Sequence record: PZ386948.1 | Source: a phage | Direction: 5' to 3' (one strand) | Length of the DNA stretch: 64,000 bases | In this document: positions 1 to 64,000 of the stretch, one piece after another | Layout: each line of letters begins with the position of its first letter | Position numbering within the stretch: the first letter of the stretch is position 1 | Position numbers and translations under genes: made by a program | Notes under the pieces: model-generated | Database searches by the model: none | What the model saw: only the letters and a program-made list of their open reading frames with translations | What the model was told of the DNA's origin: nothing

Positions 1-1457
1 ATTTTCTTTTTCCAATCTTTACGTTGGAAAAATACTTTAGCGATTTCCTTTGGAATGATACCTTCTTGATGCTTATCATACATCCATCCATTCGGAGAAC
101 AAGAATATTCATCACTTGGCTTAGGAGCTGTTCCTGCGATATATTCATGAATTGGATGAACTTTAAACTGACCACGAATAGTCTCAGGACTAATGTTAAC
201 CTGACGAATAATGCTAGGATACAGAGACGTCAAGTCAAAACTCATAATGTATCGACGAGCAATCGGTTTAGGTTCAAATACAAATGCACCTGGAAAACTT
301 TGTTTAACGTGCGAACCTTGTTGAGGAATAACCTTATGTTCACCTTTCAACGAGTTAAAAATAATAGCATCCCAAGTTTTAATAGGACTCATTACACCAG
401 AAAAAGGCATTTTAGCATAATAAGACATACTTAAAACTAGATCGATAAACCCACGAATTTTATCAATTGCTTGAACTGATTCTACGTCAATGATGTTATA
501 ACTAATGTATCGTTGATGATTAGTCTCACGAAGTTTATTAATAGGACCGTCGTATGGCAATTTACCTTTTTTGGTTTCATGTTGAGCAACTGATTCCAAA
601 GAGAATGATGGCAAATTAGTAAATGCGAATTTCTTGTACAAATCTAAATAATCAAGAATAGATACGCCATCAATAGAATAAATTTCTTTGCTACCGTACA
701 TATTTTGAATTAGTTTAGATTTTACTCGACCGATTGGAGAGAAGCGTTTCATACTGCGTTCGCCCAGAACCATTTTAACACGATTCATGATATACGGAAC
801 GTCAAATCCCTCAATATTCCAGCCGGTAAAAATAGCAGGTCTTTTCTGTTCCCAGAGATTAATATATTCCATGAGCATATCACGCTCATTATCAAATGGC
901 ATATAAATTACTCGGTCAAGAATTTCTTGAGGAACTTCATCACCACCTTCACAGTCAAGTTTAGCAGCTAACTTTGCATCCCATTTTGATACTGAACCGT
1001 ACATTGAATTCAACAAATCAAAGACGTAAAAACGGTCGTCAATTGAATCATAATGAGTGATAGCATCAATTTCATATTCTGCTTTCATTGGGTCAGGAAA
1101 TTTATCACCAGTAACCTCAATGTCACAGTTAGCTACACGAACAAATTTTCGGTCATAAACAATTTCTGAACCATATGTATCACTGATATAAGCGAGTTTA
1201 AAATCGTTCATACCGAGAGCTTCGAGACCGATGTCTTCCATTCGCTTCATCCAATCTCGAGCATCTTTCATTGATGGAAATTTTTGAGGAGCGCAGTTTT
1301 TACCATAGATGTCTTTGTATTTTGACTCTTCCTTACAATGCCTAAACATAGTTGGAAGATATTCTACTTCACGAGTACGTTCCTTTCCGTTTTCATCAAT
1401 ATAACGTTCAACAATGTTATTTCCGACTGTTTCAATAGAGATATAAAATTCTTTCAT
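1..1457 (-). CDS. 43: DNA polymerase (T4 gp43-like), N-terminal part; rest of gene lies beyond window start
   Basis: Minus-strand ATG at 1455-1457 reads MKEFYISIE...; N-terminus matches remembered T4 gp43; openness of the frame to position 1 is assumed (no complete minus ORF in the track here), not traced; lies upstream of regA as in T4. Confidence 0.85.
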   Translation of the reverse strand, partial: MKEFYISIETVGNNIVERYIDENGKERTREVEYLPTMFRHCKEESKYKDIYGKNCAPQKFPSMKDARDWMKRMEDIGLEALGMNDFKLAYISDTYGSEIVYDRKFVRVANCDIEVTGDKFPDPMKAEYEIDAITHYDSIDDRFYVFDLLNSMYGSVSKWDAKLAAKLDCEGGDEVPQEILDRVIYMPFDNERDMLMEYINLWEQKRPAIFTGWNIEGFDVPYIMNRVKMVLGERSMKRFSPIGRVKSKLIQNMYGSKEIYSIDGVSILDYLDLYKKFAFTNLPSFSLESVAQHETKKGKLPYDGPINKLRETNHQRYISYNIIDVESVQAIDKIRGFIDLVLSMSYYAKMPFSGVMSPIKTWDAIIFNSLKGEHKVIPQQGSHVKQSFPGAFVFEPKPIARRYIMSFDLTSLYPSIIRQVNISPETIRGQFKVHPIHEYIAGTAPKPSDEYSCSPNGWMYDKHQEGIIPKEIAKVFFQRKDWKKK

Positions 1458-1515
1458 AGATATTCCTTAGTTTATAGCCCGAGTTATTAGGCTCTTGATA
1501 TATTATACTCCAATT

Positions 1516-1533
1516 AAGGGGCCGAAGCCCCTT
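1516..1533 (-). terminator. UUCG-tetraloop hairpin (terminator or RNA-stability element) between regA and 43
   Basis: aaggggccgaagcccctt; minus-strand RNA forms GGGGC-UUCG-GCCCC. Confidence 0.5.
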
Positions 1534-1535
1534 GC

Positions 1536-1904
1536 TTAATTACCAATCGTATATTTAGGAACGAGTTTCCATTCATGTTTTTGTTTAAAAGAAATAACTC
1601 GGAAGTTATTAGTTAAATCTTTCATAAAAGTTCTTTGACCAGGAACGATTTCAATCAGTCCCCAATCTTCTAACAACCATGCAATCGAATCACGACGAAC
1701 TTCATCTTCTTCTGTCATTTCAACCTGGCGACCATCCATACGAAGCATTTCTTTAAAATGAACGATATAGTATAGTCCTTTTTTCTGAAGAATATGACAG
1801 GACTGATACAGAACTTTATCTTTATTATTAGCAATTCCCATACGAGTCAAAGTTTCTTTTACTTTCAGAAAATCTTCAGGTTTTTTAAGAGTAATTTCAA
1901 TCAT
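1536..1904 (-). CDS. regA: RegA translational repressor
   Basis: 122 aa ORF MIEITLKKPEDFLKVKETLTRMG... matches remembered T4 RegA in sequence and length. Confidence 0.9.
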   Translation of the reverse strand: MIEITLKKPEDFLKVKETLTRMGIANNKDKVLYQSCHILQKKGLYYIVHFKEMLRMDGRQVEMTEEDEVRRDSIAWLLEDWGLIEIVPGQRTFMKDLTNNFRVISFKQKHEWKLVPKYTIGN

Positions 1905-1905
1905 T

Positions 1906-2469
1906 TTACCATTCCAATGCTAGTTTTTTGAGTTGTTTCTGTTCTTTTACGTTCTTAGTCACTTCTTTCAAAAAATCATCCGTGACTAATCCTTTAAGTT
2001 CTTTTAATACTAAAGGTAGTTTTCCATTTTTAGTAAGAATTGATTTATAGTTAATTGCATCATTTGTATTAACTTGATAACGCTTAGCAAGTAACTTAAT
2101 AATCAATACTTCGGTGGAATCTTCAACTAGTTTTGCCCATTTACCATATCTTTTACCACGAGGAACTGCAGCCATTAGATAATTAAAATGAGCTTCATCA
2201 CTTAATCCAGAACCGATTAAATTCATAGCATATACAGCTGGCATGCACTCTGGAAATTGTGATAATGCATTTTCAACCATGAATTTTGAATAATCTTTTT
2301 GAGCAATAGAGCATTTAGTTTTATTATTAATAGCTCCAATTATTTCAAAAAACTCATTTTCAGCTTTTTCTTTAAAAGAATCAGCAGCGGATTGGACAGC
2401 CGTCCAATCTTTTGAATACCAAGCAACTTGATGCTCGTTTAATTGAATATCATCTTCAAATAAGCTCAT
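1906..2469 (-). CDS. 62: clamp-loader small subunit gp62
   Basis: ORF 1906-2490; start placed at internal Met (MSLFEDD...) to give the 187 aa of T4 gp62; position between regA and 44. Confidence 0.8.
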
Positions 2470-2470
2470 A

Positions 2471-3430
2471 TCACTTCCACTGCATTTCACATGCTAACTG
2501 AATGAAAAGATAAGCTAAATGCAATTCAGTATTAGCTGCAATACCATGATACTGATTATTTTCGCCGACAATTTCGTACATACGAATAATACTCTGTGGA
2601 GTTACACGTGAATAGATTTCTTCGGCAAGTTTACCCACGAACCACGAATAATCGGCTGCATATTTTGGTGCTAAAGCTCTGAGTTGTTTAACATCTTTAT
2701 TTTTGAGAGACTCAAGAACATCATCAATAGCACCACGATCGTTAGTAACCAGTGATAAAATACCAGCATCCAAAACACCTTTAGATGAATAACTATCGAG
2801 CTCGCCAATAGTTTTACGAAAATCAGGAAAATTCTTTTTAACCAAAGCTGCTACAACTTTCATATCAGCTATAGCAATTCCTTCATGCTTACAGATTTCA
2901 GTCAATCGACGAATCATCTGCTTCATCATTTCAATTTTATCTTCATCGGTCGGTTGACCGAACGTAATAACTCGGCAGCGTGACTGAAGTGGTTTAATAA
3001 TACCATCAATATTGTTAGCAGTAATAATAATACTACAGTTTGAACTATAAGCTTCCATAAAGGAACGAAGATGTCGCTGAGACTCTGCTAACCCTGAACG
3101 GTCAAATTCATCAATAACGATTACTTTTTGACGACCGTCAAATGAAGCTGCGCTGGCAAAATTAGTCAAAGGACCACGAACGAAATCAATTTTACAATCT
3201 GATCCATTCACAAACATCATATCAGCATTTACATCATGACACAATGCTTTCGCTACAGTTGTTTTACCTGTTCCTGGAGAAGGAGAATGAAGAATAATAT
3301 GTGGAATCTTACCTTTACTTGTAATAGATTTAAAGGTTTCTTTATCAAAGGCGGGAAGAATACATTCATCGATAGTAGATGGACGATATTTCTGTTCAAG
3401 AATGTGTTCTTTTTCATTTACGGTAATCAT
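2471..3430 (-). CDS. 44: clamp-loader ATPase gp44 (AAA+)
   Basis: Walker [11 protein letters not shown], Walker B VIVIDEFD; 319 aa from internal Met MITVNEK; T4 synteny. Confidence 0.9.
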
Positions 3431-3464
3431 AATTTCCTCATTCAAGTTTTAGTGTAAATTATAA

Positions 3465-3478
3465 AGGGCCGAAGCCCT
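3465..3478 (-). terminator. UUCG-tetraloop hairpin between 45 and 44
   Basis: agggccgaagccct. Confidence 0.5.
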
Positions 3479-3481
3479 CTA

Positions 3482-4168
3482 TTAAAAATCGTGGGTAGAA
3501 TCAGCTTCAAGAGCTACTACATAATTCGCATGTTCACCTTCAAATTTAGCAGCACCTTGTTTACCTTTTGCCCAGAGCAGAAGTTTATAATTTCCTGGTT
3601 GCATTTTCATATTTGCCATATTGATAATGAAATTAAATGTATTTTCACCATCATAATCACCAAGAGTCAAAGAATATTTAACACGGGTCAAAGCAGAATC
3701 TTCTACTTTATTAAAACCGTTAATTACGATTTTACCTTCTTTTACCGTGATAGCAATTGTATCAATTTGCAGACCACGAGATACACGCAACAGTTGTTGA
3801 AGGTCTTCAGCTTTAATTTCAGTAACAACAGATGCTACCGGGAATGGAATTGGTTTATTAGGAGCAACTACTGTACTCGGATCGGCTGCTGGCCAAAAAA
3901 TTGTTGAGCGGGCATCAGCAATTTTAATATTTCCATCTTCTGACTGGGAAATTTCTGCATCATCATTAACTAGCGACAGAATACCGAGAAAACCGTTCAA
4001 ATCGTAAATTGCTACATCAAAATCAATAACGTCAGAAATATTTGCTTCCGCATAAGTTGTACCATTAACTGCGCGAGTCATAATAAATTGACCGGATTTA
4101 AGCATAATACCGGAGTTAATAGTAGCGAAATTTTTAAGCAGAGCAGTAGTATCTTTAGACAGTTTCAT
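3482..4168 (-). CDS. 45: sliding clamp gp45
   Basis: 228 aa MKLSKDTTALLKNFATINSGIMLKSGQF... matches remembered T4 gp45. Confidence 0.93.
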   Translation of the reverse strand: MKLSKDTTALLKNFATINSGIMLKSGQFIMTRAVNGTTYAEANISDVIDFDVAIYDLNGFLGILSLVNDDAEISQSEDGNIKIADARSTIFWPAADPSTVVAPNKPIPFPVASVVTEIKAEDLQQLLRVSRGLQIDTIAITVKEGKIVINGFNKVEDSALTRVKYSLTLGDYDGENTFNFIINMANMKMQPGNYKLLLWAKGKQGAAKFEGEHANYVVALEADSTHDF

Positions 4169-4223
4169 GTAATTTCCTTCAATTCAAATGAGATTTAATT
4201 TTATAACTAATTTAATAAAGCAA

Positions 4224-4613
4224 TTAACGATTAAAATCAGCCGCAATTGTTTCCGCAACAATTTGAGCAGCAACAATTAGACGTTCATCTGCATTACCAC
4301 AATAATCATCTTCAAGGCGTTCACCACATGAAGTCATAATAAATTTAGCACCGGCGTTTAGGGATTCTGTAGTATGTTTGCGCATTAGTTCAATCCATTT
4401 ATTACTTACTTCACGATCGATAGCTTCATAATACGCATGACGAGCAGGTGCAGATTTAATTTTGTTCTGAATAACTTCCATTGCGTTATCAGAAAGAGAC
4501 AAAACCCATGCTCGACGAATTTTATTTTGATTTTGTGGATTTGATTCAGAACGCACGTGTTTTGGCTGAATATCTTTTACATCAACAGTATAATTCACAG
4601 TAATTTTAGTCAT
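4224..4613 (-). CDS. rpbA: RNA polymerase-binding protein RpbA
   Basis: 129 aa ORF immediately downstream (minus strand) of gene 45 as in T4; length matches. Confidence 0.7.
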
Positions 4614-4622
4614 AATACACCT

Positions 4623-4811
4623 TTAATCATAATAATCAGTAACAGTCCAAGCTTCATTTCTATTGGACATTATTTTTGTATATTCTGCTTTAAATGCATT
4701 CTTAAGCATAGATTCAGTAACTATATGCTCTTCATTAGAAAAATTATTTCTCAGAATATATCGTTTTATTTCAGGAATAGTTAATAGATGCTGTCCAGTT
4801 GAATATTCCAT
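4623..4811 (-). CDS. hypothetical protein (45.2-like)
   Basis: 62 aa ORF between rpbA and 46; position as T4 45.2. Confidence 0.5.
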   Translation of the reverse strand: MEYSTGQHLLTIPEIKRYILRNNFSNEEHIVTESMLKNAFKAEYTKIMSNRNEAWTVTDYYD

Positions 4812-4866
4812 GTTTTTCCTCCATAGAGATTATACTCTAATAAATTAAAGCATAATCTCTTATAAA

Positions 4867-6549
4867 TTAAACCATTACAGTAAATCGACCAACTTTCTTC
4901 ATTTGAAGATGCTGACCATATTCTTGCGGGTCATGGTCTTTATGTGAAATTATAAAAACATTAGTGTTTTTCATTGAATTTATAATATTAGCTACACCTT
5001 TAATACCTTCGGCATCAAATGACCCATCAAACACTTCATCGAGTATTAATGTACTAATACTAACACCAGATACAATAGAAGCAATATCACGCCAAGTAAA
5101 TAAAAGAGCAATATCAATTCGTGCTTTTTCACCTTCACTAAATGAAGCATAACTAAAATCTTCACGACCACGGGATTTAATTGTCTCATTAAATTCTTCA
5201 TCTAATGTAAACACATAATCCGCTTCCATTATTTTAAGATAATGGTTAATCTGCTTATTAAATAATGGAATGTACTTTTTAATAATAGCACCTTTAATAC
5301 CAGAATCTTTGAGCATATCAGTCAAAATTCCTCGGTGGTATTTTTCCATTACTAAATTAGTTTTTGTCTTAACAATTTTATCAAGTTCTTCTTGAAGCAG
5401 TGCTATTTCATCAGCATGGTCAATAAACTCAGAAGATGCTTTTTCTATAGCCGCTTTAACTTTTTTGGCTTTATCTACCGTCGTGATTAGAGATTGCTTT
5501 TTATTGCGAATATCATTTGCCAACGACTGTTGGGTTTTAATATTATCTCGGTATTCATCAACAAGAACTTTTAAATTATCACGATGTGTTGAAAGCTGTT
5601 CAAACGAATGCGTACATTCAGAAACTTTATCTTTAATTTTAGAAACAACTTTATCACCGGAACTCAATTGTGACAAACAGGTTGGACATAATCCACCTTC
5701 GTGATACATATTAATGACTTTATTATACGAGTCAATTTTTGATTTAATTAAAACTGCTTCTTGACCGATTTTATTAAATGCATCAGTCGGGTCTTCATCC
5801 AAAACAATATTAACTAATCTTTCGTTAGCTTCTTCTATTTCCGATTTTAGCGTTCTAGCTTCTTTTGCCAAATCATCATACATATTTTGCAGACGAGTAA
5901 GGTTGTCACCCGTTAATTTTTTCTGGCGTTCAACGTTATCATTATATATTTTAATTTGTTGGATAATACTATCTTTTTTAACATCAAGCACTTGGTTCTG
6001 CGAATTTAATTCACGTATTAGTGCTTTATTAAGCTTATCCATTTCAGCTAATGTTCCTACCTCAAGCAGGTCTTCCACAAGCTTTCTTCGCGCAGGGGTC
6101 GACAAACCCATGAAAGGGGTATACCCTGCTGTACCAAGGACAACAATCTGCTTGAAACTGGCATATGACATTCCGATAAGCTGTTCAAATTCTGCTTGGA
6201 AATCTTTACTGCTGGCAGATTCATTAAGACGTGTACCGTTAACGGTGATTTCGAAAACGTTTGGTTTTTGTCCTCTTTTGATATAGTACTTTTTCTCATC
6301 ATATTCCATCCACAGTTCAACTAAAAGTTCTTTCTTATTTGTGCTGTTTATTAATTGACCTTTCTTTACATCACGAAATGGTTTGCCAAAAAGCCCAAAT
6401 GTGATGGCTTCTAACATAGTAGACTTACCACCGCCATTTCGGCCAGTAATAAGAGTTTTTTGAACCTTATCTAATTGAATGTCAACTCCATTTTGACCAA
6501 CTGACATTATATTTTTATATTTTACTCTATTAAGTTTAAATGATTTCAT
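4867..6549 (-). CDS. 46: recombination endonuclease subunit gp46 (Rad50/SbcC-like ATPase)
   Basis: 560 aa; Walker A GRNGGGKST near N-terminus, long central coiled coil with CPTC zinc hook, C-terminal LILDEVFDGSFD signature region. Confidence 0.9.
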   Translation of the reverse strand: MKSFKLNRVKYKNIMSVGQNGVDIQLDKVQKTLITGRNGGGKSTMLEAITFGLFGKPFRDVKKGQLINSTNKKELLVELWMEYDEKKYYIKRGQKPNVFEITVNGTRLNESASSKDFQAEFEQLIGMSYASFKQIVVLGTAGYTPFMGLSTPARRKLVEDLLEVGTLAEMDKLNKALIRELNSQNQVLDVKKDSIIQQIKIYNDNVERQKKLTGDNLTRLQNMYDDLAKEARTLKSEIEEANERLVNIVLDEDPTDAFNKIGQEAVLIKSKIDSYNKVINMYHEGGLCPTCLSQLSSGDKVVSKIKDKVSECTHSFEQLSTHRDNLKVLVDEYRDNIKTQQSLANDIRNKKQSLITTVDKAKKVKAAIEKASSEFIDHADEIALLQEELDKIVKTKTNLVMEKYHRGILTDMLKDSGIKGAIIKKYIPLFNKQINHYLKIMEADYVFTLDEEFNETIKSRGREDFSYASFSEGEKARIDIALLFTWRDIASIVSGVSISTLILDEVFDGSFDAEGIKGVANIINSMKNTNVFIISHKDHDPQEYGQHLQMKKVGRFTVMV

Positions 6550-6564
6550 TTTGTATCCAATTGT

Positions 6565-7419
6565 TCACAATGAAGAAAATTCTTTAACTAAAGCCTGTAA
6601 TGAAGCCTCTATTGGATATCCATTCTTAACTAACATTTTCCTAAACATTACATGTTTAGGACGATTATATGATATCCACAATTCATACAATTTATCTTTA
6701 TTATCCCAATGATAGCCTTTTCGTCGAGATGCTATATGAGCTTTTCTAATCTCCGGATTTTTCCAACTAGCAGCTACTGAATTTGATATAGCTATTTTAT
6801 ATTCAGGTTTTGATAAAGCAGCACGAACAGCCTTTTGGTGTTTAATTTTATTTTCTTCGTTATTAAACCATTCCCTTGAAGCCATTGAAATTTTTTGTTT
6901 TGTTTTAAAATTATTTAATCTTTCTTTATTATCTTTCCTATTTTTTGCTACTGAAAAATATTTTAATGCCCTTTCTCTAGCAGCATTTCTATTTTGCGGA
7001 TTTGAATAATACTGTTGAAGCCTTTTTGATATTGTGTCACTTACATCTTGTTTTATAAAACTATATTCAGCAGCTATTAAATCAACTTCGGCTAAAGATA
7101 AATTTTTATATGTTTTTCCTGACATCATTCTATTTAAAGCATTTAGCATTTTTCCATTTTTACCTTTTGCTAATAAGAAGTGTGCTTTAAAATGATTAAA
7201 ATGACTTAAATTAACTAAATTCCATGTAGATTTTAAATATTCAGGAAATATTGATTTAGGAAGCACGTGGTGTGCTTCCGTTTTACCTGGAGTTTTAACA
7301 GTTGAATTCACAGAAATAAAATTAATGTAAGACTTGGCGTCTTCTTCACTCAACGCTAATTTTTCAACTAATTCCTTTATTAAAAATTCATCATTAATGT
7401 CAAGTTTAAAATTCTTCAC
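6565..7419 (-). CDS. HNH homing endonuclease (Mob-like)
   Basis: 284 aa; HNH motif EAHHVLPKS...NLVNLSHFNHFKAHFLL; C-terminal region resembles ORF 27295-28074; inserted between 46 and 47. Confidence 0.65.
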   Translation of the reverse strand: MKNFKLDINDEFLIKELVEKLALSEEDAKSYINFISVNSTVKTPGKTEAHHVLPKSIFPEYLKSTWNLVNLSHFNHFKAHFLLAKGKNGKMLNALNRMMSGKTYKNLSLAEVDLIAAEYSFIKQDVSDTISKRLQQYYSNPQNRNAARERALKYFSVAKNRKDNKERLNNFKTKQKISMASREWFNNEENKIKHQKAVRAALSKPEYKIAISNSVAASWKNPEIRKAHIASRRKGYHWDNKDKLYELWISYNRPKHVMFRKMLVKNGYPIEASLQALVKEFSSL

Positions 7420-7679
7420 AAAAGATTCCTTTTAATGTATCTTTTAGACCATTCTATCATATCATCATAATCTAAAAAGTATTCATCAAATTCAGCCATG
7501 CAAACAACGCCTTGTGCTGCTTTTGATGTGATATAAATTATTCCAACATATCTAGAATCTTCTTCGGTGTAATCAATATTTGCTATGAATTCATCATTAA
7601 TGTCAAATGTCGAAAACTTCACAGTATGCATCCTTAATACAAGATACAGCCATATCTCGTAATGATTTAGGTGTGTCAT
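7416..7679 (-). CDS. hypothetical protein
   Basis: 87 aa ORF, start overlaps next ORF; between 46 and 47. Confidence 0.4.
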   Translation of the reverse strand: MTHLNHYEIWLYLVLRMHTVKFSTFDINDEFIANIDYTEEDSRYVGIIYITSKAAQGVVCMAEFDEYFLDYDDMIEWSKRYIKRNLL

Positions 7680-7866
7680 TATCTAAAATGTTGAAGTTAA
7701 AAGATACAGCCCAGTCAGTGCAGACTGTAACCTTTTTAATACAATTATCTTCAACCTCTAGCGGTTCAAACCAATATTCAATAATTTCTTTATGACCAAT
7801 ATCATCTTTTACTTCGCATTCAAAATGCTGACTCATCATAACATTTTTAAATTCATCAAAAGTCAT
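7603..7866 (-). CDS. hypothetical protein
   Basis: 87 aa ORF whose stop overlaps gp47 start (ATGA-type coupling). Confidence 0.4.
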   Translation of the reverse strand: MTFDEFKNVMMSQHFECEVKDDIGHKEIIEYWFEPLEVEDNCIKKVTVCTDWAVSFNFNILDNDTPKSLRDMAVSCIKDAYCEVFDI

Positions 7867-8882
7867 TGTGTTGCCTCTACATATAGCTGATTCGCATATT
7901 GAATAAGTGCTTCACGGTCAGAATCAGTGATGTCTGGAATTGCATTAATGTATTCTTCCATCAACGTCTGAAGAGATTGAACTTCAACTTCTTCACTTTC
8001 ATCTGACTCGACAGAGTTATCAATTTTTGACACAACTCGTAATGAATGCACAACTTTTTCTAGTTCAGATTCGAACTTCGTCAGATTTTTGTCTACCTCA
8101 GTTACTATAACACGTACTGATAGATTTGTAAAATCTTTATAGTCAATTTTTCCTTTAAATGGATAATGAATTCTACGATGCCAGGTAGTATTGTTTGGAA
8201 TAAATTCCATTCGTTCTGTTTCTGTATCAAACATCCAGAACCCACGAGGGTCATTCTCGTCACCTGCAGTTAGTGTCCATGGTGTCCCAATATATCTGAC
8301 GTTAGCAGCCTCAGAGATAGTATGGAAGTGACCAGACCACACCTCTTTATAAGTCTTAAGGAAATCAGGTTCAAGACCGTGAGATTTCATTCCTTTATAA
8401 AAATAAAATCCATTCAGCTCCCAGTGACCAACACAAAAAGAAGCAGATGAAGTTTTGATGTGTTCAAGAATTTCACCAGTATTTTCTTCACACATCCAAG
8501 GAATTAAATCAATCAAACATCCGTCAAAATCTACTGTAGTAGGCTTATCATACACTTTAACATTAGGATATTTAGCCAAAAGCTCAGTAGAGGCATTTGG
8601 AGTTAAAGTATTTTTAAAGTGCATATCATGGTTTCCTACAACAGTATGTAGGGTAATACCAGCATCATCAAGCATTTGAACTATTTCACGAGCGAACTCC
8701 ATAGTTTTATGTGTGATTGCTTTTCGCACATCAAAAATATCACCATATTGAATCCATACAGTAATTCCATTTTTCTTAGAATATTCTATCGCTTGCTTAA
8801 TTCCATCAATTTGAATACCGCGAATCCACTCATCATCGGCTTTAACGCCTAAATGCCAATCACCTAAATTTAAAATTTTCAT
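7863..8882 (-). CDS. 47: recombination endonuclease subunit gp47 (Mre11/SbcD-like)
   Basis: 339 aa; calcineurin-like phosphoesterase motifs LGDWHLG, GDIFD, GNHD, GHWE, GHFH. Confidence 0.9.
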   Translation of the reverse strand: MKILNLGDWHLGVKADDEWIRGIQIDGIKQAIEYSKKNGITVWIQYGDIFDVRKAITHKTMEFAREIVQMLDDAGITLHTVVGNHDMHFKNTLTPNASTELLAKYPNVKVYDKPTTVDFDGCLIDLIPWMCEENTGEILEHIKTSSASFCVGHWELNGFYFYKGMKSHGLEPDFLKTYKEVWSGHFHTISEAANVRYIGTPWTLTAGDENDPRGFWMFDTETERMEFIPNNTTWHRRIHYPFKGKIDYKDFTNLSVRVIVTEVDKNLTKFESELEKVVHSLRVVSKIDNSVESDESEEVEVQSLQTLMEEYINAIPDITDSDREALIQYANQLYVEATQ

Positions 8883-9045
8883 ATATCAAGAACCGTCATT
8901 GAAATGCAAAATAAAATTATTGAAATAAACCCATCTGGTGTGCTAAAGAACCCAATCCAACATGCTCTAGTGAATAGATAAAATGCAAGAAAAAGTATCA
9001 CATATCCAAGAAATATCATTATATCAAACTCCGTATAAAGCTAAA

Positions 9046-9059
9046 GGGCCGAAGCCCTT
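9046..9059 (-). terminator. UUCG-tetraloop hairpin downstream of gene 47 region / upstream of a-gt stop
   Basis: agggccgaagccct flanked by A/T runs. Confidence 0.5.
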
Positions 9060-10261
9060 TATTTTGTAATAATGTCAAACTGTTCTTTAAAGCAGAAGCT
9101 TGAATCTTGATGCTGATACAAAAATTCATATGCTTTTTCTCGCTCACGGTCATAAAGAGCTCGGTCAGATGACAGTTCTTTAATACGTTCAAATGTTGAT
9201 TCCATATCATTTTCATCAAACCAAATGATACCGCTATCATGCGAGGTCAAAGGAGTATTATCAACACGGAATTTTAAATTTTCGCCAGTAGATTTCCAAA
9301 ATACCGGAATTGTTCCACATGCACCAAGCTCGAGATGAGTATATTCTAAAGAACGTTGTAGATATTTTTTATCCAACTTACTCAACTGATAACCAAATCC
9401 GGATTTACTCATACGTTCAAGCATTTCGCTATTTACATAACGGTCAAGAATTTGCGTTGGCAAATTAGGAGCAATTTTAATTTGGTCTACTTGATGAAGA
9501 CGATAATACTCGTATGGAATTCCTTTTTCTTTAATAGGAATGAACGCTGGAGAACGTTCCAGACCTTCCATAATAGTACTTAGTCCTGCAGGTTTAAGAT
9601 GTTTTTCGTGAAAATCAAACATCTGATAAAAACCTTTCCATGTAGTCGTACGACCAATCCAACGGTTGATATTCATGTTAATTTCAGAAACATCTTTCCA
9701 GTAGGTTGACCGAACCTTCGCAATATCCATAGGAGGCTGAAAGTTATATACTGTCGGTGCTTCTTCAATATCATCAAACAGAGAAACTGTTTCTGGATAC
9801 CATTCTTTCATCAGAACTTTATTAAAATCGCCATTATCAGAATGACTAAAAATAACATCAGCTCGACGAACAGTTTCTTCTAATCCCAAATTTCGGCGCA
9901 AAGAAAGAGAAGAATGGTCATGTTGATAAACTACAACACGAACAGAAGGTTTAATGTTATCAATAATTTTTTTATAGTTATTAATAGTGTCTTCTTCAAC
10001 CGAAGTAGCAGGAACTGAATTGATAATTAGAATATCACAATCATTTACCAGCTTAAGTGTTTTATCATATTCTTTTGCCAATAAAACCGGAATTGAAAAT
10101 GATTTATAATCATGCGCGCAATTACGAGTAAATGATTTATCTTTAGCATAAACCAAAGTTACTTCATGACCATTTTTAATAAACCAATCACGTTGCTCAA
10201 GAGAAAATTTAGTTACACCACAACCTTCAAGACCTCGAGCCATAAAAATACATACTTTCAT
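9059..10261 (-). CDS. a-gt: DNA alpha-glucosyltransferase
   Basis: 400 aa; MKVCIFMARGLEGCGVTKFSLEQRDWFIKNGHEV... closely matches remembered T4 alpha-gt. Confidence 0.85.
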   Translation of the reverse strand: MKVCIFMARGLEGCGVTKFSLEQRDWFIKNGHEVTLVYAKDKSFTRNCAHDYKSFSIPVLLAKEYDKTLKLVNDCDILIINSVPATSVEEDTINNYKKIIDNIKPSVRVVVYQHDHSSLSLRRNLGLEETVRRADVIFSHSDNGDFNKVLMKEWYPETVSLFDDIEEAPTVYNFQPPMDIAKVRSTYWKDVSEINMNINRWIGRTTTWKGFYQMFDFHEKHLKPAGLSTIMEGLERSPAFIPIKEKGIPYEYYRLHQVDQIKIAPNLPTQILDRYVNSEMLERMSKSGFGYQLSKLDKKYLQRSLEYTHLELGACGTIPVFWKSTGENLKFRVDNTPLTSHDSGIIWFDENDMESTFERIKELSSDRALYDREREKAYEFLYQHQDSSFCFKEQFDIITK

Positions 10262-10504
10262 TTAATATCCTCTTTGTTTTGGTTTATTTTACCAAAAATT
10301 TATAAAGCAATATAGGAGCCGAAGCTCCTATCCACATAATACGCCATACAGAGACTCGTTAGAACTTTTAAATTTTATGCGCTTATATGTTATAGTTCCT
10401 TCTGCTTTAGCTTTATCATGAGACTCTTTAAAGCGTCTCATCATTTCCTCTTTAGAGGAACGAATTTTATTATAATCTATTTCAGAAGTCTGGATGTTCA
10501 TCTT

Positions 10505-10711
10505 TCACAGTTGCCACCATTTTTTGACTTGATAAGAATCAACCCACACTTTCATATTAGGGTCTGCTCTTACAATAGGAGGATTAACTTCTTTAATTGA
10601 ACTATCATGGTATTCTTTTTCAGAAATTTTCACACAAAGATGACCATTCAAAGATTCAGTAAATCCTGCATTAATTTTAAGACGCTTGAATTTTACGTGT
10701 GTAAGCATCAA
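10505..10711 (-). CDS. hypothetical protein
   Basis: 68 aa ORF, overlaps neighbour. Confidence 0.35.
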   Translation of the reverse strand: MMLTHVKFKRLKINAGFTESLNGHLCVKISEKEYHDSSIKEVNPPIVRADPNMKVWVDSYQVKKWWQL

Positions 10712-10994
10712 TCATATCCTCAATTTGCGATCTAGTAGTCTTCCAAAGAATACTGATGAGTTCATCGTTATATGGCTGTTTTAGAATATCCCGACTTTTC
10801 TTGATAGCATATTCGTATTGAGCAAAATTATTGTTTTCAGCTGCGATCTGAGCGTGCTTATAAAGACGATTCAGTTCGCGTTTGTTTTTAGACAATAACT
10901 TATTTGCTTTTCTTTCTGCTTCAAGACGGTTCTTTTCTTCAATAGAAGAAATAAGCTTTTCCACTTCATCATTAATTTCGGGTTTATCAGTCAT
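10677..10994 (-). CDS. hypothetical protein
   Basis: 105 aa ORF, charged/helical. Confidence 0.45.
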   Translation of the reverse strand: MTDKPEINDEVEKLISSIEEKNRLEAERKANKLLSKNKRELNRLYKHAQIAAENNNFAQYEYAIKKSRDILKQPYNDELISILWKTTRSQIEDMIDAYTRKIQAS

Positions 10995-10995
10995 A

Positions 10996-11214
10996 TTATT
11001 TCTCTAATATAAAATAAAAATCATCATCTGTTAAATGATACCTGTAATTTAATTCTACACCATTAGATTTAAAAGCGGTATCATACGGATTTTCTGGATC
11101 AATATCAATGTCAAGAGCTAAAACTTCCCTGAGATACATTTTAAGTAAATAGGGAATAGCTTCAACTTCAGGTATTTCTTCCAAGAATCCGGAGAGGTTA
11201 ATCGTTAGCCTCAT
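10996..11214 (-). CDS. hypothetical protein
   Basis: 72 aa ORF immediately downstream of gene 55. Confidence 0.45.
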
Positions 11215-11755
11215 ATAAAAAATCCAAACTAGGAGAATCGTCTACAACACTTTTCTTTTCAGCCCCCGGTGTTCTATAGGTTGATTCTTCGTAATGCGTC
11301 ATTTTATCGTAAATGTCTTGAATAAAAGTTTCATCTACTAACGCAACCATATCGTCGTCACGGCTGTCATAGACATTGTGAACGAAGTAACTATATTTCT
11401 TTGCAACTTCCTTACGTTCTTTTTTAATACGTTGGACGAATGCATTAAAACAAGCTTGAGTTATATACGCATGTGGGTTTTTATATTTCGTTTCATCAAA
11501 ATTATGAAGCCCCTTAATAGAAGCTTCTATACCATCTGCAATCATTTCTTGTTTCCAAGACTGGGTGTATCCTGAAAAGTTGAAACGTTTAGATAAGCCT
11601 TCTGCAATAAGCATAATGGCTAATCCGATAGTATCATTCTGACGAACTACTTTATTTGGGTCTTTATTATTTGCTAATTCTGTTTTCCAATCAATAATAG
11701 CTTGTAAAAGCTCTTTATTGTTTACGTAATTATATTTAGGCTTAGTTTCTGACAT
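11198..11755 (-). CDS. 55: late-transcription sigma factor gp55
   Basis: 185 aa from [23 protein letters not shown]...; matches remembered T4 gp55. Confidence 0.9.
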
Positions 11756-11833
11756 TTTCACCTCTTAGCTCAATTCATAGATCTATTATATCATAATATT
11801 TGAAGATCTATCTTAAAGCATAGAGGATATCAG

Positions 11834-12103
11834 TTATCTAAGTAAACAGTATGCTTGGAACACTTTATCCATCATCTTTTTAAATTCATGAATATCTATA
11901 TAATGACTAGTTAGATCAGCATGATATAAAAAGTCTAAAAACTTTTCATGTGTACTAACATATTCACTTTCATTTAATTCAGAAACATGACTTTCCCAAT
12001 ATCCAACACCAGTCTTATTTGGGAAAAATGAAATTTTCATGTATTGGTCAACATAGAAAATGCCATAATTTTCAATAGTAATAGAAATATTAATAAATTT
12101 CAT
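11834..12103 (-). CDS. hypothetical protein (55.x region)
   Basis: 89 aa ORF. Confidence 0.45.
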   Translation of the reverse strand: MKFINISITIENYGIFYVDQYMKISFFPNKTGVGYWESHVSELNESEYVSTHEKFLDFLYHADLTSHYIDIHEFKKMMDKVFQAYCLLR

Positions 12104-12321
12104 ACATTCATCAACTTAGCCGCTTCAAGAGCTGCATCTAGTGAATCAAATTGATCAACATATTCAATCAATTCGCCGTAATTGGCATATAACCACCATT
12201 GGCTAAATTCATACTCAAGGATGAATCCGTTTCCTTCAATTTGAGTTAAACCAATGCCATTTGTATTTACTTCATATCCGGCAAGACGCAAATCGTTAAT
12301 AAGAGCTTCGTTCATATTCAT
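12100..12321 (-). CDS. hypothetical protein
   Basis: 73 aa ORF, translationally coupled. Confidence 0.45.
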   Translation of the reverse strand: MNMNEALINDLRLAGYEVNTNGIGLTQIEGNGFILEYEFSQWWLYANYGELIEYVDQFDSLDAALEAAKLMNV

Positions 12322-12644
12322 ACCTTAGCAATTTTCAGGTCTGCAAATTTTTTCTTGCGTTGATTTTTCATGCGACGAATAGTTTTATCGGAAATTTCAT
12401 GCTTTTGATAAGCTTTAGATTCTACGCCAAAAGCTTTAACATCAAATTCCGACAAGATATATTGAACCAGCAATTCACGGACAGTATTACGTCCAATCTT
12501 CTGATCATTCTGTTTCATCGTCTGATGAAGCTCTTTTTCCCATTTATCCAAAATTTGAGGAGTTACAATATCGCCTTTTTCTAACAAAGAAACTACTTTA
12601 TCATATGCGTAAGAATTGATGGCGTTTTTAATTTGAATAGTCAT
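12318..12644 (-). CDS. hypothetical protein
   Basis: 108 aa ORF. Confidence 0.45.
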   Translation of the reverse strand: MTIQIKNAINSYAYDKVVSLLEKGDIVTPQILDKWEKELHQTMKQNDQKIGRNTVRELLVQYILSEFDVKAFGVESKAYQKHEISDKTIRRMKNQRKKKFADLKIAKV

Positions 12645-12683
12645 ACATTATCCTCAATTACGTTAAAATTTTATTATCCAAAA

Positions 12684-12697
12684 AGGGCCGAAGCCCT
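12684..12697 (-). terminator. UUCG-tetraloop hairpin
   Basis: agggccgaagccct preceded by A-run on plus strand (T-run after hairpin on minus). Confidence 0.5.
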
Positions 12698-12897
12698 TAG
12701 CTAAACTTTTTGGCACCCTTCCAGCCTTCATACATCATTGCGGCTGATATTAATATTGCTCCTGAGCAACTTGAATATTTGTGATTCCAAAACCAGTTTA
12801 GAAAAACTTCATCATCAATACCTTGGGCTATCATATTTTCAAAGAACTGACGACGAGATTCGGCAATTCGTTGTGATAATTTAGATTCAGGATTCAT
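12697..12897 (-). CDS. hypothetical protein
   Basis: 66 aa ORF following a UUCG hairpin. Confidence 0.4.
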   Translation of the reverse strand: MNPESKLSQRIAESRRQFFENMIAQGIDDEVFLNWFWNHKYSSCSGAILISAAMMYEGWKGAKKFS

Positions 12898-13113
12898 TTA
12901 AATTTTCCAGTTACCGTTTTCATCAATAAATTTAATCCAGTCATTTACTGACCACTTAGTTGTATCGCCTTTTGGAGTAGCATTTAAAGTATATAGTCCT
13001 TGCTTAAAAAGCATTCGTTTGATATTCATATTTTCCTCAGCTATAACGATAACACTCGTTTGATTTACGTTTAGCAACTCGTTGAGAAGTATTATAATCA
13101 AAATCATCGTCAA
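12898..13113 (-). CDS. hypothetical protein
   Basis: 71 aa ORF. Confidence 0.4.
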   Translation of the reverse strand: MTMILIIILLNELLNVNQTSVIVIAEENMNIKRMLFKQGLYTLNATPKGDTTKWSVNDWIKFIDENGNWKI

Positions 13114-13375
13114 TGTAAACAGATTTTTTCAACTTTCTTACTTCGCCGCGTAATTGACGATTTAGCTCATCTTTAACTTCTGAATCAATACCTTTCATTC
13201 TACGCCATTTATCTGAGCGAAAAATGTTTTCAACCATATCTTTATGACTTACACCATCAGGAGCTTTACGCTTTCCGAAATAGTCATAATCACGCACTTT
13301 TAAGTCTTTACGACGATACGTTTTACCCATGGAGTTTAATTTCCTTAGCAACTGAACTAAATACAGCACGATCAC
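13037..13375 (-). CDS. hypothetical basic protein
   Basis: 112 aa ORF rich in K/R; real start may be internal Met (MGKTYRRK). Confidence 0.4.
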   Translation of the reverse strand: MIVLYLVQLLRKLNSMGKTYRRKDLKVRDYDYFGKRKAPDGVSHKDMVENIFRSDKWRRMKGIDSEVKDELNRQLRGEVRKLKKSVYIDDDFDYNTSQRVAKRKSNECYRYS

Positions 13376-13505
13376 AAATCATACGTTTATGTAACTTGAG
13401 TATAATATAGCAAACTTCAAAACTATTTACATGAGTAACACGAACAGCATTACCATTAATGAGATAATACTGTCCCTTTTTAATTTCTTTATCAACCACA
13501 ACCAT
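13323..13505 (-). CDS. hypothetical protein
   Basis: 60 aa ORF. Confidence 0.35.
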   Translation of the reverse strand: MVVVDKEIKKGQYYLINGNAVRVTHVNSFEVCYIILKLHKRMICDRAVFSSVAKEIKLHG

Positions 13506-13663
13506 ATCAATTCCTCAAAGGTAATTCATATGTTAATAATACCACGGTTTGAACTTGTTGTAAACAACTTTGTGAAAATTATTTTAGGGAATGATAAGAA
13601 AGGAACGATAGCTTAGAATGGTAATATACAGAATGTGAGAAAGAAAGGCCCAGAGGGCCCGTC

Positions 13664-13972
13664 TTAATCTTCTATGATATCTCTATCATATCCAAGTGAA
13701 ATGAGAGTTTCTTTGAAGTGTTTAATGTTCTTTTGTCTAGAATCATTAATGAAAATGACTGGATAACGAATGTTAAGAGATGTGAATCCAGCGCGTTTAG
13801 CAAGAGATACAATCAGTGGACGATCATACTCAATCTTACCGTTATTTGTAAGAACTTTATAGAAAGTAAAAGGAGCATTGAGCTCCTTTAGAAGTTTTGT
13901 AACTGATTGACATCCAGGACAACGACCTACTTCATCTGGAATTCCATAGACTTCAATCTTATTTTGTTTCAC
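13664..13972 (-). CDS. nrdH: glutaredoxin-like protein NrdH
   Basis: 102 aa; CPGC redox motif; next to nrdG/nrdD. Confidence 0.8.
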   Translation of the reverse strand: MKQNKIEVYGIPDEVGRCPGCQSVTKLLKELNAPFTFYKVLTNNGKIEYDRPLIVSLAKRAGFTSLNIRYPVIFINDSRQKNIKHFKETLISLGYDRDIIED

Positions 13973-13974
13973 AA

Positions 13975-14187
13975 CTATTCCTTACTAAGAGCAGCATTCA
14001 GCTTGTTAGTAATTTTATCCAGACGCTCATTGAACTCACTAGAAGATAAGCCTTTTTCTGGAGAAATTAAGCTAATCACGAAAAATACAACAATAAAAGG
14101 AATAAGGAAAATAGCTCCAACTGCCATAAACAGAAAGAATGTTACAGTTGTAAGAAAATCAGCTAAACCTTTACGAAATTTATACAT
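13975..14187 (-). CDS. small membrane protein
   Basis: 70 aa with long hydrophobic segment FLFMAVGAIFLIPFIVVFFVISLI. Confidence 0.45.
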   Translation of the reverse strand: MYKFRKGLADFLTTVTFFLFMAVGAIFLIPFIVVFFVISLISPEKGLSSSEFNERLDKITNKLNAALSKE

Positions 14188-14302
14188 ATTTTACCCTTAA
14201 TTGATTAACCAAGCATTGATAAGCACTAAACTATACTGCGAATAAAATTCTGGACCAAAATGAAAAATCATATCATTTATAGTATCCATAATGTAATTCA
14301 AT

Positions 14303-14773
14303 TTAATCATGTTTCCACACCCCATCGGTATTTGACCAAAGCCGCTGATTATCTGATCCTCTCCACAGCTTTTTGGTCGGAAGATTTTTCTCATACTTCC
14401 CATCAATAATAACATCAACATATTTAAGCATTTCTAGTTGTTTAATATCTTCAAACTTATATCCTGTCCACAACCAAATGCTTTTATTTGGATAAAGATT
14501 TTTTACTGTTTGAACAATGCAATGAATAACATCTCGATTATCAGGATAGAGAGGGTCTCCTCCAGTTATAGTTAATCCTTCTATATAATCATTATTCAAA
14601 CATTCAATTAATTGTTCTAGTGTTTCACCAGTAAATGGAATACCATTTCTAGCATTCCATGTTGATTTATTATAACACCCTTCGCATTTATGCAAACAAC
14701 CTGTAACGAAAAGAACGGCCCTGCATCCAGGGCCGTTCACAAAATCGCAAGGATAAAATCTATCATAATTCAT
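14303..14773 (-). CDS. nrdG: anaerobic ribonucleotide reductase activating protein NrdG (radical SAM)
   Basis: 156 aa; Cys cluster FVTGCLHKCEGCYN near N-terminus (radical-SAM 4Fe-4S motif); abuts nrdD. Confidence 0.88.
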   Translation of the reverse strand: MNYDRFYPCDFVNGPGCRAVLFVTGCLHKCEGCYNKSTWNARNGIPFTGETLEQLIECLNNDYIEGLTITGGDPLYPDNRDVIHCIVQTVKNLYPNKSIWLWTGYKFEDIKQLEMLKYVDVIIDGKYEKNLPTKKLWRGSDNQRLWSNTDGVWKHD

Positions 14774-16587
14774 TGGTGTTTAACCCTATGCATGATTTCT
14801 TTATTTTTACCGAGATTAAATCCGCGTTCGTTCGGATTTCCCAAATAACCACATGTTCTTCTTATTGTGTTCATCTTTTTAGGATCAGTTTCTCCACAAA
14901 TAGAACAAACAAATCCGTTTTCAGTAGGAGTCATTTCATGGGTACTTCCACATGTAAAACATTTATCTACTGGCATATTAACACCAAAATAATCTAAATG
15001 TTGTGCAGCATAATCCCATACGGCCTCAAGACCCTTTAAGTTATTTTTCATATCAGGAAGTTCAACATAAGAAATGTGACCACCTGTCGCAATGAAATGA
15101 TATGGCGCTTCACGAGAAATCTTTTCAAACGGAGTAATATTTTCTTCTACTGAAACGTGGAAACTGTTAGTGTACCAGCCTTTATCGGTAACATCTTTTA
15201 CACTTCCATATTTTTCTGTATCAAGTTTACAGAAGCGATAACAAAGGTTTTCAGCAGGAGTCGAATATAAACTAAAAGCAAATCCAGTTCTTTCAGTCCA
15301 CTGTTTAAGATGAGCATTCATTTTAGTTAAAATTTCTTGTCCAATATCACGACCGACAAGAATATTCAATTCGTGAATACCAATGTATCCTAGGGACACT
15401 GAACTTCTACCGTTTTTAAATAACTCAATTATGTCGTCATCAGGTTTAAGACGAACCCCGAATGCACCTTCTTGGTAAAGAATAGGAGCAACAGTAGCTT
15501 TAACTCCTTTTAAGGAACTAATTCTACACATCAATGCTTCAAAACATAAATCCATTCGTTCATTGAACAATTCAACAAATTTCTGTTCATTGAATTGTGT
15601 TCCAATATAAGAATCTAACGCGATGCGAGGAAGATTCAATGTTACAACACCAAGATTATTACGTCCATCAAGAATTTCATTGCCAGTCGAATCTTTCCAT
15701 ACGCTCAAGAAACTACGGCATCCCATCGGAGAAACAGGAACAGATGAACCAGTGATAGCTTTATTGTTCTTAGCCGAAATGATGTCAGGATACATTCTTT
15801 TGCTTGCGCACTCTAAAGCAAGCTGCTTAATATCATAGTTCGGGTCGTCTTTATAAAGATTAACACCTTCTTCAACGAACATAACAAGCTTAGGGAAAAT
15901 AGGAGTTATCCCATCACGACCAAGACCTTTAATACGATTTTTCAGAATTGCTTTCTGAATCATTCGTTCAGTCCAGTCAGTTCCCGTACCAAATGTAATT
16001 GTTACAAAAGGCGTTTGTCCGTTTGAACTAAAGAGAGTATTTACTTCATATTCATAAGCTTGGAATGCATCGTATACGTCTTTTTCTGTTTTAGATTGAG
16101 CATAATTTAACGCATCAGCGATTTGCCATTTTTCTGCATCCTCAATATGTTTTGCATAGGTGCGTTTAACATAAGGAGAAAGTACTTTATCTACATTAGC
16201 AAAAGTCGTTCCGCCGTATTGATGGGAAGCAACCTGTGCAGTAATTTGTGCCATAATTGCAGTAGCAACACCGATTGATTTAGGAGTTTCAATCTGTGCA
16301 TTACCAAGCTTAAATCCATTCTCAAGCATTCCTTTTAAATCTACTAAACAACAATTAGTAAATGGAAGAGCAGGGGAATAATCAATATCGTGGAAATGAA
16401 TAATTCCGCTTTCATGCGCTTTCATAATAAAAGACGGGACCATATTTTTGGCAATGTGTTTAGACACAATACCAGCCATAAGGTCCCGTTGAGTTGGAAA
16501 AACACGAGAATCTTTATTAGCATTCTCGTTTAAAAGGTCTTTATTAGTTTTATGAATCAATCCTTCAATTTCTTTTTCAATTGTCAT
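14770..16587 (-). CDS. nrdD: anaerobic ribonucleoside-triphosphate reductase NrdD, uninterrupted
   Basis: 605 aa continuous ORF; C-terminal CxxC...CxxC zinc site and glycyl-radical loop LGNPNERGFNLG; no intron. Confidence 0.9.
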   Translation of the reverse strand: MTIEKEIEGLIHKTNKDLLNENANKDSRVFPTQRDLMAGIVSKHIAKNMVPSFIMKAHESGIIHFHDIDYSPALPFTNCCLVDLKGMLENGFKLGNAQIETPKSIGVATAIMAQITAQVASHQYGGTTFANVDKVLSPYVKRTYAKHIEDAEKWQIADALNYAQSKTEKDVYDAFQAYEYEVNTLFSSNGQTPFVTITFGTGTDWTERMIQKAILKNRIKGLGRDGITPIFPKLVMFVEEGVNLYKDDPNYDIKQLALECASKRMYPDIISAKNNKAITGSSVPVSPMGCRSFLSVWKDSTGNEILDGRNNLGVVTLNLPRIALDSYIGTQFNEQKFVELFNERMDLCFEALMCRISSLKGVKATVAPILYQEGAFGVRLKPDDDIIELFKNGRSSVSLGYIGIHELNILVGRDIGQEILTKMNAHLKQWTERTGFAFSLYSTPAENLCYRFCKLDTEKYGSVKDVTDKGWYTNSFHVSVEENITPFEKISREAPYHFIATGGHISYVELPDMKNNLKGLEAVWDYAAQHLDYFGVNMPVDKCFTCGSTHEMTPTENGFVCSICGETDPKKMNTIRRTCGYLGNPNERGFNLGKNKEIMHRVKHQ

Positions 16588-17057
16588 TTTAAACTCTTTC
16601 TAAGCTGCTTCTTAAATGAAGCTATTAATTGTGTTTTGGTGTCAGATTCATTATATTCAAATCCTCTTTGAAGCATCTCGGCCATCATTTCCTCTTTTCC
16701 TAAACGAGAAAATTCCTTTGTTTTATCTCCAACAAAGTTAGGGTGAATATTATTTTGGGTGTAATCGGATTTTAAATAAGTAAGTAAATTTTCTAACCAT
16801 TCAAGATAATCAACACCTTGTCCCTTTAAGCCAGAACGATTAAATTTGTGCTTCATTTGACCTTCTGCGGCATTACAGAGATTACAAAGCAATCCACGTA
16901 CCTTTCCTGCTTTTGGTCCATTTAATTCATGGTCATGATCAAGATGATTAGCTTGAACATCAGGATTTAGTTCTCGTTGGCAAATTAAGCATTTACCGTT
17001 TTGTGCATCATAAAATTTCTGTTTTTCTTCTTTATATAATTTGCCAGTCAATAACAT
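16584..17057 (-). CDS. 49: endonuclease VII (Holliday junction resolvase)
   Basis: 157 aa MLLTGKLYKEEKQKFYDAQNGKCLICQRELN... matches remembered T4 gp49. Confidence 0.9.
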   Translation of the reverse strand: MLLTGKLYKEEKQKFYDAQNGKCLICQRELNPDVQANHLDHDHELNGPKAGKVRGLLCNLCNAAEGQMKHKFNRSGLKGQGVDYLEWLENLLTYLKSDYTQNNIHPNFVGDKTKEFSRLGKEEMMAEMLQRGFEYNESDTKTQLIASFKKQLRKSLK

Positions 17058-17098
17058 AATAAACCCTTACCTTAAATAGATAAGGGTATTTATTATTT

Positions 17099-17584
17099 TC
17101 AAGTATTGTAAAACATTTGATGCAATCGCTTATATTGCCGAATCTTTTGGTCAGAAAAAGAAATTTGGGTTTCAAGCCATTCAATATATTCTGCCGCAGC
17201 TTGCATCAAATTTCCTTCATAGCCATCGTTATTTTCTTGTGCAGCTAATTTAGCTAATGCGTATGAAATACGTTCACCCTGAAAATCGGCTTTAGGCTTC
17301 TGAACAACTTGATTAGTTCGCTCTACAACTTCTTCAATTTCGCCATTTTCGACTGATTCAGTATTCCACAAACACCAATACGTAATTGGCTTATCGTAGA
17401 TGTTAATAATCTTTCCATCAGAAAGTTCAATTTCAATAATTCCAGTATCAGGTTCTATATCATCTTCACATTCTTTTGCAAGTTCACGAACCTTAAAGAC
17501 AGTACCTGCACTAAGTTCCGGCCAGTAATTACACAGCCCTGTATCAGCACGATTAATTCTAAACCACTTATCTACTGTAATCAT
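17099..17584 (-). CDS. pin: PinA-like protein (Lon protease inhibitor), tentative
   Basis: 161 aa from internal Met; position after gene 49 as T4 pin; identity by synteny and length only. Confidence 0.45.
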   Translation of the reverse strand: MITVDKWFRINRADTGLCNYWPELSAGTVFKVRELAKECEDDIEPDTGIIEIELSDGKIINIYDKPITYWCLWNTESVENGEIEEVVERTNQVVQKPKADFQGERISYALAKLAAQENNDGYEGNLMQAAAEYIEWLETQISFSDQKIRQYKRLHQMFYNT

Positions 17585-17707
17585 GTCCCATCTCCATATC
17601 AATTAAGTCATTTATCGTTGGTTCATTATATACTGTTTCTTCATCAGTGTAAACCGGTTCTTCCGGCTCTGGCTCTACAGTTTCCCATCTAGCCGCCCAC
17701 CAAGGTT

Positions 17708-18028
17708 TTATAGCGTAATCCATTCTCGTACTGTCTGAGTTACTACACGTTCATGGGGCTCGACTAGTTCAACAGTCGGAACTGCATAATACCAGTCAGA
17801 ATGATAAGAACCTGACCGAGATTCATTTACCGCTACATGTACATTATGTTTTGGACTAAAGTAAACAAACTGACGATATTGGCATTTACCATCTTGCACC
17901 CAGTCTTCTATTTCGATAGGTTTAAGATAGTCGGAAAAATCGAAATCATAGTTTTCCGAAAATGCATCATGGTCTTCAATGATTTCGCTCAGAACTGCAT
18001 CAACATCTAATTTATTTTCAATAGTCAT
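17708..18028 (-). CDS. hypothetical protein
   Basis: 106 aa acidic ORF. Confidence 0.45.
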   Translation of the reverse strand: MTIENKLDVDAVLSEIIEDHDAFSENYDFDFSDYLKPIEIEDWVQDGKCQYRQFVYFSPKHNVHVAVNESRSGSYHSDWYYAVPTVELVEPHERVVTQTVREWITL

Positions 18029-18038
18029 TTTTCACCAA

Positions 18039-18248
18039 TTAATTTCGCAATTTATTAAGTTCTTCATAATCAATCCAGGATTCTAATCCTGATGGCAAAT
18101 CACATTCAATTTCCCAAAGAAGTTCTTCAATTTTATGAAGACGATCTAGTTCTTCAGCAGGAATAGTAACCATTGACGGAGCTCTTGCTACATTAATATC
18201 GTAAATCATATTTACACCAGTTTGACCATACAATCGCCGTATTTCCAC
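18039..18248 (-). CDS. hypothetical protein
   Basis: 69 aa ORF. Confidence 0.4.
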   Translation of the reverse strand: MEIRRLYGQTGVNMIYDINVARAPSMVTIPAEELDRLHKIEELLWEIECDLPSGLESWIDYEELNKLRN

Positions 18249-18427
18249 TTAGAAATAGACTTTTCACCATTAGAATAATAAACTTCAAGTTTAGCACGAT
18301 TATTTTTAATTTGAATAACCTTTGCTGTCATCAAAGTTCCATACCCATAATAAACTGCAACTTCATCACCTACATATACAGCGCTTCCGCGGTAATCGTG
18401 AATATAGTCAGTTCCTTCGAGCATCAT
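18212..18427 (-). CDS. hypothetical protein
   Basis: 71 aa ORF. Confidence 0.4.
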   Translation of the reverse strand: MMLEGTDYIHDYRGSAVYVGDEVAVYYGYGTLMTAKVIQIKNNRAKLEVYYSNGEKSISKWKYGDCMVKLV

Positions 18428-18687
18428 TTAAAATATTCTCGCAGTTGGTCAAATCCACCAATATGACTTCCATCAGGAGCAAATACCTGAGGCATTGTCA
18501 AGCCGATTTGAGTATCACGACCTAGTTTAGTCAGAAGCTCAGCGATTTTCTCATCATCAAAAACACCTTTTTCCGGCATAATGTTGATAAATTCAAACGG
18601 CTGTTTCTTCACGGTCAAAAGACGTTTTGCATTATCGCAATACACACATTTATGAATGTTGCTATCATAACCATATACTTTAAACAT
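18424..18687 (-). CDS. nrdC: thioredoxin/glutaredoxin NrdC
   Basis: 87 aa; CVYC active site; MFKVYGYDSNIHKCVYCDNAKRLL... matches remembered T4 NrdC. Confidence 0.9.
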   Translation of the reverse strand: MFKVYGYDSNIHKCVYCDNAKRLLTVKKQPFEFINIMPEKGVFDDEKIAELLTKLGRDTQIGLTMPQVFAPDGSHIGGFDQLREYFK

Positions 18688-18688
18688 A

Positions 18689-18931
18689 TTATTCCTTAAT
18701 TCCTAGTACTTGTTTAAAAGTCTCGTCGTAATCAAGACTTTGGCCCGTTTGTTCTTTATGTTTGTATATAATATCACTTACTTCTGATAGCATATTTTTA
18801 TATGAACGAGTTAAAGCAGATTTAAGCACGCTGTATCTATCAGGAAATTTACCATGTTCATTATAATAAGCTATTGCTAATTCATGGACTGCCTTTTCAG
18901 CAGCCTCCATATATTCTTTACGCTTGGTCAT
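18689..18931 (-). CDS. hypothetical protein
   Basis: 80 aa ORF. Confidence 0.45.
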
Positions 18932-18933
18932 TT

Positions 18934-19323
18934 TTAATCCAAAATATTATTAGGCATTGGTTGAACACTCACAAGTTCTTTAAAGAACTCAGTAGAGTCA
19001 GGCAATTTAACCATTTCCGGAGCATGCTTACTGAATTTATGTTTACATTGACGGCATTTATATTCAAGCTCTGGTTTACGCCAGTTAATCAATTGAACTT
19101 GTTCAGTACCGCATTCAGGGCAATTAGGAACGTTTTTAGAAGCTCTTTCACGTCGTTCAACCATAGCCATAATAGCATCCCATGCTGGAGGTTTAAAATC
19201 TAAATCGTCGCAGCCGTGAATCTTTCCACGCATTTCCATATCATCTTCCTCACCAGCCATAATAATTTTAATTAGACTAGAATTACTTGAAGCTGCAATA
19301 TCTTCTAATAAACGCTTTTTCAT
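18934..19323 (-). CDS. hypothetical zinc-ribbon protein
   Basis: 129 aa; CPECG...CRQCKH four-Cys arrangement. Confidence 0.45.
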
Positions 19324-20246
19324 TTCAGTACCTCAATAGCATCACGTAAACCATTTGCTTTGGCGGTTAAAGCCTTAAGAACTTTAGTATGCTCTTCAAT
19401 TTGTTTTTCAACTTCAATCAAACGAGCATTGAGATATTCGCGTTCTTCTTTCATAGTATCATTTCCATGATTAGATTTTGGTGTAGGTTTAAATTCACTA
19501 GGGTCCTTTAATTTAATAACAAATTTAGTTTCAAACAGTGAAAGACCATAATTCGTATTATCATCAAAGGATTTGACTACATCCATATCAGATAATAACA
19601 CGCGCAAATTATAAGCCAAAGAACTAATAGTTTCATTGTGTTTATTAGCTTCGCGTGGTTTCATATACGGAAGATTTTTATATATCTCATGCGGAGCGCA
19701 AACGATAATTGACAATTCAAATTGTCCATTCTGGGACGATGGAATGAATTTAGCCGTAACCCAGTCTTTTACATTCACATTAATAGTACGGTTATCACCA
19801 TGACAAAACAGTCTACGAGAATGCTTAAAAAGCATATTCACGTTATTATTGAATTCGTGTGAAAATTCACTAGCAAATTTTTCTTTACTATCTTTAGAAA
19901 ACCATTCTTCTAAATAAGTTCTTTTCACATCGTTAATAATATTAAATGTAACAACACTAGCATTTGATACATTAGTCTCAATGTAGCTTGGATACATAAA
20001 TTTTTTAACATTATTAACAGCTATCACAGAAGATAGTAATCGGGAACGTTTGAACCACTCGAGCAAAGAACCAAGAGAATGTGAATACGCATTTTGTGTA
20101 TCTTTACAAATATGGTTTTCCCATCCAATATAGTCTAAAAAATCACGAAGAATATTATTGATTACTGCTCTGTGTCCTATCTGATAATCACGATGTTTAG
20201 TAATAAGACTGTCAAAATAATCAATATAATGTTTACGAGTTTTCAT
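19320..20246 (-). CDS. hypothetical protein with C-terminal coiled coil
   Basis: 308 aa; C-terminal heptad-rich segment ...[33 protein letters not shown]. Confidence 0.5.
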   Translation of the reverse strand: MKTRKHYIDYFDSLITKHRDYQIGHRAVINNILRDFLDYIGWENHICKDTQNAYSHSLGSLLEWFKRSRLLSSVIAVNNVKKFMYPSYIETNVSNASVVTFNIINDVKRTYLEEWFSKDSKEKFASEFSHEFNNNVNMLFKHSRRLFCHGDNRTINVNVKDWVTAKFIPSSQNGQFELSIIVCAPHEIYKNLPYMKPREANKHNETISSLAYNLRVLLSDMDVVKSFDDNTNYGLSLFETKFVIKLKDPSEFKPTPKSNHGNDTMKEEREYLNARLIEVEKQIEEHTKVLKALTAKANGLRDAIEVLK

Positions 20247-20300
20247 GTTCTTCTCACTTGGTTAATGATTTATACTCCGAGCCATCCTTGGCTTTAAATT

Positions 20301-21299
20301 TTACTTAATTAACTGTAAAGCTTGTTCAAGACGATCCAAGCGATTGACAGATTCTTCCCAAATCCTTTTAGCCTGCTCATATTCTTTCTGCGCTTTATTA
20401 GAAATTTCTAGAACTTCTTTATAAGCTTTTTCTAATGCAATAACTTCTGGACGAATTTCTACCGGTTCAGGTGAATCATCAAGACATTCCATTAGTTCCT
20501 CAAGGGTAGTTTCTTCTTTAGGAGTATTCACAATTTCATCACATTTTTGTTGGTAAATTTCTTTACTAGTAGGTGAATAAGTACATTTCACTTCACGAAG
20601 ACTAACTACAATTTTATATCCTTCCCAACCGCATATATTCTTAAAAGGATATGTATGAATATTTTCTACTGTTTCCATACAGCCCAAAACCGCCTTTAAT
20701 TGATAAGTTATAGTGCTAGCAATTGAGAAAAATTTATTAATATTCTTTTGGTTAGCGTTTGGTGTAAAAAATCCATAATTCACAAAAATAGCTACTTTAT
20801 TTTCATCAAGCTCATATTCTTTTACGATAATCATATCAGAAGCCAAAGGATGAATTTGACGATAATCGCCATAACATAATTTAGAAGCTGATTTTAGAAT
20901 TTGTCCTTTGAAAAGTCTGAAATTACTAATCCAACGACGAGTAAAAATATTCTCAGGGGCTTCTTTATTAAGATGATAAGAATTAACATCACCGAACCAA
21001 TTATATCCTACTACATCTTTAGTTCGTTTAATTTCTTTCCCAAATTTACTAAGAATATCTCTGTTGACTAAGTATGAAAGAAGACGAGACCCTTTAAAGG
21101 TTTTCTTAATGTCATCTTTATCTACACGGCTAGAAATTTCACGAACTTCATGAATAAATTTGCCGGAAGAAACAATACTTGCATCAGTATTATTGAGCCA
21201 TTGATTGATAATAGAAATCACACTATTCTTACTAGACATAGGTTTAACTTTATCATCAATAACGCTATTGAATGATTTGATATATTCGTTACGAGTCAT
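20301..21299 (-). CDS. hypothetical protein with C-terminal coiled coil
   Basis: Start set at MTRNEYIKS (RBS GGAG and promoter-like TGGTATAAT upstream); C-terminal coiled coil. Confidence 0.5.
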   Translation of the reverse strand: MTRNEYIKSFNSVIDDKVKPMSSKNSVISIINQWLNNTDASIVSSGKFIHEVREISSRVDKDDIKKTFKGSRLLSYLVNRDILSKFGKEIKRTKDVVGYNWFGDVNSYHLNKEAPENIFTRRWISNFRLFKGQILKSASKLCYGDYRQIHPLASDMIIVKEYELDENKVAIFVNYGFFTPNANQKNINKFFSIASTITYQLKAVLGCMETVENIHTYPFKNICGWEGYKIVVSLREVKCTYSPTSKEIYQQKCDEIVNTPKEETTLEELMECLDDSPEPVEIRPEVIALEKAYKEVLEISNKAQKEYEQAKRIWEESVNRLDRLEQALQLIK

Positions 21300-21327
21300 A
21301 ATAATCTCCTCAGTAGAAAGTAAGAAC

Positions 21328-21358
21328 ATTATACCACATCCTTGTGGCAAAGTAAACT
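21328..21358 (-). promoter_or_regulatory. early-type promoter (GTTTAC ... TGGTATAAT)
   Basis: Minus-strand GTTTAC and extended -10 TGGTATAAT, then GGAG RBS and ATG at 21299. Confidence 0.5.
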
Positions 21359-22376
21359 AGTTCAGTGCATTTAGTGCATTGTTCAGTTTAGAACGTTGCT
21401 TCGTGAGATTTTTGACTTTTTCTTGAGCTTTTTCTAGCATCTTTTCAGCTTCTAGCACTTCATTGGTCGCTTTAACGAGTTCATCATCTACTGCCTTGAT
21501 AGACTTCTCAATCGCATCCGCGTGCCATTTTTCAACAGGTTTAAGACTCGGATTTTCAATAGGAAGAAAATTCACTTTATTGAATTTCCATGCATCTTTA
21601 TTACCTGAACTATACATCCAAAATTTAGGATCGTTTGATGAGTAATTAGATGAATTTAAGTTATCTTGCACTTCTTGCTTTTTCTCTTGCGGGACTTCGT
21701 CCTTTCTCAAAAAATCGTATTTAAATGAAACGATCATATCAAGTTCATATGTTGTTGTATGTTCCCAATTTCGCTCAAAACGAGGTAAAATCTTAGAATG
21801 AACAGCGGCAACAACATCCATATACTTAAATGCTTCTGTCAACTGCGATTTAAGGCATTCGCAAATTGAAAGAGAATTTTTTGTATTAGGTTTAAAGCTA
21901 ATTCGTGCAGTTCTATTATTTTCTTTTAATGGTCTTACTTCCATCTGAAGAGTATAACCATCAAATTTCAGGTTCTTTAAGTTAATATCAGAACCTTTTA
22001 ATCGACTAGCCGTCGACAAAATTTGCTTTAATTGTTTACGGAATAGAGCAATAAATCTCCATTCAATACGATAATGATTTGGATTGAAAAATCCAGATGA
22101 TAAATCGACCTTACTCTGACCAACACCTTGAACAAACAGAGGATTTTTATAATCAATAGTTTTACAGAAATCGGTGAGCTGCTCACGAGCAGTCATTTGT
22201 GTAATATATCCCGCTTTACTAAAATGACGTAACCATTCACTGCTATTCATATACTTAAAGTGAATGGAACTATTAACTCTATCAGGGTCTAAATTATTTT
22301 GGCACAAAAATGTCATAACATCACGAGTATAGCTGGCATTACGAACCATATCTTCAATTTGAGAACGAGTTTTCAT
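21357..22376 (-). CDS. hypothetical protein with C-terminal coiled coil
   Basis: 339 aa; C-terminus ...EAEKMLEKAQEKVKNLTKQRSKLNNALNALN. Confidence 0.5.
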   Translation of the reverse strand: MKTRSQIEDMVRNASYTRDVMTFLCQNNLDPDRVNSSIHFKYMNSSEWLRHFSKAGYITQMTAREQLTDFCKTIDYKNPLFVQGVGQSKVDLSSGFFNPNHYRIEWRFIALFRKQLKQILSTASRLKGSDINLKNLKFDGYTLQMEVRPLKENNRTARISFKPNTKNSLSICECLKSQLTEAFKYMDVVAAVHSKILPRFERNWEHTTTYELDMIVSFKYDFLRKDEVPQEKKQEVQDNLNSSNYSSNDPKFWMYSSGNKDAWKFNKVNFLPIENPSLKPVEKWHADAIEKSIKAVDDELVKATNEVLEAEKMLEKAQEKVKNLTKQRSKLNNALNALN

Positions 22377-22384
22377 AGTGTTCC

Positions 22385-23287
22385 TTAAGATTTAAGTAAA
22401 TCAACAATTTTAATTAATTTTTCACGCTCAGATTTAGCTTTACTACTCAATCCAGATAGTCTGAAAATTTCATCGTCATATTGTTGAATAGAAATATTCA
22501 GCTCTTCAATTTGCTTATTAAAATAATCAATTTGTTCAGAATGTTTTTCGTTACTACGAACTGGTACAGGTTTTGTAGGCAATTTAGTTGAACTGGATTC
22601 ATCCGGGCGATAAATTAAAATACAACTTGAACCAATAGGGCATTTAGCACCAGATGAATATTCTAACGTTCCAGCTTCTTTTAAAACTTCAAAAGCTAAA
22701 CAGAGATGATGCCCCATATTAACATAATCTGTAGAGCGAGCTCTGATATAATAATCATCGCCGCGAATACTAAATTTAAAGCATTTAAGGTCTTCTGTAT
22801 TATTGGTCTTAAAAATCATTTGTTTATCTAGACCTTTAGCTAATCGAGCGCCTAATGCTAATAATCGTCGTTGATTTTCCCACAAATCCGCAATCATTTG
22901 ATCGAATGATAATTTCGGCATTAGTCGACCATAAAGGTCATATCCTTTATTATAATTGCGAAGGATTTCACTCGCATTAATACGAGACAACGCTCCAATT
23001 TTATTAAGGGCTTTCATAATGCGATTAGATAAACCCATTCCAGACCCGTTTGTTCGTTGTAAATGTTTATCTAATCCAAACCCAATATCAACTTTAAATT
23101 TATCTAAAATTTCAGCATGAACATCTCTGTCAATAACATTCAAATCCAAAGTTGGGTTAAATCTATGAAAAAATTTATCTGGCTCTCCACGACGAAGTAC
23201 AGTCCATTCATTTAATTTTTTATTAACTAAAGATTTAATTACTGCATTGACATTATTAATTACTACTGACATATTTTTCTCACTCAA
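22385..23287 (-). CDS. hypothetical protein with C-terminal coiled coil
   Basis: 300 aa; C-terminus ...IEELNISIQQYDDEIFRLSGLSSKAKSEREKLIKIVDLLKS. Confidence 0.5.
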   Translation of the reverse strand: MSEKNMSVVINNVNAVIKSLVNKKLNEWTVLRRGEPDKFFHRFNPTLDLNVIDRDVHAEILDKFKVDIGFGLDKHLQRTNGSGMGLSNRIMKALNKIGALSRINASEILRNYNKGYDLYGRLMPKLSFDQMIADLWENQRRLLALGARLAKGLDKQMIFKTNNTEDLKCFKFSIRGDDYYIRARSTDYVNMGHHLCLAFEVLKEAGTLEYSSGAKCPIGSSCILIYRPDESSSTKLPTKPVPVRSNEKHSEQIDYFNKQIEELNISIQQYDDEIFRLSGLSSKAKSEREKLIKIVDLLKS

Positions 23288-23688
23288 TTTTCAATTTTAC
23301 TAAATACACAGAATATGATGGAAAAGACTATATAAGCACAACACACAGATTGAACTAATACCATTCCAAAGAACCAAACAATATTATCAAACAATGTCTG
23401 TTTTACGTCGAAAGGACGTAAACTTACAGTAATATTATCGCCTTTTTCTATTGATGAATACATCTCTGGTGAAATATATTCGCTAAATCTATAACCGTCA
23501 TTGAGTTCATATACGGCAATAAACGATAAACTAGACCCCTTTCCTTGAGTTCCTGTAAGGGTATTAACTACAGTAACATCATAATCTTTATAATGCATAT
23601 AATCATTAATTGCGTAATAACCATATGCAACTACTACACATAAACAACATATCAATAAATTCAATCTTTTAATTATCAACTGTTTCAT
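23284..23688 (-). CDS. membrane protein (two predicted TM segments)
   Basis: 134 aa; hydrophobic N- and C-terminal stretches. Confidence 0.45.
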   Translation of the reverse strand: MKQLIIKRLNLLICCLCVVVAYGYYAINDYMHYKDYDVTVVNTLTGTQGKGSSLSFIAVYELNDGYRFSEYISPEMYSSIEKGDNITVSLRPFDVKQTLFDNIVWFFGMVLVQSVCCAYIVFSIIFCVFSKIEN

Positions 23689-23743
23689 AATAATCTCAAT
23701 TAAAAGGGCTTAGAACCATTATACCATCCTTGGTATAAAGCGG

Positions 23744-24271
23744 TTATGCGAGTACCGTCTTTAACCGTTCTTCAAACTTCCGAAGAGTATTCTGGCGTTC
23801 AGCTCTTTGCTTTTTGTAAGTTTCAATACGCTCTGAAATGAGAGTGTATCGTTCATTTACTGATTCTTTCATAAAATCAGGAATTTCACGAGAAGCTTTA
23901 ATCTCATCAAATTTATCAATAACAGCTTGCTCTTCAGCAATTAAGTTATCATACATCAAAATATCTTTCTTGATGAACTCAATATCTTCTTGAGTTACAC
24001 GAGATAACTTAGATGCTTTATCCTTTTTGTACTGTTCGTTAGTATCACGAGACCAGTGTAATGTACGATTTTTATTCGTATTCTTGTAAATTTCTACAAT
24101 ACCAATCTCATCAATAATAACGATCCAATTCCAACGAGATTTGTAAATTTGTCCTCCGTCAACCGTGATTTCACCTCCGATTGAGATGTCATTAAAGAAC
24201 TTGCTTTGTGCTTCTGATTTAAATTTACCATCGTTGTAATTTACCAGGTTGAAAATATCTTTAGCGTTCAT
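23744..24271 (-). CDS. hypothetical protein
   Basis: Start set at MNAKDIF (GGAGG RBS); upstream ORF extension is read-through of promoter repeat. Confidence 0.45.
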   Translation of the reverse strand: MNAKDIFNLVNYNDGKFKSEAQSKFFNDISIGGEITVDGGQIYKSRWNWIVIIDEIGIVEIYKNTNKNRTLHWSRDTNEQYKKDKASKLSRVTQEDIEFIKKDILMYDNLIAEEQAVIDKFDEIKASREIPDFMKESVNERYTLISERIETYKKQRAERQNTLRKFEERLKTVLA

Positions 24272-24299
24272 TTTGTGTTCCTCCGTAGTTGATAGTTGT

Positions 24300-24328
24300 A
24301 TAGTACCACAGAGGAACGGTCTTGTAAA
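24300..24328 (-). promoter_or_regulatory. early-type promoter (GTTTACA-17-TGGTACTAT)
   Basis: Minus-strand motif followed by GGAGG RBS and ATG at 24271. Confidence 0.5.
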
Positions 24329-24331
24329 CAA

Positions 24332-24646
24332 CTAAAAGAAACTTCTTTCACAATTTTTTCCACTGAACCACGCACTCACTGCTTTCTTAGTCTCAGGAGC
24401 AGTGTTATCCATAAACCATTCAAAGGCAGCCTTTTTATGATTCTGGAGGTCTTCTCGGGCTTTAATCTGCTCACGGTCTATTAACACTAACATATGAGCC
24501 TTTCTTGTCACCATGGGCTTCTTATGATTTTTTGAATACTCCCAGTCATTTGTCCATCGCATTGTCGTTGCGAATTGAAATACAGCTTCTTTAATTTTAG
24601 TTTCGTAAATTTCACGAGCCTTTGAGTATAACATCATTACCTCCAT
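24332..24646 (-). CDS. hypothetical protein
   Basis: 104 aa ORF. Confidence 0.45.
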   Translation of the reverse strand: MEVMMLYSKAREIYETKIKEAVFQFATTMRWTNDWEYSKNHKKPMVTRKAHMLVLIDREQIKAREDLQNHKKAAFEWFMDNTAPETKKAVSAWFSGKNCERSFF

Positions 24647-24735
24647 TTACCAGTTTAATTCTAGTCATCTTTTTGATGGCAGTCCATATAATCTATTTCT
24701 GAACTGCCTTTTTATCTTAGAAGGCCTCTTATGAA

Positions 24736-25722
24736 TTATTTCAGAAGAGTAACCTCAGCGATTTCTTCCCAACCGTTTTTGTCGGTCATAATAAAGTCAG
24801 CAAGATAAAGAGCAGTACGCAGTGAAACATTGCGTAAACGATTAACATTGACTTTCATCCATGATAATGCTTTATAAGTTTCTTCATCAGAAAGACCGCG
24901 CTTTTGCATCATGTCAGTTGAAAGAATAACATCTTCAACCCTGACCATAATTTCTTCATTAGTGTGAACACCCAAATCTAAATAAACTGAGCGGGACACT
25001 AATGCTTGTAAATGTGGAGCAAGTTTAGTACCACGGTCTAATTCGCGGTCAATATCAACGTTTGTGATAAAAACAATCGTTCCTTTAAATTCAAACTCAC
25101 GCTCAATGCCTTTTTCTTCTAAGTAAGAAGATGCAGTGCTCCAGCAGACTTTACGGGTCTCTCCGGTGTCCAGAGCAGCTTTCAGAAGATTAAGAATGTC
25201 CATATCAGAGAAAACATCCACATCATCAATCAAAAGGACAGAATTCTCTTCACGATTATTCCAAAGCTGTTCATAAAGACCGATACCAGAGATTTTACCA
25301 TTAATGCTTTTATACTCAATGTATCCAATATCATTTGCTTTATTTAAAGCTTTATCTAAAGAATACGTTTTACCAATACCTGCTGCTCCCGAGATAATTA
25401 ATGAACGAATGTTTCCGTTAATAATACCATTCGTCATCATTCCCATAACATTAAATCTTTTATTAATGCGGGTTTTCATATCTTCATACGATTCTTTAAC
25501 TTCTTCAACTTTTACACCATCATATGAAATGTCTGATTTGTAAACCCAAACACCGCGACGTTTACCGTCAATTTCAACAAAAACTTTACCATCTCCTTGT
25601 GCATCTACCGGAGCATTATCTGGGAACCATTCGCCTAAGAGCTCAAAAGTTCCAGAGATTTCTTTACCGAAGTAGATACCCTTATTGATAGTTACAGTTT
25701 TCATTTTGTTCTCCAATTTCAC
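24736..25722 (-). CDS. P-loop NTPase (AAA-like)
   Basis: 328 aa; Walker A GAAGIGKT, Walker B VLLIDDVD. Confidence 0.6.
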   Translation of the reverse strand: MKLENKMKTVTINKGIYFGKEISGTFELLGEWFPDNAPVDAQGDGKVFVEIDGKRRGVWVYKSDISYDGVKVEEVKESYEDMKTRINKRFNVMGMMTNGIINGNIRSLIISGAAGIGKTYSLDKALNKANDIGYIEYKSINGKISGIGLYEQLWNNREENSVLLIDDVDVFSDMDILNLLKAALDTGETRKVCWSTASSYLEEKGIEREFEFKGTIVFITNVDIDRELDRGTKLAPHLQALVSRSVYLDLGVHTNEEIMVRVEDVILSTDMMQKRGLSDEETYKALSWMKVNVNRLRNVSLRTALYLADFIMTDKNGWEEIAEVTLLK

Positions 25723-25773
25723 ATTTGTTTTGATAGGGTAATAATATCACACTACTACCCTGCTGTAAACAAT

Positions 25774-26037
25774 TTATTTTAATGTTTGCCAAATTTTTAC
25801 TGCTTCACGACGAGATACTTCTACAGCTCCAAGTTCTACAGCTTTTTGGCGTCGCCGAGCGTGTAAGTCATAATGTTTAATGCGTTTATCTTGAAACCAA
25901 GAACGTTTCATTCCTATTGCTTCTGCCATTTCATGAAGCTCTTCAATATCTCCATCAGTGAACATATGACAATTTTTAGTTGGATGACCGCGAAGTTTCC
26001 ATCCATGATTCATTAAAACATCTACGTAAACTGTCAT
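25774..26037 (-). CDS. hypothetical protein (possibly DUF4031-like)
   Basis: 87 aa; family assignment from memory only. Confidence 0.4.
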   Translation of the reverse strand: MTVYVDVLMNHGWKLRGHPTKNCHMFTDGDIEELHEMAEAIGMKRSWFQDKRIKHYDLHARRRQKAVELGAVEVSRREAVKIWQTLK

Positions 26038-26220
26038 TGATTCTTCTCCAAATAAGTTTCGATAATTTTCTGAGCGAGATAAACTGCATTATCTTCAGTT
26101 GCATCTTCTAAGAAACTTTCAAAACACTCTGAAATTTCTTCTGTGTCAATCAACTTTTTTACTTCAATTGGTGTAATTTTCATTTTGTTTTTCCGTTTAA
26201 GTGTTTGTTTTGATAGTTGT

Positions 26221-26250
26221 ATAGTACCATAAAGCTTTATGCTTGTAAAC
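26221..26250 (-). promoter_or_regulatory. early-type promoter (GTTTACA-17-TGGTACTAT)
   Basis: Same motif family, upstream of small ORF start 26183. Confidence 0.5.
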
Positions 26251-26273
26251 AATTTTGTGAAAAATTTTTGAAA

Positions 26274-26297
26274 TAAAAAAGGGAGCCCGAAGGCTCC
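26274..26297 (-). terminator. intrinsic terminator (hairpin + U-tract on minus strand)
   Basis: gggagcccgaaggctccc preceded on plus strand by aaaaaa. Confidence 0.6.
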
Positions 26298-26300
26298 CTA

Positions 26301-27347
26301 TCATTTATAATAACTTCGGTGGTTTTCAAGATAAACCCTCTCAAGGAAGTCATCCCAAAAACCCATGTCTACTTTTTGCTGCATACCGTTCTTAGAAGCT
26401 TCAGTAGATGCTGCTTCTACTTGATCGACCACATCTTCCAAAAACTCTTGAACCGTTTTAAATGGATGTTTACCCAACTTCACGTCGAGAATAAATGGAG
26501 CATCTTGGAGTGGATAAACCAAGTCACCAGTTTTGTAAATTTCCAATAGTTGGAGTCCACCACGGCAAGCATGACTCATAGCTTTCCAGTCAATACCTTC
26601 ATTGGCTTCGGCCTTACGAGCACGTTCACCGTATTCAGCATCTAATTTGTTCAGTGACTGCTTAAGCTCAATAAGAGAAAGCGTTGTCTGATATTTACGA
26701 CCCAACACTGTGTAAAACGTCTGTGGGCCTGTTTTCTCATGATTATGGAACACCCATTCACAGAATTCGTTTTCTGGAAGACGATGCTTAATATCTTCAA
26801 CTTTAGTACGACGCTGCTTAATGGAACCGTCTTCTTGGTAATCAACCCATTGCTCAGGGATTTGATTAACTACTTTCAATACATCGCGTAATGCAGCCAA
26901 ACGAGAACCCTTAACGCCGTATTTAGAAGCTTGCTTACGGACATATCCTAAATAGGATTTCATGTTAGTCGTATAAAAACGAGAACGGTTGTCTTGAATA
27001 AACTTCCACACATCAGGCAAATCAGATTTAACCACTAACTCAGGTGGAGTGTGAAGCATATCTAACGCTACAGTTTCACCATCTGCTGCTAATTTAAAGA
27101 AATATTTAAGACTATACAATTCGTGGTCAATATCATCTTTAGTGTTTTTAGATGATGTGTTGTTAGTGTTTTTACTCATATGCTCTTTAACATTTCCGAT
27201 AAGAATATCGCGAGCAGGAGGAACAAAAATTTCTTTAAAATCTACATCAGATTCTGGAGTAGAAGTTCCATAAAGATGACTACCAAAATAAGACTTAACT
27301 ACAGTTTTCATTATTAGACCTTTCATAATCTTCATTAAATTGTACAA
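26301..27347 (-). CDS. nucleotidyltransferase-fold protein (predicted)
   Basis: GS...D.D signature FGSHLYGTSTPESDVDF near N-terminus; start codon ambiguous (27347, 27332 or 27311). Confidence 0.55.
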   Translation of the reverse strand: MYNLMKIMKGLIMKTVVKSYFGSHLYGTSTPESDVDFKEIFVPPARDILIGNVKEHMSKNTNNTSSKNTKDDIDHELYSLKYFFKLAADGETVALDMLHTPPELVVKSDLPDVWKFIQDNRSRFYTTNMKSYLGYVRKQASKYGVKGSRLAALRDVLKVVNQIPEQWVDYQEDGSIKQRRTKVEDIKHRLPENEFCEWVFHNHEKTGPQTFYTVLGRKYQTTLSLIELKQSLNKLDAEYGERARKAEANEGIDWKAMSHACRGGLQLLEIYKTGDLVYPLQDAPFILDVKLGKHPFKTVQEFLEDVVDQVEAASTEASKNGMQQKVDMGFWDDFLERVYLENHRSYYK

Positions 27348-28074
27348 TCAATCGATGATAATTAGATTTTGGATATCCTAATTTACTTATATAAGTTCCG
27401 AATGACCCACGTTTAGGTCTATTTAATTTAATCCATAACTTATAAAGTAAGTCATAGTCTTGCCAATGTTTACCAGTTCTTTGTCTAATTTTAGATGAAT
27501 TTGATTGTTTCTTTTTAGTTTCAAAATTATTCAAAGATTTTTTGACTGCAGCAGAGTGTTTTTCTTTAACTCCCGGTCGTTTAAAAGCAGCTTTCACCCC
27601 TTTAGATATTTTTTCTTTAACTTCCGGTTTGTTTTGTGCTTCTAACTGGGATTCTGAAATTTTAGCCCTTATTTCAGGAAGACTTAATGTTATCGAACGT
27701 TTTTCTCTGTATTCATTAGACTTCCACATTTCTTTCATTGTATTAGAATGTATTTTTGAAAATTTTTCTCTAACTAACTGATATCCTCTTGAAGTTAATT
27801 TGAGATTTCTTCCTAAAGAATCTTCTCCAAAATTATAAAATGACCACCATGCATAAATTAATCCAGGCGAATTATAATGAATTTTAGCTAAAAGCCAATG
27901 GGCTATAAAATGCTCTCTAGCTGTTAATAAAACTAGATTATCAGAATCATCATTACCACCAATACAAGATGGAATAATATGATGCTTTTCCGTATAAAAA
28001 TTTAATTTAGATTTATCTAATTTTCTGAGTTTTCCTTTCTTAATTAAATTATTATATACTTTAGTATAATTCAT
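27295..28074 (-). CDS. HNH homing endonuclease (MobD-like)
   Basis: 259 aa; HNH motif EKHHIIPSCIGG...NLVLLTAREHFIAHWLL; C-terminus resembles ORF 6565-7419. Confidence 0.7.
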   Translation of the reverse strand: MNYTKVYNNLIKKGKLRKLDKSKLNFYTEKHHIIPSCIGGNDDSDNLVLLTAREHFIAHWLLAKIHYNSPGLIYAWWSFYNFGEDSLGRNLKLTSRGYQLVREKFSKIHSNTMKEMWKSNEYREKRSITLSLPEIRAKISESQLEAQNKPEVKEKISKGVKAAFKRPGVKEKHSAAVKKSLNNFETKKKQSNSSKIRQRTGKHWQDYDLLYKLWIKLNRPKRGSFGTYISKLGYPKSNYHRLIVQFNEDYERSNNENCS

Positions 28075-28148
28075 TGGTTTTTCGTCTCATTTAATTTTGC
28101 TTTGCATTTATAACACATGTCTGTTCCACTTGAAATAAACATATTTCC

Positions 28149-28706
28149 TCACTTTGAAATCATAGTTGGAATGACAGAATCAAGATAAGTCTTTAGTGCA
28201 ATAGCTTCGTCTTTGGTAAATGTGACAATATGTGCTCGAAAATCATCAATTTGACGAATAGTTAAGACATCTCCATCTTCATAACATTTTGATACGTTTA
28301 AAACAGTTTCATCATTCTGATTGCAAGCGTTAGTAATAATAGCATTGCAATTTTTAAACCATTTTAAACTATGTTTTCTTTCATTAGAATAATAAAAATA
28401 TTTAATCTTATCTATAAAACTATCCCAATGGATAACTGATAAACACATTGACTCACTTTTAATATTAAATCCTGGGCATGAAGAATAAAAATGAATTTTG
28501 TGCTCATCATTGATGCTTACTATTTTATCAGTATAAGGATATTCAATTTGGGTTAAATGAATGATTTCACTAGGCGTAAAATATAGCATATCGTCTTCTT
28601 GTGTCAAACGATACATATTATTTACTTTTTCTATAGCTAATTCACCAAAAAGCGGACTAACTTCTAATACTAATCGTTTCATATTGATTCTCTTCGACTC
28701 ACTCAC
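28149..28706 (-). CDS. hypothetical protein
   Basis: 185 aa ORF. Confidence 0.45.
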   Translation of the reverse strand: MSESKRINMKRLVLEVSPLFGELAIEKVNNMYRLTQEDDMLYFTPSEIIHLTQIEYPYTDKIVSINDEHKIHFYSSCPGFNIKSESMCLSVIHWDSFIDKIKYFYYSNERKHSLKWFKNCNAIITNACNQNDETVLNVSKCYEDGDVLTIRQIDDFRAHIVTFTKDEAIALKTYLDSVIPTMISK

Positions 28707-29036
28707 AATTACATACTCCTTTGAATAATATCAATAATGTTGTTCACCAGATTATAAGTAAACATTGGATAATTATATTGAATCATCACATACACAACAA
28801 ACAAAACTTTCATTCTCTTCTCCTTGGAAGTTGACAAGATTACTATACCATAACCTTGCCAACTTGTAAACCATTAAATGGCGTTTTCAATAAAATTCTG
28901 AAGCTTTGTGTGAGCATCAACCATGATTTTCATTTCTTCTTTGGCGAAAGCTGTACCTCTTTCCCGAGAAGAACATTCATAGTCAGAAACTGCATTAGCA
29001 TATTCTTCAATTAGTTTCATTAAAAACATCTGCTTT

Positions 29037-29231
29037 TCAGTTTTCATTATTCCACCTAATCATTTCAAGATATTGAACTAACTTAGCTTTAGATTTATCC
29101 AAATCCTTTTTAGCTGCTTCTATACCATCGTATGAATATCCTTCACAATGCTCAACTGCTAATTGATATGAATCTATTTCAATATCACGTGCTAATTTAA
29201 TGATTTTTTCAAACTGTTCGCGTGTTAGCAT
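29037..29231 (-). CDS. hypothetical protein
   Basis: 64 aa ORF. Confidence 0.4.
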   Translation of the reverse strand: MLTREQFEKIIKLARDIEIDSYQLAVEHCEGYSYDGIEAAKKDLDKSKAKLVQYLEMIRWNNEN

Positions 29232-29233
29232 AC

Positions 29234-29473
29234 TTACACTCTCGTATTATGATCGATAATTTCATCAAGAAACATATCTAACGCTTCTATAGCATTATCC
29301 ACTTTAGTTTCAAAGTCTTTAATGCCTTTATTCGAAATACCCGATGAATACCAAGCAAAGTCAATCAGCTCTTCATCTGCTTTACGAATTGAAGCCACTA
29401 ATTCCTTGATTTTATCTGCTTGCTCTATACTAATCATTATTCCACCACATATGACAGAGAGAATATTGCACAC
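29234..29473 (-). CDS. hypothetical protein
   Basis: 79 aa ORF; probable internal start. Confidence 0.4.
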
Positions 29474-29670
29474 GCCATGTGAGTTGCAACTTCATCACAC
29501 ATATCATAACGTTTCTTAAGAAGTTCTACAAGTTCTTCACTAGTGACTTCATCCATGTCGACGAAAAAATCACCATTAATGATGACATAGATATTTCCTT
29601 CTTGATTAAGTGCTTCAATTTTCATGATGTTCTCCTCTTTATCCGATGGTTGTATAGTACCACAGCTCAA
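29437..29670 (-). CDS. hypothetical protein
   Basis: 77 aa ORF; 5' end overlaps promoter repeat, likely starts at MKIEALNQ. Confidence 0.4.
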
Positions 29671-29693
29671 ACGGAAAGTAAACCGGTAAAATG

Positions 29694-29718
29694 AAAAAAG
29701 TCTCCCGAAGGAGACTAA
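29694..29718 (-). terminator. intrinsic terminator
   Basis: agtctcccgaaggagact preceded on plus strand by aaaaaa. Confidence 0.6.
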
Positions 29719-29720
29719 TG

Positions 29721-30107
29721 TTATTCGAGGGAAAGAAGATACTTACTCTGGTAAAACATTCCAGTAATATCATCTATCGTGCTTTGGATGGCTGGAGGCA
29801 TTTCTTTATAAATGCTGTTAGATTGGTCTAGTATGTGATCAATCATTCTAATTGTGTCGGTAGGAAGTTTACTAGCATCTGGAATTGAAGGTGTGTATTT
29901 TCTACCAGAATACCCCAAATATTGCTCACCAAATTTATCAATCAAATCTGGCAACTCGGAGAAAATAAAATCGTATGCTTTGTGTCTAGCATAACTTTTA
30001 GTTTCAAAATGTGCAGAATGAAAATAAGCTTGTGCAGCCATTAATAAACCTAAGTATTCATCTGCCTTTGAAGGTTTTCCACTTTGTGAAAAGTCGCTGA
30101 ATTTCAT
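29721..30107 (-). CDS. hypothetical protein (rI.-1 position)
   Basis: 128 aa ORF directly upstream of rI. Confidence 0.5.
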
Positions 30108-30397
30108 TCAGTCTCCAATTTAATGTTCATAATTCTAGCGTATGATTGTGCCATCTCCGCGCCTCGCTCTATACATTCAAAATCGGAAGAGCACGGGTCA
30201 TTTTTATAAGTCGTTCGCATAAAACTATAGAACTGTTCAGATGATTCTACGCTTTTGTTTTCAAAAAGCATATAAACGTGTCTAATACCAGATTCCATAA
30301 ATTTATCAAAATGAGGATCGACATTCGCTTCAATTGGTGGAGATAAAGCAAACGCTAATCCTAGCATGGCAAATAGTGCCGTTGCTTTTAAGGCCAT
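30104..30397 (-). CDS. rI: lysis inhibition regulator RI
   Basis: 97 aa; signal-anchor N-terminus MALKATALFAMLGLAFALSPPIEA; close to remembered T4 RI. Confidence 0.85.
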   Translation of the reverse strand: MALKATALFAMLGLAFALSPPIEANVDPHFDKFMESGIRHVYMLFENKSVESSEQFYSFMRTTYKNDPCSSDFECIERGAEMAQSYARIMNIKLETE

Positions 30398-30409
30398 AAA
30401 GGCCTCCTA

Positions 30410-30622
30410 TCATTTTTGTCCTGTATTTACTTTATGCCGATGCACGGCCTTAACTTTATCAAGGTATTTTTCAAAATTTCGCAATCTAGTATAGTCTGCC
30501 GGAGATTGGTTGAGTGATACTTCTCGACGCAAAGCTGAAATGATATTTCCAACTTCCCTACGAATTTCATCTAATTGAAGAACAGTAAGATTGCGAAGTT
30601 GCTTTTCAGTTAATTGTAGCAT
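30410..30622 (-). CDS. hypothetical protein (rI.1 position)
   Basis: 70 aa ORF. Confidence 0.45.
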
Positions 30623-30664
30623 ATATACCCCTTTAGTTAGATAAACCTATTTATAACTTTTGCA

Positions 30665-31246
30665 CTAACCGAGCTTTTTAGTTAATTCATTCCAATGTTT
30701 TCTACACAAAGAAACATAAATTTCATCACCAATACAGATTTGATTACCTTCTTTAACTGGTGTTCCATCTTCCATTAATCGAGCTGTCATAATAGCTTTT
30801 TTACCACAATGACAAACTGCCTTTAGTTCAATAAGTTTATCTGCAATCGCCAAAAGTTCTTTAGAACCTTCAAATAATTTTCCAGCGAAATCAGTCCTTA
30901 GCCCATAAGCCATAACAGGAACATTATATGTATCAACAATTCGACTTAATTGATGCACCTGTTTAGTTTTTAAAAACTGAGCTTCATCTACAAATACACA
31001 ATGAATATCTTTTTGTGCTTCAGCCCATTTATAGAACTCAAAAATATCCATATCATCCGTAATAATATTCGCTTCCTGCTTAATTCCAATGCGAGAAACG
31101 ACTTCACAGACAGAATCACGAGTATCAATAGCAGGCTTAAGAACTAATACACCCATTCCGCGTTCTTTATAATTATGTGCAGCAGTCAAAAGAGAAGCAG
31201 ATTTTCCAGCATTCATTGCTGCGTAAGTAAAAATTAAACTCGCCAT
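30665..31246 (-). CDS. tk: thymidine kinase
   Basis: 193 aa; P-loop AAMNAGKSASLL; C-terminal zinc cysteines. Confidence 0.9.
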   Translation of the reverse strand: MASLIFTYAAMNAGKSASLLTAAHNYKERGMGVLVLKPAIDTRDSVCEVVSRIGIKQEANIITDDMDIFEFYKWAEAQKDIHCVFVDEAQFLKTKQVHQLSRIVDTYNVPVMAYGLRTDFAGKLFEGSKELLAIADKLIELKAVCHCGKKAIMTARLMEDGTPVKEGNQICIGDEIYVSLCRKHWNELTKKLG

Positions 31247-31255
31247 ATCACCTTC

Positions 31256-31441
31256 TTAAAGCGTATTCACATAAGCTATTAATTCGTTTTCTTTCTTATC
31301 AAACCGATCAGCAAATTCTTCTTGCTGATCGGGAGATAGCGGGCCGTATTCATCATAAAAGGTGTTTGCTTCTGTATGCTCATCTAGAAGTTCATGGATA
31401 AGCTCAAACAATTTATCTTTTTGTTCTTTACTCAGACTCAT
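31256..31441 (-). CDS. hypothetical protein
   Basis: 61 aa acidic ORF. Confidence 0.45.
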   Translation of the reverse strand: MSLSKEQKDKLFELIHELLDEHTEANTFYDEYGPLSPDQQEEFADRFDKKENELIAYVNTL

Positions 31442-31607
31442 ATATTAATTTCCAGGAGTTTTAAAATAATTCGCTTTTGCTTAAATATTTCCATAGTTAA
31501 ATGACCAGTATCTTTTTGACCGATTCCAATGGCAAAACCTTTATTGACAGCGAGTTCAATTAAATTATCAAGCTCACGTAACACTTCATATTGTAACTCA
31601 AAACTAT

Positions 31608-31835
31608 TCATTTCGGTTTACCTTCTTTAACGAAATCAGGATAAGGATAAAATCCTGAATAAAATCCTTCACCTTTATGATTGATGCATCCTTTATTAGA
31701 ACAATAGCACCAATAATCGAAATCACAAGCCATTTCATCATTACATAAAGCAAAAACAACTGGCCATTCACACTTTTCGCAGTGGGCATTTTTAAGAATA
31801 CTGGTTTGGCTCATAACCATGTAACCTTTAAACAA
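31608..31835 (-). CDS. hypothetical Cys-rich protein
   Basis: 75 aa; CEKCEW...CNDEMACDFDYWCYCSNKGCINHKGEG. Confidence 0.4.
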   Translation of the reverse strand: MFKGYMVMSQTSILKNAHCEKCEWPVVFALCNDEMACDFDYWCYCSNKGCINHKGEGFYSGFYPYPDFVKEGKPK

Positions 31836-32023
31836 TATTCTTCTACATGTTGTTTACGACCTTTCCTATCAATAAAGGTATATTCAACGAATGTTCCAAT
31901 ATAGTCTTTATCTACATCATGTGGACTATTAATTGGGCATTTAGTACGGCAAATGCGTTCCCATTGACGAATAATTTCCACTTTGTTTTTAGGATCAAAC
32001 GGATGCGGGTAATGTACTTTCAT
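31811..32023 (-). CDS. hypothetical protein
   Basis: 70 aa ORF. Confidence 0.4.
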   Translation of the reverse strand: MKVHYPHPFDPKNKVEIIRQWERICRTKCPINSPHDVDKDYIGTFVEYTFIDRKGRKQHVEEYCLKVTWL

Positions 32024-32474
32024 AATCCACCACTATTAAATCAATATCAGGAGTAAACATGTCGATTAATTTAGAAACCTTATCCCAATCGCCGCCAGCA
32101 ATACCGCAACCTATGCGTGGAATGTAAATTACTGGTTTAAACAAAAGGGTTTCTGCCTGTAGATTTAATTCTATCATGCAGTTTACTAAAGCACCATAAT
32201 CAAGATTAGGACCCGGTTCGTATTGTGTATACAGGTTATAGCATATACCAAATCCCGTAGGACTATGTTTAAAAACAATAGACATATCGCCTAATTTATC
32301 ACGAGAACCGTACTCGGTAGTGGTTTTATCTATTTCTAAAATTTTGGGATAGGCTCTTGCTAATTGACCCGCTACGCCAGAGCCCATTGTGTGGAAGCAA
32401 TTGCACCCGTGCGCAATAATATTACCTTGAAGAAATAGGGCGACAATATCGCCCTTGATATATTTTACAATCAT
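31995..32474 (-). CDS. macro-domain protein (putative ADP-ribose binding/hydrolase)
   Basis: 159 aa; macro-like motifs IAHGCNCFHTMGSGVAGQL and IPRIGCGIAGGDW. Confidence 0.55.
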   Translation of the reverse strand: MIVKYIKGDIVALFLQGNIIAHGCNCFHTMGSGVAGQLARAYPKILEIDKTTTEYGSRDKLGDMSIVFKHSPTGFGICYNLYTQYEPGPNLDYGALVNCMIELNLQAETLLFKPVIYIPRIGCGIAGGDWDKVSKLIDMFTPDIDLIVVDYESTLPASV

Positions 32475-32812
32475 CTAGTACTCAATCCTCGATTATAAGA
32501 ATCTACTAAACGGTCAACCATTGAATGACAAGCGGCTTTATCTTTCTCCTCCGCAACTGAACATTCTAAAGTATTCCACTTTTTAGCATATCGTTTTAAC
32601 AATGTATCATTTTTATATCTGCTTGATTTATCTCTTTCTCCGTCTTTATATGCATATATTAATTTCTGCGCAAATTCAGCTTGGCATGCTTTATTTTTCC
32701 CACAATAATCCGCGGCAGTACGGTTTACATACTCTCTAATTTCAGTATATGATGTATCTGCTAACGCAGAAAATGAAATTAATCCTATACATAAAACCAA
32801 AATTTTAGTCAT
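32471..32812 (-). CDS. secreted/periplasmic protein
   Basis: 113 aa; N-terminal signal peptide MTKILVLCIGLISFSALA; four Cys. Confidence 0.45.
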   Translation of the reverse strand: MTKILVLCIGLISFSALADTSYTEIREYVNRTAADYCGKNKACQAEFAQKLIYAYKDGERDKSSRYKNDTLLKRYAKKWNTLECSVAEEKDKAACHSMVDRLVDSYNRGLSTR

Positions 32813-33350
32813 TTACTATTTCCAAAAGTTTATTATTTTTAAGGTAATTAGCCTTTTCTAGGACTTCAGAAGCATATTTAGAACCAGCTTTAACATTCCA
32901 TCCCGAATTATAAGAGGATATTGCTTTTCTTATATCGCCCTTATGTATATTTAACCAATAAGAAAGTTCAATGTACGCCCAGGAAGCTGAATTGGATCGT
33001 TTATTCAACATTCTTTTTATTTCAGCATCGGTCATATTATAACCAAGTTCCTTAACTCTTGCTCGCATAGTAGGCAAATAATTTTGGAACATTCCATAAG
33101 CGTGATGCTTTGGTTTAGATTTTAAATTAACTCCGCCAGAGCTTTCTTGCCATAAAATAGCAGCCATTATATGACCTAATCCGCTCTTGTGGATATTTTT
33201 GTGTGTTTTATATTTTCCATCCTTAGAAAATTGTTCCCCGAATTGATACGCGTAACGCATGTTATCGAGTTGGACATTACTGAAAGTATGCTCGGAGCTA
33301 TGTGCCATCATTGAAATGGCCAATAGACCAGCGAGTAGTGCTTTTCTCAT
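32805..33350 (-). CDS. secreted protein, possible lytic transglycosylase-like
   Basis: 181 aa; signal peptide MRKALLAGLLAISMMAHS; QESSG and YNSG motifs reminiscent of SLT domain (weak). Confidence 0.4.
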   Translation of the reverse strand: MRKALLAGLLAISMMAHSSEHTFSNVQLDNMRYAYQFGEQFSKDGKYKTHKNIHKSGLGHIMAAILWQESSGGVNLKSKPKHHAYGMFQNYLPTMRARVKELGYNMTDAEIKRMLNKRSNSASWAYIELSYWLNIHKGDIRKAISSYNSGWNVKAGSKYASEVLEKANYLKNNKLLEIVND

Positions 33351-33357
33351 GCTTACC

Positions 33358-33819
33358 TCATTGAGTTTTAATTACTGCTTTAGAAGCCTTTCCTGGTAAA
33401 CGACGACTGTTAATAATTGCCATCCTACATTGAAGTGACGGGTCTTTGAACTTCGCATTAGGTTTACAAACTGTAAATCCAAGCCAAAGATTTCCATCTG
33501 TGATTTCTAAACGTCCAGGACGGTATTCAACCCCATCAATAAAATCCTCGTCAATGTCAGGACGCGGAGGCATACTCAGGAATTCATTAACTTCTAAAAC
33601 ATGGTCTTTTATTTTGTGGAATAATTCAAAAACATATGTCTCATCAATCTCCCGTTGAATTGCACGATCAAGAAGATGCTGAGAATATTTTAGATGAAAC
33701 GATGAGACCCCTGCTGCTTTTGATGCCTCACGAATCTCATTGTTAATTTGACGAAACTCCGACTCAAAGTGACGACGAAGCTTATTTCGACGGATAAAAA
33801 CTTCTGTGTTGATAGTCAT
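33358..33819 (-). CDS. regB: RegB site-specific endoribonuclease
   Basis: 153 aa; sequence and position match remembered T4 RegB. Confidence 0.75.
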   Translation of the reverse strand: MTINTEVFIRRNKLRRHFESEFRQINNEIREASKAAGVSSFHLKYSQHLLDRAIQREIDETYVFELFHKIKDHVLEVNEFLSMPPRPDIDEDFIDGVEYRPGRLEITDGNLWLGFTVCKPNAKFKDPSLQCRMAIINSRRLPGKASKAVIKTQ

Positions 33820-33878
33820 GTTATTCTCCTCTTAACTGATAGAAAAATTATACCACAGTCAAGAGGAAAAGTAAACAG

Positions 33879-34199
33879 TTATTCTTTAAATCTAATCAAT
33901 TTATTCATAGACTTTGAAACTTCTGCACGGACCTCATGAAGGTTTTTGAGCTGTTCAAGACGTTGCTCATAGTAAGCAATTTCATCTTCTTCAAGACAGT
34001 CCTGTGAATCTTCTTTAAGATAACGTGCATAGTCCTGAAAAGCTTTACGGACTACTTCCTGGAAGTCATCAAGACTTTGAATTTTCTTAGGAGCAGCAGA
34101 CACACGACGAGGGGCAGTATAATACTCATAACCAAACCCTGCGCTTAATTGAGCCATTAGTATTTTTCCTCTGGTTGGAACACAGCACGACAAGCCCAC
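33879..34199 (-). CDS. hypothetical protein
   Basis: 106 aa ORF. Confidence 0.4.
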
Positions 34200-34459
34200 A
34201 TACTGGCTTCTTTGAGTTTCGTTTTAGCAATAGCTAAATGATCGAGGCTTTCAGCGTAATTCTTCGCGAGTTCAAAGTCTTCGCAATTATCTAGTGCTTC
34301 CCAGAATTCATCATATAAAGCATCAAAGATAAGTCCTAAACGAACTTCAGCGTCTTTAATAGCATTTACTTTACCGATTTTTTCGTCGGTATGTGGCTTA
34401 TAACCTTTAATATCTTCAATCATATTTGACTTCCTCACCAGTACATAAATCGTATTCAA
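34157..34459 (-). CDS. hypothetical protein
   Basis: 100 aa ORF. Confidence 0.4.
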
Positions 34460-34637
34460 CTAAACGAATAGGTTCATGAATGCCATATCCTTGAACAGAA
34501 ATTTCTGTCGTAGGATAAATTCCATTAATATCACCCATGTTCCATGCTTCGTTAAATTGCTGTTCGCCTGAATTACTAAACCACTCGGCGAAAGCATTTA
34601 GCACATCTTCAGAACCTTCAATAATTATCTTTGCCAT
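34416..34637 (-). CDS. hypothetical protein
   Basis: 73 aa ORF. Confidence 0.4.
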   Translation of the reverse strand: MAKIIIEGSEDVLNAFAEWFSNSGEQQFNEAWNMGDINGIYPTTEISVQGYGIHEPIRLVEYDLCTGEEVKYD

Positions 34638-34999
34638 TACAAACTCTCGGTGAAGGTACGAGCGATAACGTCGCGCTGCTGTTCCGGAGTCAGAGAGTTA
34701 AAGCGAACTGCATAACCGGATACACGGATGGTCAGCTGCGGATATTTTTCCGGATGCTTAACTGCATCTTCCAGAGTTTCACGACGCAGAACGTTAACGT
34801 TCAGGTGTTGACCACCTTCAATTTTAACTGTAGGCTGTTGCTCAATTTCAATTTCACGGGCATGCAAACCATAGAAAATTTCTGGGTCTACAAAAGAGTC
34901 CTCTTTAAAGGTTTTAGAGACAATAATTCGTGCTTGAATACCATCTTCAAAATAAATAGTACCTTTATGTGTGCCTTCAAGAATTTGATATGCTTTCAT
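34637..34999 (-). CDS. autonomous glycyl-radical cofactor (GrcA/YfiD-like)
   Basis: 120 aa; C-terminal glycyl-radical motif [13 protein letters not shown]. Confidence 0.8.
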
Positions 35000-35005
35000 A
35001 TAACC

Positions 35006-35386
35006 TCAATTAGAAAATAAATTTATCCAAGATTGTTCTTTAATTAAAAATGGCTCAGAATCATATGCCATTAAACTCTGTGTGATTAGTCCTTTAAAAG
35101 GCCCATCAATAAATTCCATGGTAAAATATGGAATTTTATTCATTAGCCGTGCATTAGGAGCCGTGCACAAAACTCTGCATCCTTTGAATACGCCTTTTTG
35201 TAATTTGTATTGCTTGGGATAAAATTCGCTCAAAATGTTATTTTTTGCCAAAATTTCAAAATGATTCACCAATTTATTTTTAATAGTTTTTGGCGAAAAA
35301 TAAAGATATTCGAAAAGCTGAGTGTCTGTCATCATTGCATTCCGATTACGAAAAACTGTGGACGAGTAATACCACCAATGCAACAT
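35006..35386 (-). CDS. hypothetical protein
   Basis: 126 aa ORF. Confidence 0.4.
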   Translation of the reverse strand: MLHWWYYSSTVFRNRNAMMTDTQLFEYLYFSPKTIKNKLVNHFEILAKNNILSEFYPKQYKLQKGVFKGCRVLCTAPNARLMNKIPYFTMEFIDGPFKGLITQSLMAYDSEPFLIKEQSWINLFSN

Positions 35387-35871
35387 TTAATATTACAGCA
35401 GCAGTGTACAGTGTCAATATGGACACTATAAATCTTATCCATATCAGGAGATTTGACAGGCTCATCAATTATATACAAAATTCGCGAAAGCGATAAACCT
35501 CTGAACTTGCTTCCTTTATTACCAATAAAACTGCGCACAGAATCAGTAAATAAACGAAAACGTATATCATCATTAGAATAACGCGAAAATTCCTTTTTAA
35601 TATTATCTGCGGAAATTTTAGCGTAAGCTGAAGTATTAGAAAGAACAATAACTGTTCCACCGTCATACAACCAATTAGCGGCAAAATTAGTTACTGCAGT
35701 TGATTTACCAGATTGACGCCCACCATCTAGTCGAAGTGTACAATACTGTTTAAGTAAGTCTTCAAATGGCGGGATATATTCGTTTTTACAAATTTCTTCT
35801 ACTCTAGCATCAGAATGGTGTGTAAAAGCATTCATCAGGGATAGATAAGGACCAGTTAAAAATGTTCTCAT
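35332..35871 (-). CDS. P-loop protein with C-terminal Cys cluster
   Basis: Walker A-like GGRQSGKST; C-terminal CCCNIKCC; start set at MRTFLTG. Confidence 0.45.
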   Translation of the reverse strand: MRTFLTGPYLSLMNAFTHHSDARVEEICKNEYIPPFEDLLKQYCTLRLDGGRQSGKSTAVTNFAANWLYDGGTVIVLSNTSAYAKISADNIKKEFSRYSNDDIRFRLFTDSVRSFIGNKGSKFRGLSLSRILYIIDEPVKSPDMDKIYSVHIDTVHCCCNIKCCIGGITRPQFFVIGMQ

Positions 35872-36016
35872 TTTGTTCTCTCTAGGTTTGGGCCATTCCA
35901 TGGCGCATGAATTGTCCATTTCTGTATTTACCCATTACCGCACTTGGGCTCGACCTTATTACAGGTTGGCGGGAATCCCTCACAGAATCATGAGGTCCAG
36001 GTTATTCCCATGTTAT

Positions 36017-36433
36017 TTAAATGTAAATATTTTTGCCGTAATACTTATACCAGTGTGGCTTCATTAAAATTTTTTCATCGAGTCGTTGTTGACTCAACTT
36101 AATAGCTGATTTGCATGGATTATAATCATTTTTCCATTCTACTGGAATATCGCTGATGTCAGGAACTTCAGTATCTTTTATACTGAACCCGCGTTTTAAG
36201 CATTCCGTTATAATGTCCGATTGACGCTTTCGCAAAAATTCTAACTTATCGTAAAAGAAAGTAACATGACCAGAACCTAAAATAAATTTAGAAGATATTT
36301 TAAAATCTTTAACGCGCTTACCGTTTGCCACATGCTTACGAACTATACCAAAAACACGCGGCAATTCACGGTATTCTGCGATTAAATGTTGATCAGCAAG
36401 TTCAGATACTAAAGTCAAATTAATACGAGTCAT
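36017..36433 (-). CDS. denV: endonuclease V (pyrimidine-dimer DNA glycosylase)
   Basis: 138 aa [28 protein letters not shown]... matches remembered T4 DenV. Confidence 0.9.
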
Positions 36434-36492
36434 TTTATCCCTCCAAGTAACTGTGAATATACTATCACAATTCTAGGAGAAAGTAAACAACT

Positions 36493-37023
<531 letters not shown>

Positions 37024-37479
37024 TTAAAAGAGGCTGTTCATTATTCGGTAAAGTGAAGGACCCATCACATATTGCCACTGAGTACGAGGAATAAGGGCAA
37101 AAGCATCCATCTCTGGAATCATAACACCATCTTTATTTTCAAAATAAGACTCGCAATGGCAATTTCTGAACATCTCATGCTCTACTGGAATCGTATAATA
37201 AAATAACTGTAAGTCTTTATTACTAGAATATTTAAATACACCTAGGTCTTCTAGAAGGTCTGGATTATAATTGCTAAAACCGGTCTCTTCTAAGCATTCT
37301 CTTTTTGCAGCTTCCAGTGCATTCAAATCAGAACTTTCTACGCGGCCCTTTGGAATATCCCAGCGATGTGCCATCATTCCAGGCTTACGAGAACCAGTAA
37401 CCCGACCCATAAATAAATCTTTATCTTCTGTCATAAAGATAATACCAGCTGATAGTGTTTTCATTTTAATTTCCTGCAT
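37024..37479 (-). CDS. nudE: Nudix hydrolase (NudE-like)
   Basis: Nudix box GRVESSDLNALEAAKRECLEETG; position after e as T4 e.1. Confidence 0.8.
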   Translation of the reverse strand: MQEIKMKTLSAGIIFMTEDKDLFMGRVTGSRKPGMMAHRWDIPKGRVESSDLNALEAAKRECLEETGFSNYNPDLLEDLGVFKYSSNKDLQLFYYTIPVEHEMFRNCHCESYFENKDGVMIPEMDAFALIPRTQWQYVMGPSLYRIMNSLF

Positions 37480-37652
37480 TCAGTGATAAAGTTATTTAAA
37501 TTTTGAGTATATTTCTTTTCATCAAAAATCTTTTGTTGTCTGCGTAAACGCCATGGCATTTCAATGAACATACGCCATATTCCTGATAATACTGCTGCTG
37601 TAAAAATATTAACAAGTATAGTTAAAAGAACCCAATCTCCTATTCTGTCCAT
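37461..37652 (-). CDS. small membrane protein
   Basis: 63 aa with hydrophobic N-terminus. Confidence 0.4.
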   Translation of the reverse strand: MDRIGDWVLLTILVNIFTAAVLSGIWRMFIEMPWRLRRQQKIFDEKKYTQNLNNFITECRKLK

Positions 37653-37950
37653 TGGATTTTTTTATAAAAAAGTAAAATACGAACGATGATATAGGAAGAC
37701 TAATGATATACCACAGAAGAACCTTCTTATCTGTGAACCAATCAGCATTCGTTAACTTAGCGCGACCGTTTTGAATACATACGAACTTATCATCTGTTAC
37801 AGTAAATGGCTTAGCTGCTTGATATCCCATTCTAAACTCCCTAATCAACAAATTTTTCATATCTTCGGAACAACCATTCCAGTCAACTCTATCAACTGAA
37901 ATGCCATCATCCCCATCATCTAAATCATACCAGCGAGTTTTTAAAATCAT
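37609..37950 (-). CDS. membrane protein
   Basis: 113 aa; C-terminal TM segment. Confidence 0.4.
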   Translation of the reverse strand: MILKTRWYDLDDGDDGISVDRVDWNGCSEDMKNLLIREFRMGYQAAKPFTVTDDKFVCIQNGRAKLTNADWFTDKKVLLWYIISLPISSFVFYFFIKKSNGQNRRLGSFNYTC

Positions 37951-38309
37951 TTAATTTTCCTACAATCACTCACAAACTCTTTCATTGACTCATTTTCAAT
38001 ATAAGACATGTAGCTATTATATTCTTTTAATTGTATTTTGTAATCTTTTTTTCTTTGCCAATTTATTTTAAAATTATCATAATGAAAATATAAAATGATA
38101 CCAAAGAATGAAAACAATGAAATAATTTTAGTATAACAAAGCTCACTCCAAACTTCTGTTATATTTACTGTGCCGTCGATGTTTAAAATAAGACAGTCAA
38201 TTAACAATCCAAAAAGACTACCTGCAAGAGCTGCAGCCAACGCCACAGCAAAAATTAAAAATGACTCAGAAAACGAATATTTGACTTTATTTAGTTTTGG
38301 CTTTTGCAT
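37947..38309 (-). CDS. membrane protein
   Basis: 120 aa; two hydrophobic segments. Confidence 0.4.
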   Translation of the reverse strand: MQKPKLNKVKYSFSESFLIFAVALAAALAGSLFGLLIDCLILNIDGTVNITEVWSELCYTKIISLFSFFGIILYFHYDNFKINWQRKKDYKIQLKEYNSYMSYIENESMKEFVSDCRKIK

Positions 38310-38704
38310 CGTGATTCCTTAACAAATTTCATAATTTCATCAAATTCATACGCAGCAAGTTTAAGCTGATGTTCCTTTTTAATCTTTTTACACTGTGCTT
38401 TCCAATCACGCACGCGTTTACGATAATGCCTTCCTTGATACCAGTATCCTACCCAATTTACGGGTACTAATAAAAGTGGAACTATTAATGGAAGAATTAG
38501 CATTAACACAAGTATTTCGCCAGAATCAATATCAGTCATAACATCTAAAACACCTCCAATAATCAATAGAATTACAAATGATATGAGTATAACAGGACCT
38601 ATTAACACATCAGTAGAAATTATCTGACGCTTTAATTCATACTTCAACGGTTTACTTGGAAGGTATAGTGATGGCTTTGACATATTCTCTACATTCCTTA
38701 ACAA
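38291..38704 (-). CDS. membrane protein
   Basis: 137 aa; two TM segments. Confidence 0.4.
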   Translation of the reverse strand: MLRNVENMSKPSLYLPSKPLKYELKRQIISTDVLIGPVILISFVILLIIGGVLDVMTDIDSGEILVLMLILPLIVPLLLVPVNWVGYWYQGRHYRKRVRDWKAQCKKIKKEHQLKLAAYEFDEIMKFVKESRCKSQN

Positions 38705-39266
38705 ATTTTTCTAGTAATAAATCACTTTCAAAATTGGGATTTTCTACAAATTTATCAAAAAGATCATCAACAATAGTTAAGATATTCTTTTTACTAAGAA
38801 TACGTTTATTTTCATGCTTCGTTTCAGAATCAACTATAAGAGTAAAGAAATATTTCTTGCCCTGAAATTTTACAGTAGTATCAATATAAAATAAATTTGA
38901 CTTTTGTAAATTACGTTTAAACCATGCGTCACTTAAACTATAAACACCGAGATAATCAAAATCGTCGTTTAAATAACAAACCGTCCATTCAGGAGAAATG
39001 AAATCAGTAAATTCAACATCAAAATCACACGTCAATGAATGAATTGATTCAATACTGTTAATGAGTATTCCAGGACGTATTAAAGACTTTTTACCTCTAG
39101 AAAATCTTCCGGAAAGGCTTTCATCAGTTTCATATGAAGACCCCCAATAGTAATTACGTCCTTCTGCCATGCGTTTAAGAGCATTTAGTAATTGGTCTGG
39201 AACATCAACCTGTCTTTGGAACTCTTCAAACATTGAATTGAAATCACTTTGCATTTTCATTTTCAT
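38652..39266 (-). CDS. hypothetical protein
   Basis: 204 aa ORF. Confidence 0.45.
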   Translation of the reverse strand: MKMKMQSDFNSMFEEFQRQVDVPDQLLNALKRMAEGRNYYWGSSYETDESLSGRFSRGKKSLIRPGILINSIESIHSLTCDFDVEFTDFISPEWTVCYLNDDFDYLGVYSLSDAWFKRNLQKSNLFYIDTTVKFQGKKYFFTLIVDSETKHENKRILSKKNILTIVDDLFDKFVENPNFESDLLLEKFVKECREYVKAITIPSK

Positions 39267-39286
39267 TCCTATTTACTCCAAGTATA

Positions 39287-39304
39287 AGGGGCCGAAGCCC
39301 CTTA
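39287..39304 (-). terminator. UUCG-tetraloop hairpin
   Basis: aaggggccgaagcccctt. Confidence 0.45.
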
Positions 39305-39307
39305 TCA

Positions 39308-39901
39308 TTATTTCAGAGAATTAATGTATTCCTGAACATCGGCAGAGGTAGTTTCAACCCCAGAAATATTACCGTTAAAGGTTTCAACTCGAGCAAGGGT
39401 ATCTTCAATATCAACCTTAGTCAGTGCTGCAATTTCAACTACATCATCAGCAGTACTAATTCCAAGGGCATTTGCTGCACGAGTTTCACGGATATATTCC
39501 AATTTAACTGCAAGTTCTTGGCGAGCATCATCCAATTCAACTACTTTCTTGGCGATTTCAATTCGCATTTCAGCATAACCATCAGCTTTAGTAGTCAACT
39601 GTTCAGCTGTTCGACGATATAGCAAGCCGAGTTTAGCATGCATTGTTACATCTTGACTTTCAGAAAGAAGCTTGCGAATTTCACGCTCTTTTGATTCGGC
39701 CTGTCGATTCTTTTCGACAATAAGTTCACGAATACGTTTTTCTTCATTAATAGATTTAACAGAAGCAGTTTTTAGATCTTTAATTTTATCAAGTAGTTTT
39801 GCTGCTGCAGCAGTATACTGTTCTTCGACAGATAGATTTTTAGCCATAGCAGAACCAAGTTTAGTGCGAATAAACTCAACAATTTTCTTCAGTGTGTTCA
39901 T
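39308..39901 (-). CDS. coiled-coil protein, possibly PspA/IM30-like
   Basis: 197 aa, almost entirely heptad-like helical sequence; family guess weak. Confidence 0.4.
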
Positions 39902-40189
39902 AGTATTTCCTTAGGTTGATTAAGATTTAAAATCCGTGAGAGTATTATACTCCGGATAGTTTGTAAACTATTTCAACATCGCCTTTTGCTGCTTTATAAC
40001 CTTCAGCCCAAGATATAACCGAGTTTTTATCTGAAGATTCAAATTCTGGCATTGGGCTTTCGCCAATGTTCACGCAGTATGTTTCTTCATTTTCGTCGAA
40101 CCAAATAATTAAAGTAGTCATTTATTTCTCCGTTTCTGTATTTGTTTTGATAAGTCTATAATAACACCGTCCTTGGTGTTTGTACACAA

Positions 40190-40453
40190 TTATTTCATAT
40201 TATTGAAATATTCTTCTGCGATTTCGTCGTTATCATGGTAAACTTTAGAAGACAGTTTAACATAACCTTCAGCAGTGAACATGTTAATCACAACCTTTAC
40301 AGTATACCACTGACCATCTTCATTACCCATTACTGCGTAAGTTTCAAACATCGGATGGTCAGGACCGATAACTTTAATATCATTCACTGTACGACCGAAA
40401 TCTTCTGAAACACATTTCATAAAGAAGTTGAACAGCTCACCGTAATTATCCAT
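40190..40453 (-). CDS. hypothetical protein
   Basis: Start set at MDNYGELF with GGAG RBS; 5' ORF extension is promoter repeat. Confidence 0.4.
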   Translation of the reverse strand: MDNYGELFNFFMKCVSEDFGRTVNDIKVIGPDHPMFETYAVMGNEDGQWYTVKVVINMFTAEGYVKLSSKVYHDNDEIAEEYFNNMK

Positions 40454-40496
40454 TTCATTCTCCAAGTTGTTTTCTGTATCAGTAGTTGATAGTTGT

Positions 40497-40526
40497 ATAG
40501 TACCATGGAAGGACAAGGATGTAAAC
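40497..40526 (-). promoter_or_regulatory. early-type promoter (GTTTACA-17-TGGTACTAT)
   Basis: Same motif family, upstream of ORF start 40453. Confidence 0.5.
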
Positions 40527-40659
40527 CGTTTTGTGAAAAAATTTTTAAAAAGTTTTGGGGAATTCTAGGGCAGGAAGGGGAAATCAAAGGATAGGATAAT
40601 ATATTATAAAGGGTAGAAACTAAATGATGTCTAGAGAGGCCTGGAAAGGCCTAGATACC

Positions 40660-40687
40660 AAAAAGCCCCAACCTTTCGGTCGGGGCT
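40660..40687 (-). terminator. intrinsic terminator, copy 1 of repeated hairpin
   Basis: aaaaagccccaacctttcggtcggggct; GC stem plus U-tract on minus strand; identical copy at 41205-41232. Confidence 0.6.
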
Positions 40688-40694
40688 AAGAATG

Positions 40695-41168
40695 TTATTT
40701 GATTTGTTTAGCAGACCAAATGCGATCTTTAATAATTTTTTGGATGTCTTCAACATACACAAGAGAGTGAGCATGTGGATTATCTTTGAAACTATAAGCA
40801 CGAGCTAGTTTTTGGCCTTCAGTTTTGATTACTAAAAGCTCTTTAAGGATAGCTTCATATTTGGAGATAATTCCTTTAACAATATTTTTTTCTTGTGCAG
40901 CTTTAGGATCTGCTTTAGGAGCAGGTTTACCCGAAGCCTTTGCAAAAGCAGCGCCAGTAGCAACTAAACTTTTCCAGGCCATACTAACTGCATTTCCCGT
41001 AAATCCTTCCGCTTTCATGTCGCGTGCGAACTGGAATCGCGATTCATCAGAAGCATCTTTATAAGAATATTTACCCGCTGCAATGGCTGCTTTTGCGACA
41101 GCTTGAATTTCGGTGCTAGATGCTTCATTTAACACCGCTTCATTTAAAAATTGAGTATATGATTTCAT
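40695..41168 (-). CDS. internal-protein-like ORF with capsid-targeting-like N-terminus
   Basis: 157 aa; N-terminus MKSYTQFLNEA resembles T-even internal-protein targeting sequence MKTYQEFIAEA; Ala/Lys-rich. Confidence 0.45.
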   Translation of the reverse strand: MKSYTQFLNEAVLNEASSTEIQAVAKAAIAAGKYSYKDASDESRFQFARDMKAEGFTGNAVSMAWKSLVATGAAFAKASGKPAPKADPKAAQEKNIVKGIISKYEAILKELLVIKTEGQKLARAYSFKDNPHAHSLVYVEDIQKIIKDRIWSAKQIK

Positions 41169-41204
41169 CTTATTTCCTGTTTTAATTCGTGGTTTTAATA
41201 TACT

Positions 41205-41232
41205 TATTTATACTAAAAAGCCCCAACCTTTC
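41205..41232 (-). terminator. intrinsic terminator, copy 2 of repeated hairpin
   Basis: Identical 28-nt sequence to 40660-40687. Confidence 0.6.
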
Positions 41233-41251
41233 GGTCGGGGCTAAGCCTTGC

Positions 41252-41550
41252 GGCAACCTTGTCGGGGTTCCACCTGCTAAGGCAAGTGTTTGTACGAAAC
41301 GCCGGGATTCGAACCCGGTTATTAAGCAGTTGACGCTACTCAATATTTTTAAAAGGCCATATCTCGACCATATCCGAACGTTCCGTCAAAAACGCTACTC
41401 GGCTTACGGCAAAGATATTTCCTCGAATCGATAATTCGGTGCGCCGTTTCTGCTGTGATGTAAGAGGGCATCAATAAACGCAAAGATTATTAACGCAATT
41501 CCTTACTCAGGGAACATCAGTCCGACGACTTACCGGTAGCGACCCGGTTT
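41252..41550 (-). ncRNA. candidate structured small RNA
   Basis: ~300 nt without ORF; minus-strand perfect T-arm-like hairpin CCGGGUUCGAAUCCCGG; intrinsic terminator at 41205-41232. Confidence 0.35.
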
Positions 41551-41551
41551 C

Positions 41552-41902
41552 TTAATATTCTTTTAAAGCATCAATCTGTTTACGGCGTTCACGCCATAAA
41601 TCAATTGCTTCATACGCGGATTCAACATTTCGAATTGGACGGCATTTATATAAAGATTTGTGATTTTGATATTGCGTAGATAACGGAATTTTATCTAAAA
41701 GGTCTTTACGTTCAAAGTATTCGTAACCATCTAAGCCAAATGAACGATTTTTGAGAAATTGCCAATGACCAAATTCGTTTTGAATATAAATATAATCCGC
41801 ATGTTGATAAAGTAAATTAATTTCACGAAATGAGATATGTTTTTCATATTCATTGAAGTAAAATGTTAAATCATGAACTACTAAATAAACATTACCTTTC
41901 AT
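41552..41902 (-). CDS. hypothetical protein
   Basis: 116 aa ORF adjacent to tRNA-Arg. Confidence 0.45.
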   Translation of the reverse strand: MKGNVYLVVHDLTFYFNEYEKHISFREINLLYQHADYIYIQNEFGHWQFLKNRSFGLDGYEYFERKDLLDKIPLSTQYQNHKSLYKCRPIRNVESAYEAIDLWRERRKQIDALKEY

Positions 41903-41920
41903 ATTTTCCTCACTTATAAT

Positions 41921-41996
41921 TGGTCGAGGCAGTAGGGATCGAACCTACGACCTAGGACTTAGAAGGTCCTTGCTCTTCCTTCTGAGCTATGCCCCG
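41921..41996 (-). tRNA. tRNA-Arg (anticodon UCU)
   Basis: Minus-strand cloverleaf read by eye: anticodon arm AGGAC-CUUCUAA-GUCCU, T-arm GUAGG-UUCGAUC-CCUAC, encoded CCA. Confidence 0.8.
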
Positions 41997-42000
41997 TAAT

Positions 42001-42087
42001 TGGGGTGACCGATGGGAGTCGAACCACCCGAGTCGCAATGACAATGGATTTACAGTCCACACCGCTACCTCTACGGGATAACTCCCC
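42001..42087 (-). other. tRNA-like element, non-canonical (possible degenerate tRNA or small stable RNA)
   Basis: Has GGUUCGA T-loop-like motif, anticodon-like arm with GUA in loop and 3' CCA, but acceptor and T stems do not pair canonically by eye. Confidence 0.3.
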
Positions 42088-42100
42088 TTAATTCTTAATT

Positions 42101-42175
42101 TGGTGGCCCTGGGTGGAATTGAACCACCATCTGGCGATTATGAGTCGCTTGCTTGAACCTTCCAGCTACAGGGCC
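42101..42175 (-). tRNA. tRNA with CAU anticodon (Ile2-type or Met)
   Basis: Acceptor GGCCCUG/CAGGGCC, anticodon loop CUCAUAA, T-loop UUCAAUU, CCA encoded. Confidence 0.8.
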
Positions 42176-42176
42176 T

Positions 42177-42252
42177 TGGTGCTGATTGACGGAATCGAAC
42201 CGCCGACCTTCTCATTACAAGTGAGTTGCTCTACCTACTGAGCTAAATCAGC
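42177..42252 (-). tRNA. tRNA-Thr (anticodon UGU)
   Basis: Acceptor GCUGAUU/AAUCAGC, anticodon loop CUUGUAA, T-arm GGCGGUUCGAUUCCGUC. Confidence 0.8.
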
Positions 42253-42257
42253 AAAAC

Positions 42258-42347
42258 TGGCGGAGGCGATAGGATTTGAACCTATGAGTCGCCGGAGCGA
42301 CTGCCGGTTTTCAAGACCGGTGCATTAAACCACTCTGCCACGCCTCC
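42258..42347 (-). tRNA. tRNA-Ser (anticodon UGA)
   Basis: 90 nt type-II tRNA; reverse complement matches remembered T4 tRNA-Ser (GGAGGCGUGGCAGAGUGG...). Confidence 0.9.
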
Positions 42348-42353
42348 AAATAT

Positions 42354-43004
42354 TTATATATTGTTAATTTGATTTAGAATTCTTTTTGCTTGAGTATGAC
42401 TTACGCCAATATGCTTAGCATATTTAGACAATTCGCCACGTTTAGAAAAATCATATAATTTAGAAATTTCTATTCTTCTTTTTCTTTCATCCGCAGAAAC
42501 TTTTGCTTCGTTTGCTTTTGCTATTTTACGTTTAGCTTCTTGAGAATGAGTTTTACCAGCAAAGCCATTCTTCATTAATCCATTTGAAGACCATCCTTTT
42601 AATTTTCCGTTAGAATGTGCCTTTTTAACACCCAATGAAATTAATTCGCGTTGCTGATCTGTCATAGGATAATTATTTATATGATCCCATCCACCTTCAC
42701 CTCCAAGTTTTAAATTATACACATCTGGTCTATTTAAAAACTCTTCTGTGACAATATTTTTCTCGGCTTCAAGCATAGATTCTTTATCGTCAAAATACTC
42801 TAATATTTCTTTAGAAAAATTTTCTATACCATATTTATCTTGGGCTCTTTTTAATAATTTACCAGAACCCATATATCCATCATCTAAATTTTCGGTAGAA
42901 TGCACACCAATATAAATTTTATTATTAATTTTATTTGTTATTTTATAAAGATAAAAATGCATATCAGTCCCTAATAAAGAACTGAGCGTCTCACGACGAG
43001 TCAT
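42354..43004 (-). CDS. GIY-YIG homing endonuclease (SegB-like)
   Basis: 216 aa; GIY-YIG core YLYKITNKINNKIYIGV; C-terminal HTH-like tail; embedded between tRNA-Ser and tRNA-Gly. Confidence 0.75.
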   Translation of the reverse strand: MTRRETLSSLLGTDMHFYLYKITNKINNKIYIGVHSTENLDDGYMGSGKLLKRAQDKYGIENFSKEILEYFDDKESMLEAEKNIVTEEFLNRPDVYNLKLGGEGGWDHINNYPMTDQQRELISLGVKKAHSNGKLKGWSSNGLMKNGFAGKTHSQEAKRKIAKANEAKVSADERKRRIEISKLYDFSKRGELSKYAKHIGVSHTQAKRILNQINNI

Positions 43005-43008
43005 AAAT

Positions 43009-43082
<74 letters not shown>

Positions 43083-43087
43083 AAATT

Positions 43088-43174
43088 TGGTGCGAGAAGT
43101 GGGACTCGAACCCACAAGGAAATCATTCCGCAGCATTTTAAGTGCTGTGCCTTTACCAATTTGACCATTCTCGC
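43088..43174 (-). tRNA. tRNA-Leu (anticodon UAA)
   Basis: 87 nt type-II tRNA; reverse complement matches remembered T4 tRNA-Leu (GCGAGAAUGGUCAAAUUGG...). Confidence 0.9.
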
Positions 43175-43180
43175 GCTATA

Positions 43181-43813
43181 TTATTTATTACGTGAAAAAG
43201 ACTGTTCTATCAATTCTGGACACTTTCGTTCTATCCATTTTCTAGCTTTTTGTGGGCTTATACCTATTATTTTAGCAGCTTTACTAACCCATCCAAATTT
43301 AGAATAATCGATTTTAACTAATTCTTCGTAAATTTCATCAGTTAAAATCTTTTCATTAATATTTACCAGTAAATGATATAATTTATTATCATTAGCAATT
43401 TTAATGAATCTTTTATAGTTTCCGCCTTTACTTAAACCTAATGAAGTAATTGCAGATGATATAGTAGCCGAATTTAATAGTGCGTTTAAAATTTCTTCAT
43501 CACTAACATTATAACGCTTTTTATTATTTTTAATATTTTTACCAGCAAAAGTATCAGTTTGCGAATGGCAGTTTGGACATAATAATCTTAAATTTGATTT
43601 AAGATGATTTTTGTTATTTCCATCAATATGGTCTAATTGCAGAACAATATGCTTATTTTGCCATTTTGAAATTTTACAAATTGCACACTCATATGGAAAA
43701 ATATTTTCTTTTATTATTTTGTCTTTCAGCTTTCCTGTACTAAAATTTGGATGTTTTCCTTCAAAAATTTCAGCTAATTTAGTATCCATAATATGATTCC
43801 CAATTATTAACAA
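43181..43813 (-). CDS. HNH homing endonuclease with zinc-finger and C-terminal HTH-like tail
   Basis: 210 aa; CAIC...HIDGNNKNH...NLRLLCPNCH; abuts tRNA-Leu. Confidence 0.7.
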   Translation of the reverse strand: MLIIGNHIMDTKLAEIFEGKHPNFSTGKLKDKIIKENIFPYECAICKISKWQNKHIVLQLDHIDGNNKNHLKSNLRLLCPNCHSQTDTFAGKNIKNNKKRYNVSDEEILNALLNSATISSAITSLGLSKGGNYKRFIKIANDNKLYHLLVNINEKILTDEIYEELVKIDYSKFGWVSKAAKIIGISPQKARKWIERKCPELIEQSFSRNK

Positions 43814-43888
43814 AGGCTCTCTAACAAGAACCCTTGATGATAGAGGGTATTAATCAGTGCGGTATGAGTTAATAATAACAAATAATTC

Positions 43889-44404
43889 TTAAAGCAAATT
43901 AAACATTTTAACGGTCGGCAAAACAATTTCTTTTTCTATATAAGAGTATTTAACACTCTCAACTACACGCAAAAAATCATAATCATAATACTCAGAAGCA
44001 TTACCTAAAATATTAATAAGTCCTTCAAGCACTTTATTACCATTCACAAAGAATAAGTCAAATACGCGTTCTTCGTCTTCTTCGGATTTATTACCAAGGT
44101 CAACTTCTATATCAAAGACCTTTTTAATGAATTCTGGATAAAGTTGTTCTGAGAACAGTCCTTCAACCAAGTATTCATAAATAAAAAGCGATTGCTCGCT
44201 GAACAAGCCATTACCACAATAACGTTCAGCTTTAGTACTAGAATGTCTACTTTTAAACTTCTTTAAAAGATATTGAAATTGTAAGATTTCATGCTCTTCT
44301 ACGCCAAACAGTGTTTTAGTTTTATAGTTGTCACCATCATTTTCCCAGGTAGTGACATCAATTACGTAACCCTGTGGAATTGTAGTACCTAAACAAATAT
44401 TCAT
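43889..44404 (-). CDS. hypothetical protein
   Basis: 171 aa ORF. Confidence 0.45.
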   Translation of the reverse strand: MNICLGTTIPQGYVIDVTTWENDGDNYKTKTLFGVEEHEILQFQYLLKKFKSRHSSTKAERYCGNGLFSEQSLFIYEYLVEGLFSEQLYPEFIKKVFDIEVDLGNKSEEDEERVFDLFFVNGNKVLEGLINILGNASEYYDYDFLRVVESVKYSYIEKEIVLPTVKMFNLL

Positions 44405-44694
44405 TTGCTCACCATATTAATGTAAGTATATTCAATACATTCAAGACCCAAAGGATTCTTGAAAATATCATATTCAAGAGGACCTTTTTCTGTTTCAATA
44501 AAGAAATCAAAATTTACTGTATTAAATTTACGGTCTTCCTTCACTAATTTAACCTGAGAAGATGAACGGTCAATGTAAACCTTTTCAACTTCAAAACATG
44601 TTAAAACGCCATAATCATCAATCAAGGCTTTAGCCGCGTCTTGATCATATTTATATCCATTTTCAATTGACGATACTTTAGCATAAAGAATCAT
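44401..44694 (-). CDS. hypothetical protein
   Basis: 97 aa ORF. Confidence 0.4.
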   Translation of the reverse strand: MILYAKVSSIENGYKYDQDAAKALIDDYGVLTCFEVEKVYIDRSSSQVKLVKEDRKFNTVNFDFFIETEKGPLEYDIFKNPLGLECIEYTYINMVSK

Positions 44695-44696
44695 TA

Positions 44697-45116
44697 TCAG
44701 CCTTCATCAACAATAGTATGAGTGTGGGCATTTACAATTTGCCACCAATCAAAGCGATTAGAACCACACATCGGTTTGTTTTCATTTTCTTTGATAATAT
44801 CACGAAGTTCATCTTCGGTAGCGGCTTTCGCGATTAAATCAGCATATCCACCGCGAGGATAATAATTATCACCTGCAAAAAGTAAAAAGTTCGGTTTAAT
44901 ATTATTGAACTCTTCAAGAGTAATAACTTTTCCTGTCGGTTGAACAATCTCTACATATTTATATCCTAATTTTTGAGCAGCATCTACTGCTTCAAGCAAA
45001 GTATCATGAGCCCATCCAATTTGACAACCTGGCTTTTCAGATGGATTAGCCTGATAATCCGCGTACACTTTATACATTCTATTCACCTTTAGAAATTTTA
45101 TCCATAACGATAGCAA
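44697..45116 (-). CDS. hypothetical protein
   Basis: 139 aa ORF; probable internal start. Confidence 0.4.
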   Translation of the reverse strand: MLSLWIKFLKVNRMYKVYADYQANPSEKPGCQIGWAHDTLLEAVDAAQKLGYKYVEIVQPTGKVITLEEFNNIKPNFLLFAGDNYYPRGGYADLIAKAATEDELRDIIKENENKPMCGSNRFDWWQIVNAHTHTIVDEG

Positions 45117-45264
45117 TTAAACCAATTAAAAATGCTACTACAAGTGAAAAAACATTTTCTGCTGTAGTTAATAATCCGCATATAAATCCAACAAACATTG
45201 AAAAACTAAAAGCAGAAGCAGAAATTGCAATAGCAACATTTCGAATTAATTCACAACGTTTCAT
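45079..45264 (-). CDS. small membrane protein
   Basis: Start set at MKRCELI; hydrophobic; preceded by promoter repeat. Confidence 0.4.
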   Translation of the reverse strand: MKRCELIRNVAIAISASAFSFSMFVGFICGLLTTAENVFSLVVAFLIGLIAIVMDKISKGE

Positions 45265-45292
45265 TTTATTCTCCTCAGTAGCTGATAGGGTA

Positions 45293-45322
45293 ATAGTATC
45301 ACTACTAAAACCCAATGTAAAC
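45293..45322 (-). promoter_or_regulatory. early-type promoter repeat for small membrane ORF 45079-45264
   Basis: Same repeat unit. Confidence 0.5.
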
Positions 45323-45325
45323 AAT

Positions 45326-45550
45326 TTATTCAACGCCAGCGGCTTTCAAAAGTTTCTTAAGATTGGCAACACCTTGAGCAGAAAATGTGACCTTGCCACC
45401 TTTTTCACTGATAGAACCAACCAATTTAGCAAGTTTATCATTAGGAATTTTTTTAAAATCAGCCAATGTTCCATCAAAGGTTTTTGAAACAAAAGGCAGT
45501 TCGTCTTCGCGTCTTTTAGCTTCTACAATAAATTCTTGATATGTTTTCAT
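45326..45550 (-). CDS. internal-protein-like (capsid-targeting N-terminus)
   Basis: Start MKTYQEFIVEA... equals T-even IP targeting sequence consensus; preceded by promoter repeat. Confidence 0.65.
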   Translation of the reverse strand: MKTYQEFIVEAKRREDELPFVSKTFDGTLADFKKIPNDKLAKLVGSISEKGGKVTFSAQGVANLKKLLKAAGVE

Positions 45551-45586
45551 TTTAGTTTCCATTTGAGTGTTTGTTTTGATAGGGTA

Positions 45587-45616
45587 ATAGTATCACTACT
45601 AAAACCCAATGTAAAC
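45587..45616 (-). promoter_or_regulatory. early-type promoter repeat (GTTTACA-17-TACTAT) for IP-like gene 45326-45550
   Basis: Minus-strand GTTTAC/TTTACA then 17 nt then TGxTACTAT; same ~55-bp unit repeated at 45293, 45953, 46283. Confidence 0.55.
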
Positions 45617-45634
45617 AACTTTGTGAAAAATTTA

Positions 45635-45922
45635 TTACAAAAGATTTTTAGCAATAATCTTGAGATGTGCCGCAGAAATGTGTTTAGCTTTAAACAACGC
45701 AGTTTCTTCAGCAGGAGAGATAACGATTGTAGCACCATCCTTTTTAGCAGACCACCCATCGCCTAGGTAAACAGTACCTTTGATTTCTTCGCCATCAACC
45801 AGACTAATCATTGGTTTACCTTCTCGTCCTTTATTTGCTTTAATAACTTCAGAAGTAAGAGTAGCTTCGGTAATAGTAGAAACCGGGGTAGTTGTAGAAG
45901 TAAATTCTTTGAAAGTTTTCAT
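45635..45922 (-). CDS. internal-protein-like (capsid-targeting N-terminus)
   Basis: 95 aa; MKTFKEFTSTTTPVSTITEA...; preceded by promoter repeat. Confidence 0.6.
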   Translation of the reverse strand: MKTFKEFTSTTTPVSTITEATLTSEVIKANKGREGKPMISLVDGEEIKGTVYLGDGWSAKKDGATIVISPAEETALFKAKHISAAHLKIIAKNLL

Positions 45923-45952
45923 TTTATTTTCCTAATTAATTTTGATAGGGTA

Positions 45953-45982
45953 ATAGTATCACAACTAAAACCCTATGTAAAC
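45953..45982 (-). promoter_or_regulatory. early-type promoter repeat for IP-like gene 45635-45922
   Basis: Same repeat unit. Confidence 0.55.
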
Positions 45983-45994
45983 AACTTTGTGAAA

Positions 45995-46252
45995 TTATTT
46001 TAAATCTTCTAATCGTTTCTTCATCTTAGAACCGTTCTTAGCGATTTCGCCTGCATCAGAGCATAATGCTAAAAGCGCTTTAACTTTAGTTTGGTCTCCT
46101 TTAAAAGATGAAGGATCAACAGCAGCAGCAAGTTCTTTAATACGAGAGAAAAGACGCTCAGCTTCAGCTAAAGCCATTCCAAGCTTTACTTCCATACCGC
46201 GGGAAGATTCAGTAATAGTAGTTTTTGTAGCAAACTCTTTGAAAGTTTTCAT
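45995..46252 (-). CDS. internal-protein-like (capsid-targeting N-terminus)
   Basis: 85 aa; MKTFKEFATKTTITES...; preceded by promoter repeat. Confidence 0.6.
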   Translation of the reverse strand: MKTFKEFATKTTITESSRGMEVKLGMALAEAERLFSRIKELAAAVDPSSFKGDQTKVKALLALCSDAGEIAKNGSKMKKRLEDLK

Positions 46253-46282
46253 TTTATTTTCCTAATTAATTTTGATGAGGTA

Positions 46283-46312
46283 ATAGTATCACTACCTCAT
46301 CAGTATGTAAAC
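46283..46312 (-). promoter_or_regulatory. early-type promoter repeat for IP-like gene 45995-46252
   Basis: Same repeat unit. Confidence 0.55.
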
Positions 46313-46324
46313 AACTTTGTGAAA

Positions 46325-47009
<685 letters not shown>

Positions 47010-47010
<1 letters not shown>

Positions 47011-47735
47011 TATAGTACCTTTAGTGTATTTTTAATTTTAGAAAAAAGTTCTTCAAGAGAACCATCGTTTGTAATTACTAAATCGCCATCACGAATTGGC
47101 AATCCAGCTTCTGTAATATGTGTATCATTGGATTTTTGACCAGGACGAACTACATGAATTACTGTAGCACCCATCGCCCTAGCCGCATCCATTTCATGAT
47201 CTTGACGGGTATCAGGAACGATATAATAATCATAACCTGAGTTAAATTTATCAAGATAATCTAAAGCAAATAATTTTACCCAGTACATGCGGTCGAAGTT
47301 ATTAACAATCAAATCCGTACCTAGGGCTTGCATCAGACGACGGACTGACCATTGATCTTCAATATTATTTATAACGTCAATAATCTTGTTAAATGCTACG
47401 GAATTAACTGATTCTTGTCCTTCGTCATCAAAAACAAACACACCCTTAATTGGGCTTTTACCGTTAAGATAGCAAAATGCTTGTTCCATAATCGTGATTA
47501 CTTCTGATTTAGTCAGATTTAAATTAGTCTCACGATCATAGTCAATTCCTTCAAACTCTTTACGAGTTAAGCAAGGATAGTCAGTGTTTGCTGCAAATAC
47601 TCCCCATGCATAAGCCAATGCATCCTTAATAGGACCAGCAAGTTGGTATTTAACTGCAGAATAATTGCTCATGATAAAATCAGCAGTAGTATCTTTTCCA
47701 CTACGCTTTACACCGCTTAAAAAGATTAGTTTCAT
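47010..47735 (-). CDS. 1: deoxynucleoside monophosphate kinase gp1
   Basis: Start set at MKLIFLSGVKRSGKDT (P-loop) giving 241 aa as T4 gp1. Confidence 0.85.
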
Positions 47736-47784
47736 GTGTTTCTCCTCAAATTTAATTAAGATTATAACACACAAAACTGAAGCA

Positions 47785-48315
47785 TTAAACTTCTGCTATA
47801 ATTTTACCATCTTTTTCTACTTGAAAATACGTATAAGGAATCGTAGCTGTACATACTAAAGCCGGGTCTGAATCTTCTGTGTAGCTAAATTCTACTTCAG
47901 ATAGGTCAGAAACCCAAGGCTTATAAAAATTTATTGACATCACGATTTCAGTTTTGCTATTATCTAAGATGTAAAGCGTAATGTACTCAGGACCTGTTTT
48001 TTGGGCAGTATTTTCACCTGTAAGATAGTTGCTAGTTCCTAGCATCCATTCATACATTCCTATCCACGACTTAAGTTCTTCATCAACTATAAATCTCACA
48101 ATGAGTGGATCATACTCAAATGTAACACCTGGACGTTGTGCTCTACCCAGTCCAAACGGCCCAGTCACGGTATCAGTAACAGGTATTCTAATTCCTGGAA
48201 TAGGAACTGACTGAGCATTTAAAGTAAAAGCAGATGTAGTATTACTATGTGGTATTGATACTACAAAGTTAGTTGTATTTGCTTGGTTAAAAATTTGTTG
48301 CAGAGCTTGCGACAT
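47785..48315 (-). CDS. 3: tail completion / sheath stabiliser gp3
   Basis: Start set at internal Met MSQALQQIF giving 176 aa; synteny 1-3-2-4. Confidence 0.7.
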   Translation of the reverse strand: MSQALQQIFNQANTTNFVVSIPHSNTTSAFTLNAQSVPIPGIRIPVTDTVTGPFGLGRAQRPGVTFEYDPLIVRFIVDEELKSWIGMYEWMLGTSNYLTGENTAQKTGPEYITLYILDNSKTEIVMSINFYKPWVSDLSEVEFSYTEDSDPALVCTATIPYTYFQVEKDGKIIAEV

Positions 48316-48421
48316 ATATTCCTCATAATGCTTTATAACTGTTGGTGGTATAATGGGTCTAAGTCCCTTCCATTCAATTCCATTTAGAACAAACAACAGA
48401 AAAGAATGGAAGATAATAGAA

Positions 48422-49246
48422 TTAGATATTTGACCAGACTTTGTTTGCAGAGAAACGTTTTCCTTTTGAAACGAACTGCTGAAGTGGCATCAACACAACG
48501 TTCGCCCAGTCTTTCGGGGCGATTTCAACAAGGCTACCCATAATATTACCAGGTATATATGCCTTAATCATTTGGTCTGCACCCCTAAATCCTTTCACTT
48601 GACTCCAATCAATTTTTAATTTCGTTTTATTAGTAATAGTAGGTGTATTTGCATATTGCTTTAAAAGCTCTTCTAGGAATTGCTGACGAGCTTTAGGTGG
48701 AATATAGTGCAAGTTTAATCCGTACATTAAATTATGCTTACCTAAACCAAGGTAAATTATCAAAGGAAATTTATCCCAGTAAGGAAGAGTTTCCTTGTGT
48801 TTAGCATCATAAGCAAAAGCATATATTCGTCCCGGCTGCGGGCGAACAACTTTATGTCCTTTTACTTGCTTAATAGTTTCAGCAAACCATTTTCTGGTTT
48901 TATTATTAATTGCTGCACCTTCATTACGAATTTTATCACGCAATGTTTGTCTGAATGAATTTATCATAAGCAGTTGTCTTTCTTGCTTATTGAGCTTATT
49001 CATTGGTTTTGATTCAAGCTTTTGAATCTTTTCAGCCGTTTTAATTCCTGAAGCATATTTTGACATTGCCGAAGTAAACGTAGAGTATTTGATTCCTCTT
49101 TCTTCAGCAAATTGCTTTCCTGTCATTCCTTTTGCTTTGGCCTTTTTATATTCAAGACCTATCTGAATCCATTTCTTTTCGTTTAATGATTGCTTAACCT
49201 TTGGAACTTGGGGAGTGCTTTCATTAATTATTTGAAAAATAGCCAT
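48422..49246 (-). CDS. 2: DNA end-protector protein gp2
   Basis: 274 aa; synteny and length as T4 gp2. Confidence 0.8.
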
Positions 49247-49698
49247 TATGCCCCCTTAAAGCCAAGAGCTCGTAATCCATCTTCTGTTAAAATTCTAAAT
49301 TTTATTCCACGCTTTTCAGCTAAAGATTGTGCTGCTTTCCATTTGTCGGTGTTAACAGACCAGGTATAAATTTCATTCATAAATCTTTTCTTCGCTGCGG
49401 TTGTTAGATGCGCCGGTTTAACTGGTGGTTGTGTTTCTTTTTTAGGTTTTATTTCAATAAAAAATTCTTGTCCAGAAGAATCTTTCATCCAAATATCCAT
49501 GAAGTATCTACGTTTTTTCCCTTCTGCATTACAAAAATAAGGAATTACTGCTGTTTCACTACCCCATGCAATAATTTCTGGATTTTTATCTAACCATTCA
49601 AAAAAGAATTTTTCCCAATTTGATCTATACGTAATTTTTTTAGGGTCACCTCTATACTTTGATATATTTTTAGGAACCCATTTTCCAGAATATGCCAT
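49246..49698 (-). CDS. 4: head completion protein gp4
   Basis: 150 aa; synteny and length; late promoter upstream. Confidence 0.8.
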
Positions 49699-49709
49699 TG
49701 GATTCTCCT

Positions 49710-49717
49710 TATAAATA
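49710..49717 (+). promoter_or_regulatory. late promoter (TATAAATA) for gene 53
   Basis: Exact TATAAATA about 29 nt upstream of gene 53 ATG. Confidence 0.6.
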
Positions 49718-49724
49718 GATAATA

Positions 49725-49732
49725 TATTTATA
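49725..49732 (-). promoter_or_regulatory. late promoter (TATAAATA) for gene 4 operon
   Basis: Minus-strand TATAAATA about 27 nt upstream of gene 4 ATG; divergent with gene 53 promoter. Confidence 0.55.
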
Positions 49733-49745
49733 AACAGGAGGGCCC

Positions 49746-50336
49746 ATGCTCTTTACATTTTTTGATCCGATTGAATATGCGGCCAAAACGGTGAATAAAA
49801 ACGCGCCGACTATTCCTATGACAGATATTTTTAGAAACTATAAAGACTATTTTAAACGCGCTCTTGCGGGATACCGCTTACGTACTTATTATATCAAAGG
49901 TTCACCACGCCCGGAAGAATTAGCAAATACTATATATGGAAATCCACAGTTGTATTGGGTTTTATTGATGTGTAATGATAATTATGACCCGTATTATGGA
50001 TGGATTACTTCACAAGAAGCAGCTTATCAAGCATCTATACAAAAATACAAAAATGTAGGTGGAGACCAAATAGTATATCATGTGAATGAGAACGGTGAAA
50101 AATTTTATAATTTAATATCATACGATGATAATCCATATGTTTGGTATGATAAAGGCGATAAAGCTAGAAAATATCCTCAATATGAAGGAGCACTTGCTGC
50201 GGTCGATACGTATGAAGCTGCTGTTCTTGAAAATGAAAAACTTCGTCAAATAAAAATAATAGCAAAATCAGACATCAATTCATTTATGAACGACCTTATA
50301 CGTATAATGGAGAAATCTTATGGAAATGATAAGTAA
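49746..50336 (+). CDS. 53: baseplate wedge protein gp53
   Basis: 196 aa; first plus-strand gene after divergent late promoters; T4 synteny. Confidence 0.8.
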   Translation: MLFTFFDPIEYAAKTVNKNAPTIPMTDIFRNYKDYFKRALAGYRLRTYYIKGSPRPEELANTIYGNPQLYWVLLMCNDNYDPYYGWITSQEAAYQASIQKYKNVGGDQIVYHVNENGEKFYNLISYDDNPYVWYDKGDKARKYPQYEGALAAVDTYEAAVLENEKLRQIKIIAKSDINSFMNDLIRIMEKSYGNDK

Positions 50337-52047
50337 TAACCTTAATTGGTTTGTTGGTGTTGTTGAAGATAGAATGGACCCATTAAAATTAGGTCGTGTT
50401 CGTGTTCGTGTGGTTGGTCTGCATCCACCTCAAAGAGCACAAGGCGATGTAATGGGTATTCCAACTGAAAAATTACCATGGATGTCAGTTATTCAACCTA
50501 TAACTTCTGCAGCAATGTCTGGAATTGGAGGTTCTGTTACTGGTCCGGTAGAAGGAACTAGAGTCTATGGTCATTTTTTAGACAAATGGAAAACTAACGG
50601 AATTGTCCTTGGCACGTATGGTGGAATAGTTCGCGAAAAACCTAATAGACTTGAAGGATTTTCTGATCCGACTGGACAGTATCCTAGACGTCTAGGAAAT
50701 GATACTAACGTATTAAACCAAGGCGGAGAAGTAGGATATGATTCGTCTTCTAATATTATCCAAGATAGCAATCTAGACACTGCGATAAATCCTGATGATA
50801 GACCACTATCAGAGATTCCAACTGATGATAATCCAAATATGTCAATGGCTGAAATGCTTCGCCGCGATGAAGGATTAAGACTAAAAGTTTATTGGGATAC
50901 TGAAGGATATCCGACAATTGGTATTGGTCATCTTATCATGAAGCAGCCAGTTCGTGATATGACTCAAATTAATAAAGTTTTATCAAAACAGGTTGGTCGT
51001 GAAATTACCGGAAATCCAGGTTCTATTACAATGGAAGAAGCGGTAACTTTATTTGAACGTGATTTGGCTGATATGCAAAGGGATATTAAATCACATTCTA
51101 AAGTAGGACCAGTCTGGCAAGCTGTCAACCGTTCTCGTCAAATGGCATTAGAAAATATGGCGTTTCAGATGGGTGTTGGCGGTGTAGCTAAATTTAACAC
51201 AATGTTAACTGCTATGTTAGCCGGAGATTGGGAAAAAGCATATAAAGCCGGTCGTGATTCATTGTGGTATCAACAAACAAAAGGCCGTGCATCCCGTGTT
51301 ACCATGATTATTCTTACGGGGAATTTGGAATCATATGGTGTTGAAGTGAAAACCCCAGCTAGGTCTCTATCAGCAATGGCTGCTACTGTAGCTAAATCTT
51401 CTGACCCGGCTGACCCTCCTATTCCAAATGACTCGAGAATTTTATTCAAAGAACCAGTTTCTTCATATAAAGGTGAATATCCTTATGTGCATACAATGGA
51501 AACTGAAAGCGGACATATTCAGGAATTTGATGATACTCCTGGGCAAGAACGATACAGATTAGTTCATCCGACTGGAACTTATGAAGAAGTATCACCGTCA
51601 GGAAGAAGAACAAGAAAAACTGTCGATAATTTGTATGATATAACCAACGCTGATGGTAATTTTTTGATAGCCGGTGATAAAAAGACTAACGTCGGTGGAT
51701 CAGAAATTTATTACAACATGGATAATCGTCTTCACCAAATAGATGGAAGCAATACAATATTTGTACGTGGCGATGAAACTAAGACGGTTGAAGGTAATGG
51801 AACTATCCTAGTTAAAGGTAATGTTACTATTGTAGTTGAAGGTAATGCTGACATCACAGTTAAAGGAGATGCTACCACTTTAGTTGAAGGTAATCAAACT
51901 AATACAGTAAATGGAAATCTTTCTTGGAAAGTTGCTGGGACAGTTGATTGGGACGTTGGTGGTGATTGGACAGAAAAAATGGCATCTATGAGTTCTATTT
52001 CATCCGGTCAATACACAATTGATGGATCGAGGATTGACATTGGCTAA
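50320..52047 (+). CDS. 5: baseplate hub / tail lysozyme gp5
   Basis: 575 aa; internal lysozyme domain DEGLRLKVYWDTEGYPTIGIGHL; C-terminal VEGN/VKGN beta-helix repeats. Confidence 0.92.
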   Translation: MEMISNNLNWFVGVVEDRMDPLKLGRVRVRVVGLHPPQRAQGDVMGIPTEKLPWMSVIQPITSAAMSGIGGSVTGPVEGTRVYGHFLDKWKTNGIVLGTYGGIVREKPNRLEGFSDPTGQYPRRLGNDTNVLNQGGEVGYDSSSNIIQDSNLDTAINPDDRPLSEIPTDDNPNMSMAEMLRRDEGLRLKVYWDTEGYPTIGIGHLIMKQPVRDMTQINKVLSKQVGREITGNPGSITMEEAVTLFERDLADMQRDIKSHSKVGPVWQAVNRSRQMALENMAFQMGVGGVAKFNTMLTAMLAGDWEKAYKAGRDSLWYQQTKGRASRVTMIILTGNLESYGVEVKTPARSLSAMAATVAKSSDPADPPIPNDSRILFKEPVSSYKGEYPYVHTMETESGHIQEFDDTPGQERYRLVHPTGTYEEVSPSGRRTRKTVDNLYDITNADGNFLIAGDKKTNVGGSEIYYNMDNRLHQIDGSNTIFVRGDETKTVEGNGTILVKGNVTIVVEGNADITVKGDATTLVEGNQTNTVNGNLSWKVAGTVDWDVGGDWTEKMASMSSISSGQYTIDGSRIDIG

Positions 52048-52576
52048 TATACTTCCAATGAGCGCTGATTTAGGAGAATCCATGGAAGGTTCTTCTATCG
52101 ACGTCACCTTTACCGCTCAATTAGAAACAGGTGAAACGTTAGTATCTATAAATATAACTAGTTACGAAGAAACTCCTGGGGTTTTAGTAGAAGAAAATCG
52201 CTTATATGGAACATATGAATCTGTGTTTGGATTTGGAAATGACGCGTTGAAATATCGTTTAGGCGATGAATTTAAAACTGCTGCTTCATGGGAAGAACTT
52301 CCTACTGATTCTGATACTCAGTTGTATTTGTGGAAAGCTCCTCAAAATCTCCAGAAGACATTCACTTACGAAGTAACATTAATATATGACTACCAAGAAC
52401 AAAGTGAATCTGGAGGTTCTGGCAGTAATTCTAGGTCATCTTCTGATACTACTGAACCGACGGATCCTCCTGCTCCAGTAAGAAAAACTCTCGTTAAAAA
52501 TTATACTAAAACTATAGTTGGAAATTGGAGTCGTTGGGCTAATAAATTAAGAAGCTATGTGTATGAGAGGTCATAG
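52019..52576 (+). CDS. hypothetical protein (5.1 position)
   Basis: 185 aa ORF between 5 and 5.4; start uncertain. Confidence 0.5.
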
Positions 52577-52870
52577 ATGTCAGGATTAAGTTATGATAAA
52601 TGTGTTACTGCTGGTCATGAAGCATGGCCTCCAACAGTTGTGAATGCTACACAAAGTAAAGTATTCACTGGAGGAATTGCTGTTCTCGTAGCAGGTGATC
52701 CAATTACAGAACATACAGAAATTAAAAAGCCATATGAAACACATGGCGGAGTGACACAACCCAGAACTTCTAAGGTATATGTCACTGGAAAGAAAGCTGT
52801 TCAAATGGCTGATCCAATATCATGCGGTGATACTGTGGCTCAGGCATCATCTAAAGTATTCATTAAATAG
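52577..52870 (+). CDS. 5.4: PAAR-repeat spike tip protein gp5.4
   Basis: 97 aa; position and length as T4 gp5.4. Confidence 0.75.
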
Positions 52871-52878
52871 GATTTAAA

Positions 52879-54861
52879 ATGGCAAATACCCCTGTAAATT
52901 ATCAATTAACAAGAACAGCAAATGCTATTCCCGAGATATTCGTCGGGGGTACGTTTGCTGAAATAAAACAAAATCTCATTGAATGGCTTAATGGCCAAAA
53001 TGAATTTTTGGATTATGATTTTGAAGGCTCAAGATTAAACGTTCTGTGTGACCTTTTAGCTTATAATACATTGTACATTCAACAGTTTGGTAATGCTGCT
53101 GTGTATGAAAGCTTTATGCGTACTGCTAACTTACGAAGTTCAGTTGTTCAAGCTGCACAAGATAACGGATATTTACCTACTTCAAAATCCGCTGCGCAGA
53201 CCGAAATTATGTTAACATGCACCGACGCATTGAATAGGAATTACATTACTATTCCTCGCGGAACTCGCTTTTTAGCATATGCAAAAGATACTTCTGTTAA
53301 TCCATATAACTTCGTTTCTACCGAAGACGTTATTGCTATTCGTGATAAAAATAACCAATATTTTCCGCGTTTAAAATTGGCCCAGGGACGTATAGTAAGA
53401 ACTGAAATCATTTATGATAAATTAACACCTATTATCATTTATGATAAAAATATTGATAGAAACCAGGTTAAATTATACGTTGATGGAGCAGAATGGATTA
53501 ACTGGACAAGAAAGTCAATGGTTCATGCTGGTTCTACATCGACAATTTACTACATGCGTGAAACTATTGATGGAAATACTGAATTCTATTTTGGTGAAGG
53601 TGAAATTTCTGTTAATGCTTCTGAAGGAGCTTTGACCGCTAATTATATCGGAGGTCTTAAACCTACTCAGAACTCTACGATTGTTATTGAGTACATCAGT
53701 ACTAATGGTGCTGACGCGAACGGAGCAGTCGGATTTTCATACGCAGATACATTAACAAATATAACTGTCATCAATATTAATGAAAATCCAAACGATGACC
53801 CAGATTTTGTTGGGGCAGATGGCGGCGGTGATCCAGAAGATATTGAGCGTATCCGCGAATTGGGTACTATTAAACGCGAAACCCAGCAACGCTGCGTAAC
53901 TGCGACTGACTATGATACATTCGTTTCAGAGAGATTTGGTTCTATTATTCAAGCAGTTCAGACTTTCACTGATTCTACTAAACCTGGTTATGCATTTATT
54001 GCTGCTAAACCTAAATCAGGTCTGTATTTAACTACCGTACAGCGTGAAGATATTAAAAATTATCTCAAAGACTATAATTTAGCTCCTATTACGCCATCAA
54101 TTATTTCTCCTAATTATCTTTTTATTAAGACTAATTTAAAAGTCACATATGCTTTAAATAAACTGCAAGAATCCGAGCAGTGGCTTGAAGGTCAAATAAT
54201 TGATAAAATTGATCGCTATTATACCGAAGATGTAGAAATTTTTAACTCGTCTTTCGCTAAATCTAAGATGTTGACATATGTAGATGATGCAGATCATTCT
54301 GTCATTGGTTCATCAGCGACTATTCAAATGGTTCGTGAAGTACAAAACTTCTATAAAACGCCTGAAGCGGGTATTAAATATAATAATCAAATAAAAGATC
54401 GTTCTATGGAATCTAATACGTTTTCATTTAATTCTGGACGAAAGGTTGTAAATCCTGATACTGGTTTAGAAGAAGATGTATTATATGATGTTCGTATAGT
54501 ATCAACAGACCGAGATTCTAAAGGAATTGGTAAAGTTATTATTGGTCCATTTGCTTCTGGCGATGTTACAGAAAATGAAAACATTCAGCCGTATACAGGC
54601 AATGATTTTAATAAATTAGCAAATTCTGATGGACGTGACAAATATTATGTTATCGGTGAAATAAATTATCCAGCTGACATGATTTATTGGAATATCGCTA
54701 AAATTAATTTAACATCTGAAAAATTTGAAGTTCAGACTATTGAATTATATTCTGACCCAACCGATGATGTTATCTTTACTCGCGATGGTTCACTGATTGT
54801 ATTTGAAAATGATTTACGTCCGCAATACTTAACTATCGATTTGGAGCCTATATCACAATGA
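52879..54861 (+). CDS. 6: baseplate wedge protein gp6
   Basis: 660 aa; T4 synteny and length. Confidence 0.88.
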   Translation: MANTPVNYQLTRTANAIPEIFVGGTFAEIKQNLIEWLNGQNEFLDYDFEGSRLNVLCDLLAYNTLYIQQFGNAAVYESFMRTANLRSSVVQAAQDNGYLPTSKSAAQTEIMLTCTDALNRNYITIPRGTRFLAYAKDTSVNPYNFVSTEDVIAIRDKNNQYFPRLKLAQGRIVRTEIIYDKLTPIIIYDKNIDRNQVKLYVDGAEWINWTRKSMVHAGSTSTIYYMRETIDGNTEFYFGEGEISVNASEGALTANYIGGLKPTQNSTIVIEYISTNGADANGAVGFSYADTLTNITVININENPNDDPDFVGADGGGDPEDIERIRELGTIKRETQQRCVTATDYDTFVSERFGSIIQAVQTFTDSTKPGYAFIAAKPKSGLYLTTVQREDIKNYLKDYNLAPITPSIISPNYLFIKTNLKVTYALNKLQESEQWLEGQIIDKIDRYYTEDVEIFNSSFAKSKMLTYVDDADHSVIGSSATIQMVREVQNFYKTPEAGIKYNNQIKDRSMESNTFSFNSGRKVVNPDTGLEEDVLYDVRIVSTDRDSKGIGKVIIGPFASGDVTENENIQPYTGNDFNKLANSDGRDKYYVIGEINYPADMIYWNIAKINLTSEKFEVQTIELYSDPTDDVIFTRDGSLIVFENDLRPQYLTIDLEPISQ

Positions 54862-57800
54862 CAGTAAAAGCACCTTCAGTCACTAGTCTCAGAATTTCCA
54901 AGTTATCCGCAAATCAGGTGCAAGTACGCTGGGATGACGTTGGTGCTAATTTCTACTATTTTGTAGAAATCGCTGAGACAAAAACAGACTCGGGGGAAAA
55001 TCTCCCGAGTGATCAATATCGTTGGATTAATTTAGGATATACAGCAAACAATAGTTTCTTTTTTGATGATGCTGATCCACTAACATCATACATCATTAGA
55101 GTAGCTACAGCTGCACAAGATTTTGAGCAATCTGATTGGGTTTATACGGAAGAGTTTGAAACTTTTGCTACGAATGCTTACACATTTCAAAACATGATTG
55201 AAATGCAATTAGCCAATAAATTCATTCAGGAAAAGTTTACTCTTAACAATTCTAATTATGTCAATTTTAATAATGACACTATAATGGCTGCATTGATGAA
55301 TGAATCGTTCCAATTCAGCCCATCATATGTTGATGTTTCATCAATCAGTAATTTTATTATTGGTGAAAATGAGTATCATGAAATACAAGGTTCCATTCAG
55401 CAAGTATGTAAGGATATTAACCGAGTTTATTTAATGGAATCAGAAGGGATTCTATATCTTTTTGAGCGTTATCAACCCGTGGTTAAAGTATCTAATGATA
55501 AAGGACAAACCTGGAAAGCTGTAAAGCTCTTCAATGACCGTGTAGGATATCCTTTATCTAAGACAGTATATTACCAATCTGCGAACACTACATACGTTCT
55601 AGGATACGACAAGATTTTCTATGGCCGCAAATCTACTGATGTTAGATGGTCAGCCGATGATGTCAGATTTAGTTCACAGGATATAACATTCGCTAAACTT
55701 GGCGACCAATTACATCTAGGATTTGATGTAGAAATTTTTGCCACTTACGCGACTTTACCAGCGAATGTATATCGTATAGCTGAAGCCATTACTTGTACGG
55801 ATGATTATATCTATGTTGTCGCCAGAGACAAAGTTAGATACATAAAAACGAGTAATGCACCTATAGATTCTGATCCATTATCTCCAACATATTCGGAAAG
55901 ACTTTTTGAACCTGATACCATGACTATAACCGGAAATCCTAAAGCAGTATGCTATAAAATGGATTCTATTGGTGATAAAGTTTTTGCTCTTATTATCGGT
56001 GAAGTTGAAACATTAAATGCTAATCCTAGAACGTCAAAAATAATTGATTCTACTGATAAAGGAATATATGTTTTAAATCATGACACAAAAACGTGGAAAA
56101 GAGTTTTTGGCAACACTGAAGAAGAAAGAAGACGTATTCAACCTGGGTATGCGAATATGTCAACTGATGGTAAATTAGTTTCTCTATCTTCGAGTAATTT
56201 TAAATTTTTAAATGATAACGTTGTTAATGACCCTGAAACTGTAGCAAAATATCAGTTAATCGGTGCCGTTAAATATGAATTTCCTCGTGAATGGTTAGCT
56301 GATAAGCATTATCATATGATGGCATTTATAGCAGATGAAAAGTCTGATTGGGAAACTTTTACGCCTCAGCCAATGAAATACTACGCAGAACCGTTCTTTA
56401 ATTGGTCTAAAAAATCTAACACACGCTGTTGGATAAACAACTCTAATAGAGCTGTAGTAGTTTATGCTGATTTAAAATACACTAAAGTTATAGAAAATAT
56501 TCCGGAAACATCACCAGATAGATTAGTTCATGAATACTGGGATGATGGTGATTGTACGATAGTAATGCCAAATGTTAAATTCACGGGATTTAAAAAATAT
56601 GCGTCTGGGATGCTTTTTTATAAATCTTCTGGTGAAATAATTTCTTATTATGATTTTAACTATCGTGTGAGAGATACAGTAGAAATTATTTGGAAGCCGA
56701 CTGGAGTATTTTTAAAAGCATTTTTACAAAACCAAGAGCATGAGACTCCTTGGTCGCCAGAAGAAGAGCATGGATTAGCTGACCCTGATTTAAGACCATT
56801 AATTGGCACAATGATGCCTGATTCTTATTTGTTGCAGGATTCGAATTTTGAGGCATTTTGTGAAGCATATATTCAATATCTTTCTGACGGATACGGAACT
56901 CAGTATAATAATTTACGAAATTTAATTCGTAATCAGTATCCACGAGAAGAGCATGCGTGGGAATATTTGTGGTCAGAGATATATAAAAGAAACATTTATT
57001 TAAATGCTGACAAACGTGATGCTGTTGCAAGATTTTTTGAATCACGTAGTTATGATTTTTATTCTACTAAAGGAATTGAAGCATCATACAAATTTCTTTT
57101 TAAAGTTCTTTATAATGAAGAAGTTGAAATTGAAATTGAATCTGGAGCTGGTACTGAATATGATATAATCGTTCAATCTGATTCTTTGACTGAGGATTTA
57201 GTAGGACAAACGATTTATACAGCTACAGGAAGATGTAATGTTACTTATATAGAAAGAAGTTATTCTAACGGTAAATTGCAATGGACCGTGACTATACATA
57301 ATCTTTTGGGGCGTTTAATAGCAGGGCAAGAAGTTAAAGCAGAAAGACTTCCTAGTTTTGAAGGCGAAATTATTCGTGGGGTTAAAGGAAAGGATTTGCT
57401 TCAAAATAATATAGACTATATTAATAGAAGTCGATCATATTATGTAATGAAAATTAAATCCAATTTACCTTCTTCTCGTTGGAAATCTGACGTTATTCGT
57501 TTTGTTCATCCAGTAGGATTTGGATTTATAGCAATCACGCTTTTAACTATGTTTATTAATGTCGGTTTAACTCTTAAACACACAGAGACAATAATTAATA
57601 AATATAAAAACTACAAATGGGATTCTGGATTGCCTACTGAATATGCTGATAGAGTAGCTAAATTAACTCCAACTGGCGAAATTGAACATGATTCAGTAAC
57701 AGGAGAAGCAATTTATGAACCTGGCCCAATGGCTGGTGTAAAATATCCTCTTCCTGATGACTATAATGCTGAAAATAATAATTCAATATTTCAAGGTCAA

Positions 57801-57956
57801 TTGCCTTCTGAACGACGCAAGTTAATGAGTCCTCTATTTGACGCATCTGGAACAACATTTGCACAATTTAGGGATTTAGTTAATAAACGTCTAAAAGATA
57901 ATATAGGAAATCCAAGAGACCCTGAAAATCCAACACAGGTTAAAATAGATGAATGA
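54858..57956 (+). CDS. 7: baseplate wedge protein gp7
   Basis: 1032 aa; T4 synteny and length. Confidence 0.88.
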   Translation: MTVKAPSVTSLRISKLSANQVQVRWDDVGANFYYFVEIAETKTDSGENLPSDQYRWINLGYTANNSFFFDDADPLTSYIIRVATAAQDFEQSDWVYTEEFETFATNAYTFQNMIEMQLANKFIQEKFTLNNSNYVNFNNDTIMAALMNESFQFSPSYVDVSSISNFIIGENEYHEIQGSIQQVCKDINRVYLMESEGILYLFERYQPVVKVSNDKGQTWKAVKLFNDRVGYPLSKTVYYQSANTTYVLGYDKIFYGRKSTDVRWSADDVRFSSQDITFAKLGDQLHLGFDVEIFATYATLPANVYRIAEAITCTDDYIYVVARDKVRYIKTSNAPIDSDPLSPTYSERLFEPDTMTITGNPKAVCYKMDSIGDKVFALIIGEVETLNANPRTSKIIDSTDKGIYVLNHDTKTWKRVFGNTEEERRRIQPGYANMSTDGKLVSLSSSNFKFLNDNVVNDPETVAKYQLIGAVKYEFPREWLADKHYHMMAFIADEKSDWETFTPQPMKYYAEPFFNWSKKSNTRCWINNSNRAVVVYADLKYTKVIENIPETSPDRLVHEYWDDGDCTIVMPNVKFTGFKKYASGMLFYKSSGEIISYYDFNYRVRDTVEIIWKPTGVFLKAFLQNQEHETPWSPEEEHGLADPDLRPLIGTMMPDSYLLQDSNFEAFCEAYIQYLSDGYGTQYNNLRNLIRNQYPREEHAWEYLWSEIYKRNIYLNADKRDAVARFFESRSYDFYSTKGIEASYKFLFKVLYNEEVEIEIESGAGTEYDIIVQSDSLTEDLVGQTIYTATGRCNVTYIERSYSNGKLQWTVTIHNLLGRLIAGQEVKAERLPSFEGEIIRGVKGKDLLQNNIDYINRSRSYYVMKIKSNLPSSRWKSDVIRFVHPVGFGFIAITLLTMFINVGLTLKHTETIINKYKNYKWDSGLPTEYADRVAKLTPTGEIEHDSVTGEAIYEPGPMAGVKYPLPDDYNAENNNSIFQGQLPSERRKLMSPLFDASGTTFAQFRDLVNKRLKDNIGNPRDPENPTQVKIDE

Positions 57957-58953
57957 TTCAAGTGTTATCTATCGTGCGATAGTTACTTCAAAATTTAGAA
58001 CAGAAAAAATGTTGAATTTTTATAATTCAATTGGGAGTGGTCCGGATAAAAACACTATCTTTATCACATTTGGAAGATCAGAACCGTGGTCATCAAATGA
58101 AAATGAGGTGGGCTTTGCCCCACCTTATCCAACCGATTCTGTATTAGGCGTAACTGACATGTGGACGCATATGATGGGAACAGTAAAAGTTCTTCCATCA
58201 ATGCTTGACGCTGTTATTCCTCGCAGAGATTGGGGAGATACTAGATATCCGGATCCATACACATTTAGAATTAACGATATTGTAGTGTGTAACTCAGCTC
58301 CTTACAACGCTACTGAATCAGGCGCAGGCTGGTTAGTATATCGTTGTTTAGATGTTCCTGATACCGGAATGTGTTCAATAGCATCTTTAACTAATAAGGA
58401 TGAATGCCTCAAATTAGGCGGAAAATGGACTCCTTCTGTTAGGTCAATGACTCCTCCTGAAGGTCGAGGAGATGCGGAAGGAACAATCGAACCTGGAGAC
58501 GGATATGTTTGGGAATATCTTTTTGAGATTCCGCCCGATGTATCTATAAATAGATGCACAAATGAATATATCGTAGTTCCTTGGCCTGAGGAATTAAAAG
58601 AAGATCCAACTAGATGGGGGTATGAAGATAATCTCACTTGGCAACAAGATGATTTTGGATTAATTTACCGGGTTAAGGCAAATACTATCCGTTTTAAAGC
58701 ATATTTAGATTCAGTTTACTTTCCTGATGCTGCATTGCCAGGAAATAAAGGATTTAGACAAATATCAATAATCACAAATCCTCTTGAAGCTAAAGCTCAT
58801 CCAAATGACCCAAATGTTAAAGCTGAAAAGGATTATTATGATCCAGAAGATTTAATGAGGCATTCGGGCGAAATGATTTATATGGAAAATAGGCCACCTA
58901 TTATCATGGCAATGGATCAGACAGAAGAAATCAATATTCTGTTTACATTTTAA
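57949..58953 (+). CDS. 8: baseplate wedge protein gp8
   Basis: 334 aa; followed by intrinsic terminator. Confidence 0.88.
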   Translation: MNDSSVIYRAIVTSKFRTEKMLNFYNSIGSGPDKNTIFITFGRSEPWSSNENEVGFAPPYPTDSVLGVTDMWTHMMGTVKVLPSMLDAVIPRRDWGDTRYPDPYTFRINDIVVCNSAPYNATESGAGWLVYRCLDVPDTGMCSIASLTNKDECLKLGGKWTPSVRSMTPPEGRGDAEGTIEPGDGYVWEYLFEIPPDVSINRCTNEYIVVPWPEELKEDPTRWGYEDNLTWQQDDFGLIYRVKANTIRFKAYLDSVYFPDAALPGNKGFRQISIITNPLEAKAHPNDPNVKAEKDYYDPEDLMRHSGEMIYMENRPPIIMAMDQTEEINILFTF

Positions 58954-58958
58954 ATTAA

Positions 58959-58982
58959 GGGAGCCCATGGGCTCCCTTTTTC
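58959..58982 (+). terminator. intrinsic terminator after gene 8
   Basis: gggagcccatgggctccc followed by ttttt. Confidence 0.7.
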
Positions 58983-58984
58983 TT

Positions 58985-58992
58985 TATAAATA
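58985..58992 (+). promoter_or_regulatory. late promoter (TATAAATA) for gene 9
   Basis: Exact TATAAATA 25 nt upstream of gene 9 ATG, just after gene 8 terminator. Confidence 0.65.
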
Positions 58993-59016
58993 CTATAAAC
59001 TCATAAGGAAACCGCT

Positions 59017-59883
59017 ATGTTCATTCAAGAACCAAAGAAATTGATTGATACCGGCGAAATTGGTAACGCTTCTACTGGTGATATCTTATTCGACGGTGGT
59101 AATAAAATTAATAGTGATTTTAACGCAATTTATAATGCGTTTGGCGATCAGCGTAAAATGGCAGTAGCAAATGGCACTGGAGCAGATGGTCAAATTATCC
59201 ATGCTACTGGATATTATCAAAAACACTCTATTGCTGAGTATGCAACTCCAGTAAAAGTTGGCACTAGACATGATATTGATACCTCTACTGTAGGTGTTAA
59301 AGTTATCATTGAAAGAGGAGAACTTGGCGATTGTGTTGAATTCATTAATTCTAATGGATCAATATCAGTTACTAATCCTTTAACGATTCAGGCTATTGAT
59401 TCAATTAAAGGTGTTTCAGGTAATTTGGTAGTAACTACTCCATATAGTAAAGTTACTTTACGCTGTATTTCATCTGATAATTCTACGTCGATTTGGAATT
59501 ATTCTATTGAAAGCATGTTTGGTCAAAAGGAATCACCAGTTGAAGGTACGTGGAATATTTCTACATCTGGATTAGTTGACATTCCATTGTTTCATCGCAC
59601 TGAATATAACATGGCTAAATTGTTAGTTACATGCCAGTCAGCAGATGGAAGAAAAATTAAAACAGCAGAAATAAATATTCTTGTGGATATTGTTAATTCA
59701 GAGGTCATTTCTTCTGAATATGCTGTCATGCGAGTTGGGAATGAAACCGAAGAAGACGAAATCGCTAATATTGCATTTAGTATTAAAGAAAATTATGTAA
59801 CGGCGACTATAAGTTCTTCAACTGTCGGTATGAGAGCAGCAGTTAAAGTTATCGCTACGCAGAAAATCGGGGTGGCTCAATAA
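59017..59883 (+). CDS. 9: baseplate wedge / long-tail-fibre socket protein gp9
   Basis: 288 aa; late promoter TATAAATA upstream. Confidence 0.88.
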   Translation: MFIQEPKKLIDTGEIGNASTGDILFDGGNKINSDFNAIYNAFGDQRKMAVANGTGADGQIIHATGYYQKHSIAEYATPVKVGTRHDIDTSTVGVKVIIERGELGDCVEFINSNGSISVTNPLTIQAIDSIKGVSGNLVVTTPYSKVTLRCISSDNSTSIWNYSIESMFGQKESPVEGTWNISTSGLVDIPLFHRTEYNMAKLLVTCQSADGRKIKTAEINILVDIVNSEVISSEYAVMRVGNETEEDEIANIAFSIKENYVTATISSSTVGMRAAVKVIATQKIGVAQ

Positions 59884-61688
59884 TGAAACAAAATATTAAT
59901 ATCGGTAATGTTGTAGATGATGGTACCGGTGACTACCTGCGTAAAGGTGGTATAAAAATAAATGAAAACTTTGATGAGCTTTATTACGAGCTTGGTGACG
60001 GTGATGTTCCATATTCAGCTGGTGCCTGGAAAACTTATAATGCTTCATCAGGACAAACATTAACAGCAGAATGGGGAAAATCATATGCCATTAACACTTC
60101 ATCTGGAAGAGTAACTCTACAACTTCCTAAAGGAACCGTTAATGATTATAATAAAGTAATTAAAGCTAGGGATGTATTTGCAACATGGAATGTTAATCCA
60201 GTTACTCTAGTAGCCGCTTCTGGTGATACTATTAAAGGATCATCGTCATCAGTTGAAATTAATGTTCAATTTAGCGATTTAGAATTAGTTTATTGTGCTC
60301 CAGGACGTTGGGAATATGTCAAAAACAAACAAATTGACAAAATTATTAGTTCAGATATTAGTAATGTAGCACGTAAAGAATTTTTAGTCGAAGTTCAAGG
60401 ACAAACAGACTTTTTAGATGTTTTCCGTGGAACTAGCTATAATGTTAATAACATCCGAGTAAAACACCGCGGTAATGAATTATATTATGGCGATGTATTT
60501 AGTGAAAACAGTGACTTTGGCTCTCCTGGGGAAAATGAAGGAGAATTGATTCCTCTTGATGGATTTAATATTAGGTTAAGACAGCCTTGTAATATTGGTG
60601 ACACTGTTCAAATTGAAACATTTATGGATGGTGTATCACAATGGAGAAGTTCATATACAAGACGCCAAATAAAAGTACTGGATTCAAAACTAACATCAAA
60701 GACTTCTTTAGAAGGAAGCATTTATGTTACTGATTTATCAGCGATGAAATCAATTCCATTTTCTGCATTTGGATTAATTCCTGGTGAACCCATTAATCCT
60801 AACTCTCTTGAGGTTCGTTTTAATGGAATTTTACAACAACAAGCTGGAACAGCCGGATATCCTCTGTTTTTGTGTGAAGGTGCTAATTCAGATACGCAAG
60901 AAGGATGTATATCTCTTGGTGGTGAATGGAAGGAATCGAATACAGATTATTCTATAGAATATGAAGATGGAAAACCTGTCAGTCTTTTATTTGATAGAAA
61001 ATTTGAATCCGGTGATATAATCGTTATAACATGGTTCAATAATGATTTAGGAACTCTTTTAGAAAAAGATGACATTATTGAATTAACTGATGACCGTTAT
61101 GTTAGTAAAGGATCATCTACTGAAGTTACTGGTGATGTAGCCTTAACAGATTTTGATAAAATCGGTTGGCCAAATGTTGAAAAAGTTGATTCTTATACTA
61201 GAACGTATAATTCAATATCATCTATTTTCGACAGCATTTATCCTGTTGGTTCAATTTATGAAAATGCTATAAATCCAAATAATCCAGTGACTTATATGGG
61301 ATTTGGTTCATGGAAATTATTTGGTAAAGGGCAGGTTTTAGTAGGATGGAATGATGATGTTACAGATCCAAACTTTGCATTAAACAATAATGATTTAGAT
61401 TCTAGCGGAAATCCTTCACATACCGCCGGTGGAACAGTTGGTACAACATCAGTAACGCTTGAAAACGCAAATCTTCCTGCGACTAAAACTGATGAAAGAG
61501 TTTTAATTGAAGACGAAAATGGATCAGTTATTATTGGAGGATGTCAATATGACCCAGACGAAACTGGTCCTATATATACAAAATATCGTGAAGACTACGC
61601 AACAACAAACTCTTCACATACTCCTCCTACTAATATTAGTAATATTCAACCGTCTATTACTGTATACCGTTGGATAAGGATTGCATAA
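59883..61688 (+). CDS. 10: baseplate wedge / tail pin protein gp10
   Basis: 601 aa; T4 synteny and length. Confidence 0.88.
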
Positions 61689-62347
61689 TGAGTTTACTTA
61701 ATAATAAAGCGGGAGTTATTTCCCGCTTAGCAGATTTTCTTGGTTTTAGAACTAAGAAAAATGATATTTCGGTTATGAATAATCAGCCGGTAGGCGCTGT
61801 AACAATTTCACAAATAGCAAAAGGTTTTTATGACCCAAATGTAGAATCTGCTATCAATGATGTTAGAAATATGGCAGAGCAACAGGTTGGAGCTGTATTA
61901 ATTAATATAAGCGGCGTATCTCCTACTGGAGTGCAACAAACAGACTATTGGTCATTTGAAGGAACTGTTACTGATACTTCAGCCAAACCAGGTGACCCAG
62001 TTATTGTTAACATGTTTGGTATTCCAGTTAAAGCTACTAACGGAATGACTTCAATTGAATTTACCAGTGCCGTTAGAATAGCTCTACAGGAAATGGTTGC
62101 AAAATTTATTGCAATTGATTCATTTGAAGACCATCCTACCATAGGAAATAAAATACAAGTTAAGTATTTAGATAACCAAGAACATATCTTAGAGCAATAC
62201 TCTGATAAAGGAATTACTTTCAAGCAAGAAATAATTTCTCCTTCTAAACCTGGATATGGAACTTGGCAATTATTAGGTGCGCAAACTGTCACGTTAGATA
62301 GTCACACACAACCTACAGTATTTTATTATTTTGAGAGAATAGCATGA
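61688..62347 (+). CDS. 11: baseplate wedge / tail pin protein gp11
   Basis: Start set at [17 protein letters not shown] (219 aa), overlapping gp10 stop. Confidence 0.85.
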
Positions 62348-63927
62348 GTAATAATACATATCAACACGTTTCTAATGAATCTCGTTATGTAAAATTTGAT
62401 CCAACTGGTACAAATTTTCCGGAAGAGATTACTGATGTTCAGGCTGCTATAGCAGCCATTTCTCCTGCTGGCGTAAATGGAGTTCCTGATGCATCGTCAA
62501 CAACAAAGGGAATTTTATTTCTTGCCACTGAACAGGAAGTTATAGATGGAACTAATAATACCAAAGCAGTTACACCAGCAACGTTGGCAACAAGATTATC
62601 ATATCCAAATGCTACCGAAGAAGTTTATGGACTTACACGTTATTCAACAGACGATGAAGCTGTAGCTGGTGTTAATAATGAATCATCTATAACTCCGGCT
62701 AAATTTACTACAGCAATTAATCACATTTTTGATACACGAATTTCTTCTGAAAGTTCACTTGGCGTTATTAAGTTATCATCTCTACCGCAAGCATTAGCTG
62801 GTGCAGATGATACTACTGCAATGACTCCATTAAAAACGCAGCAGTTAGCTATTAAATTAATTGCGCAAATTGCTCCTTCTGAAACCACAGCTACCGAATC
62901 GGACCAAGGTGTTGTTCAATTAGCAACAGTAGCGCAGGTTCGTCAGGGAACTTTAAGAGAAGGCTATGCAATTTCTCCTTATACGTTTATGAATTCATCT
63001 GCTACTGAAGAATATAAAGGCGTAATTAAATTAGGAACACAATCAGAAGTTAACTCGAATAATGCTTCTGTTGCTGTTACTGGTGCAACTCTTAATGGTC
63101 GTGGTTCTACAACGTCAATGAGAGGCGTAGTTAAATTAACTACAACTGCCGGCTCACAGAGTGGAGGTGATGCTTCATCAGCACTAGCTTGGAATGCTGA
63201 CGTTATCCATCAAAGAGGCGGTCAAACTATTAATGGAACACTCCGCATTAATAACACGCTTACAATAGCTTCAGGTGGAGCAAATATTACCGGAACAGTT
63301 AACATGACCGGTGGTTATATTCAAGGTAAGCGTGTCGTAACACAAAATGAAATTGATAGAACTATTCCTGTCGGAGCTATTATGATGTGGGCCGCTGATA
63401 GTCTTCCTAGTGATGCTTGGCGTTTTTGTCATGGCGGAACTGTTTCAGCATCAGATTGTCCATTATATGCTTCTAGAATTGGAACAAGATACGGCGGAAG
63501 TTCATCAAATCCTGGATTACCTGATATGCGCGGTCTTTTTGTTCGCGGCTCTGGTCGCGGCTCTCACTTAACAAATCCAAATGTTAATGGTAATGACCAG
63601 TTTGGTAAGCCTAGATTAGGTGTAGGTTGTACTGGTGGATATGTTGGTGAAGTACAGAAACAACAGATGTCTTATCATAAACATGCTGGCGGATTTGGTG
63701 AGCATGATGATTCTGGAGCATTCGGTAATACCCGTAGATCAAATTTTGTTGGTACACGTAAAGGACTTGACTGGGATAACCGTTCATACTTCACCAATGA
63801 CGGATATGAAATTGACCCGGCATCACAACGAAATTCCAAATATACATTAAATCGTCCTGAATTAATTGGAAATGAAACACGTCCATGGAACATTTCTTTA
63901 AACTACATAATTAAGGTAAAAGAATGA
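62344..63927 (+). CDS. 12: short tail fibre gp12
   Basis: 527 aa; T4 synteny and length. Confidence 0.88.
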
Positions 63928-63936
63928 GGATTACAA

Positions 63937-64000
63937 ATGATTGAATTAAAAGAGTTACCTTTTGTTGATAGCGTTCCTGACGAAGGTCAGGAACGTATTT
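63937..64000 (+). CDS. wac: fibritin (wac) N-terminus, runs off window end
   Basis: MIELKELPFVDSVPDEGQERI resembles remembered T4 fibritin N-terminus; follows gene 12. Confidence 0.55.
   Translation, partial: MIELKELPFVDSVPDEGQERI

Follow-up and report, generated by a model that had tools for sequence, protein, structure and literature searches.

Free-standing homing endonuclease genes (HEGs) are a cause of mosaicism and of localised marker exclusion in T-even phages. T4 mobA, between genes 60 and 39, is a HEG that splits its host gene, and this gene stays functional. Among HNH Mob-type genes, activity is shown only for mobE in the literature that we searched. The nick made by T4 MobE maps about 120 nt inside the adjacent gene nrdB, in a region whose polymorphisms separate mobE+ from mobE- phages (PMC2790892); the strand-specific nick and trans-homing have both been demonstrated, with co-conversion of flanking sequence (PMC2790892).

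The window analysed here, a 64,000-nt stretch of sequence record PZ386948.1, is 100% identical to Shigella phage CM8 (Tequatrovirus), such that window position p corresponds to CM8 position p + 25802. Its recombination operon contains the 284-aa ORF that an earlier note on this DNA had reported and that we confirmed (Table 1), labelled 'homing endonuclease' in the RefSeq record of CM8. The note had placed this HNH ORF between genes 46 and 47, which is right for the operon, whose minus-strand order is 47 > 46.2 > 46.1 > HNH ORF > 46, but not for its direct neighbours: these are 46.1 and 46, and 46.1 and 46.2 separate it from 47. It had also regarded the ORF as an insertion relative to T4. Indeed, the site is empty and exactly collinear in T4 and in about 440 further Tequatrovirus records; when we checked T4 for the same ORF at this position we found it absent, the 46.1 stop and the gene 46 start overlapping there as GTGA. 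The main reading of the note, a free-standing HNH homing-endonuclease gene paralogous to MobD, is likewise supported, with the insertion point lying inside the first codons of gene 46. The ORF is free-standing in that it is sited between 46.1 and 46, that we found no intron or intein features and that a replacement start restores gene 46. Two annotations of neighbouring genes deserve mention: 46.2 is called 'hemolysin XhlA' in the T6 record, and gene 46 is annotated from Met15 (locus position 1543) in RB10, RB27, RB18 and Nami despite an intact GTG and GTGA overlap, which is an annotation inconsistency.

Table 1. Features of the gene 46 locus, other homing endonuclease ORFs of the window, and gene 46 haplotypes
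Feature	Position	Strand	Description
Gene 47	7863-8882	-	
46.2	7603-7866	-	
Gene 46.1 (DUF5487)	7416..7622 as annotated	-	Intact; Pfam DUF5487 2e-48; stop overlaps HNH start
46.1 copy of 19-nt repeat	7588..7606	-	Resident copy; T4 has it too
HNH (Mob-like) homing endonuclease ORF	6565..7419	-	284 aa; GTG start; uninterrupted reading frame
Borrowed start	7402..7419	-	GTGAAGAATTTTAAACTT (MKNFKL); identical to first 18 nt of empty-site gene 46
19-nt stretch	7385..7403	-	TTGACATTAATGATGAATT (DINDEF); ORF nt 17-35; identical to 46.1 codons 9-15
C-terminal region shared with MobD	aa ~235-282 of HNH ORF		
870-bp insertion relative to T4-type empty sites	6532..7401	-	Alignment placed it at 6541-7410
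Replacement gene 46 start	6532..6564	-	Spacer of 12-15 nt, weak GGA Shine-Dalgarno, then ATGAAATCATTTAAACTT (MKSFKL)
Gene 46 (gp46, Rad50/SbcC-like recombination nuclease subunit)	4867..6549	-	5' end invaded by cassette
HEG-linked hypervariable tract	6484..6540	-	Gene 46 codons ~4-22; carriers YKNIMSVGQNGV, common empty allele YQNIMSVGGNPI
Carrier haplotype, Tequatrovirus	gp46 residues 11-22		YKNIMSVGQNGV; 72 records; cassette present
Type A empty haplotype (T4-like)	gp46 residues 11-22		YKNIMSVGQNGI; about 75-84 records
Type B empty haplotype	gp46 residues 11-22		YQNIMSVGGNPI; about 360 records
tRNA cluster	41921-43174		6 tRNAs
GIY-YIG SegB-like ORF	42354-43004		Pfam GIY-YIG 6e-6
Cys-rich HNH ORF	43181-43813		Separate from GIY-YIG SegB-like ORF

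The HNH ORF is an annotated member of a known Mob-like HNH type, an ordinary element of predicted activity. It matches PHROG 655 ('homing endonuclease') at 8e-45, and the closest T4 paralogue type is MobC (36% identity over aa 10-236, E 2e-22). Its catalytic motif reads E48-x-H50-H51 ... N67 ... H76 ... H80; when it was aligned with sets of 7 and 42 relatives, H50, H51 and H76 were invariant, and N67 and H80 were invariant or at least 90% conserved (43 relatives). All five motif residues are intact in the ORF and conserved across relatives of 25-45% identity. The AF2 model (pLDDT 84; 87.5 for the N-terminal 105 aa alone) has beta strands at 47-51 and 68-72 and a helix at 73-86, with residues 47-86 at pLDDT >90, followed by long helices; this beta-beta-alpha order is that expected of a beta-beta-alpha-metal finger. 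Since fold searches with both AF2 models gave only non-specific helical matches, the His-Me fold is read from the motif and predicted secondary structure only. A sequence-profile search of the PDB found no relative, and a TPR-like match there (E 0.03) was dismissed as spurious.

Three similar helical, NUMOD3-like repeats of ~26 aa were evident in the central region by eye and in the AF2 model, with no Pfam match. In the ORF itself the Pfam HNH domain was not matched even at E<=1, NUMOD3 was also below threshold, and an NCBIfam scan returned no significant family. Among its relatives, weak Pfam HNH matches occur in only 7 of 43 (best 0.0011), NUMOD3 in 23 of 43 (best 1e-27) and I-HmuI_NUMOD-like in 3 of 43, and MobD scores 18.2 bits against Pfam HNH, for which the cut-off is 21.4. 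The HNH assignment is accordingly based on the PHROG 655 match and the conserved HH...N...H...H motif, the Pfam threshold not being reached. The codons for the catalytic T-E-A-H-H-V-L-P coincide exactly with a perfect 8-bp hairpin of the minus-strand mRNA, GGAAGCAC-ACCAC-GUGCUUCC at 7259-7279 (-15.6 kcal/mol; z -4.0 versus shuffles).

Other HEGs of the window had been listed in the earlier note. The ORF at 27295-28074, described there as MobD-like, is MobD itself (258 of 259 residues identical to T4 MobD; PHROG 655 at 1e-56), so that the description was correct but understated. Its resemblance to the HNH ORF had been confined to the C-terminal region; the homology is real (30% identity, E 1e-18), but it extends over aa 47-281, from the HNH motif to the C-terminus. 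The genome therefore does carry at least two paralogous free-standing HNH ORFs, the two being homologous and both in PHROG 655. Of the two HNH genes assigned to the tRNA cluster, one (43181-43813) is an HNH gene, and the second turned out to be the GIY-YIG SegB-like ORF.

The cassette lies inside gene 46, takes its translation start and brings a replacement. We aligned 8 carriers with 15 empty-site sequences (T4, 8 further phage records and 6 IMG/VR contigs) and found the same gap of exactly 870 bp in every one of the 15; as TTTAAACTT stands at both ends, the boundaries can be shifted by up to 9 bp. At its upstream end the HNH ORF is fused in frame to the original Shine-Dalgarno, GTG and six codons of gene 46, and what is borrowed extends to the AAGGA Shine-Dalgarno upstream and to the GTGA in which this start and the 46.1 stop overlap. 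The HNH start is thus placed as the gene 46 start is in T4, and the ORF is therefore positioned to be translated in like manner, coupled to 46.1 via GTGA. The 3' end of the cassette restores gene 46 by a new ATG and five codons, and the replacement ATGAAATCATTTAAA start is a sequence present in Mosigvirus RB69. The HNH ORF also contains, at nt 17-35, the 19-nt stretch shared with 46.1, of which there are two copies only in the 64 kb (0.03 expected); it is contained in a 45-nt in-register repeat (7376-7420 versus 7579-7623) of 78% identity.

No late promoter (TATAAATA) was found near the HNH ORF in the several kb scanned, and the ORF therefore probably rides on the 47-46 operon transcript. Sigma-70-like sites were no more frequent than in shuffled sequence, and predicted RNA structure over the HNH start and the new gene 46 start did not depart from shuffled sequence (z -0.1 and +0.2, respectively). 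A role for the 19-nt TTGACA... repeat as the -35 box of a promoter was considered and rejected; candidate -10 elements downstream were poor, and a recombination origin better explains a repeat that is in frame and in register.

Taken together, these comparisons make it likely, in our judgement, that a free-standing T4 Mob-type HEG, with an HNH domain and NUMOD3-like repeats, is carried on an 870-bp cassette in gene 46 and homes in the manner proposed below.

The site is strictly dimorphic, with presence or absence at one precise position among close relatives. Carriers make up 72 of ~518 Tequatrovirus records (~14%, about one in seven), with an identical 870-bp insertion, at least 95% protein identity and all in the same context. 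A published survey lists one 'other HNH' each for T2, T6 and RB51 (Petrov et al. 2010, PMC2993671, Table 5), which is probably the HNH ORF at gene 46; our literature search found no paper on its activity, cleavage, homing or position at gene 46. An IMG/VR scan with the HNH protein yielded no confirmed locus, and one with 46.1 yielded 7 loci only, every one an empty site.

Copies in T6, CM8, P8 and BCPSen003 are intact. The T2 copy is frameshifted by a 2-bp deletion, those of RB51, RB68 and Ac3 by a shared 1-bp deletion and that of MLP2 by a different 1-bp deletion; beside these three mapped frameshift sites there is a fourth record, G2133, whose HNH match falls in two pieces. As 13 of the 72 records carry frameshifted copies, HNH activity is dispensable. 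The HNH gene could be regarded as an inactive relic, a once-mobile HEG that no longer cuts and that persists in CM8 only through linkage and its embedding in the essential 47-46 operon. We regard this as improbable. Frameshifted copies do persist in viable laboratory phages (T2, RB51), the protein is sub-threshold for Pfam HNH, and removal of the cassette needs a precise event because it supplies the gene 46 start codon; against this, the motif is intact and conserved among distant relatives as described above, in 59 of the 72 records a single unbroken match covers at least 80% of the protein, and the changes in the ORF among 7 carriers are 12 synonymous to 6 non-synonymous, half of the latter falling in the frameshifted T2 copy.

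Two side observations concern the locus. In Enterobacteria phage Ac3 (OK040907.1), locus 1501-3851 is ~25% diverged from the HNH start (GTG -> GTT) through gene 46, with changes that resemble synonymous codon recoding, and Ac3 matches RB51 outside this segment; the segment could be engineered or an assembly artefact. Tequatrovirus genomes otherwise 97-99% identical also carry mosaic blocks with two haplotypes, 10-14% diverged, at 8520-8819 (gene 47) and 6020-6219 (gene 46), showing no correlation with the presence of the HNH cassette.

Two other genera have homologues of ~44% identity in this slot, directly upstream of gene 46: Gelderlandvirus (SEA1 and Melville among them; 5 of 16 records carry one) and Mosigvirus (F2, SQ17, phiEC1; 10 of ~155 records). 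The homologous ORF of Mosigvirus F2 stands in place of 46.1 and starts with the first 7 codons of RB69 46.1 (MTKTDYE). F2 also has a second annotated homing endonuclease directly 3' of gene 46 (locus 4976-5692, opposite strand), and gene 46 therefore has HEGs on both sides there. The Gelderlandvirus 47-46 interval was found in three allelic forms, occupied by the HNH gene in one and by a small 46.1-like ORF in another, and empty in the third, where 47 overlaps 46 (loci examined: STML-198 locus 1090-1093 and S16 locus 1090-1296).

In-register microhomology recombination between two alleles appears to be the best explanation of the Tequatrovirus architecture. The ancestral Tequatrovirus allele would have been a HEG replacing 46.1 after about 15 codons ('46.1(1-15)::HNH'), comparable to F2, where replacement occurs after 7 codons; in-register microhomology exchange with an empty allele at GTGAAG...TT would then have given the present arrangement, in which 46.1 is intact.

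Immediately downstream of the insertion, the first codons of gene 46 vary with the presence of the HEG. Type B empty alleles (RB10 and RB27, for example) differ from carriers by 15 substitutions in the 48 bp from the exact insertion point and match afterwards; type A alleles are set apart only by GGGATT in place of GGAGTT and by the first 9 nt. T4 therefore has a carrier-type tract and no HNH gene. The same break recurs in the other genera when carriers are compared with empty alleles. In Tequatrovirus, nucleotide identity between carriers and the common empty allele is 43/57 over codons 4-22 and 53/54 over codons 23-40; comparison with the empty alleles of their own genus gives 45/57 and 50-51/54 for Mosigvirus carriers, and 32-35/57 and 52-54/54 for Gelderlandvirus carriers. 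The SEA1 tract is nearer to CM8 (47/57) than to its own genus. Empty alleles elsewhere encode a type-B-like peptide (YQNIMSVGGNPI in RB69 and JS09; YQNIMSVGGSPI in S16, STP4-a and STML-198), and carriers of the other genera have Q19 and a residue other than Q at position 12 (YKNIMSVGQNFI in F2 and SQ17; YSNIMSVGQVPI in SEA1 and Melville).

The break at codon 22/23 is thus common to three genera, and a sharp shared boundary of this kind is the pattern expected of co-conversion from an insertion site to a nearby cleavage site; the tract over codons ~4-22 probably marks the target and immunity region. MobE offers a parallel, its mapped nick in nrdB likewise falling in a stretch that is polymorphic between phages with and without the HEG. 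An ordinary mosaic block is in principle another possible reading of the tract, with the HNH ORF an ordinary mosaic gene that moves by general or illegitimate recombination without cutting a target, leaving the tract as a recombination joint. T-even genomes are highly mosaic, with 10-14% diverged blocks elsewhere in genes 47 and 46, and the chimeric N-terminus shows that illegitimate recombination occurred at the gene 46 site. We nonetheless think this account very unlikely: the same HNH lineage, slot and right-hand boundary recur in three genera, the tract is 21-44% diverged over 57 nt beside sequence of 93-100% identity, far above ordinary mosaic blocks, and the protein is homologous to Mob HEGs, among them MobE with its proven function.

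Domestication for a phage function instead of self-propagation, such as excluding co-infecting relatives or aiding gp46/gp47 DNA processing, has next to no credence with us: co-transcription and translational coupling with the recombination nuclease genes would suit it, as would the marker exclusion caused by T-even HEGs (PMC2993671) and the aid that SegB gives to immune evasion (PMC13096335), but the gene is in only ~14% of Tequatrovirus records and is dispensable, as its frameshifts in T2 and RB51 show, we found no domain beyond HEG architecture, and exclusion does not compete with homing as a mechanism but results from it. The conserved motif, the prevalence of intact copies, the slot shared across genera and the common boundary weigh against each of the three alternatives (relic, mosaic gene and domesticated nuclease).

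Homing of a Mob-type HEG, the reading that we favour, would proceed as follows. The HNH gene would be expressed from the 47-46 operon, its translation coupled to that of 46.1. In a mixed infection the enzyme would nick or cut a HEG-less gene 46 at codons ~12-22, some 35-65 bp past the insertion point, and recombinational repair off the carrier genome would carry over the cassette along with the first ~22 codons of gene 46, the changes within the tract rendering the carrier immune. The cleavage-sensitive empty allele could be the common type B or the T4 type. The same HEG lineage would have homed in this way in three genera. The T4-type allele may be a convertant for the tract only, or recombination between the TTTAAACTT repeats on either side may have removed its cassette.

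A wider reading, which we advance tentatively and with somewhat less than even confidence, is that one HNH lineage spread into the slot upstream of gene 46 of at least three Tevenvirinae genera by repeated 'start-hijack', travelling with a ~22-codon immunity tract, and that the 5' end of T4 gene 46 is a scar of it. If true, each HEG was fused to the start and first codons of the gene that it displaced, gene 46 in Tequatrovirus and 46.1 in Mosigvirus, and the ~22-codon tract encodes an altered yet functional gp46 N-terminus that confers immunity. T4 would then have an immune, HEG-less allele, and the natural target would be the common 'YQNIMSVGG(N/S)PIDI' allele.

What we add to the existing annotation is the borrowed start, the same slot in other genera and the linked gene 46 tract. 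Useful and testable as they are, the start-hijack architecture and the cross-genus linked tract do not reveal a new kind of system. Some of the differences in sequence between T2, T4 and T6 at gene 46 are explained by the cassette. The element lends itself to study as a clean natural system: T6 and CM8 have it intact, T2 and RB51 have natural frameshifts, and three gene 46 alleles (carrier, T4-type and common type) can be compared. Its predicted target is a stretch of ~50 bp in the gene for a Rad50-like nuclease, which may itself help to process homing breaks. It is thus suited to testing target choice by Mob-type enzymes, the immunity substitutions tolerated in an essential protein, and borrowed translation signals.

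Among described systems, I-HmuI of SPO1, an HNH endonuclease with NUMOD-like DNA-binding modules, resembles the predicted two-part architecture of the HNH ORF, an HNH domain with extended helical DNA-binding modules; I-HmuI is intron-encoded, however, and the HNH ORF gave no significant PDB sequence or fold-search match. MobC and MobD of T4, whose activity is putative, are like it over most of its length, free-standing between conserved genes and sporadic in distribution. They share with it the N-terminal E-x-HH...N...H...AH motif and lysine-rich helical repeats, and MobD also shares the C-terminal W-x-n-LY-x-W-I...P module. The HNH ORF differs from both in its locus between 46.1 and 46, presumably in its target, and in a unique chimeric N-terminus made of gene 46 and 46.1 codons.

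MobE, like the HNH ORF, is encoded by a free-standing HNH HEG between the subunit genes of one enzyme (nrdA/nrdB there, 47/46 here), although the activity of MobE is demonstrated and that of the HNH ORF only inferred. The two also differ in expression: mobE is limited by an internal terminator in its coding region (PMC2790892), whereas the HNH ORF uses the translation start of its host gene. In Aeh1, mobE is reported to be inserted in the coding sequence of a conserved gene, nrdA, which is still functional (PMC3045599), much as the HNH ORF is inserted in gene 46. Unlike the host genes of mobA and Aeh1 mobE, gene 46 is not divided between two polypeptides. The duplication is limited to its first six codons, of which one copy is donated to the HEG and a replacement copy restores gene 46.

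Follow-up and report, generated by a model that had tools for sequence, protein, structure and literature searches.

With a probability that we put at about 95%, the nrdD-nrdG region of this phage is an ordinary, functional, intron-free operon of a Tequatrovirus (phage CM8), in which the position that holds a mobile intron in T4 is an unoccupied homing site. An uninterrupted nrdD is the default among the relatives of T4; this phage shows the norm, and T4 is the exception. The window, that is, the whole 64,000-nucleotide stretch of record PZ386948.1 that was analyzed, contains the following features of the locus.

14303..14773, minus strand: nrdG, the predicted radical-SAM activase of NrdD.
14770..14773, minus strand: ATGA overlap of the nrdD stop and the nrdG start, an unoccupied endonuclease-gene site.
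14770..16587, minus strand: nrdD, a single 605-codon open reading frame with an ATG start, predicted to encode the large subunit of an anaerobic (class III) ribonucleoside-triphosphate reductase.
16030..16051, minus strand: intron-less allele of the I-TevII homing-site region, with seven synonymous positions.
16049..16050, minus strand: empty group I intron insertion site, placed by base-level alignment with the T4 exons.
16584..16587, minus strand: ATGA overlap of the gene 49 stop and the nrdD start, an unoccupied endonuclease-gene site.
16584..17057, minus strand: gene 49, predicted endonuclease VII, the upstream neighbor of nrdD as in the gene order of T4.

At the GC content of the window (34.6%), 605 codons would stay open by chance with a probability of about 2e-20, and the product has the sequence features of a working enzyme. 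Residues 21-604 of 605 match the Pfam family NRDD (PF13597; E value of 1.7e-171), the Gly_radical family is matched as well (E value of 1.2e-25), and the chain of the T4 NrdD crystal structure (1h78_A) covers residues 1-605 with 1405 bits. The C terminus carries the glycyl-radical motif RRTCGYLG (RxCGY type) with G580 in T4 numbering, the active-site cysteines C290 and C79 are both kept, as is N311, and so are all four zinc-site cysteines (C543, C546, C561, and C564); the roles of C79, C290, and G580 we take to be those assigned from the T4 NrdD structures. Judged by every sequence criterion examined, the product belongs to the class III ribonucleotide reductases, and from its 99.7% amino acid identity with the characterized T4 enzyme we infer that it reduces NTPs to dNTPs under anaerobic conditions. 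Its partner NrdG matches the Pfam families Fer4_12 (E value of 4e-48) and Radical_SAM and carries a CxxxCxxC motif (CLHKCEGC). The glycyl-radical enzyme and its activase would be made from adjoining reading frames that share 4 nt, an arrangement that would therefore need no RNA splicing.

Over window positions 14200-17100 (2.9 kb), the DNA is 100% identical to that of Shigella phage CM8 (MK962750/NC_054939), a Tequatrovirus that came from chicken meat, and on this evidence the window would be the CM8 genome. The CM8 record already annotates the same genes as NrdD, NrdG, and endonuclease VII, with no difference from the window. The feature is thus already known, the genome being deposited and annotated and its arrangement being the same as that of T2, and there is nothing new in it.

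In T4 (NC_000866), the annotation of nrdD joins two pieces on either side of the I-TevII gene, and Rfam identifies the insert as a group I intron (105 bits), which served as the positive control for our scan of the window. The first-pass annotation had described the T4 gene as split by such an intron and the gene studied here as one continuous 605-codon frame at 14770-16587, and both descriptions are borne out. The T4 gene consists of an exon 1 of 538 nt, an intron of 1,033 nt, and an exon 2 of 1,280 nt; the exon 1 ends with ...GCTTATGAGT, and the intron starts with TAACGTAAG... and ends with ...ACACATTG. The best ungapped fit of the T4 gene to the window frame is obtained when 1,033 nt are taken out after base 538, at which point both sequences are 1,818 nt long. 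The spliced T4 gene then differs from the window frame by 56 mismatches in 1,818 nt (96.9% DNA identity), and the proteins differ by two amino acids (V65F and R417Q). This alignment with the T4 exons, which was the check that the first-pass annotation had proposed, places the T4 intron position between 16050 (the last base equivalent to exon 1) and 16049 (the first base equivalent to exon 2), within codon 180 (TAT, Tyr), following its first base; at that position the window frame shows neither a gap nor added sequence, and the 1,818 nt align ungapped.

Searches for traces of the intron were likewise negative. No group I intron (Rfam RF00028) was detected in the whole 64-kb window at the gathering threshold, and neither an intron nor a remnant of one was detected at an E value of ≤10 in positions 13500-17500. 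(The local Rfam scan returned subthreshold chance matches only, such as an L20_leader at 28.6 bits against a cutoff of 58.7 bits.) By tblastn, no sequence related to I-TevII occurs anywhere in the window, and MobC and three endonucleases of relatives have no full-length match from gene 49 to nrdG (14300-17060). The sole tblastn match in that interval is to the 13-amino-acid N terminus of NrdG, which is duplicated by an 840-nt HNH gene of relatives.

An empty site of this kind is what most related phages have. About 890 records match the window locus, of which 808 contain the greater part of it at a single location, and the T4 nrdD intron is present at full length in 25, at least 11 of these being T4 itself; mobC is found in 32. 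The junction is uninterrupted in 598 records, and the exact 81-nt junction of the window recurs in 145 of the database records, T2 included. The share of sequenced relatives that carry the intron is about 3%. That the T4 introns vary in their distribution was what first suggested their mobility. T4 introns are described as variably distributed among T-even phages (PMC2988022), and across T4-related genomes introns are much scarcer than free-standing endonuclease genes (Petrov et al., PMC2993671). The facts in the first-pass annotation therefore stand, but the significance that it implied does not: intron-free nrdD is the majority state, and the surprise arose because T4 had been treated as typical.

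Around the insertion site, the T4 and window sequences differ in a way that follows the intron. Relative to the site, the differences lie at -2 (16051), +8 (16042), +11 (16039), +14 (16036), +15 (16035), +17 (16033), and +20 (16030), and all are synonymous. These 7 differences fall within 30 nt, compared with 56 in 1,818 nt overall, a clustering with a permutation P of 0.001 to 0.006. We surveyed this haplotype in 11 phages (the window and ten others), supplemented by identity bands from the database. All of the intron-bearing phages (T4, PST, G8, fPS-2, EC128, and U5) are of the T4 type at the seven positions, and all of the intron-less ones (T2, RB18, AndreasVesalius, and UPWr_E4) are of the window type, so that the haplotype splits perfectly by the presence of the intron and the T4 allele occurs with the intron only. 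From -40 to +60 around the site, T2 and the window are identical. In the phage collection, no record has the haplotype of the spliced T4 junction without an intron, the best contiguous match being 93.8%. That match is in Salmonella phage SG1 (MF001354; positions 156309-156389), whose uninterrupted junction comes nearest to the T4 haplotype among intron-less phages; this intermediate allele could be relevant to how the intron-linked haplotype evolved.

Homing is described as a double-strand break followed by resection and donor-templated repair, with coconversion of the flanking exon (PMC2988022). If an intron-bearing phage infected the same cell, I-TevII would be expected to cut a few bases downstream of 16050/16049, the unoccupied homing site for the mobile T4 intron with its I-TevII gene, and repair of the double-strand break would then bring in the intron together with the exon haplotype linked to it. 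Because the enzyme would cut downstream and repair would use the donor, the interval between the insertion site and the cut would be copied from the donor, and coconversion is the best explanation for the linkage of the seven sites with the intron. I-TevII reportedly cuts 13 to 15 nt downstream of the insertion site, as Bell-Pedersen et al. are said to have found in 1990, and the T4 nrdD (sunY) intron reportedly homes into T2, as Quirk et al. are said to have found in 1989. On the basis of this cut position, of homing into T2, and of the identity of the window site to that of T2, the window allele is predicted to be a potential target of I-TevII.

The same differences might be read in the opposite sense, with the clustered synonymous changes conferring resistance to I-TevII, so that the site would be an immune variant and not a naive target. 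Six of the seven differences, at +8 to +20, fall within or close to the presumed cleavage region, around the cut position given above, and their clustering is nonrandom; reduced cleavage of the window allele by I-TevII is therefore possible. As a full account of the site, however, we consider resistance unlikely. The intron-less allele is widespread, being identical in the 145 records that include T2, and T2 has reportedly been used as a recipient for the nrdD intron. Phage GIY-YIG endonucleases like I-TevII are described as able to tolerate changes in sequence. Moreover, the occurrence of the T4-type allele with the intron only is the pattern predicted by obligatory coconversion of the interval from the insertion site to the cut (for the mechanism, see PMC2988022).

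Position -2 may also be held by splicing. In T4, the G at -2 pairs with a C of the intron guide sequence (exon UAUGAGU, intron GCUCAUG) in a predicted P1 helix; in local folds, this helix forms with the T4 allele (-7.1 kcal/mol), and an A at -2, as in the window, changes the minimum-energy structure. We assessed P1 by base complementarity and local folding, and the Rfam alignment of P1 in T4 looked unreliable. A combined reading, to which we give little credence, is that the two alleles are functionally distinct, the intron-linked one being needed for splicing (through the G at -2 in P1) and the widespread intron-less one being partly resistant to I-TevII. If this were true, the difference between the alleles would limit the spread of the intron and would help to explain its occupancy of about 3%.

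The site might instead have held the intron formerly and have lost it precisely, for example through recombination with a copy that had been spliced or reverse transcribed, or through an exact deletion. At the protein level such a history would look the same, and the seamless frame and the 99.7% identity to T4 NrdD agree with it; the flanking exon, however, speaks against it. After a precise excision, one would expect the intron-linked haplotype to remain, but the window has the intron-less one at all seven positions, as does T2, the T4 haplotype without the intron occurs in no record of the phage collection, and the intron-free gene is the majority state. Precise excision at this site thus appears unlikely from the alignments, and as an explanation of the window we hold it to be very improbable. 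That the continuous frame is an artifact of assembly or annotation, with the intron collapsed in the assembly, is a notion for which we found no support and which can practically be dismissed, given that hundreds of independently sequenced phages are uninterrupted here (with the 81-nt junction contiguous in those 598 records), as are several independent T2 assemblies.

The reading of an unoccupied homing site is the one that we retain. Since the flanking exon has the same intron-less haplotype as T2, the site was most likely never invaded, or else its last repair used an intron-less template; a site that was never invaded and one that lost its intron by recombination with an intron-less phage look the same and cannot be told apart. 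The locus clearly illustrates an unoccupied homing site, at which the haplotype of the flanking exon separates "not invaded" from "intron lost."

The boundary between nrdD and nrdG is a second position at which relatives carry an endonuclease gene. Here, the first-pass annotation was correct that nrdG abuts nrdD with no intervening open reading frame: the genes overlap by the 4 nt ATGA at 14770-14773, and mobC is absent. In T4 this junction holds mobC, a free-standing HNH gene; PST and AndreasVesalius have a mobC-like HNH gene of 840 nt at the same place, and EC128 and fPS-2 have a GIY-YIG gene. The product of the 840-nt frame is 38% identical to T4 MobC over 60 amino acids, and its matches to Pfam NUMOD motifs are all below threshold. 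In T4, the start of MobC (positions 5519-5539 of the T4 locus, L001) duplicates the N terminus of NrdG (MNYDRIY), and in PST and AndreasVesalius the start of the 840-nt HNH gene (L005 1365-1403 and L007 4810-4848) duplicates it as well, as MNYDRFYPCDFVN. Endonuclease genes between nrdD and nrdG appear to take over the overlapping ATGA start of nrdG.

A variant nrdG start, ATGAATTATGACAGAATATACCC(G/A)TGCTGC, with 9 to 11 differences in the first 50 nt of the gene, was noted in L005, L007, L009, L010, and L011. It is carried by phages that have an endonuclease gene at this junction and also by U5, whose partial record shows no endonuclease gene there. The variant could be an endonuclease-resistant target. 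The nrdG start of the window is the unmodified sequence of the T2 type.

The nrdG gene itself also sets T4 apart. Its first 300 nt (14474-14773) are about 65% identical to the corresponding segment of T4 (L001 4617-4917), with 103 mismatches and 31 amino acid changes; over the last 171 nt the identity is about 99%. Among the eleven phages, the divergent 5' segment is found in T4 only; across the database, a T4-type nrdG segment turns up in most of the listed phages that carry mobC and is 93 to 97% identical to the nrdG of Klebsiella T4-like phages. By these comparisons the window nrdG is the common Tequatrovirus allele and that of T4 a derived, mosaic state, which suggests that mobC entered T4 along with a stretch of foreign nrdG.

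On the other side of nrdD, the product of gene 49 matches the Pfam families Endonuclease_7 and Endonuc-dimeris, and an 822-nt endonuclease-like open reading frame with a NUMOD3 motif lies between gene 49 and nrdD in G8 and fPS-2. In relatives, the region from gene 49 through nrdD to nrdG is a hot spot for homing endonuclease genes, and all three of its positions (the gene 49/nrdD boundary, the nrdD intron site, and the nrdD/nrdG boundary) are empty in the window. A further variation in this region is seen in Escherichia phage UPWr_E4 (L006 2385-3553), which has two tandem copies of gene 49, separated by a small open reading frame, just upstream of nrdD.

Elsewhere in the window, two free-standing HNH endonuclease-like open reading frames of 284 and 259 amino acids (6565-7419 and 27295-28074, both on the minus strand) have 25 to 40% identity to MobC and to the product of the 840-nt HNH gene; homing endonucleases are therefore not absent from this phage, and only the nrdD locus is empty. 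A GIY-YIG endonuclease-like frame of 216 amino acids (42354-43004, minus strand) occupies a segB-like position between tRNA-Ser and tRNA-Gly, within a cluster (41921-43174) of six tRNAs (Arg, Met, Thr, Ser, Gly, and Leu); T4 has eight tRNAs. Near 50 kb of the window the GC skew changes sign, from negative before to positive after, which may mark a switch of the main coding strand.

The value of an intron-free nrdD as a discovery is small, and its use lies in annotation: the T4 reference is atypical at the nrdD locus (in its intron, I-TevII, mobC, and the divergent 5' segment of nrdG), and annotators should not treat a relative that lacks these four as unusual.

Compared with known systems, the locus resembles that of T4 in the gene itself (nrdD, or sunY, encoding 605 amino acids) and in its neighbors (gene 49 upstream and nrdG downstream). 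It differs in that T4 has, after base 538, the 1,033-nt intron that encodes the GIY-YIG endonuclease I-TevII, and mobC between nrdD and nrdG, both of which the window lacks, and in that T4 has the intron-linked seven-site exon haplotype and the divergent 5' segment of nrdG. The closer counterpart is T2, the classical intron-less T-even phage, which has the same uninterrupted 1,818-nt nrdD and the same 4-nt overlap with nrdG; outside the interval from -40 to +60, the two nrdD genes diverge by about 2.2% in nucleotide sequence, and in structure we found no difference between them.

Follow-up and report, generated by a model that had tools for sequence, protein, structure and literature searches.

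The window, as we call the whole 64,000-nucleotide stretch of DNA that was analysed (PZ386948.1), contains a region that is 100% identical to DNA of Shigella phage CM8, a Tequatrovirus. Four tandem open reading frames lie in this region on the minus strand; the first three, of 308, 332 and 339 aa, have the coordinates given in the initial annotation. Comparison with the region downstream of nrdC in T4, which that annotation had suggested, showed that by sequence they are the nrdC.3, nrdC.4, nrdC.5 and nrdC.6 genes known from T4-like phages, and the window proteins share 85-92% identity with T4 nrdC.3-nrdC.6. nrdC.3 (19320..20246) is the 3'-most paralog, with 92.5% identity to T4 nrdC.3, and it matches phrog_1435 (E 1.3e-100), the same PHROG that holds nrdC.4 (20301..21299; 90.1% identity to T4 nrdC.4). 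The start codon of nrdC.4 is the ATG at 21299, with GAGGAG upstream, and PF26897 is precomputed on nrdC.4 homologs. nrdC.5 (21357..22376) is the ortholog of the T4 anti-Dsr1 gene: it shares 92.1% identity with T4 nrdC.5 over 340 columns, holds the equal position in the array, and matches the Pfam family DUF7235 (PF23882) end to end (E 1.6e-125). nrdC.6 (22385..23272, 295 aa counted from the ATG at 23272) completes the array, and PF26899 is precomputed on its homologs. PHROGs 1435, 2351 and 2257 match the array proteins with E 1e-100 or better. The fourth reading frame had been annotated as 22385-23287; the frame exists, but its start is most likely the ATG at 23272 rather than the TTG at 23287, since GAGTGAGA lies a few bases upstream of this ATG and the homologs begin with MSVVINN.

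Upstream of nrdC.4, at 21328..21356 on the minus strand, we found the promoter-like site GTTTACTTTGCCACAAGGATGTGGTATAAT, with 10/12 consensus matches and an extended -10 TG, which we take to be similar to the T4 early-promoter type. The promoter scan overall gave no enrichment over shuffles, and the site is therefore regarded only as a candidate promoter.

The array is directly followed by the zinc-ribbon gene nrdC.2 (18934..19323, minus strand), the ATG of which overlaps the stop codon of nrdC.3 (ATGA); its match to Zn_ribbon_8 (E 6.6e-6) is under the Pfam cut-off. In 21/21 loci from seven genera an nrdC.2 homolog comes immediately after the 3'-most family member and overlaps it by 1-4 nt, including single-copy loci (20 loci counted by ORF calls, and JD18 by its annotated start). 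From this arrangement, nrdC.2 may possibly be a functional partner of the family. Within the array only the last copy is coupled to it. An obligatory link is ruled out, because nrdC.2-like genes occur without a family member in Proteus phage phiP4-3, in an Aeromonas T4-like phage and in Serratia phage MyoSmar; the 301-aa neighbour of the Aeromonas gene is not a family member.

The C-terminal heptad helix

Each of the four proteins consists of an alpha/beta body of ~220 residues, a linker, and a C-terminal amphipathic heptad helix of ~50 residues. The linker begins near a conserved Pro, is 15-55 residues long, and is poorly conserved and modelled with low confidence. Heptads were scored with a home-made, crude measure, which is not COILS or MARCOIL, and the best 28-residue window of each protein was compared with those of 300 composition-preserving shuffles. 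In 4/4 proteins the best window lay in the C-terminal region. The helix of nrdC.3 (coding region 19323..19463, aa 262-308) scored 9.0, which 0/300 shuffles reached, and that of nrdC.4 (20304..20450, aa 284-332, ending in RLEQALQLIK) scored 8.7, reached by 3/300. For nrdC.5 (21360..21530, aa 283-339, ending in KLNNALNALN) the score was 10.0, again reached by 0/300, and for nrdC.6, with helices at aa 242-271 and 277-294 of 295 (22391..22549, ending in KLIKIVDLLKS), it was 9.8 just upstream of the C-terminal end, and its best window was reached by 0/300 shuffles; all four coding regions are on the minus strand. When the 83 likely window genes with products of 80 aa or more were scored, a C-terminal heptad score of at least 8 was found only for pin, nrdC.3, nrdC.4, nrdC.5 and nrdC.8, and the positive control, the Rad50-like gp46, gave a high internal score.

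An a/d register without interruption runs through residues 262-308 of nrdC.3, 284-332 of nrdC.4, 283-339 of nrdC.5 and 247-300 of nrdC.6, giving 6.5-8 heptads per protein, where a coiled coil takes at least four unbroken heptads in a helix. These stretches are 37-40% charged with no more than one Pro or Gly in each, and nrdC.5 has Ala at three d positions in a row. The helices of nrdC.4 and nrdC.5 align with each other in a profile alignment. According to the AF2 models, the form of the tail differs: in nrdC.5 it is predicted as one long helix (283-338, pLDDT 84-92), and in nrdC.6 (pLDDT 77) as a helix-turn-helix hairpin. A short charged heptad segment at the C-terminus, as initially proposed, is thus found in all four ORFs, beats the shuffles, and is a confident AF2 helix in nrdC.5 and nrdC.6, but its length is about 47-57 residues and not the ~35-40 that had been given.

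The tail also stands out in conservation. The terminal motif KLxxA[LIV]xxLK, in its broader form [KR]Lxx[A/I][LIV]xxL[KN], occurred in 51/331 ORFs, 50 of them family members. In divergent orthologs of nrdC.6 the conservation was 65% for the tail vs 38% for the body, and in those of nrdC.4 it was 58-61% vs 38-52%. By sequence, no other part of the nrdC.3-nrdC.6 proteins is as well conserved as the C-terminal helical module. Non-core positions of the helix are conserved as well, for example DDEIFRLSGL in nrdC.6, which suggests that the tail is more specialised than an ordinary coiled coil. In the T4 reference, nrdC.6 is without the tail owing to a frameshift, suggesting that the tail of nrdC.6 is dispensable, at least in laboratory T4.

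Searches with known families gave little. The prefoldin models stayed below their cut-offs (PF02996 against nrdC.3, 11.7 bits with a cut-off of 23.2; TIGR00293 against nrdC.8, 12.8 with a cut-off of 53.9), among the PADLOC models only BrxC was matched, weakly and as a coiled coil, by the tail of nrdC.4 (E 0.007, 12 bits), and the NCBIfam search returned nothing meaningful. Compared with the prefoldin alpha/beta hairpins, to which the sequence matches are far under the family cut-offs (E 0.1-0.26), the likeness is limited to a generic antiparallel helical hairpin; the prefoldin beta-hairpin core is missing here, and nrdC.5, unlike prefoldin, is modelled with a single helix.

Relationship of the four bodies

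The four proteins had been described as having different globular bodies. Pairwise BLASTP of the bodies gave similarity only for nrdC.3 and nrdC.4 (24.5% identity over 200 aa, E 4e-5), and BLASTP together with shuffle tests detected only the nrdC.3/nrdC.4 and nrdC.4/nrdC.5 pairs. Such pairwise tests were too insensitive, and profile comparison was therefore used. Family HMMs run against the locus ORFs gave no cross-family match except nrdC.3/nrdC.4, and hhalign with narrow family alignments was not significant (E 0.003-0.1). With broadened profiles, hhalign aligned nrdC.3/4 with nrdC.5 over 244 columns (E 2.6e-5), and direct family-profile comparison of nrdC.6 reached only E 0.02-0.04.

Bridging proteins were then considered together with the predicted folds. 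P0234, P0237 and P0238 match both the nrdC.3/4 HMM (1e-7 to 3e-12) and the nrdC.5 HMM (2e-9 to 5e-9), and P0238 also matches the nrdC.6 HMM (9.8e-6). Enterobacter phage IME523, which has the gene in single copy, encodes a protein that matches all three HMMs (2.8e-9, 6.5e-6 and 2.4e-4). The AF2 models of nrdC.5 and nrdC.6 have a common order of elements, aa-bb-aa-bb-a-bb-linker-helix. In BFVD, the nrdC.5 model matched the nrdC.6 protein of Sf25 (E 7.6e-4), and proteins of Mineola, fHe-Yen9-01 and Merlin were matched by both the nrdC.5 and the nrdC.6 models. nrdC.6 is the weakest link in the paralogy, with moderate statistics; it is rescued by the bridging sequences and by fold matches with low TM-scores (0.25-0.5). 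Taken together, the profile, bridging-sequence and predicted-fold evidence overturned the description of the bodies as different and showed, at the level of sequence and model, that they are homologous and that nrdC.3-nrdC.6 are old, strongly diverged tandem paralogs along their whole length. The common tail is therefore explained by inheritance through whole-gene tandem duplication and is not a shuffled module. The proposal that the four genes are a family was correct: they are homologs that share a conserved C-terminal helical module. On the same sequence and model evidence, the three separately filed Pfam families PF26897, PF23882 (DUF7235) and PF26899 belong to one superfamily, and this makes counter-defence a candidate role for nrdC.3, nrdC.4 and nrdC.6.

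The DNA of the paralogs was also compared for shared repeats that would indicate a recent duplication or gene conversion, and only short chance matches were seen. nrdC.8 was considered as a fifth, truncated member and rejected (hhalign E 0.05-0.24, with only weak Foldseek matches to a 175-aa KPV15 protein). None of the solved structures or known families matched the body of nrdC.5 or nrdC.6, and similarity to DSAD1 or to solved anti-defence proteins was not found for it.

Distribution and possible function

By sequence, the nrdC.3-nrdC.6 superfamily is confined to T4-like phages; a viral-contig collection searched with the nrdC.4 alignment yielded only 14 loci, all T4-like. Marfavirus, Jiaodavirus and Kanagawavirus carry one copy; Mosigvirus, Dhakavirus and Gaprivervirus carry three. 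Tequatrovirus has four, nrdC.3 being a duplicate of the nrdC.3/4 branch specific to this genus; the order of the array is constant across genera. The nrdC.3 alleles fall into two classes (at least 90% and ~60% identity), and fusions, a split gene, an internal duplication and deletions of family members occur in nature. Copy-number variation, the allele classes and the fusions, split and duplication resemble an arms-race signature, which we count in favour of diversifying counter-defence.

T4 nrdC.5 counteracts Dsr1, a SIR2-type defence protein, and when it is expressed in trans, a deletion mutant again forms plaques on cells that carry dsr1 (Srikant, Guegler and Laub 2022, PMC9391042). In that work nrdC.5 alone, from a plasmid, rescued the mutant, and the text is silent on the mutant's remaining neighbours (PMC9391042). 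DSR1 was still called 'poorly characterized' in 2026. Our literature search found only PMC9391042 on nrdC.5, and nothing on nrdC.3, nrdC.4 or nrdC.6.

The reading we lean towards takes the paralogs for a counter-defence family in the course of diversification, with variable bodies and an oligomerising or docking tail; of this we infer the functional part. The fast-evolving bodies would be stoichiometric inhibitors, binding different immune proteins of the host and neutralising them, and the conserved tail would assemble the proteins into coiled-coil oligomers, giving avidity against oligomeric targets, or alternatively would attach them to one common partner. A more tentative extension is an expandable counter-defence toolkit, in which an ancestral single-copy gene, translationally coupled to nrdC.2, gave rise to three or four copies in the E. 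coli T4-like phages, each body having diverged to act against a different immune sensor (Dsr1 for nrdC.5) and the unusually conserved tail serving as the common assembly or docking device needed by all copies. If this toolkit were real, nrdC.3, nrdC.4 and nrdC.6 would inhibit other defence systems in ways not yet discovered, and a common mechanism would lie in the tail, possibly with nrdC.2.

Other arrangements were weighed against the same data. The tail might dock to one common partner, either from the host or the nrdC.2 protein that is translated along with it, with no self-association; in that case the bodies would serve as adaptors or effectors that can be exchanged for one another. Conservation of the helix surface positions and of the extreme C-terminal tip across paralogs and genera points this way, as do a tail conservation that exceeds that of the body and the constant succession of last member and nrdC.2, even at single-copy loci; with nrdC.2 as the partner, however, both the restriction of the coupling to the last copy and the phages that carry nrdC.2-like genes alone are hard to explain, and we hold this docking to be possible but rather doubtful. 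It is unlikely that the paralogs join through their tails into one hetero-oligomeric complex acting as a unit. The related tails with an unbroken register in all four, the constant array order, and the probable joint expression of genes that are adjacent and on the same strand would suit such a complex, but three genera have a single copy, copy number varies, the array tolerates deletions and fusions in nature, nrdC.6 of the T4 reference is tailless, and the plasmid-borne nrdC.5 alone rescued the T4 mutant, the remaining neighbours of which are not stated there (PMC9391042).

A very unlikely proposal, drawn by analogy, is that the body has a tail-terminator or tail-completion fold, imitates a tail protein of the phage and acts as a decoy occupying the sensor domain of Dsr1, in the way that DSAD1 competes with the tail tube protein on DSR2. 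In BFVD the nrdC.5 model weakly matched several tail completion, tail terminator and connector proteins (E 5e-3 to 3e-2 over 90-190 columns), and DSR2 is reported to be activated by a tail tube protein and blocked by DSAD1. Least probable of all is that unrelated bodies each gained the same coiled-coil module by domain shuffling. The lack of pairwise BLASTP similarity between bodies other than nrdC.3/nrdC.4 would agree with it, as would the metagenomic protein P0236, an unrelated N-terminus on an exact copy of the nrdC.5 tail, but the evidence for body homology given above contradicts it. P0236 was rejected as evidence of a mobile tail module, being a singleton and a probable assembly chimera, since it is known from one contig of 803 bp only and no phage record matches its N-terminal part.

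Comparison with known systems

The genes themselves have long been annotated and the novelty is modest; no new mechanism is demonstrated, and the gain is a testable hypothesis. T4-like counter-defence genes set host range, and most are still undiscovered. If nrdC.3, nrdC.4 and nrdC.6 are paralogs of the anti-Dsr1 gene, they become three candidates against other E. coli defence systems. The family architecture of fast-evolving body, flexible linker and better-conserved tail may guide the search for a mechanism, with the conserved, translationally coupled nrdC.2 flagged as a possible partner.

The closest known system is T4 NrdC.5 (DUF7235), for which the T4 protein alone has been tested, and genetically only. 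The nrdC.5 protein of the window is its ortholog, and the three neighbours are paralogs with the same body-linker-tail architecture, although they are filed in the separate Pfam families PF26897 and PF26899. DSAD1 is, like nrdC.5, a phage protein that permits infection despite a defence-associated sirtuin, and its reported mechanism is direct binding to the defence protein DSR2. The T4 genes dmd-tifA-adfA have been proposed as an 'anti-TA island' (PMC9391042). Clusters of this type resemble the array in being made of non-essential early-region genes that are clustered, variable between related phages and tied to host range. However, dmd-tifA-adfA encode unrelated inhibitors, whereas nrdC.3-nrdC.6 are one family amplified in tandem, and unlike those clusters the array has a tail whose conservation exceeds that of the body presumed to bind the target.

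Four genes of the nrdC region

Nucleotide comparison found complete identity (100%) to the Tequatrovirus Shigella phage CM8 (MK962750.1) over window positions 19000-24000, and 90-97% identity to hundreds of T4-like phages, in which the genes of this interval are named nrdC.2 to nrdC.8. Endonuclease VII and NrdC thioredoxin are among the ORFs upstream of the array. All four ORFs proposed in the initial annotation were found, on the minus strand, and the comparison it suggested with the T4 nrdC-downstream region resolves directly: they are nrdC.3 (19320-20246), nrdC.4 (20301-21299), nrdC.5 (21357-22376) and nrdC.6 (22385-23272), with 92.5%, 90.1%, 92.1% and 85.4% identity to T4 reference NC_000866.4, respectively. 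The genes themselves are already known. For nrdC.6 the ORF stood, while its TTG start at 23287 was replaced by the likelier ATG at 23272 (homologs begin MSVVINN). The nrdC.4 start (ATG 21299, minus strand) is preceded by GAGGAG and a promoter-like site, GTTTACTTTGCCACAAGGATGTGGTATAAT. The 54-nt spacer from nrdC.4 to nrdC.3 holds a stem-loop, AAGCCAAGGATGGCT, followed by TATAAAT (20273-20294, minus strand), and by scan the spacer around it was terminator-like on the opposite strand only. In many GenBank entries, homologs of nrdC.2-nrdC.7 bear the label "thioredoxin", apparently inherited from the nrdC.x gene name, and thioredoxin models matched none of the proteins so labelled.

Full-length paralogy of nrdC.3 to nrdC.6

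The four ORFs had been described as a family with a common C-terminal module, which was right, but on different globular bodies, which was wrong: PHROG, BLASTP, hhalign, bridging proteins, AlphaFold2 (AF2) models and BFVD tie the bodies together. nrdC.3 and nrdC.4 matched one and the same PHROG and were aligned by BLASTP over 200 residues (E 4e-5). With narrow family profiles, hhalign scores were suggestive only. Profiles were broadened with orthologs from RB69, JS98, P479 and viral contigs, and the broadened nrdC.3/4 profile matched the nrdC.5 profile with E 2.6e-5 over 244 columns; nrdC.6 was borderline (E 0.018-0.037), always through the same two helices. Among 1.84 billion representative proteins, only 18 clusters were found by profile search. 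Three of these (P0234, P0237 and P0238), which come from Klebsiella T4-like phages and metagenomes, matched both the nrdC.3/4 and nrdC.5 HMMs (1e-7 to 3e-12), P0238 matched the nrdC.6 HMM too (9.8e-6), and the lone family protein of Enterobacter phage IME523 matched all three HMMs (2.8e-9, 6.5e-6 and 2.4e-4).

The AF2 models of nrdC.5 and nrdC.6 shared one element order: a helix pair and a strand pair, the same again, then a helix, a strand pair, the linker and the tail. A BFVD search with the nrdC.5 model retrieved Sf25 nrdC.6 (E 7.6e-4). The two models shared matches to proteins of phages Mineola, fHe-Yen9-01 and Merlin, and everything they matched at E <1e-3 was a T4-like phage protein. The alignment that also places the nrdC.4 tail against the nrdC.5 tail, taken with the nrdC.6 sequence, revealed motifs common to all four: an N-terminal M(K)TR, [FL]xK[SG]xxL[ST]...[NA]xxxLxx[FY]xK, FxxxxxxILKxAS[KR]L..GD, and a Pro immediately before the tail. 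We conclude that nrdC.3, nrdC.4, nrdC.5 and nrdC.6 are full-length paralogs, nrdC.6 being the least secure link. This links three Pfam families of unknown function, a result of modest novelty that provides candidate functions for three T4 genes.

The order nrdC.6, nrdC.5, nrdC.4 is fixed, and nrdC.3 is an addition in Tequatroviruses, where it forms two allele classes. Three copies are present in RB69 and in JS98-like and P479-like phages, and a single one in Marfa, JD18 and IME523. DNA-level repeats between array copies were absent, indicating that the duplications are old. In-frame natural fusions, in which nrdC.4 is deleted and the nrdC.5 N-terminal part continues into the nrdC.3 C-terminal part, were found in P0056, where the junction lies at the similar short peptides KFNKVN and FNNNVN, and in phage ACG-C40 (JN986846.1 / NC_019399.1, about 47512-47923). 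In the nrdC.6 protein of Shigella phage Sf25 (P0120, 378 aa), ~83 residues spanning the C-terminal portion of the body and the start of the tail are duplicated in tandem, so that IRAHSTDYVN...NKQIEEL occurs twice. In one IMG/VR Tequatrovirus genome (L010, 5971-7003) nrdC.4 is broken into two ORFs (193 and 158 aa), apparently through a frameshift or as a pseudogene. P0236 (173 aa, from an 803-bp ENA contig) joins a tail 100% identical to that of CM8 nrdC.5 to an unrelated 120-residue N-terminus with no match in the phage collection, and is probably an assembly chimera.

Conserved C-terminal heptad tails

The tails were examined with a simple home-written heptad score (best 28-residue window, tested against 300 shuffles). 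The best window lay in the C-terminal region of all four proteins, and its score was attained by 3/300 shuffles for nrdC.4 and 0/300 for each of nrdC.3, nrdC.5 and nrdC.6. Among the 83 likely genes in the window, only pin, nrdC.3, nrdC.4, nrdC.5 and nrdC.8 reached a C-terminal score of at least 8; nrdC.6 scored 9.8 slightly upstream of the protein end, and Rad50-like gp46 scored high internally, as expected. The a/d register was unbroken over 47-57 residues in the four tails, with 37-40% charged residues. The AF2 model of nrdC.5 showed a low-confidence linker at 225-281 and then one helix at 283-338 (pLDDT 84-92), and that of nrdC.6 a linker at 227-241 followed by helices at 242-271 and 277-294. 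The heptad C-termini noticed initially are therefore real, although longer than the 35-40 residues first estimated.

The Lon-inhibitor gene pin (17099-17584, minus strand; score 8.1) was the sole gene in the window outside the nrdC cluster with this C-terminal trait. nrdC.8 (175 aa; 23744-24271, minus strand) has a heptad-like helical C-terminus (score 8.8, 2/300 shuffles), and homology to the nrdC.3-nrdC.6 superfamily was not detectable by hhalign (E 0.05-0.24).

The tails end in L-x-x-[AIV]-[LIV]-x-x-[LIV]-[KN], a pattern defined post hoc from the four proteins themselves and matched by 51 of 331 ORFs (drawn from the window and 17 loci, 18 sources in all); 50 of the 51 are family members, from all branches. 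It recurs in distant members as TQRGKLLRAIQALK, AQRAKLLHAMQELRK and LQRDALVNAIKEFK. Conservation was higher in tail than in body among divergent orthologs of nrdC.6 (65% vs 38%) and nrdC.4 (58-61% vs 38-52%), and in one mid-distance relative of nrdC.5 (61% vs 38%). Non-core positions were also conserved, such as PVPVRSNEKH and DDEIFRLSGL in nrdC.6, a pattern seldom expected of a plain coiled coil and suggestive of a specific interaction. The nrdC.5 tail has Ala in three consecutive d positions, which fits tight, possibly antiparallel, packing and serves as a lead rather than a result.

Compared with CM8, nrdC.6 of the T4 reference (about 8067-8140 in the T4 locus; window about 22470-22480) has a single-A deletion, GAGCTG-ATATT instead of GAGCTGAATATT. 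The resulting frameshift leaves the annotated 275-aa protein ending in ...IFLFNNMMMKFSDYLD, without the conserved tail, while the next frame keeps ISIQQYDDEIFRLSGLSSKAKSEREKLIKIVDLLKS coding intact. The deletion arose either as a recent frameshift in a laboratory strain or as an error of sequencing.

Possible roles in counter-defence

The sole experimental datum on family function is that, with T4 nrdC.5 supplied from a plasmid, an evolved T4 deletion mutant again plates on cells carrying ECOR17 dsr1 (PMC9391042); the literature collection searched yielded no later work, and DSR1 was still termed poorly characterized in 2026. Relatives of the body were absent from solved structures, PADLOC and NCBIfam. 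On the best-supported model these genes form a diversifying counter-defence family, in which the bodies would bind targets and the conserved tail would serve as an assembly or docking device. The paralogy and architecture were demonstrated here; an anti-defence role of nrdC.3, nrdC.4 and nrdC.6 and the role of the tail are inferred.

That the tail is a docking element is a serious alternative. The nrdC.2 zinc-ribbon gene (CPEC...CRQC; 18934-19323, minus strand), whose start lies inside the nrdC.3 stop codon (ATGA), directly follows the last family member with a 1-4 nt overlap in 21/21 loci (L001-L021, seven genera), single-copy loci included; however, nrdC.2-like genes occur without the family in Proteus, Aeromonas and MyoSmar phages. 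The paralogs are unlikely to form an obligate hetero-complex, because some genera are single-copy and nrdC.6 of the T4 reference is tail-less. It is highly improbable that the proteins would act as tail-protein decoys, a role to which weak fold matches pointed for nrdC.5 only.

Follow-up and report, generated by a model that had tools for sequence, protein, structure and literature searches.

The window, a 64,000-nucleotide stretch of sequence record PZ386948.1, comes from Shigella phage CM8, a T4-like Tequatrovirus (100% DNA identity). Three open reading frames at 31995-32474, 32471-32812 and 32805-33350, each on the minus strand, are the named T4-family genes tk.4, vs and vs.1, respectively. 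The ORF list bears out the coordinates given in a preliminary description of this DNA, but not its order of a macrodomain protein followed by two signal-peptide proteins. Because the genes lie on the minus strand, transcription runs the other way, leftward from regB through vs.1 and vs to tk.4, and the order regB-vs.1-vs-tk.4-tk.3 is the same as in T4. By coordinates and sequence, the end of vs.1 and the beginning of vs share 8 nt (ATGACTAA) at 32805-32812, and the vs stop and the tk.4 start share a 4-nt ATGA at 32471-32474, both on the minus strand. A scan for sigma-70 promoters returned 11 candidates versus 14.4 expected from shuffles, that is, no enrichment, and was not used further. A terminator scan combined with RNA folding identified a terminator-like hairpin (8 bp, G+C-rich, then a U-rich tract) at 32437-32455 on the minus strand, which falls within codons 7-13 of tk.4. 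This hairpin is also present in T4 and in the Krischvirus Makalu, whose record annotates a terminator at the equivalent place, and is absent from three other lineages.

We identified tk.4 (31995-32474, minus strand) as the orthologue of T4 tk.4, also called adfM, on the basis of Pfam, profile comparison with the PDB and synteny with T4; it encodes a 159-residue stand-alone macrodomain and represents a CM8-type allele. Tk.4 scored 32 bits against Pfam Macro (PF01661; gathering cut-off 22; E = 1.3e-7), with residues 22-136 spanning profile positions 2-117 of 118. A profile of the Tk.4 family matched the solved structures of BT1257 (E = 2.4e-19), TARG1 (8.5e-18), SCO6735 (1.8e-15) and Poa1p (1.2e-14), as well as DarG macrodomains (6.8e-12 and 1.4e-9). 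The macro-like motifs noticed earlier in this ORF therefore withstood a profile search of the kind that had been proposed as a check, and the full-length matches to solved macrodomains argue for a macro fold. Both motifs, H22-G-C-N25...G31-S-G33-V-A35 and P119-R-I-G122-C-G124-I-A-G-G128, are invariant or nearly so among 31 homologues: H22, G23, N25, G33, A35, G122 and G124 do not vary, and G31, G127 and G128 are kept in 90% or more. The glycine-rich ADP-ribose/phosphate-binding loops align with those of BT1257 and TARG1. On this sequence evidence, we regard Tk.4 as a true macrodomain that belongs to the TARG1/DarG/SCO6735 (ALC1-like) clade. An A1pp/macro match of T4 tk.4 was reported in 2006, together with an SLT match of vs.1 (PMC1524935).

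We compared the predicted active site of Tk.4 with those of its characterized relatives. Gln84, in an NxYTQ motif (codon CAA read from the sequence at 32223-32225, minus strand), is invariant in the 31 homologues and lies opposite the K of 'LITK' in a profile alignment to TARG1 chains. Gln84 and Ala126 of Tk.4 thus align with Lys84 and Asp125 of TARG1, so that the catalytic dyad of TARG1 is missing, and Gln84 likewise takes the position of the catalytic K80 of DarG, whose lysine is absent. In SCO6735, Gln85 corresponds to K80 of DarG and K84 of TARG1, substitution Q85A/E abolishes activity, and the enzyme hydrolyses dT-ADPr and protects from DarT (PMC9411070). SCO6735 (Streptomyces coelicolor; PDB 5e3b) belongs to the same macrodomain clade as Tk.4 (profile E = 1.8e-15), and the two share a glutamine at the DarG/TARG1 catalytic lysine position with no aspartate partner, although SCO6735, a bacterial enzyme of a housekeeping or antitoxin-like kind, is only a distant relative in sequence. 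The equivalence of Tk.4 Gln84 and SCO6735 Gln85 was drawn through the TARG1 alignment. From the glutamine in place of the catalytic lysine and the alanine in place of TARG1 Asp125, we infer an SCO6735-type mechanism, in which water would be activated and positioned by the glutamine; since Tk.4 has neither the DarG/TARG1 lysine nor TARG1 Asp125, this proposal is modelled on one other enzyme. The whole Tk.4 family probably has the SCO6735-like, glutamine-type active site rather than the lysine of DarG.

The DarG macrodomain (PDB 5m3i and 5m31) appears to share its fold, and presumably its substrate, with Tk.4, but the rest of DarG has no counterpart. At 159 residues, against DarG models of 329 and 338 positions, Tk.4 lacks the C-terminal DarT-binding domain and covers model positions 2-145 only (NCBIfam and PADLOC). 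It scored 27.7 bits against NCBIfam DarG NF048014, far below the 250-bit cut-off and thus short of equivalog level, and 27.5 bits (5.2e-7) against PADLOC DarG PDLC02990, where the match is confined to the macrodomain part (positions 3-144). The PADLOC model matches both the CM8 and the T4 alleles of tk.4. Unlike DarG, Tk.4 has no adjacent darT; its gene neighbours are vs and tk.3.

We found that CM8 tk.4 is a swapped allele relative to T4. The CM8 and T4 proteins are 58% identical over 155 residues (E = 1e-70) and their genes are orthologues in the same slot between vs and tk.3. MAFFT sliding identity versus T4 and blastn pieces delimit a replaced cassette at 32010-32391 (no strand assigned), comprising the body of tk.4, which is 47-66% identical to T4 DNA, whereas the flanks are 94-100% identical. 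The CM8-type allele occurs in 313 GenBank phage records at 90% identity or above, and the T4-type allele in 224. T4 Tk.4/AdfM and CM8 Tk.4 are of the same length class and have the same invariant motifs, including NLYTQ. They differ at the C terminus, which is 4 residues longer in CM8 and gives an overlap with tk.3 of 29 nt rather than 4, and in loop 2, which reads GCGIAGGDW in CM8 (the family consensus) and GAGIGKGNW in T4.

Evidence on the function of the macrodomain comes from T4 and PhiKZ. T4 Tk.4 was named AdfM (anti-DarT factor, macrodomain) in 2025; in a T4 transposon screen on a DarTG2 host, tk.4 was the sole significant hit, with reads per site dropping from 288.0 to 45.3 (log2FC −2.64, q = 0), and a clean T4 tk.4 knockout was sensitized to DarTG2 (bioRxiv 10.1101/2025.11.20.689424). 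In the absence of DarTG2, T4 tk.4 insertions were cost-free (289.6 versus 275.0 in LB versus M9), and 45 of 46 TA sites carried them. PhiKZ AdfM (gp104), a phage stand-alone macrodomain like Tk.4, takes off DarT2-made ADP-ribose in vitro (PMC13309987), an activity proven for the PhiKZ protein. The preliminary suggestion that the CM8 macrodomain could act in counter-defence agrees with the T4 screen and knockout; by analogy with T4 it is right, but the role was already published for that phage. We propose that Tk.4 is cytoplasmic and most likely removes ADP-ribose from thymidine bases of phage single-stranded DNA. The mark would be placed by host DarT2, and its removal would let replication continue. 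Tk.4 might additionally block DarT by binding to it directly, as SCO6735 does. The enzymology of the CM8 allele is extrapolated from relatives, and its specificity could differ from that of the T4 protein, to which it is only 58% identical.

We also considered whether the macrodomain works in the phage's own ADP-ribose metabolism and not in defence, by reversing Alt, ModA or ModB marks on host proteins or RNA, or by acting as an Appr-1''-p phosphatase or O-acetyl-ADP-ribose deacetylase. ModA and ModB are listed as ADP-ribosylases in the T4 annotation, many records of Tk.4 homologues read 'phosphatase' or 'Poa1p-like' (the JGI name is O-acetyl-ADP-ribose deacetylase), and the family profile matched the yeast-type ADP-ribose 1''-phosphate phosphatase at 1.2e-14. 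However, T4 tk.4 insertions cost nothing without DarTG2 and carry a strong, unique cost with it, the closest characterized relatives (DarG, TARG1 and SCO6735) all remove thymidine-linked DNA ADP-ribose, and replacement of the tk.4 allele is the behaviour expected of an arms-race gene. We consider this alternative improbable.

The other two genes were described at the outset as starting with signal peptides, and we scored this property with our own heuristic, which calls for a basic n-region, an uncharged hydrophobic core of 9-22 residues and small residues at −3/−1. Only 3 of the 138 ATG-initiated ORFs of at least 60 residues in the window passed, namely rI, vs and vs.1, against a background of 0.76% of shuffled controls. 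All 11 Vs homologues and all 23 Vs.1 homologues also passed, versus none of the 31 macrodomain homologues, and both signal-peptide calls stood. The remark that such signals are unusual for phage early proteins fared less well, since rI in the same window carries one by the same heuristic. The predicted Sec signal peptide of Vs comprises residues 1-18 (MTKILVLCIGLISFSALA; 32759-32812, minus strand), with an A-L-A site and a cut before DT, and its AF2 pLDDT is below 50; the hydrophobic character of this N terminus is kept in 11 of 11 homologues despite sequence variation. That of Vs.1, from the heuristic scan, also comprises residues 1-18 (MRKALLAGLLAISMMAHS; 33297-33350, minus strand), with a cut before SE, and clean AxA sites occur in many Vs.1 homologues (AFA|G, VAA|G, AHA|E). 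That both proteins are exported is therefore a prediction from sequence; the literature searched did not mention a signal peptide in Vs and offered no experimental data on export or cleavage of either protein. Two other readings of these N termini were rejected. There is no conserved lipobox cysteine for a lipoprotein (C8 of Vs varies among homologues and Vs.1 lacks cysteine altogether), and the h-regions, at 12-15 residues, are too short for a membrane anchor. The T4 annotation lists Sp as periplasmic ('sp spackle periplasmic protein') and Imm as a membrane protein, and exported early T4 proteins are not rare.

vs.1 (32805-33350, minus strand) encodes a 181-residue precursor that is 100% identical to T4 Vs.1, and Pfam, AF2 and Foldseek point to a periplasmic lytic transglycosylase of the GH23/SLT type. 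Family-1 lytic transglycosylases are characterized by a catalytic Glu-Ser, a GxxQ and an (A/S)YNxG motif. Vs.1 has the corresponding motifs in order: E69-S70, G86-x-F-Q89, Y147-N148-x-G150 and Y159. In 23 homologues E69, G86, F88, Q89, Y147, N148, G150 and Y159 are invariant, and S70 is kept in at least 90%. The homologue alignment marks Glu69, in a W-Q-E-S-S motif, as the predicted catalytic acid (codon GAA read from the sequence at 33144-33146, minus strand). Vs.1 scored 25.1 bits against Pfam SLT (gathering cut-off 21.3), and its sequence profile gave no match in the PDB at E = 0.01 or better. The AF2 model (pLDDT 88, pTM 0.82) had as top Foldseek matches in the PDB MltD, a GH23 chitinase, goose-type lysozyme, Slt, Slt70 and the phi6 lysin, and the top 29 were all lysozyme-superfamily muramidases or chitinases; for MltD, the GH23 chitinase, goose-type lysozyme and Slt the probability was 0.95-1.00, with E values of only about 1e-2. 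The model thus suggests a lysozyme-like GH23 fold. Together with the Pfam score and the invariant motifs, these matches substantiate the transglycosylase-like motifs that had been called weak.

A lysozyme-type match of vs.1 had been reported before 2006 (PMC1524935), our literature search found nothing experimental on the protein, and homologues occur in 2046 phage records. Vs.1 resembles Slt70, Slt, MltD and the phi6 P5 lysin in its SLT domain, its Glu-Ser, GxxQ and YNxG motifs and its fold. Unlike the known GH23 enzymes, it is predicted to be a free periplasmic phage protein, it has no accessory domains and it is encoded in an early-region operon; it is neither a virion protein nor an endolysin. 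Its small size and Sec signal recall the 'specialised' transglycosylases VirB1, P19 and EtgA of secretion and conjugation systems. We propose that Vs.1 is exported via Sec and cleaved, and that in the periplasm it works as a small lytic transglycosylase of the family-1 type, which may use Glu69 to cut or remodel host peptidoglycan during infection. Its sequence appears compatible with either lytic-transglycosylase or lysozyme chemistry.

vs (32471-32812, minus strand) encodes a 113-residue precursor known as 'valyl-tRNA synthetase modifier' (Pfam PF26829 ValRS_modifier). Vs is 97% identical to T4 Vs, matches phrog_1256 at 5.2e-40 and has homologues that carry the PF26829 label. The predicted mature protein has 95 residues (11.0 kDa), and the AF2 model consists of four helices (pLDDT 79). 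Neither comparison with the PDB returned a relative: the best profile match had E = 0.64 and the model had no fold counterpart. An alignment of 11 homologues, down to 25% identity, has nine invariant columns, four of which are cysteines, and two further metagenomic homologues, inspected by eye only, have an N-terminal hydrophobic segment and four cysteines in the mature part. Exhaustive representative search with the Vs profile yielded only 8 proteins, so that no deeper alignment could be built. We propose that Vs is made by translational coupling to Vs.1, is exported and folds into four helices (approximately 11 kDa) that are probably held together by two disulfide bonds.

The signal peptide and four invariant cysteines fit poorly with the cytoplasmic target implied by the gene name. 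We therefore weighed the established reading, in which Vs stays in the cytoplasm, where it binds the host valyl-tRNA synthetase and modifies it; its hydrophobic N terminus would then have no role in export, or would export only a small part of the protein. Binding to the host synthetase goes back to Muller and Marchin 1975 and 1977, as cited in PMC8076793, and together with the gene name this classical biochemistry speaks against export, at least for some of the protein. The Pfam family name, ValRS_modifier, follows the same assignment, and the T4 vs knockout, shown by others to form poor plaques on minimal medium, is weak where aminoacylation capacity could matter. In favour of export, full-length His-tagged T4 Vs was insoluble in the E. 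coli cytoplasm (PMC8076793). Several features are at odds with a cytoplasmic protein. A positive n-region, a core of 12-15 residues and a small-x-small site recur in 11 of 11 homologues though the residues change, and the four cysteines persist down to 25% identity, with a similar pattern by eye in the two metagenomic homologues. Disulfide-bonded proteins of the periplasm typically combine such a signal with conserved cysteines, which is unusual for cytoplasmic proteins, and vs is coupled to the gene for the predicted exported enzyme Vs.1 in every lineage examined. Moreover, the literature searched gave no account of how ORF 60.9 (the X04567 name) was tied to the purified factor. We regard the cytoplasmic reading as rather unlikely, while granting it appreciable weight, and favour export of Vs.

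vs directly follows vs.1, with no gene between them, in every lineage examined. The spacing varies: the genes overlap by 8 nt in T4, 1 nt in KP185 and 4 nt in the metagenomic contig L008, abut in Kosakonia 305 and contig L007, and are separated by 7 nt in Makalu. An apparent lack of vs in contig L006 was rejected, as it reflects only a scaffold gap of Ns. The adjacency holds in Tequatrovirus, Kanagawavirus, Jiaodavirus, Krischvirus and two distantly related lineages from metagenomes, even though regB and tk.4 on either side are variable. It raises the question of whether the two proteins act as a single periplasmic module, in which a small helical protein regulates or inhibits the lytic transglycosylase; the minimal-medium phenotype of vs would then be an envelope phenotype. 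Published T4 transposon data show that vs.1 and vs insertion mutants share a fitness defect: both were approximately 7-29-fold rarer than regB, tk.4 and vs.3 mutants in LB liquid and approximately 27-65-fold rarer in the M9, 30 °C control, with near-equal counts for vs.1 and vs (26.6 versus 22.6 in LB liquid and 9.9 versus 9.4 in M9 at 30 °C). However, vs.1 insertions may merely be polar on the coupled vs, and the vs.1 depletion in M9 was not significant after correction (q = 0.155).

T4 Spackle (Sp) is a periplasmic inhibitor that restrains the gp5 lysozyme. Vs is like Spackle in being a small phage protein from an early gene that is exported (by prediction for Vs), but the two have no detectable sequence or fold similarity, and Spackle structures were absent among the fold-search matches. 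The Vs model is also unlike known lysozyme inhibitors. We consider a Vs.1-Vs module doubtful. Equally tentative is its fuller form, in which Vs would be an exported, disulfide-bonded periplasmic protein working with the co-translated Vs.1, for example as a regulator, and the valyl-tRNA synthetase label would belong to another ORF, describe a side activity or stem from an artefact arising after lysis. Any partnership of Vs and Vs.1 is hypothetical.

The heading of the preliminary description implied that tk.4, vs and vs.1 together make one functional system. The three genes are tightly packed, with overlapping stops and starts, and several genera share the order vs.1-vs-(x)-tk.4. However, the predicted compartments differ (cytoplasm versus periplasm), as do the phenotypes (DarTG2 versus medium), and tk.4 has been swapped as a cassette independently of its neighbours. 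Extra ORFs lie between vs and tk.4 in KP185 and L008, no tk.4-like ORF follows vs in the 6.6-kb contig L007, and the macrodomain family occurs in 2790 phage records versus 796 for Vs. This analysis found no functional link between the macrodomain and the two proteins predicted to be exported, and we judge a single three-gene system very improbable. The likely explanation is three independent accessory genes in the regB-tk region of T4-type genomes, with Tk.4 acting against DarT2, Vs.1 as a periplasmic transglycosylase and Vs exported.

We conclude that the original observation is confirmed and that its biology was mostly known already; the remaining puzzle is the location of Vs. The macrodomain illustrates how T4-like phages undo DNA ADP-ribosylation by DarT2, as published for T4, and this anti-defence gene exists in Tequatroviruses as two or more deeply diverged alleles, which are exchanged as a cassette. 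The sequence evidence for Vs export reopens a question about a T4 protein studied since the 1975 and 1977 papers, one that pairs with Vs.1, a widespread and predicted periplasmic transglycosylase. If Vs does work with Vs.1 in the periplasm, the vs defect in liquid and in minimal medium would be a matter of envelope biology, not of translation.

At the DNA level the segment 31700-33900 is 100% identical to the Tequatrovirus CM8, a Shigella phage, and about 490 other records of T4-like phages match it at 95–99% identity. The segment carries known T4 genes, on the minus strand, in the order regB, vs.1, vs, tk.4, tk.3 ... tk that is common to the CM8 and T4 annotations. The three genes of interest are vs.1 (32805-33350, minus strand, 181 amino acids), which encodes an SLT-domain protein; vs (32471-32812, minus strand, 113 amino acids), annotated as the valyl-tRNA synthetase modifier; and tk.4 (31995-32474, minus strand, 159 amino acids), which encodes a macrodomain protein. 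The preliminary description, whose observation was confirmed and whose interpretation was supported, had the two signal-peptide ORFs following the macrodomain ORF; in transcription order vs.1 and vs precede tk.4, because all three genes read right to left. At their stop ends the genes run into their neighbours: vs.1 shares 8 nt with the start of vs, vs shares 4 nt with the start of tk.4, and tk.4 shares 29 nt with tk.3. Immediately upstream of regB, at 33847-33875 (minus strand), lies the top sigma-70-like site of the region (TTTACT, 17-nt spacer, TG-TATAAT; 10/12 matches), plausibly an early promoter for regB-vs.1-vs; the sigma-70 scan overall gave no enrichment over shuffles. Several labels in NC_054939 and other GenBank records appear to have been transferred in error: the note 'Endoribonuclease RegB' stands on vs.1, vs.7 and vs.8, vs is frequently labelled 'valyl-tRNA synthetase', mobD.4 is labelled 'molybdopterin-guanine dinucleotide biosynthesis protein MobD' and tk.4 'phosphatase'.

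Tk.4 matched Pfam Macro at 32 bits (cut-off 22), and a single-sequence search matched solved macrodomains at 3.7e-10. A family profile built from 31 sequences matched BT1257 (2.4e-19), human TARG1 (8.5e-18), SCO6735 (1.8e-15), ADP-ribose-1''-phosphate phosphatase (1.2e-14) and two DarG macrodomains (6.8e-12 and 1.4e-9). The two macro-like motifs noticed at the outset are real, falling within the residues invariant in the family (G8, H22, G23, N25, C26, G33, A35, D49, L61, G62, N80, Y82, T83, Q84, G88, P119, G122, G124 and W130). In the profile alignment, the invariant Gln84 lies opposite the catalytic Lys84 of TARG1, and Ala126 opposite Asp125. DarG K80, TARG1 K84 and SCO6735 Q85 occupy equivalent positions; SCO6735 has neither dyad residue yet is efficient on thymidine-linked ADP-ribose, its Q85A and Q85E variants are inactive, and the proposed mechanism involves an activated water positioned by the Gln (PMC9411070). 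Because Gln84 aligns with TARG1 Lys84 and these positions are equivalent, the Tk.4 family, T4 protein included, is predicted to be a Gln-type enzyme like SCO6735 and not a DarG copy. DarG defence-system models match Tk.4 over the macrodomain part only and, unlike DarG, Tk.4 has no C-terminal domain of the DarG type and no darT neighbour.

The counter-defence role proposed for the macrodomain proved correct and already known, given published work on T4 tk.4 and on a PhiKZ macrodomain. When a T4 transposon library was screened on a host expressing DarTG2, only tk.4 reached significance: in our reading of the preprint's table, its reads per TA site fell from 288.0 to 45.3 (log2FC −2.64, q=0). A clean tk.4 knockout was sensitive to DarTG2, and the preprint gave the gene the new name adfM (bioRxiv 10.1101/2025.11.20.689424). 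The published transposon tables show no cost of tk.4 insertions in the absence of DarTG2. PhiKZ gp104, a macrodomain from a phage of unrelated lineage, strips DarT2-made ADP-ribose off DNA in vitro (PMC13309987, 2026). The main functional idea, an anti-DarTG2 macrodomain, was thus published in 2025 and is not new, and matches of tk.4 to A1pp/macro and of vs.1 to SLT have been on record since 2006 (PMC1524935).

We found that Vs.1 and Vs are 100% and 97% identical to their T4 counterparts, whereas Tk.4 is only 58% identical. The body of tk.4 is a swapped cassette: DNA identity to T4 is 47–66% across 32010-32391 and 94–100% on both flanks, with apparent crossover points in the first ~14 tk.4 codons and at the tk.3 junction. 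The CM8-type allele occurs at ≥90% identity in 313 GenBank phage records and the T4-type allele in 224, and a further class, 80–90% identical to T4, in 159. The Tequatroviruses sequenced so far thus have two principal alleles and a third class in circulation. One loop reads GCGIAGGDW, the family consensus, in the CM8 allele and GAGIGKGNW in T4. The window also diverges from T4 between tk and tk.3 (31247-31809, minus strand), where only 31265-31442 is alignable (68%), the remainder has no blastn match, and CM8 has four small ORFs against three in T4 (tk.1, tk.2 and tk.3).

Comparison of compartments, phenotypes, alleles and distributions gave no evidence of a functional link between Tk.4 and Vs/Vs.1, since predicted compartments, phenotypes and distributions differ and the tk.4 allele swaps independently. 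Just past the vs stop, tk.4 codons 7–13 (32437-32455, minus strand) contain an 8-bp G+C-rich hairpin with a U-rich tract behind it. T4 and Krischvirus Makalu retain the hairpin, and Makalu has an annotated terminator at this position, but three other lineages compared lack it; the hairpin might terminate transcription of vs.1-vs or attenuate tk.4.

The weak lytic-transglycosylase-like motifs first noticed in Vs.1 held up. Pfam SLT matched at 25.1 bits, barely over the 21.3 threshold, and a sequence-profile search of the PDB gave no match. E69, S70, G86-x-F-Q89, Y147-N148-x-G150 and Y159 are kept in 23 homologues, down to 41% identity, in what we take to be the family-1 lytic-transglycosylase motif set in its correct order. 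A confident AF2 model (pLDDT 88, pTM 0.82) had MltD, a GH23 chitinase, goose-type lysozyme, Slt, Slt70 and the phi6 lysin as its top PDB structure matches; the probabilities reached 1.00, but the E-values were only ~1e-2. The protein has neither cysteine nor lipobox, and all 23 homologues have a Sec-type signal, with a clean AxA site in many cases. We conclude from sequence and model that Vs.1 is probably a small, exported enzyme of family GH23, with lytic transglycosylase as its most likely activity. Vs.1 relatives span 2046 phage records, including ~85 kb and ~158 kb Salmonella, Escherichia and Hafnia phage records that are clearly not T4-sized. In published T4 data 46/52 TA sites of vs.1 were hit on plates, where the gene is non-essential.

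Vs belongs to a narrow family: one search gave 6 clusters and an exhaustive one 8 representatives. Annotated neighbours and metagenomic loci add members from Kanagawavirus, Jiaodavirus, Krischvirus and two distant lineages. Signal peptides of Vs and Vs.1 were judged by our own heuristic (n/h/c-regions and −3/−1 residues), not SignalP, and those first proposed for both proteins were upheld. In all 11 Vs homologues, the most divergent at 25% identity, the N terminus combines a basic n-region, a hydrophobic core of 12–15 residues and a small-x-small site, with the individual residues varying; two distant metagenomic homologues, judged by eye outside the heuristic, have like features. The rI antiholin of lysis inhibition (30104-30397, minus strand), the sole other ORF in the 64-kb window to pass, served as a positive control. 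Invariant columns in the 11 homologues are M1, C37, C43, G58, C84, C95, D100, G109 and L110. In the AF2 model, which has four helices, each cysteine pair flanks a hairpin turn, and we infer two disulfides. Sequence-profile and fold searches of the PDB found no relatives. Predicted mature Vs has 95 amino acids (11.0 kDa); the purified ValRS-modifying factor is reportedly ~10 kDa. The conserved signal peptide and four invariant cysteines argue for a periplasmic Vs, and are hard to reconcile with binding to a cytoplasmic enzyme. The reported partner, valyl-tRNA synthetase, is cytoplasmic, and His-tagged full-length T4 Vs formed inclusion bodies (PMC8076793). Our literature search found no published comment on the signal peptide in relation to this partner.

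No gene separates vs.1 from vs in any lineage examined: they overlap by 8 nt in CM8 and T4, 4 nt in the metagenomic relative L008 and 1 nt in KP185, abut in Kosakonia 305 and the distant metagenomic relative L007, and are 7 nt apart in Makalu, while these lineages differ in regB, in tk.4 and in the ORFs that lie between vs and tk.4. In L007 (3836-4532), two further small ORFs with exported-looking N termini come after vs; one is signal-peptide-like and the other has a possible lipobox (AAVTGC). A rI-like antiholin gene lies just past the corresponding ORFs in L006, a related contig, and the arrangement suggests a cluster of envelope-directed genes.

Published HIDEN-SEQ transposon tables, whose authors discuss vs alone, gave reads per TA site in T4 for vs, vs.1, regB, tk.4 and vs.3, respectively, of 103.3, 75.7, 230.4, 258.7 and 634.0 on plates (reference library); 26.6, 22.6, 178.6, 289.6 and 652.1 in LB liquid; 5.0, 11.9, 403.0, 275.0 and 626.2 in M9; and 9.9, 9.4, 267.3, 288.0 and 610.8 in M9 at 30 °C with the empty-vector control. 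In LB liquid and in the M9, 30 °C control the counts for vs and vs.1 are near-identical, and their mutants were rarer than those of regB, tk.4 and vs.3 by ~7–29-fold in the former and ~27–65-fold in the latter, a fitness profile common to both and not to their neighbours. This could reflect polarity or a common function; because polar effects of insertions in vs.1 on the coupled vs would suffice as an explanation, we regard the link as a lead, not a result. Beyond the Gln-type active site and the replacement of one allele of an anti-defence gene by another, the chief residual interest of the locus is where Vs is located, and its pairing with Vs.1.

Follow-up and report, generated by a model that had tools for sequence, protein, structure and literature searches.

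A T4-type phage gene for a GrcA-like glycyl radical protein carries a tract identical to the grcA gene of E. coli

The window, by which we mean the whole 64,000-nucleotide stretch of phage DNA analysed here (sequence record PZ386948.1), encodes a complete GrcA-like protein on its minus strand, with the ATG at 34999..34997 and the TAA at 34639..34637. The radical glycine of the protein is G95 (codon 34715..34717), which lies within the glycyl radical signature and aligns with G102 of E. coli GrcA and with G734 of PflB (numbering as in PMC12338860). Because the Shine-Dalgarno sequence of the gene overlaps the stop codon of vs.7, and its TAA overlaps the ATG of vs.5 (TAATG at 34635..34639), we regard it as one cistron in a tightly packed early-gene cluster. 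Scanned for promoters and terminators, positions 33300..36600 gave 10 promoter-like sites against 11.1 expected, with counts as in shuffled sequence, and for this reason no dedicated regulatory element is claimed for the gene. The features of the locus, together with the two anaerobic ribonucleotide reductase genes of the window, are collected in Table 1.

Table 1. Position and supporting evidence of the features discussed in the text.
Feature	Coordinates in the window	Strand	Evidence
GrcA-like CDS, complete, 120 aa	34637..34999	minus	ORF list; T4 vs.6 orthology; Pfam, NCBIfam and PDB matches
Phage-specific 5′ half, gene nt 1-178, residues 1-59, GC 0.33	34822..34999	minus	alignment, dN/dS, AF2 model
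Host-identical tract, 169 nt, gene nt 179-347, encodes the glycyl radical domain	34653..34821	minus	alignment, longest exact match, blastn, GC step
Glycyl radical signature, 13 residues (92-104)	34688..34726	minus	motif position; residue-by-residue alignments to 6owr and 1cm5/1h16
Shine-Dalgarno GAGG, 4 nt 5′ of the ATG, overlaps the vs.7 stop codon	35004..35007	minus	sequence context
nrdD, anaerobic ribonucleotide reductase	14770..16587	minus	Pfam NRDD 1.7e-171 and Gly_radical 1.2e-25; annotation
nrdG, radical-SAM activase of NrdD	14303..14773	minus	Pfam Fer4_12 4.1e-48 and Radical_SAM 2.2e-07; annotation

Pfam Gly_radical (PF01228) matches with E=2.5e-18 and 67 bits against a cut-off of 22.2, far beyond chance, and the NCBIfam GrcA equivalog model TIGR04365 matches with E=1.2e-45, aligning residues 20-120 to model positions 25-126. 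The TIGR04365 score of 154.9 bits falls below the curated cut-off of 170 because the N-terminal half of the protein has diverged. The structure of E. coli GrcA/YfiD (PDB 6owr) is matched with E=9e-42, and the last 63 residues of the window protein are identical to it. The first-pass annotation, made from the letters alone, had placed a GrcA/YfiD-like cofactor with a C-terminal glycyl-radical signature at this position; the open reading frame, the signature and the family assignment are all borne out, the last also by orthology with T4 vs.6. The alignment to E. coli GrcA that it had proposed as a check extends over nearly the full length, and over the radical-glycine region, where a lack of alignment had been named as counter-evidence, the two proteins are identical.

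Comparison with the known relatives places the protein more precisely. PflB is matched with E=5e-26, residues 58-120 aligning to PflB 697-759 at 76% identity, including the RVSGYAV loop, and the C-terminal radical domain is shared with PflB (PDB 1h16, 1cm5, 1mzo) in fold as well as in sequence. Unlike PflB, however, the window protein is a stand-alone protein of 120 residues with its own start and stop, of which only the last 63 residues align, and it lacks the catalytic barrel of about 700 residues and the Cys418/Cys419 pair; it is therefore no pyruvate formate-lyase. Accordingly, the pyruvate formate-lyase identity given in some phage records was rejected, the corresponding model TIGR01255 scoring 89 bits against a cut-off of 994 and matching at model positions 680-744 only. 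A close likeness is to E. coli GrcA/YfiD (P68066; 6owr), a small autonomous glycyl radical domain protein whose N-terminal half is recognisably homologous to that of the phage protein, with R24, K29, D34 and other residues conserved. The window protein is 7 residues shorter than E. coli GrcA and only weakly similar to it over the N-terminal 57 residues, and the gene differs from E. coli grcA in being phage-encoded, in its AT-rich 5′ half and in lacking the regulatory context of the host gene. The short GrcA2 and GrcA3 variants (NF008341, NF038360) match the radical-domain half of the window protein (residues 57-120), but are proteins of about 80 residues without the N-terminal half, and the window protein scores below their cut-offs (94 against 145 and 106 against 158). 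In an AlphaFold2 model of the window protein (mean pLDDT 73.6), the C-terminal half can be overlaid, with an rmsd of about 1 A, on a number of glycyl-radical domains, among them those of PFL, CutC and diol dehydratase.

The window belongs to a Tequatrovirus, and the 10 kb around the GrcA-like gene are 100% identical to Shigella phage CM8, the first mismatch to the CM8 record (NC_054939) being found at window position 40759. That RefSeq record holds an extra 974-bp tandem copy in the IpI/Ip5/57B region which is absent at window positions ~45600..47800. A tandem duplication of 974 bp in the window, suspected from the CM8 annotation, was thus rejected, since the copy is present in the CM8 record only; either the window is a very close relative of CM8 and distinct from the deposited record, or the duplication in CM8 arose during assembly. 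In the same part of the window, a 123-nt element occurs in three direct copies (45522..45644, 45888..46010 and 46218..46340), which are 61-88% identical to the reference copy, lie 366 and 330 nt apart and fall in line with the points where small internal-protein genes start; they probably represent shared upstream and leader regions of the Ip genes. By the CM8 annotation, two homing/HNH endonuclease genes of 609 nt each are inserted in the tRNA gene cluster (window 42354..42962 and 43181..43789).

The GrcA-like gene of the window is the positional orthologue of T4 vs.6, whose product is Y06I. In both phages vs.5 and vs.7 flank the gene, regB and vs being found on its downstream side and vs.8 and denV on its upstream side. 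The two proteins are equal in length and 98% identical, differing at 2 of the 120 residues (Q54 in the window and P54 in T4; R73 in the window and H73 in T4), and residue 73 is the host residue in the window protein and not in T4 Y06I. RefSeq labels the CM8 protein (YP_010075923.1) ‘autonomous glycyl radical cofactor GrcA’, and T4 vs.6 (NP_049730) is likewise annotated as GrcA. Megablast detects the gene in 757 phage records and blastn in about 1,500, with carriers among Tequatrovirus, Mosigvirus, Jiaodavirus, Slopekvirus, Winklervirus, Pseudotevenvirus, Aeromonas phages and T5-like phages, and it is present in 6 of 6 T4-like genomes (Nolan et al. 2006, PMC1524935). The window gene is therefore an already known and already annotated T4-type phage GrcA, and its re-identification is mostly a correct annotation. 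Labels elsewhere are less consistent: PHROGs lists the family (phrog_1209) as ‘unknown function’, and many GenBank phage records name the gene ‘pyruvate formate-lyase’, ‘2-ketobutyrate formate-lyase’ or ‘hypothetical protein’. As the T4 member has been characterised since 2001, the PHROGs and GenBank labels could be corrected.

Several neighbouring genes carry labels that deserve comment in their own right. The vs.4 orthologue (34157..34423, minus strand, 88 aa), two genes downstream of the GrcA-like gene, is called hypothetical in RefSeq CM8 and matches Pfam Acb2_Tad1_hairpin (E=1.7e-20), an anti-CBASS cyclic-nucleotide sponge family. In NC_054939, vs.1, vs.7 and vs.8 bear the label ‘Endoribonuclease RegB T4-bacteriophage encoded’, and vs.3 is given a ‘RegB domain’ product (window 32805..33350, 35006..35335 and 35332..35871). 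These labels look like carried-over mislabels, and for vs.3, vs.7 and vs.8 no Pfam RegB match was found; vs.8 gave a weak match to AAA_14 (E=0.002) and a weak match to a PHROGs terminase large subunit (E=2e-06). Further upstream, at 36433..36493, the lysozyme gene e directly follows denV, and ipII and ipIII, which lie between them in T4, are absent.

Next, we consider the two halves of the gene separately. In an alignment of 36 phage and bacterial GrcA sequences, R24 is invariant and Q5, K29 and D34 are nearly so. The N-terminal half is thus a diverged homologue of the bacterial N-terminus, which probably makes the gene a full-length relative of grcA and not a fusion. A blastn search of 50,697 phage records with the 5′ half of E. 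coli grcA gave no match. The dN/dS over codons 1-59 lies between 0.07 and 0.16 in all comparisons; the N-terminal half is under purifying selection, which argues that the domain is functional. In the AF2 model the N-terminal part is predicted to form a small beta-sheet domain of four strands with a pLDDT of about 85. A KOW/SH3-like fold for this domain was not supported, the fold-search matches having E > 0.1. The confident beta-sheet prediction differs from the N-terminus of YfiD, which has been described as disordered (PMC13450708); the 6owr structure contains 60 residues. The N-terminus of YfiD promotes radical installation by PFL-AE and is dispensable for catalysis afterwards (PMC13450708), and by analogy the phage domain may interact with the activase.

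The 3′ half is different. We found that gene nt 179-347 equal nt 200-368 of E. coli grcA at 169 of 169 positions, every synonymous site included, and that the 5′ junction of the identity is sharp. The GC content is 0.51 in the host-identical half, against the low value of the 5′ half. When all 5,426 complete E. coli genomes were searched with blastn, gene nt 179-363 were matched at 95-99% (97.3%). The tract is specifically E. coli-like, with 98-99% identity compared with about 91% for Citrobacter. Conversely, the E. coli grcA 3′ half matches phage records in a bimodal fashion, with 639 at 95% identity or above, 8 at 90-95% and 864 at 60-90%. T4 has the same mosaic DNA structure, but its uninterrupted host-identical tract is 138 nt long, and compared with T4 the window copy has three extra synonymous changes near the stop codon. 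In the searchable literature, outside which most subscription journals lie, we found no description of a host-derived mosaic or of the evolution of phage grcA.

Could selection on the protein alone account for this identity? Slopekvirus, Pseudotevenvirus and Winklervirus, lineages that we refer to as unconverted, encode almost the same domain protein, and yet their tract DNA is only 80-83% identical; their dS to E. coli is about 1.8, compared with 0.047 for the window copy. At the divergence of these lineages, the chance of 169 identical positions out of 169 is below 1e-13, and protein-level constraint alone was rejected as the cause. Transfer in the opposite direction, from phage to host, was rejected as well: in E. 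coli the tract runs on without a break from a bacterial-type 5′ half and has host-like GC (0.51 versus 0.33), and its divergence from the grcA of Citrobacter and Salmonella is graded as in vertical descent (dS 0.41 and 1.07). Between Tequatrovirus and Mosigvirus, dS is about 0.44 in the 5′ half and 0.07-0.15 in the 3′ half, and since the 3′ value is below the 5′ value, the tract is younger than the split between the two genera. The phage copies in each of the two also have private differences from the E. coli sequence.

A counterpart with another donor is found in the Klebsiella phage KPV15 (Jiaodavirus, NC_055715), whose homologue has a 3′ half with a GC of 0.57 and 86.5% identity to E. coli grcA. 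A 23-mer from this 3′ half led to human-gut metagenome contigs with a bacterial-type grcA, which differs from the KPV15 copy at one position in gene nt 180-337 (158 nt) and is 97.1% identical to it over 171 nt. The protein encoded by the metagenome gene equals, without any difference, GRCA_KLEP7, which is the GrcA of K. pneumoniae, K. variicola and K. quasipneumoniae. To the 5′ side of nt 179 the DNA of the KPV15 gene shows no relationship to that of the Klebsiella gene. The junction in KPV15 is thus that of the E. coli phages, and the donor is a different one. In protein sequence, the E. coli-type and Klebsiella-type tracts differ at 2 residues of the domain and, in addition, by S or A at the last residue but one. 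In the KPV15 record itself (locus 301..662), the GrcA-like gene is annotated as two CDSs owing to the loss of 1 nt near gene nt 126, and a near-identical metagenome phage contig has an intact 120-aa ORF; the frameshift points either to an error in sequencing or to a pseudogene of recent origin. On the strength of this frameshifted record, the gene may be dispensable at least sometimes.

Collectively, the simplest reading of these sequence comparisons would be that, in an old phage grcA-like gene, the chromosomal gene of the current host has on at least two occasions replaced the radical-domain half. In its specific form, namely that this half is repeatedly replaced by host grcA at one junction, the codon before a 10-residue stretch, with E. 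coli as the donor in Tequatrovirus and Mosigvirus, Klebsiella as the donor in Jiaodavirus and an N-terminal half that descends vertically, we give the reading about an even chance. The conversion could be either selected, by matching the host PflA and PflB, or a neutral outcome of recombination across a conserved stretch.

With respect to function, E. coli YfiD and T4 Y06I, both of about 14 kDa, are the only two validated examples of spare-part proteins (PMC8683613). In that source, which cites Wagner et al. (2001, BBRC 285:456), both are described as receiving the radical from PFL-AE and then restoring the function of O2-cleaved PFL, and a 2026 review (PMC13450708), citing the same study, agrees on the activation of Y06I and YfiD by PFL-AE and on the rescue of PFL. 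In vivo, formate production by a PflB G734A strain requires GrcA (PMC12338860). This biochemistry is that of T4 Y06I and not of the exact window protein, which has Q instead of P at residue 54 and R instead of H at residue 73. Because of the 98% identity and the unchanged radical domain, the mechanism of Y06I is by far the likeliest one for the window protein also. The rescue of oxygen-damaged host enzymes, which the first-pass annotation had put forward as a possibility, thus has an in vitro precedent in the T4 orthologue, according to these two sources. We consider it very probable that the window protein is a phage ‘spare-part’ GrcA/YfiD for oxygen-damaged host pyruvate formate-lyase.

Under this proposal, the 14-kDa GrcA-like protein would be produced after infection from the early-gene cluster, and the host PFL-activating radical-SAM enzyme PflA would take a hydrogen from G95 to generate the glycyl radical. 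The C-terminal domain would then dock into host PflB whose own radical domain is O2-cleaved or otherwise inactive, and the radical would be handed to PflB Cys419, which would restore the reaction that turns pyruvate into acetyl-CoA plus formate. Fermentative energy, or ATP, and the supply of acetyl-CoA could in this way be kept up under fluctuating low oxygen at a time when replacement of host proteins has ceased. From this we infer a benefit of PFL rescue to the phage in vivo; a search of the literature for an in vivo phage phenotype of the gene found none.

The target of the protein might also be a different one. PFL-type host enzymes other than PflB, such as the 2-ketobutyrate formate-lyase TdcE with its closely related C-terminus, might be served besides or instead of PflB. 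A median of 3 gene-like places per E. coli genome is consistent with grcA, pflB and a paralogue, and PMC8683613 speculates that GrcA-like proteins repair other glycyl-radical enzymes; the experimental evidence in that source covers the repair of PFL only, however, and we hold such a wider or different target to be improbable, although it is compatible with PflB rescue and does not exclude it. Another possible partner is encoded by the phage itself. The first-pass annotation had pointed to nrdD and nrdG as a companion glycyl-radical system, and both are confirmed by profile, so that the phage carries two glycyl-radical components. Given that these genes lie in the same genome and on the same strand, the GrcA-like protein could be activated by NrdG and replace the O2-cleaved radical domain of NrdD, in which case its role would be in nucleotide metabolism and not in fermentation. 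This is very unlikely, because the genes are about 18 kb apart and form no unit, a pairwise comparison of the protein with the NrdD of the window gave nothing significant (best BLASTP E=3.9, with the radical loop unaligned), and its radical domain is 100% identical to that of host GrcA and 76% identical to PflB. PMC8683613 also reports activation by PFL-AE and rescue of PFL. The GrcA-like protein and NrdD belong to different branches of the glycyl-radical superfamily.

Two further explanations would deny the protein a role in repair, and we attach hardly any weight to either. As a mimic of GrcA, the protein could act as a decoy that titrates PflA or blocks PflB and so shuts down or redirects host fermentation, for which the phage N-terminal half, strongly unlike the bacterial one, and the modulation of radical installation by PFL-AE through the YfiD N-terminus (PMC13450708) might be cited. 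Such a role is nevertheless extremely improbable, since nothing is altered at the radical glycine or in any of the residues around it, which all match host GrcA, and PMC8683613 reports that the T4 orthologue restores PFL and does not inhibit it. That the gene is a passenger without function, brought in by recombination as a piece of host DNA and carried along, would fit the 169-nt identity to host DNA and the one frameshifted homologue record (KPV15). It is contradicted by an ORF that is intact in hundreds of independent phage genomes, by the low dN/dS (0.07-0.16) of a 5′ half that is not of host origin, by a host-derived tract whose junction invariably preserves the frame and falls at one and the same codon, and by the biochemical activity of the T4 protein, as described in PMC8683613; the chance that the gene is a mere passenger is accordingly minute. 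PFL rescue remains the preferred reading.

Taken together, these results place the window gene among known T4-type genes, and it offers a clear case of a repair part for a host metabolic enzyme being carried by a phage. The known part is the gene itself; the host-specific mosaic is an unexpected and modestly interesting by-product of the analysis. The mosaic suggests an ongoing gene conversion from the host chromosome into a lytic phage, one by which host DNA is degraded. The donor species can be read from the 3′ tract, which would therefore be a natural marker of the recent host history of T-even phages. If the conversion is selected, and not a neutral by-product of T4-type recombination, it would keep the host-interacting module matched to PflA and PflB after host shifts.
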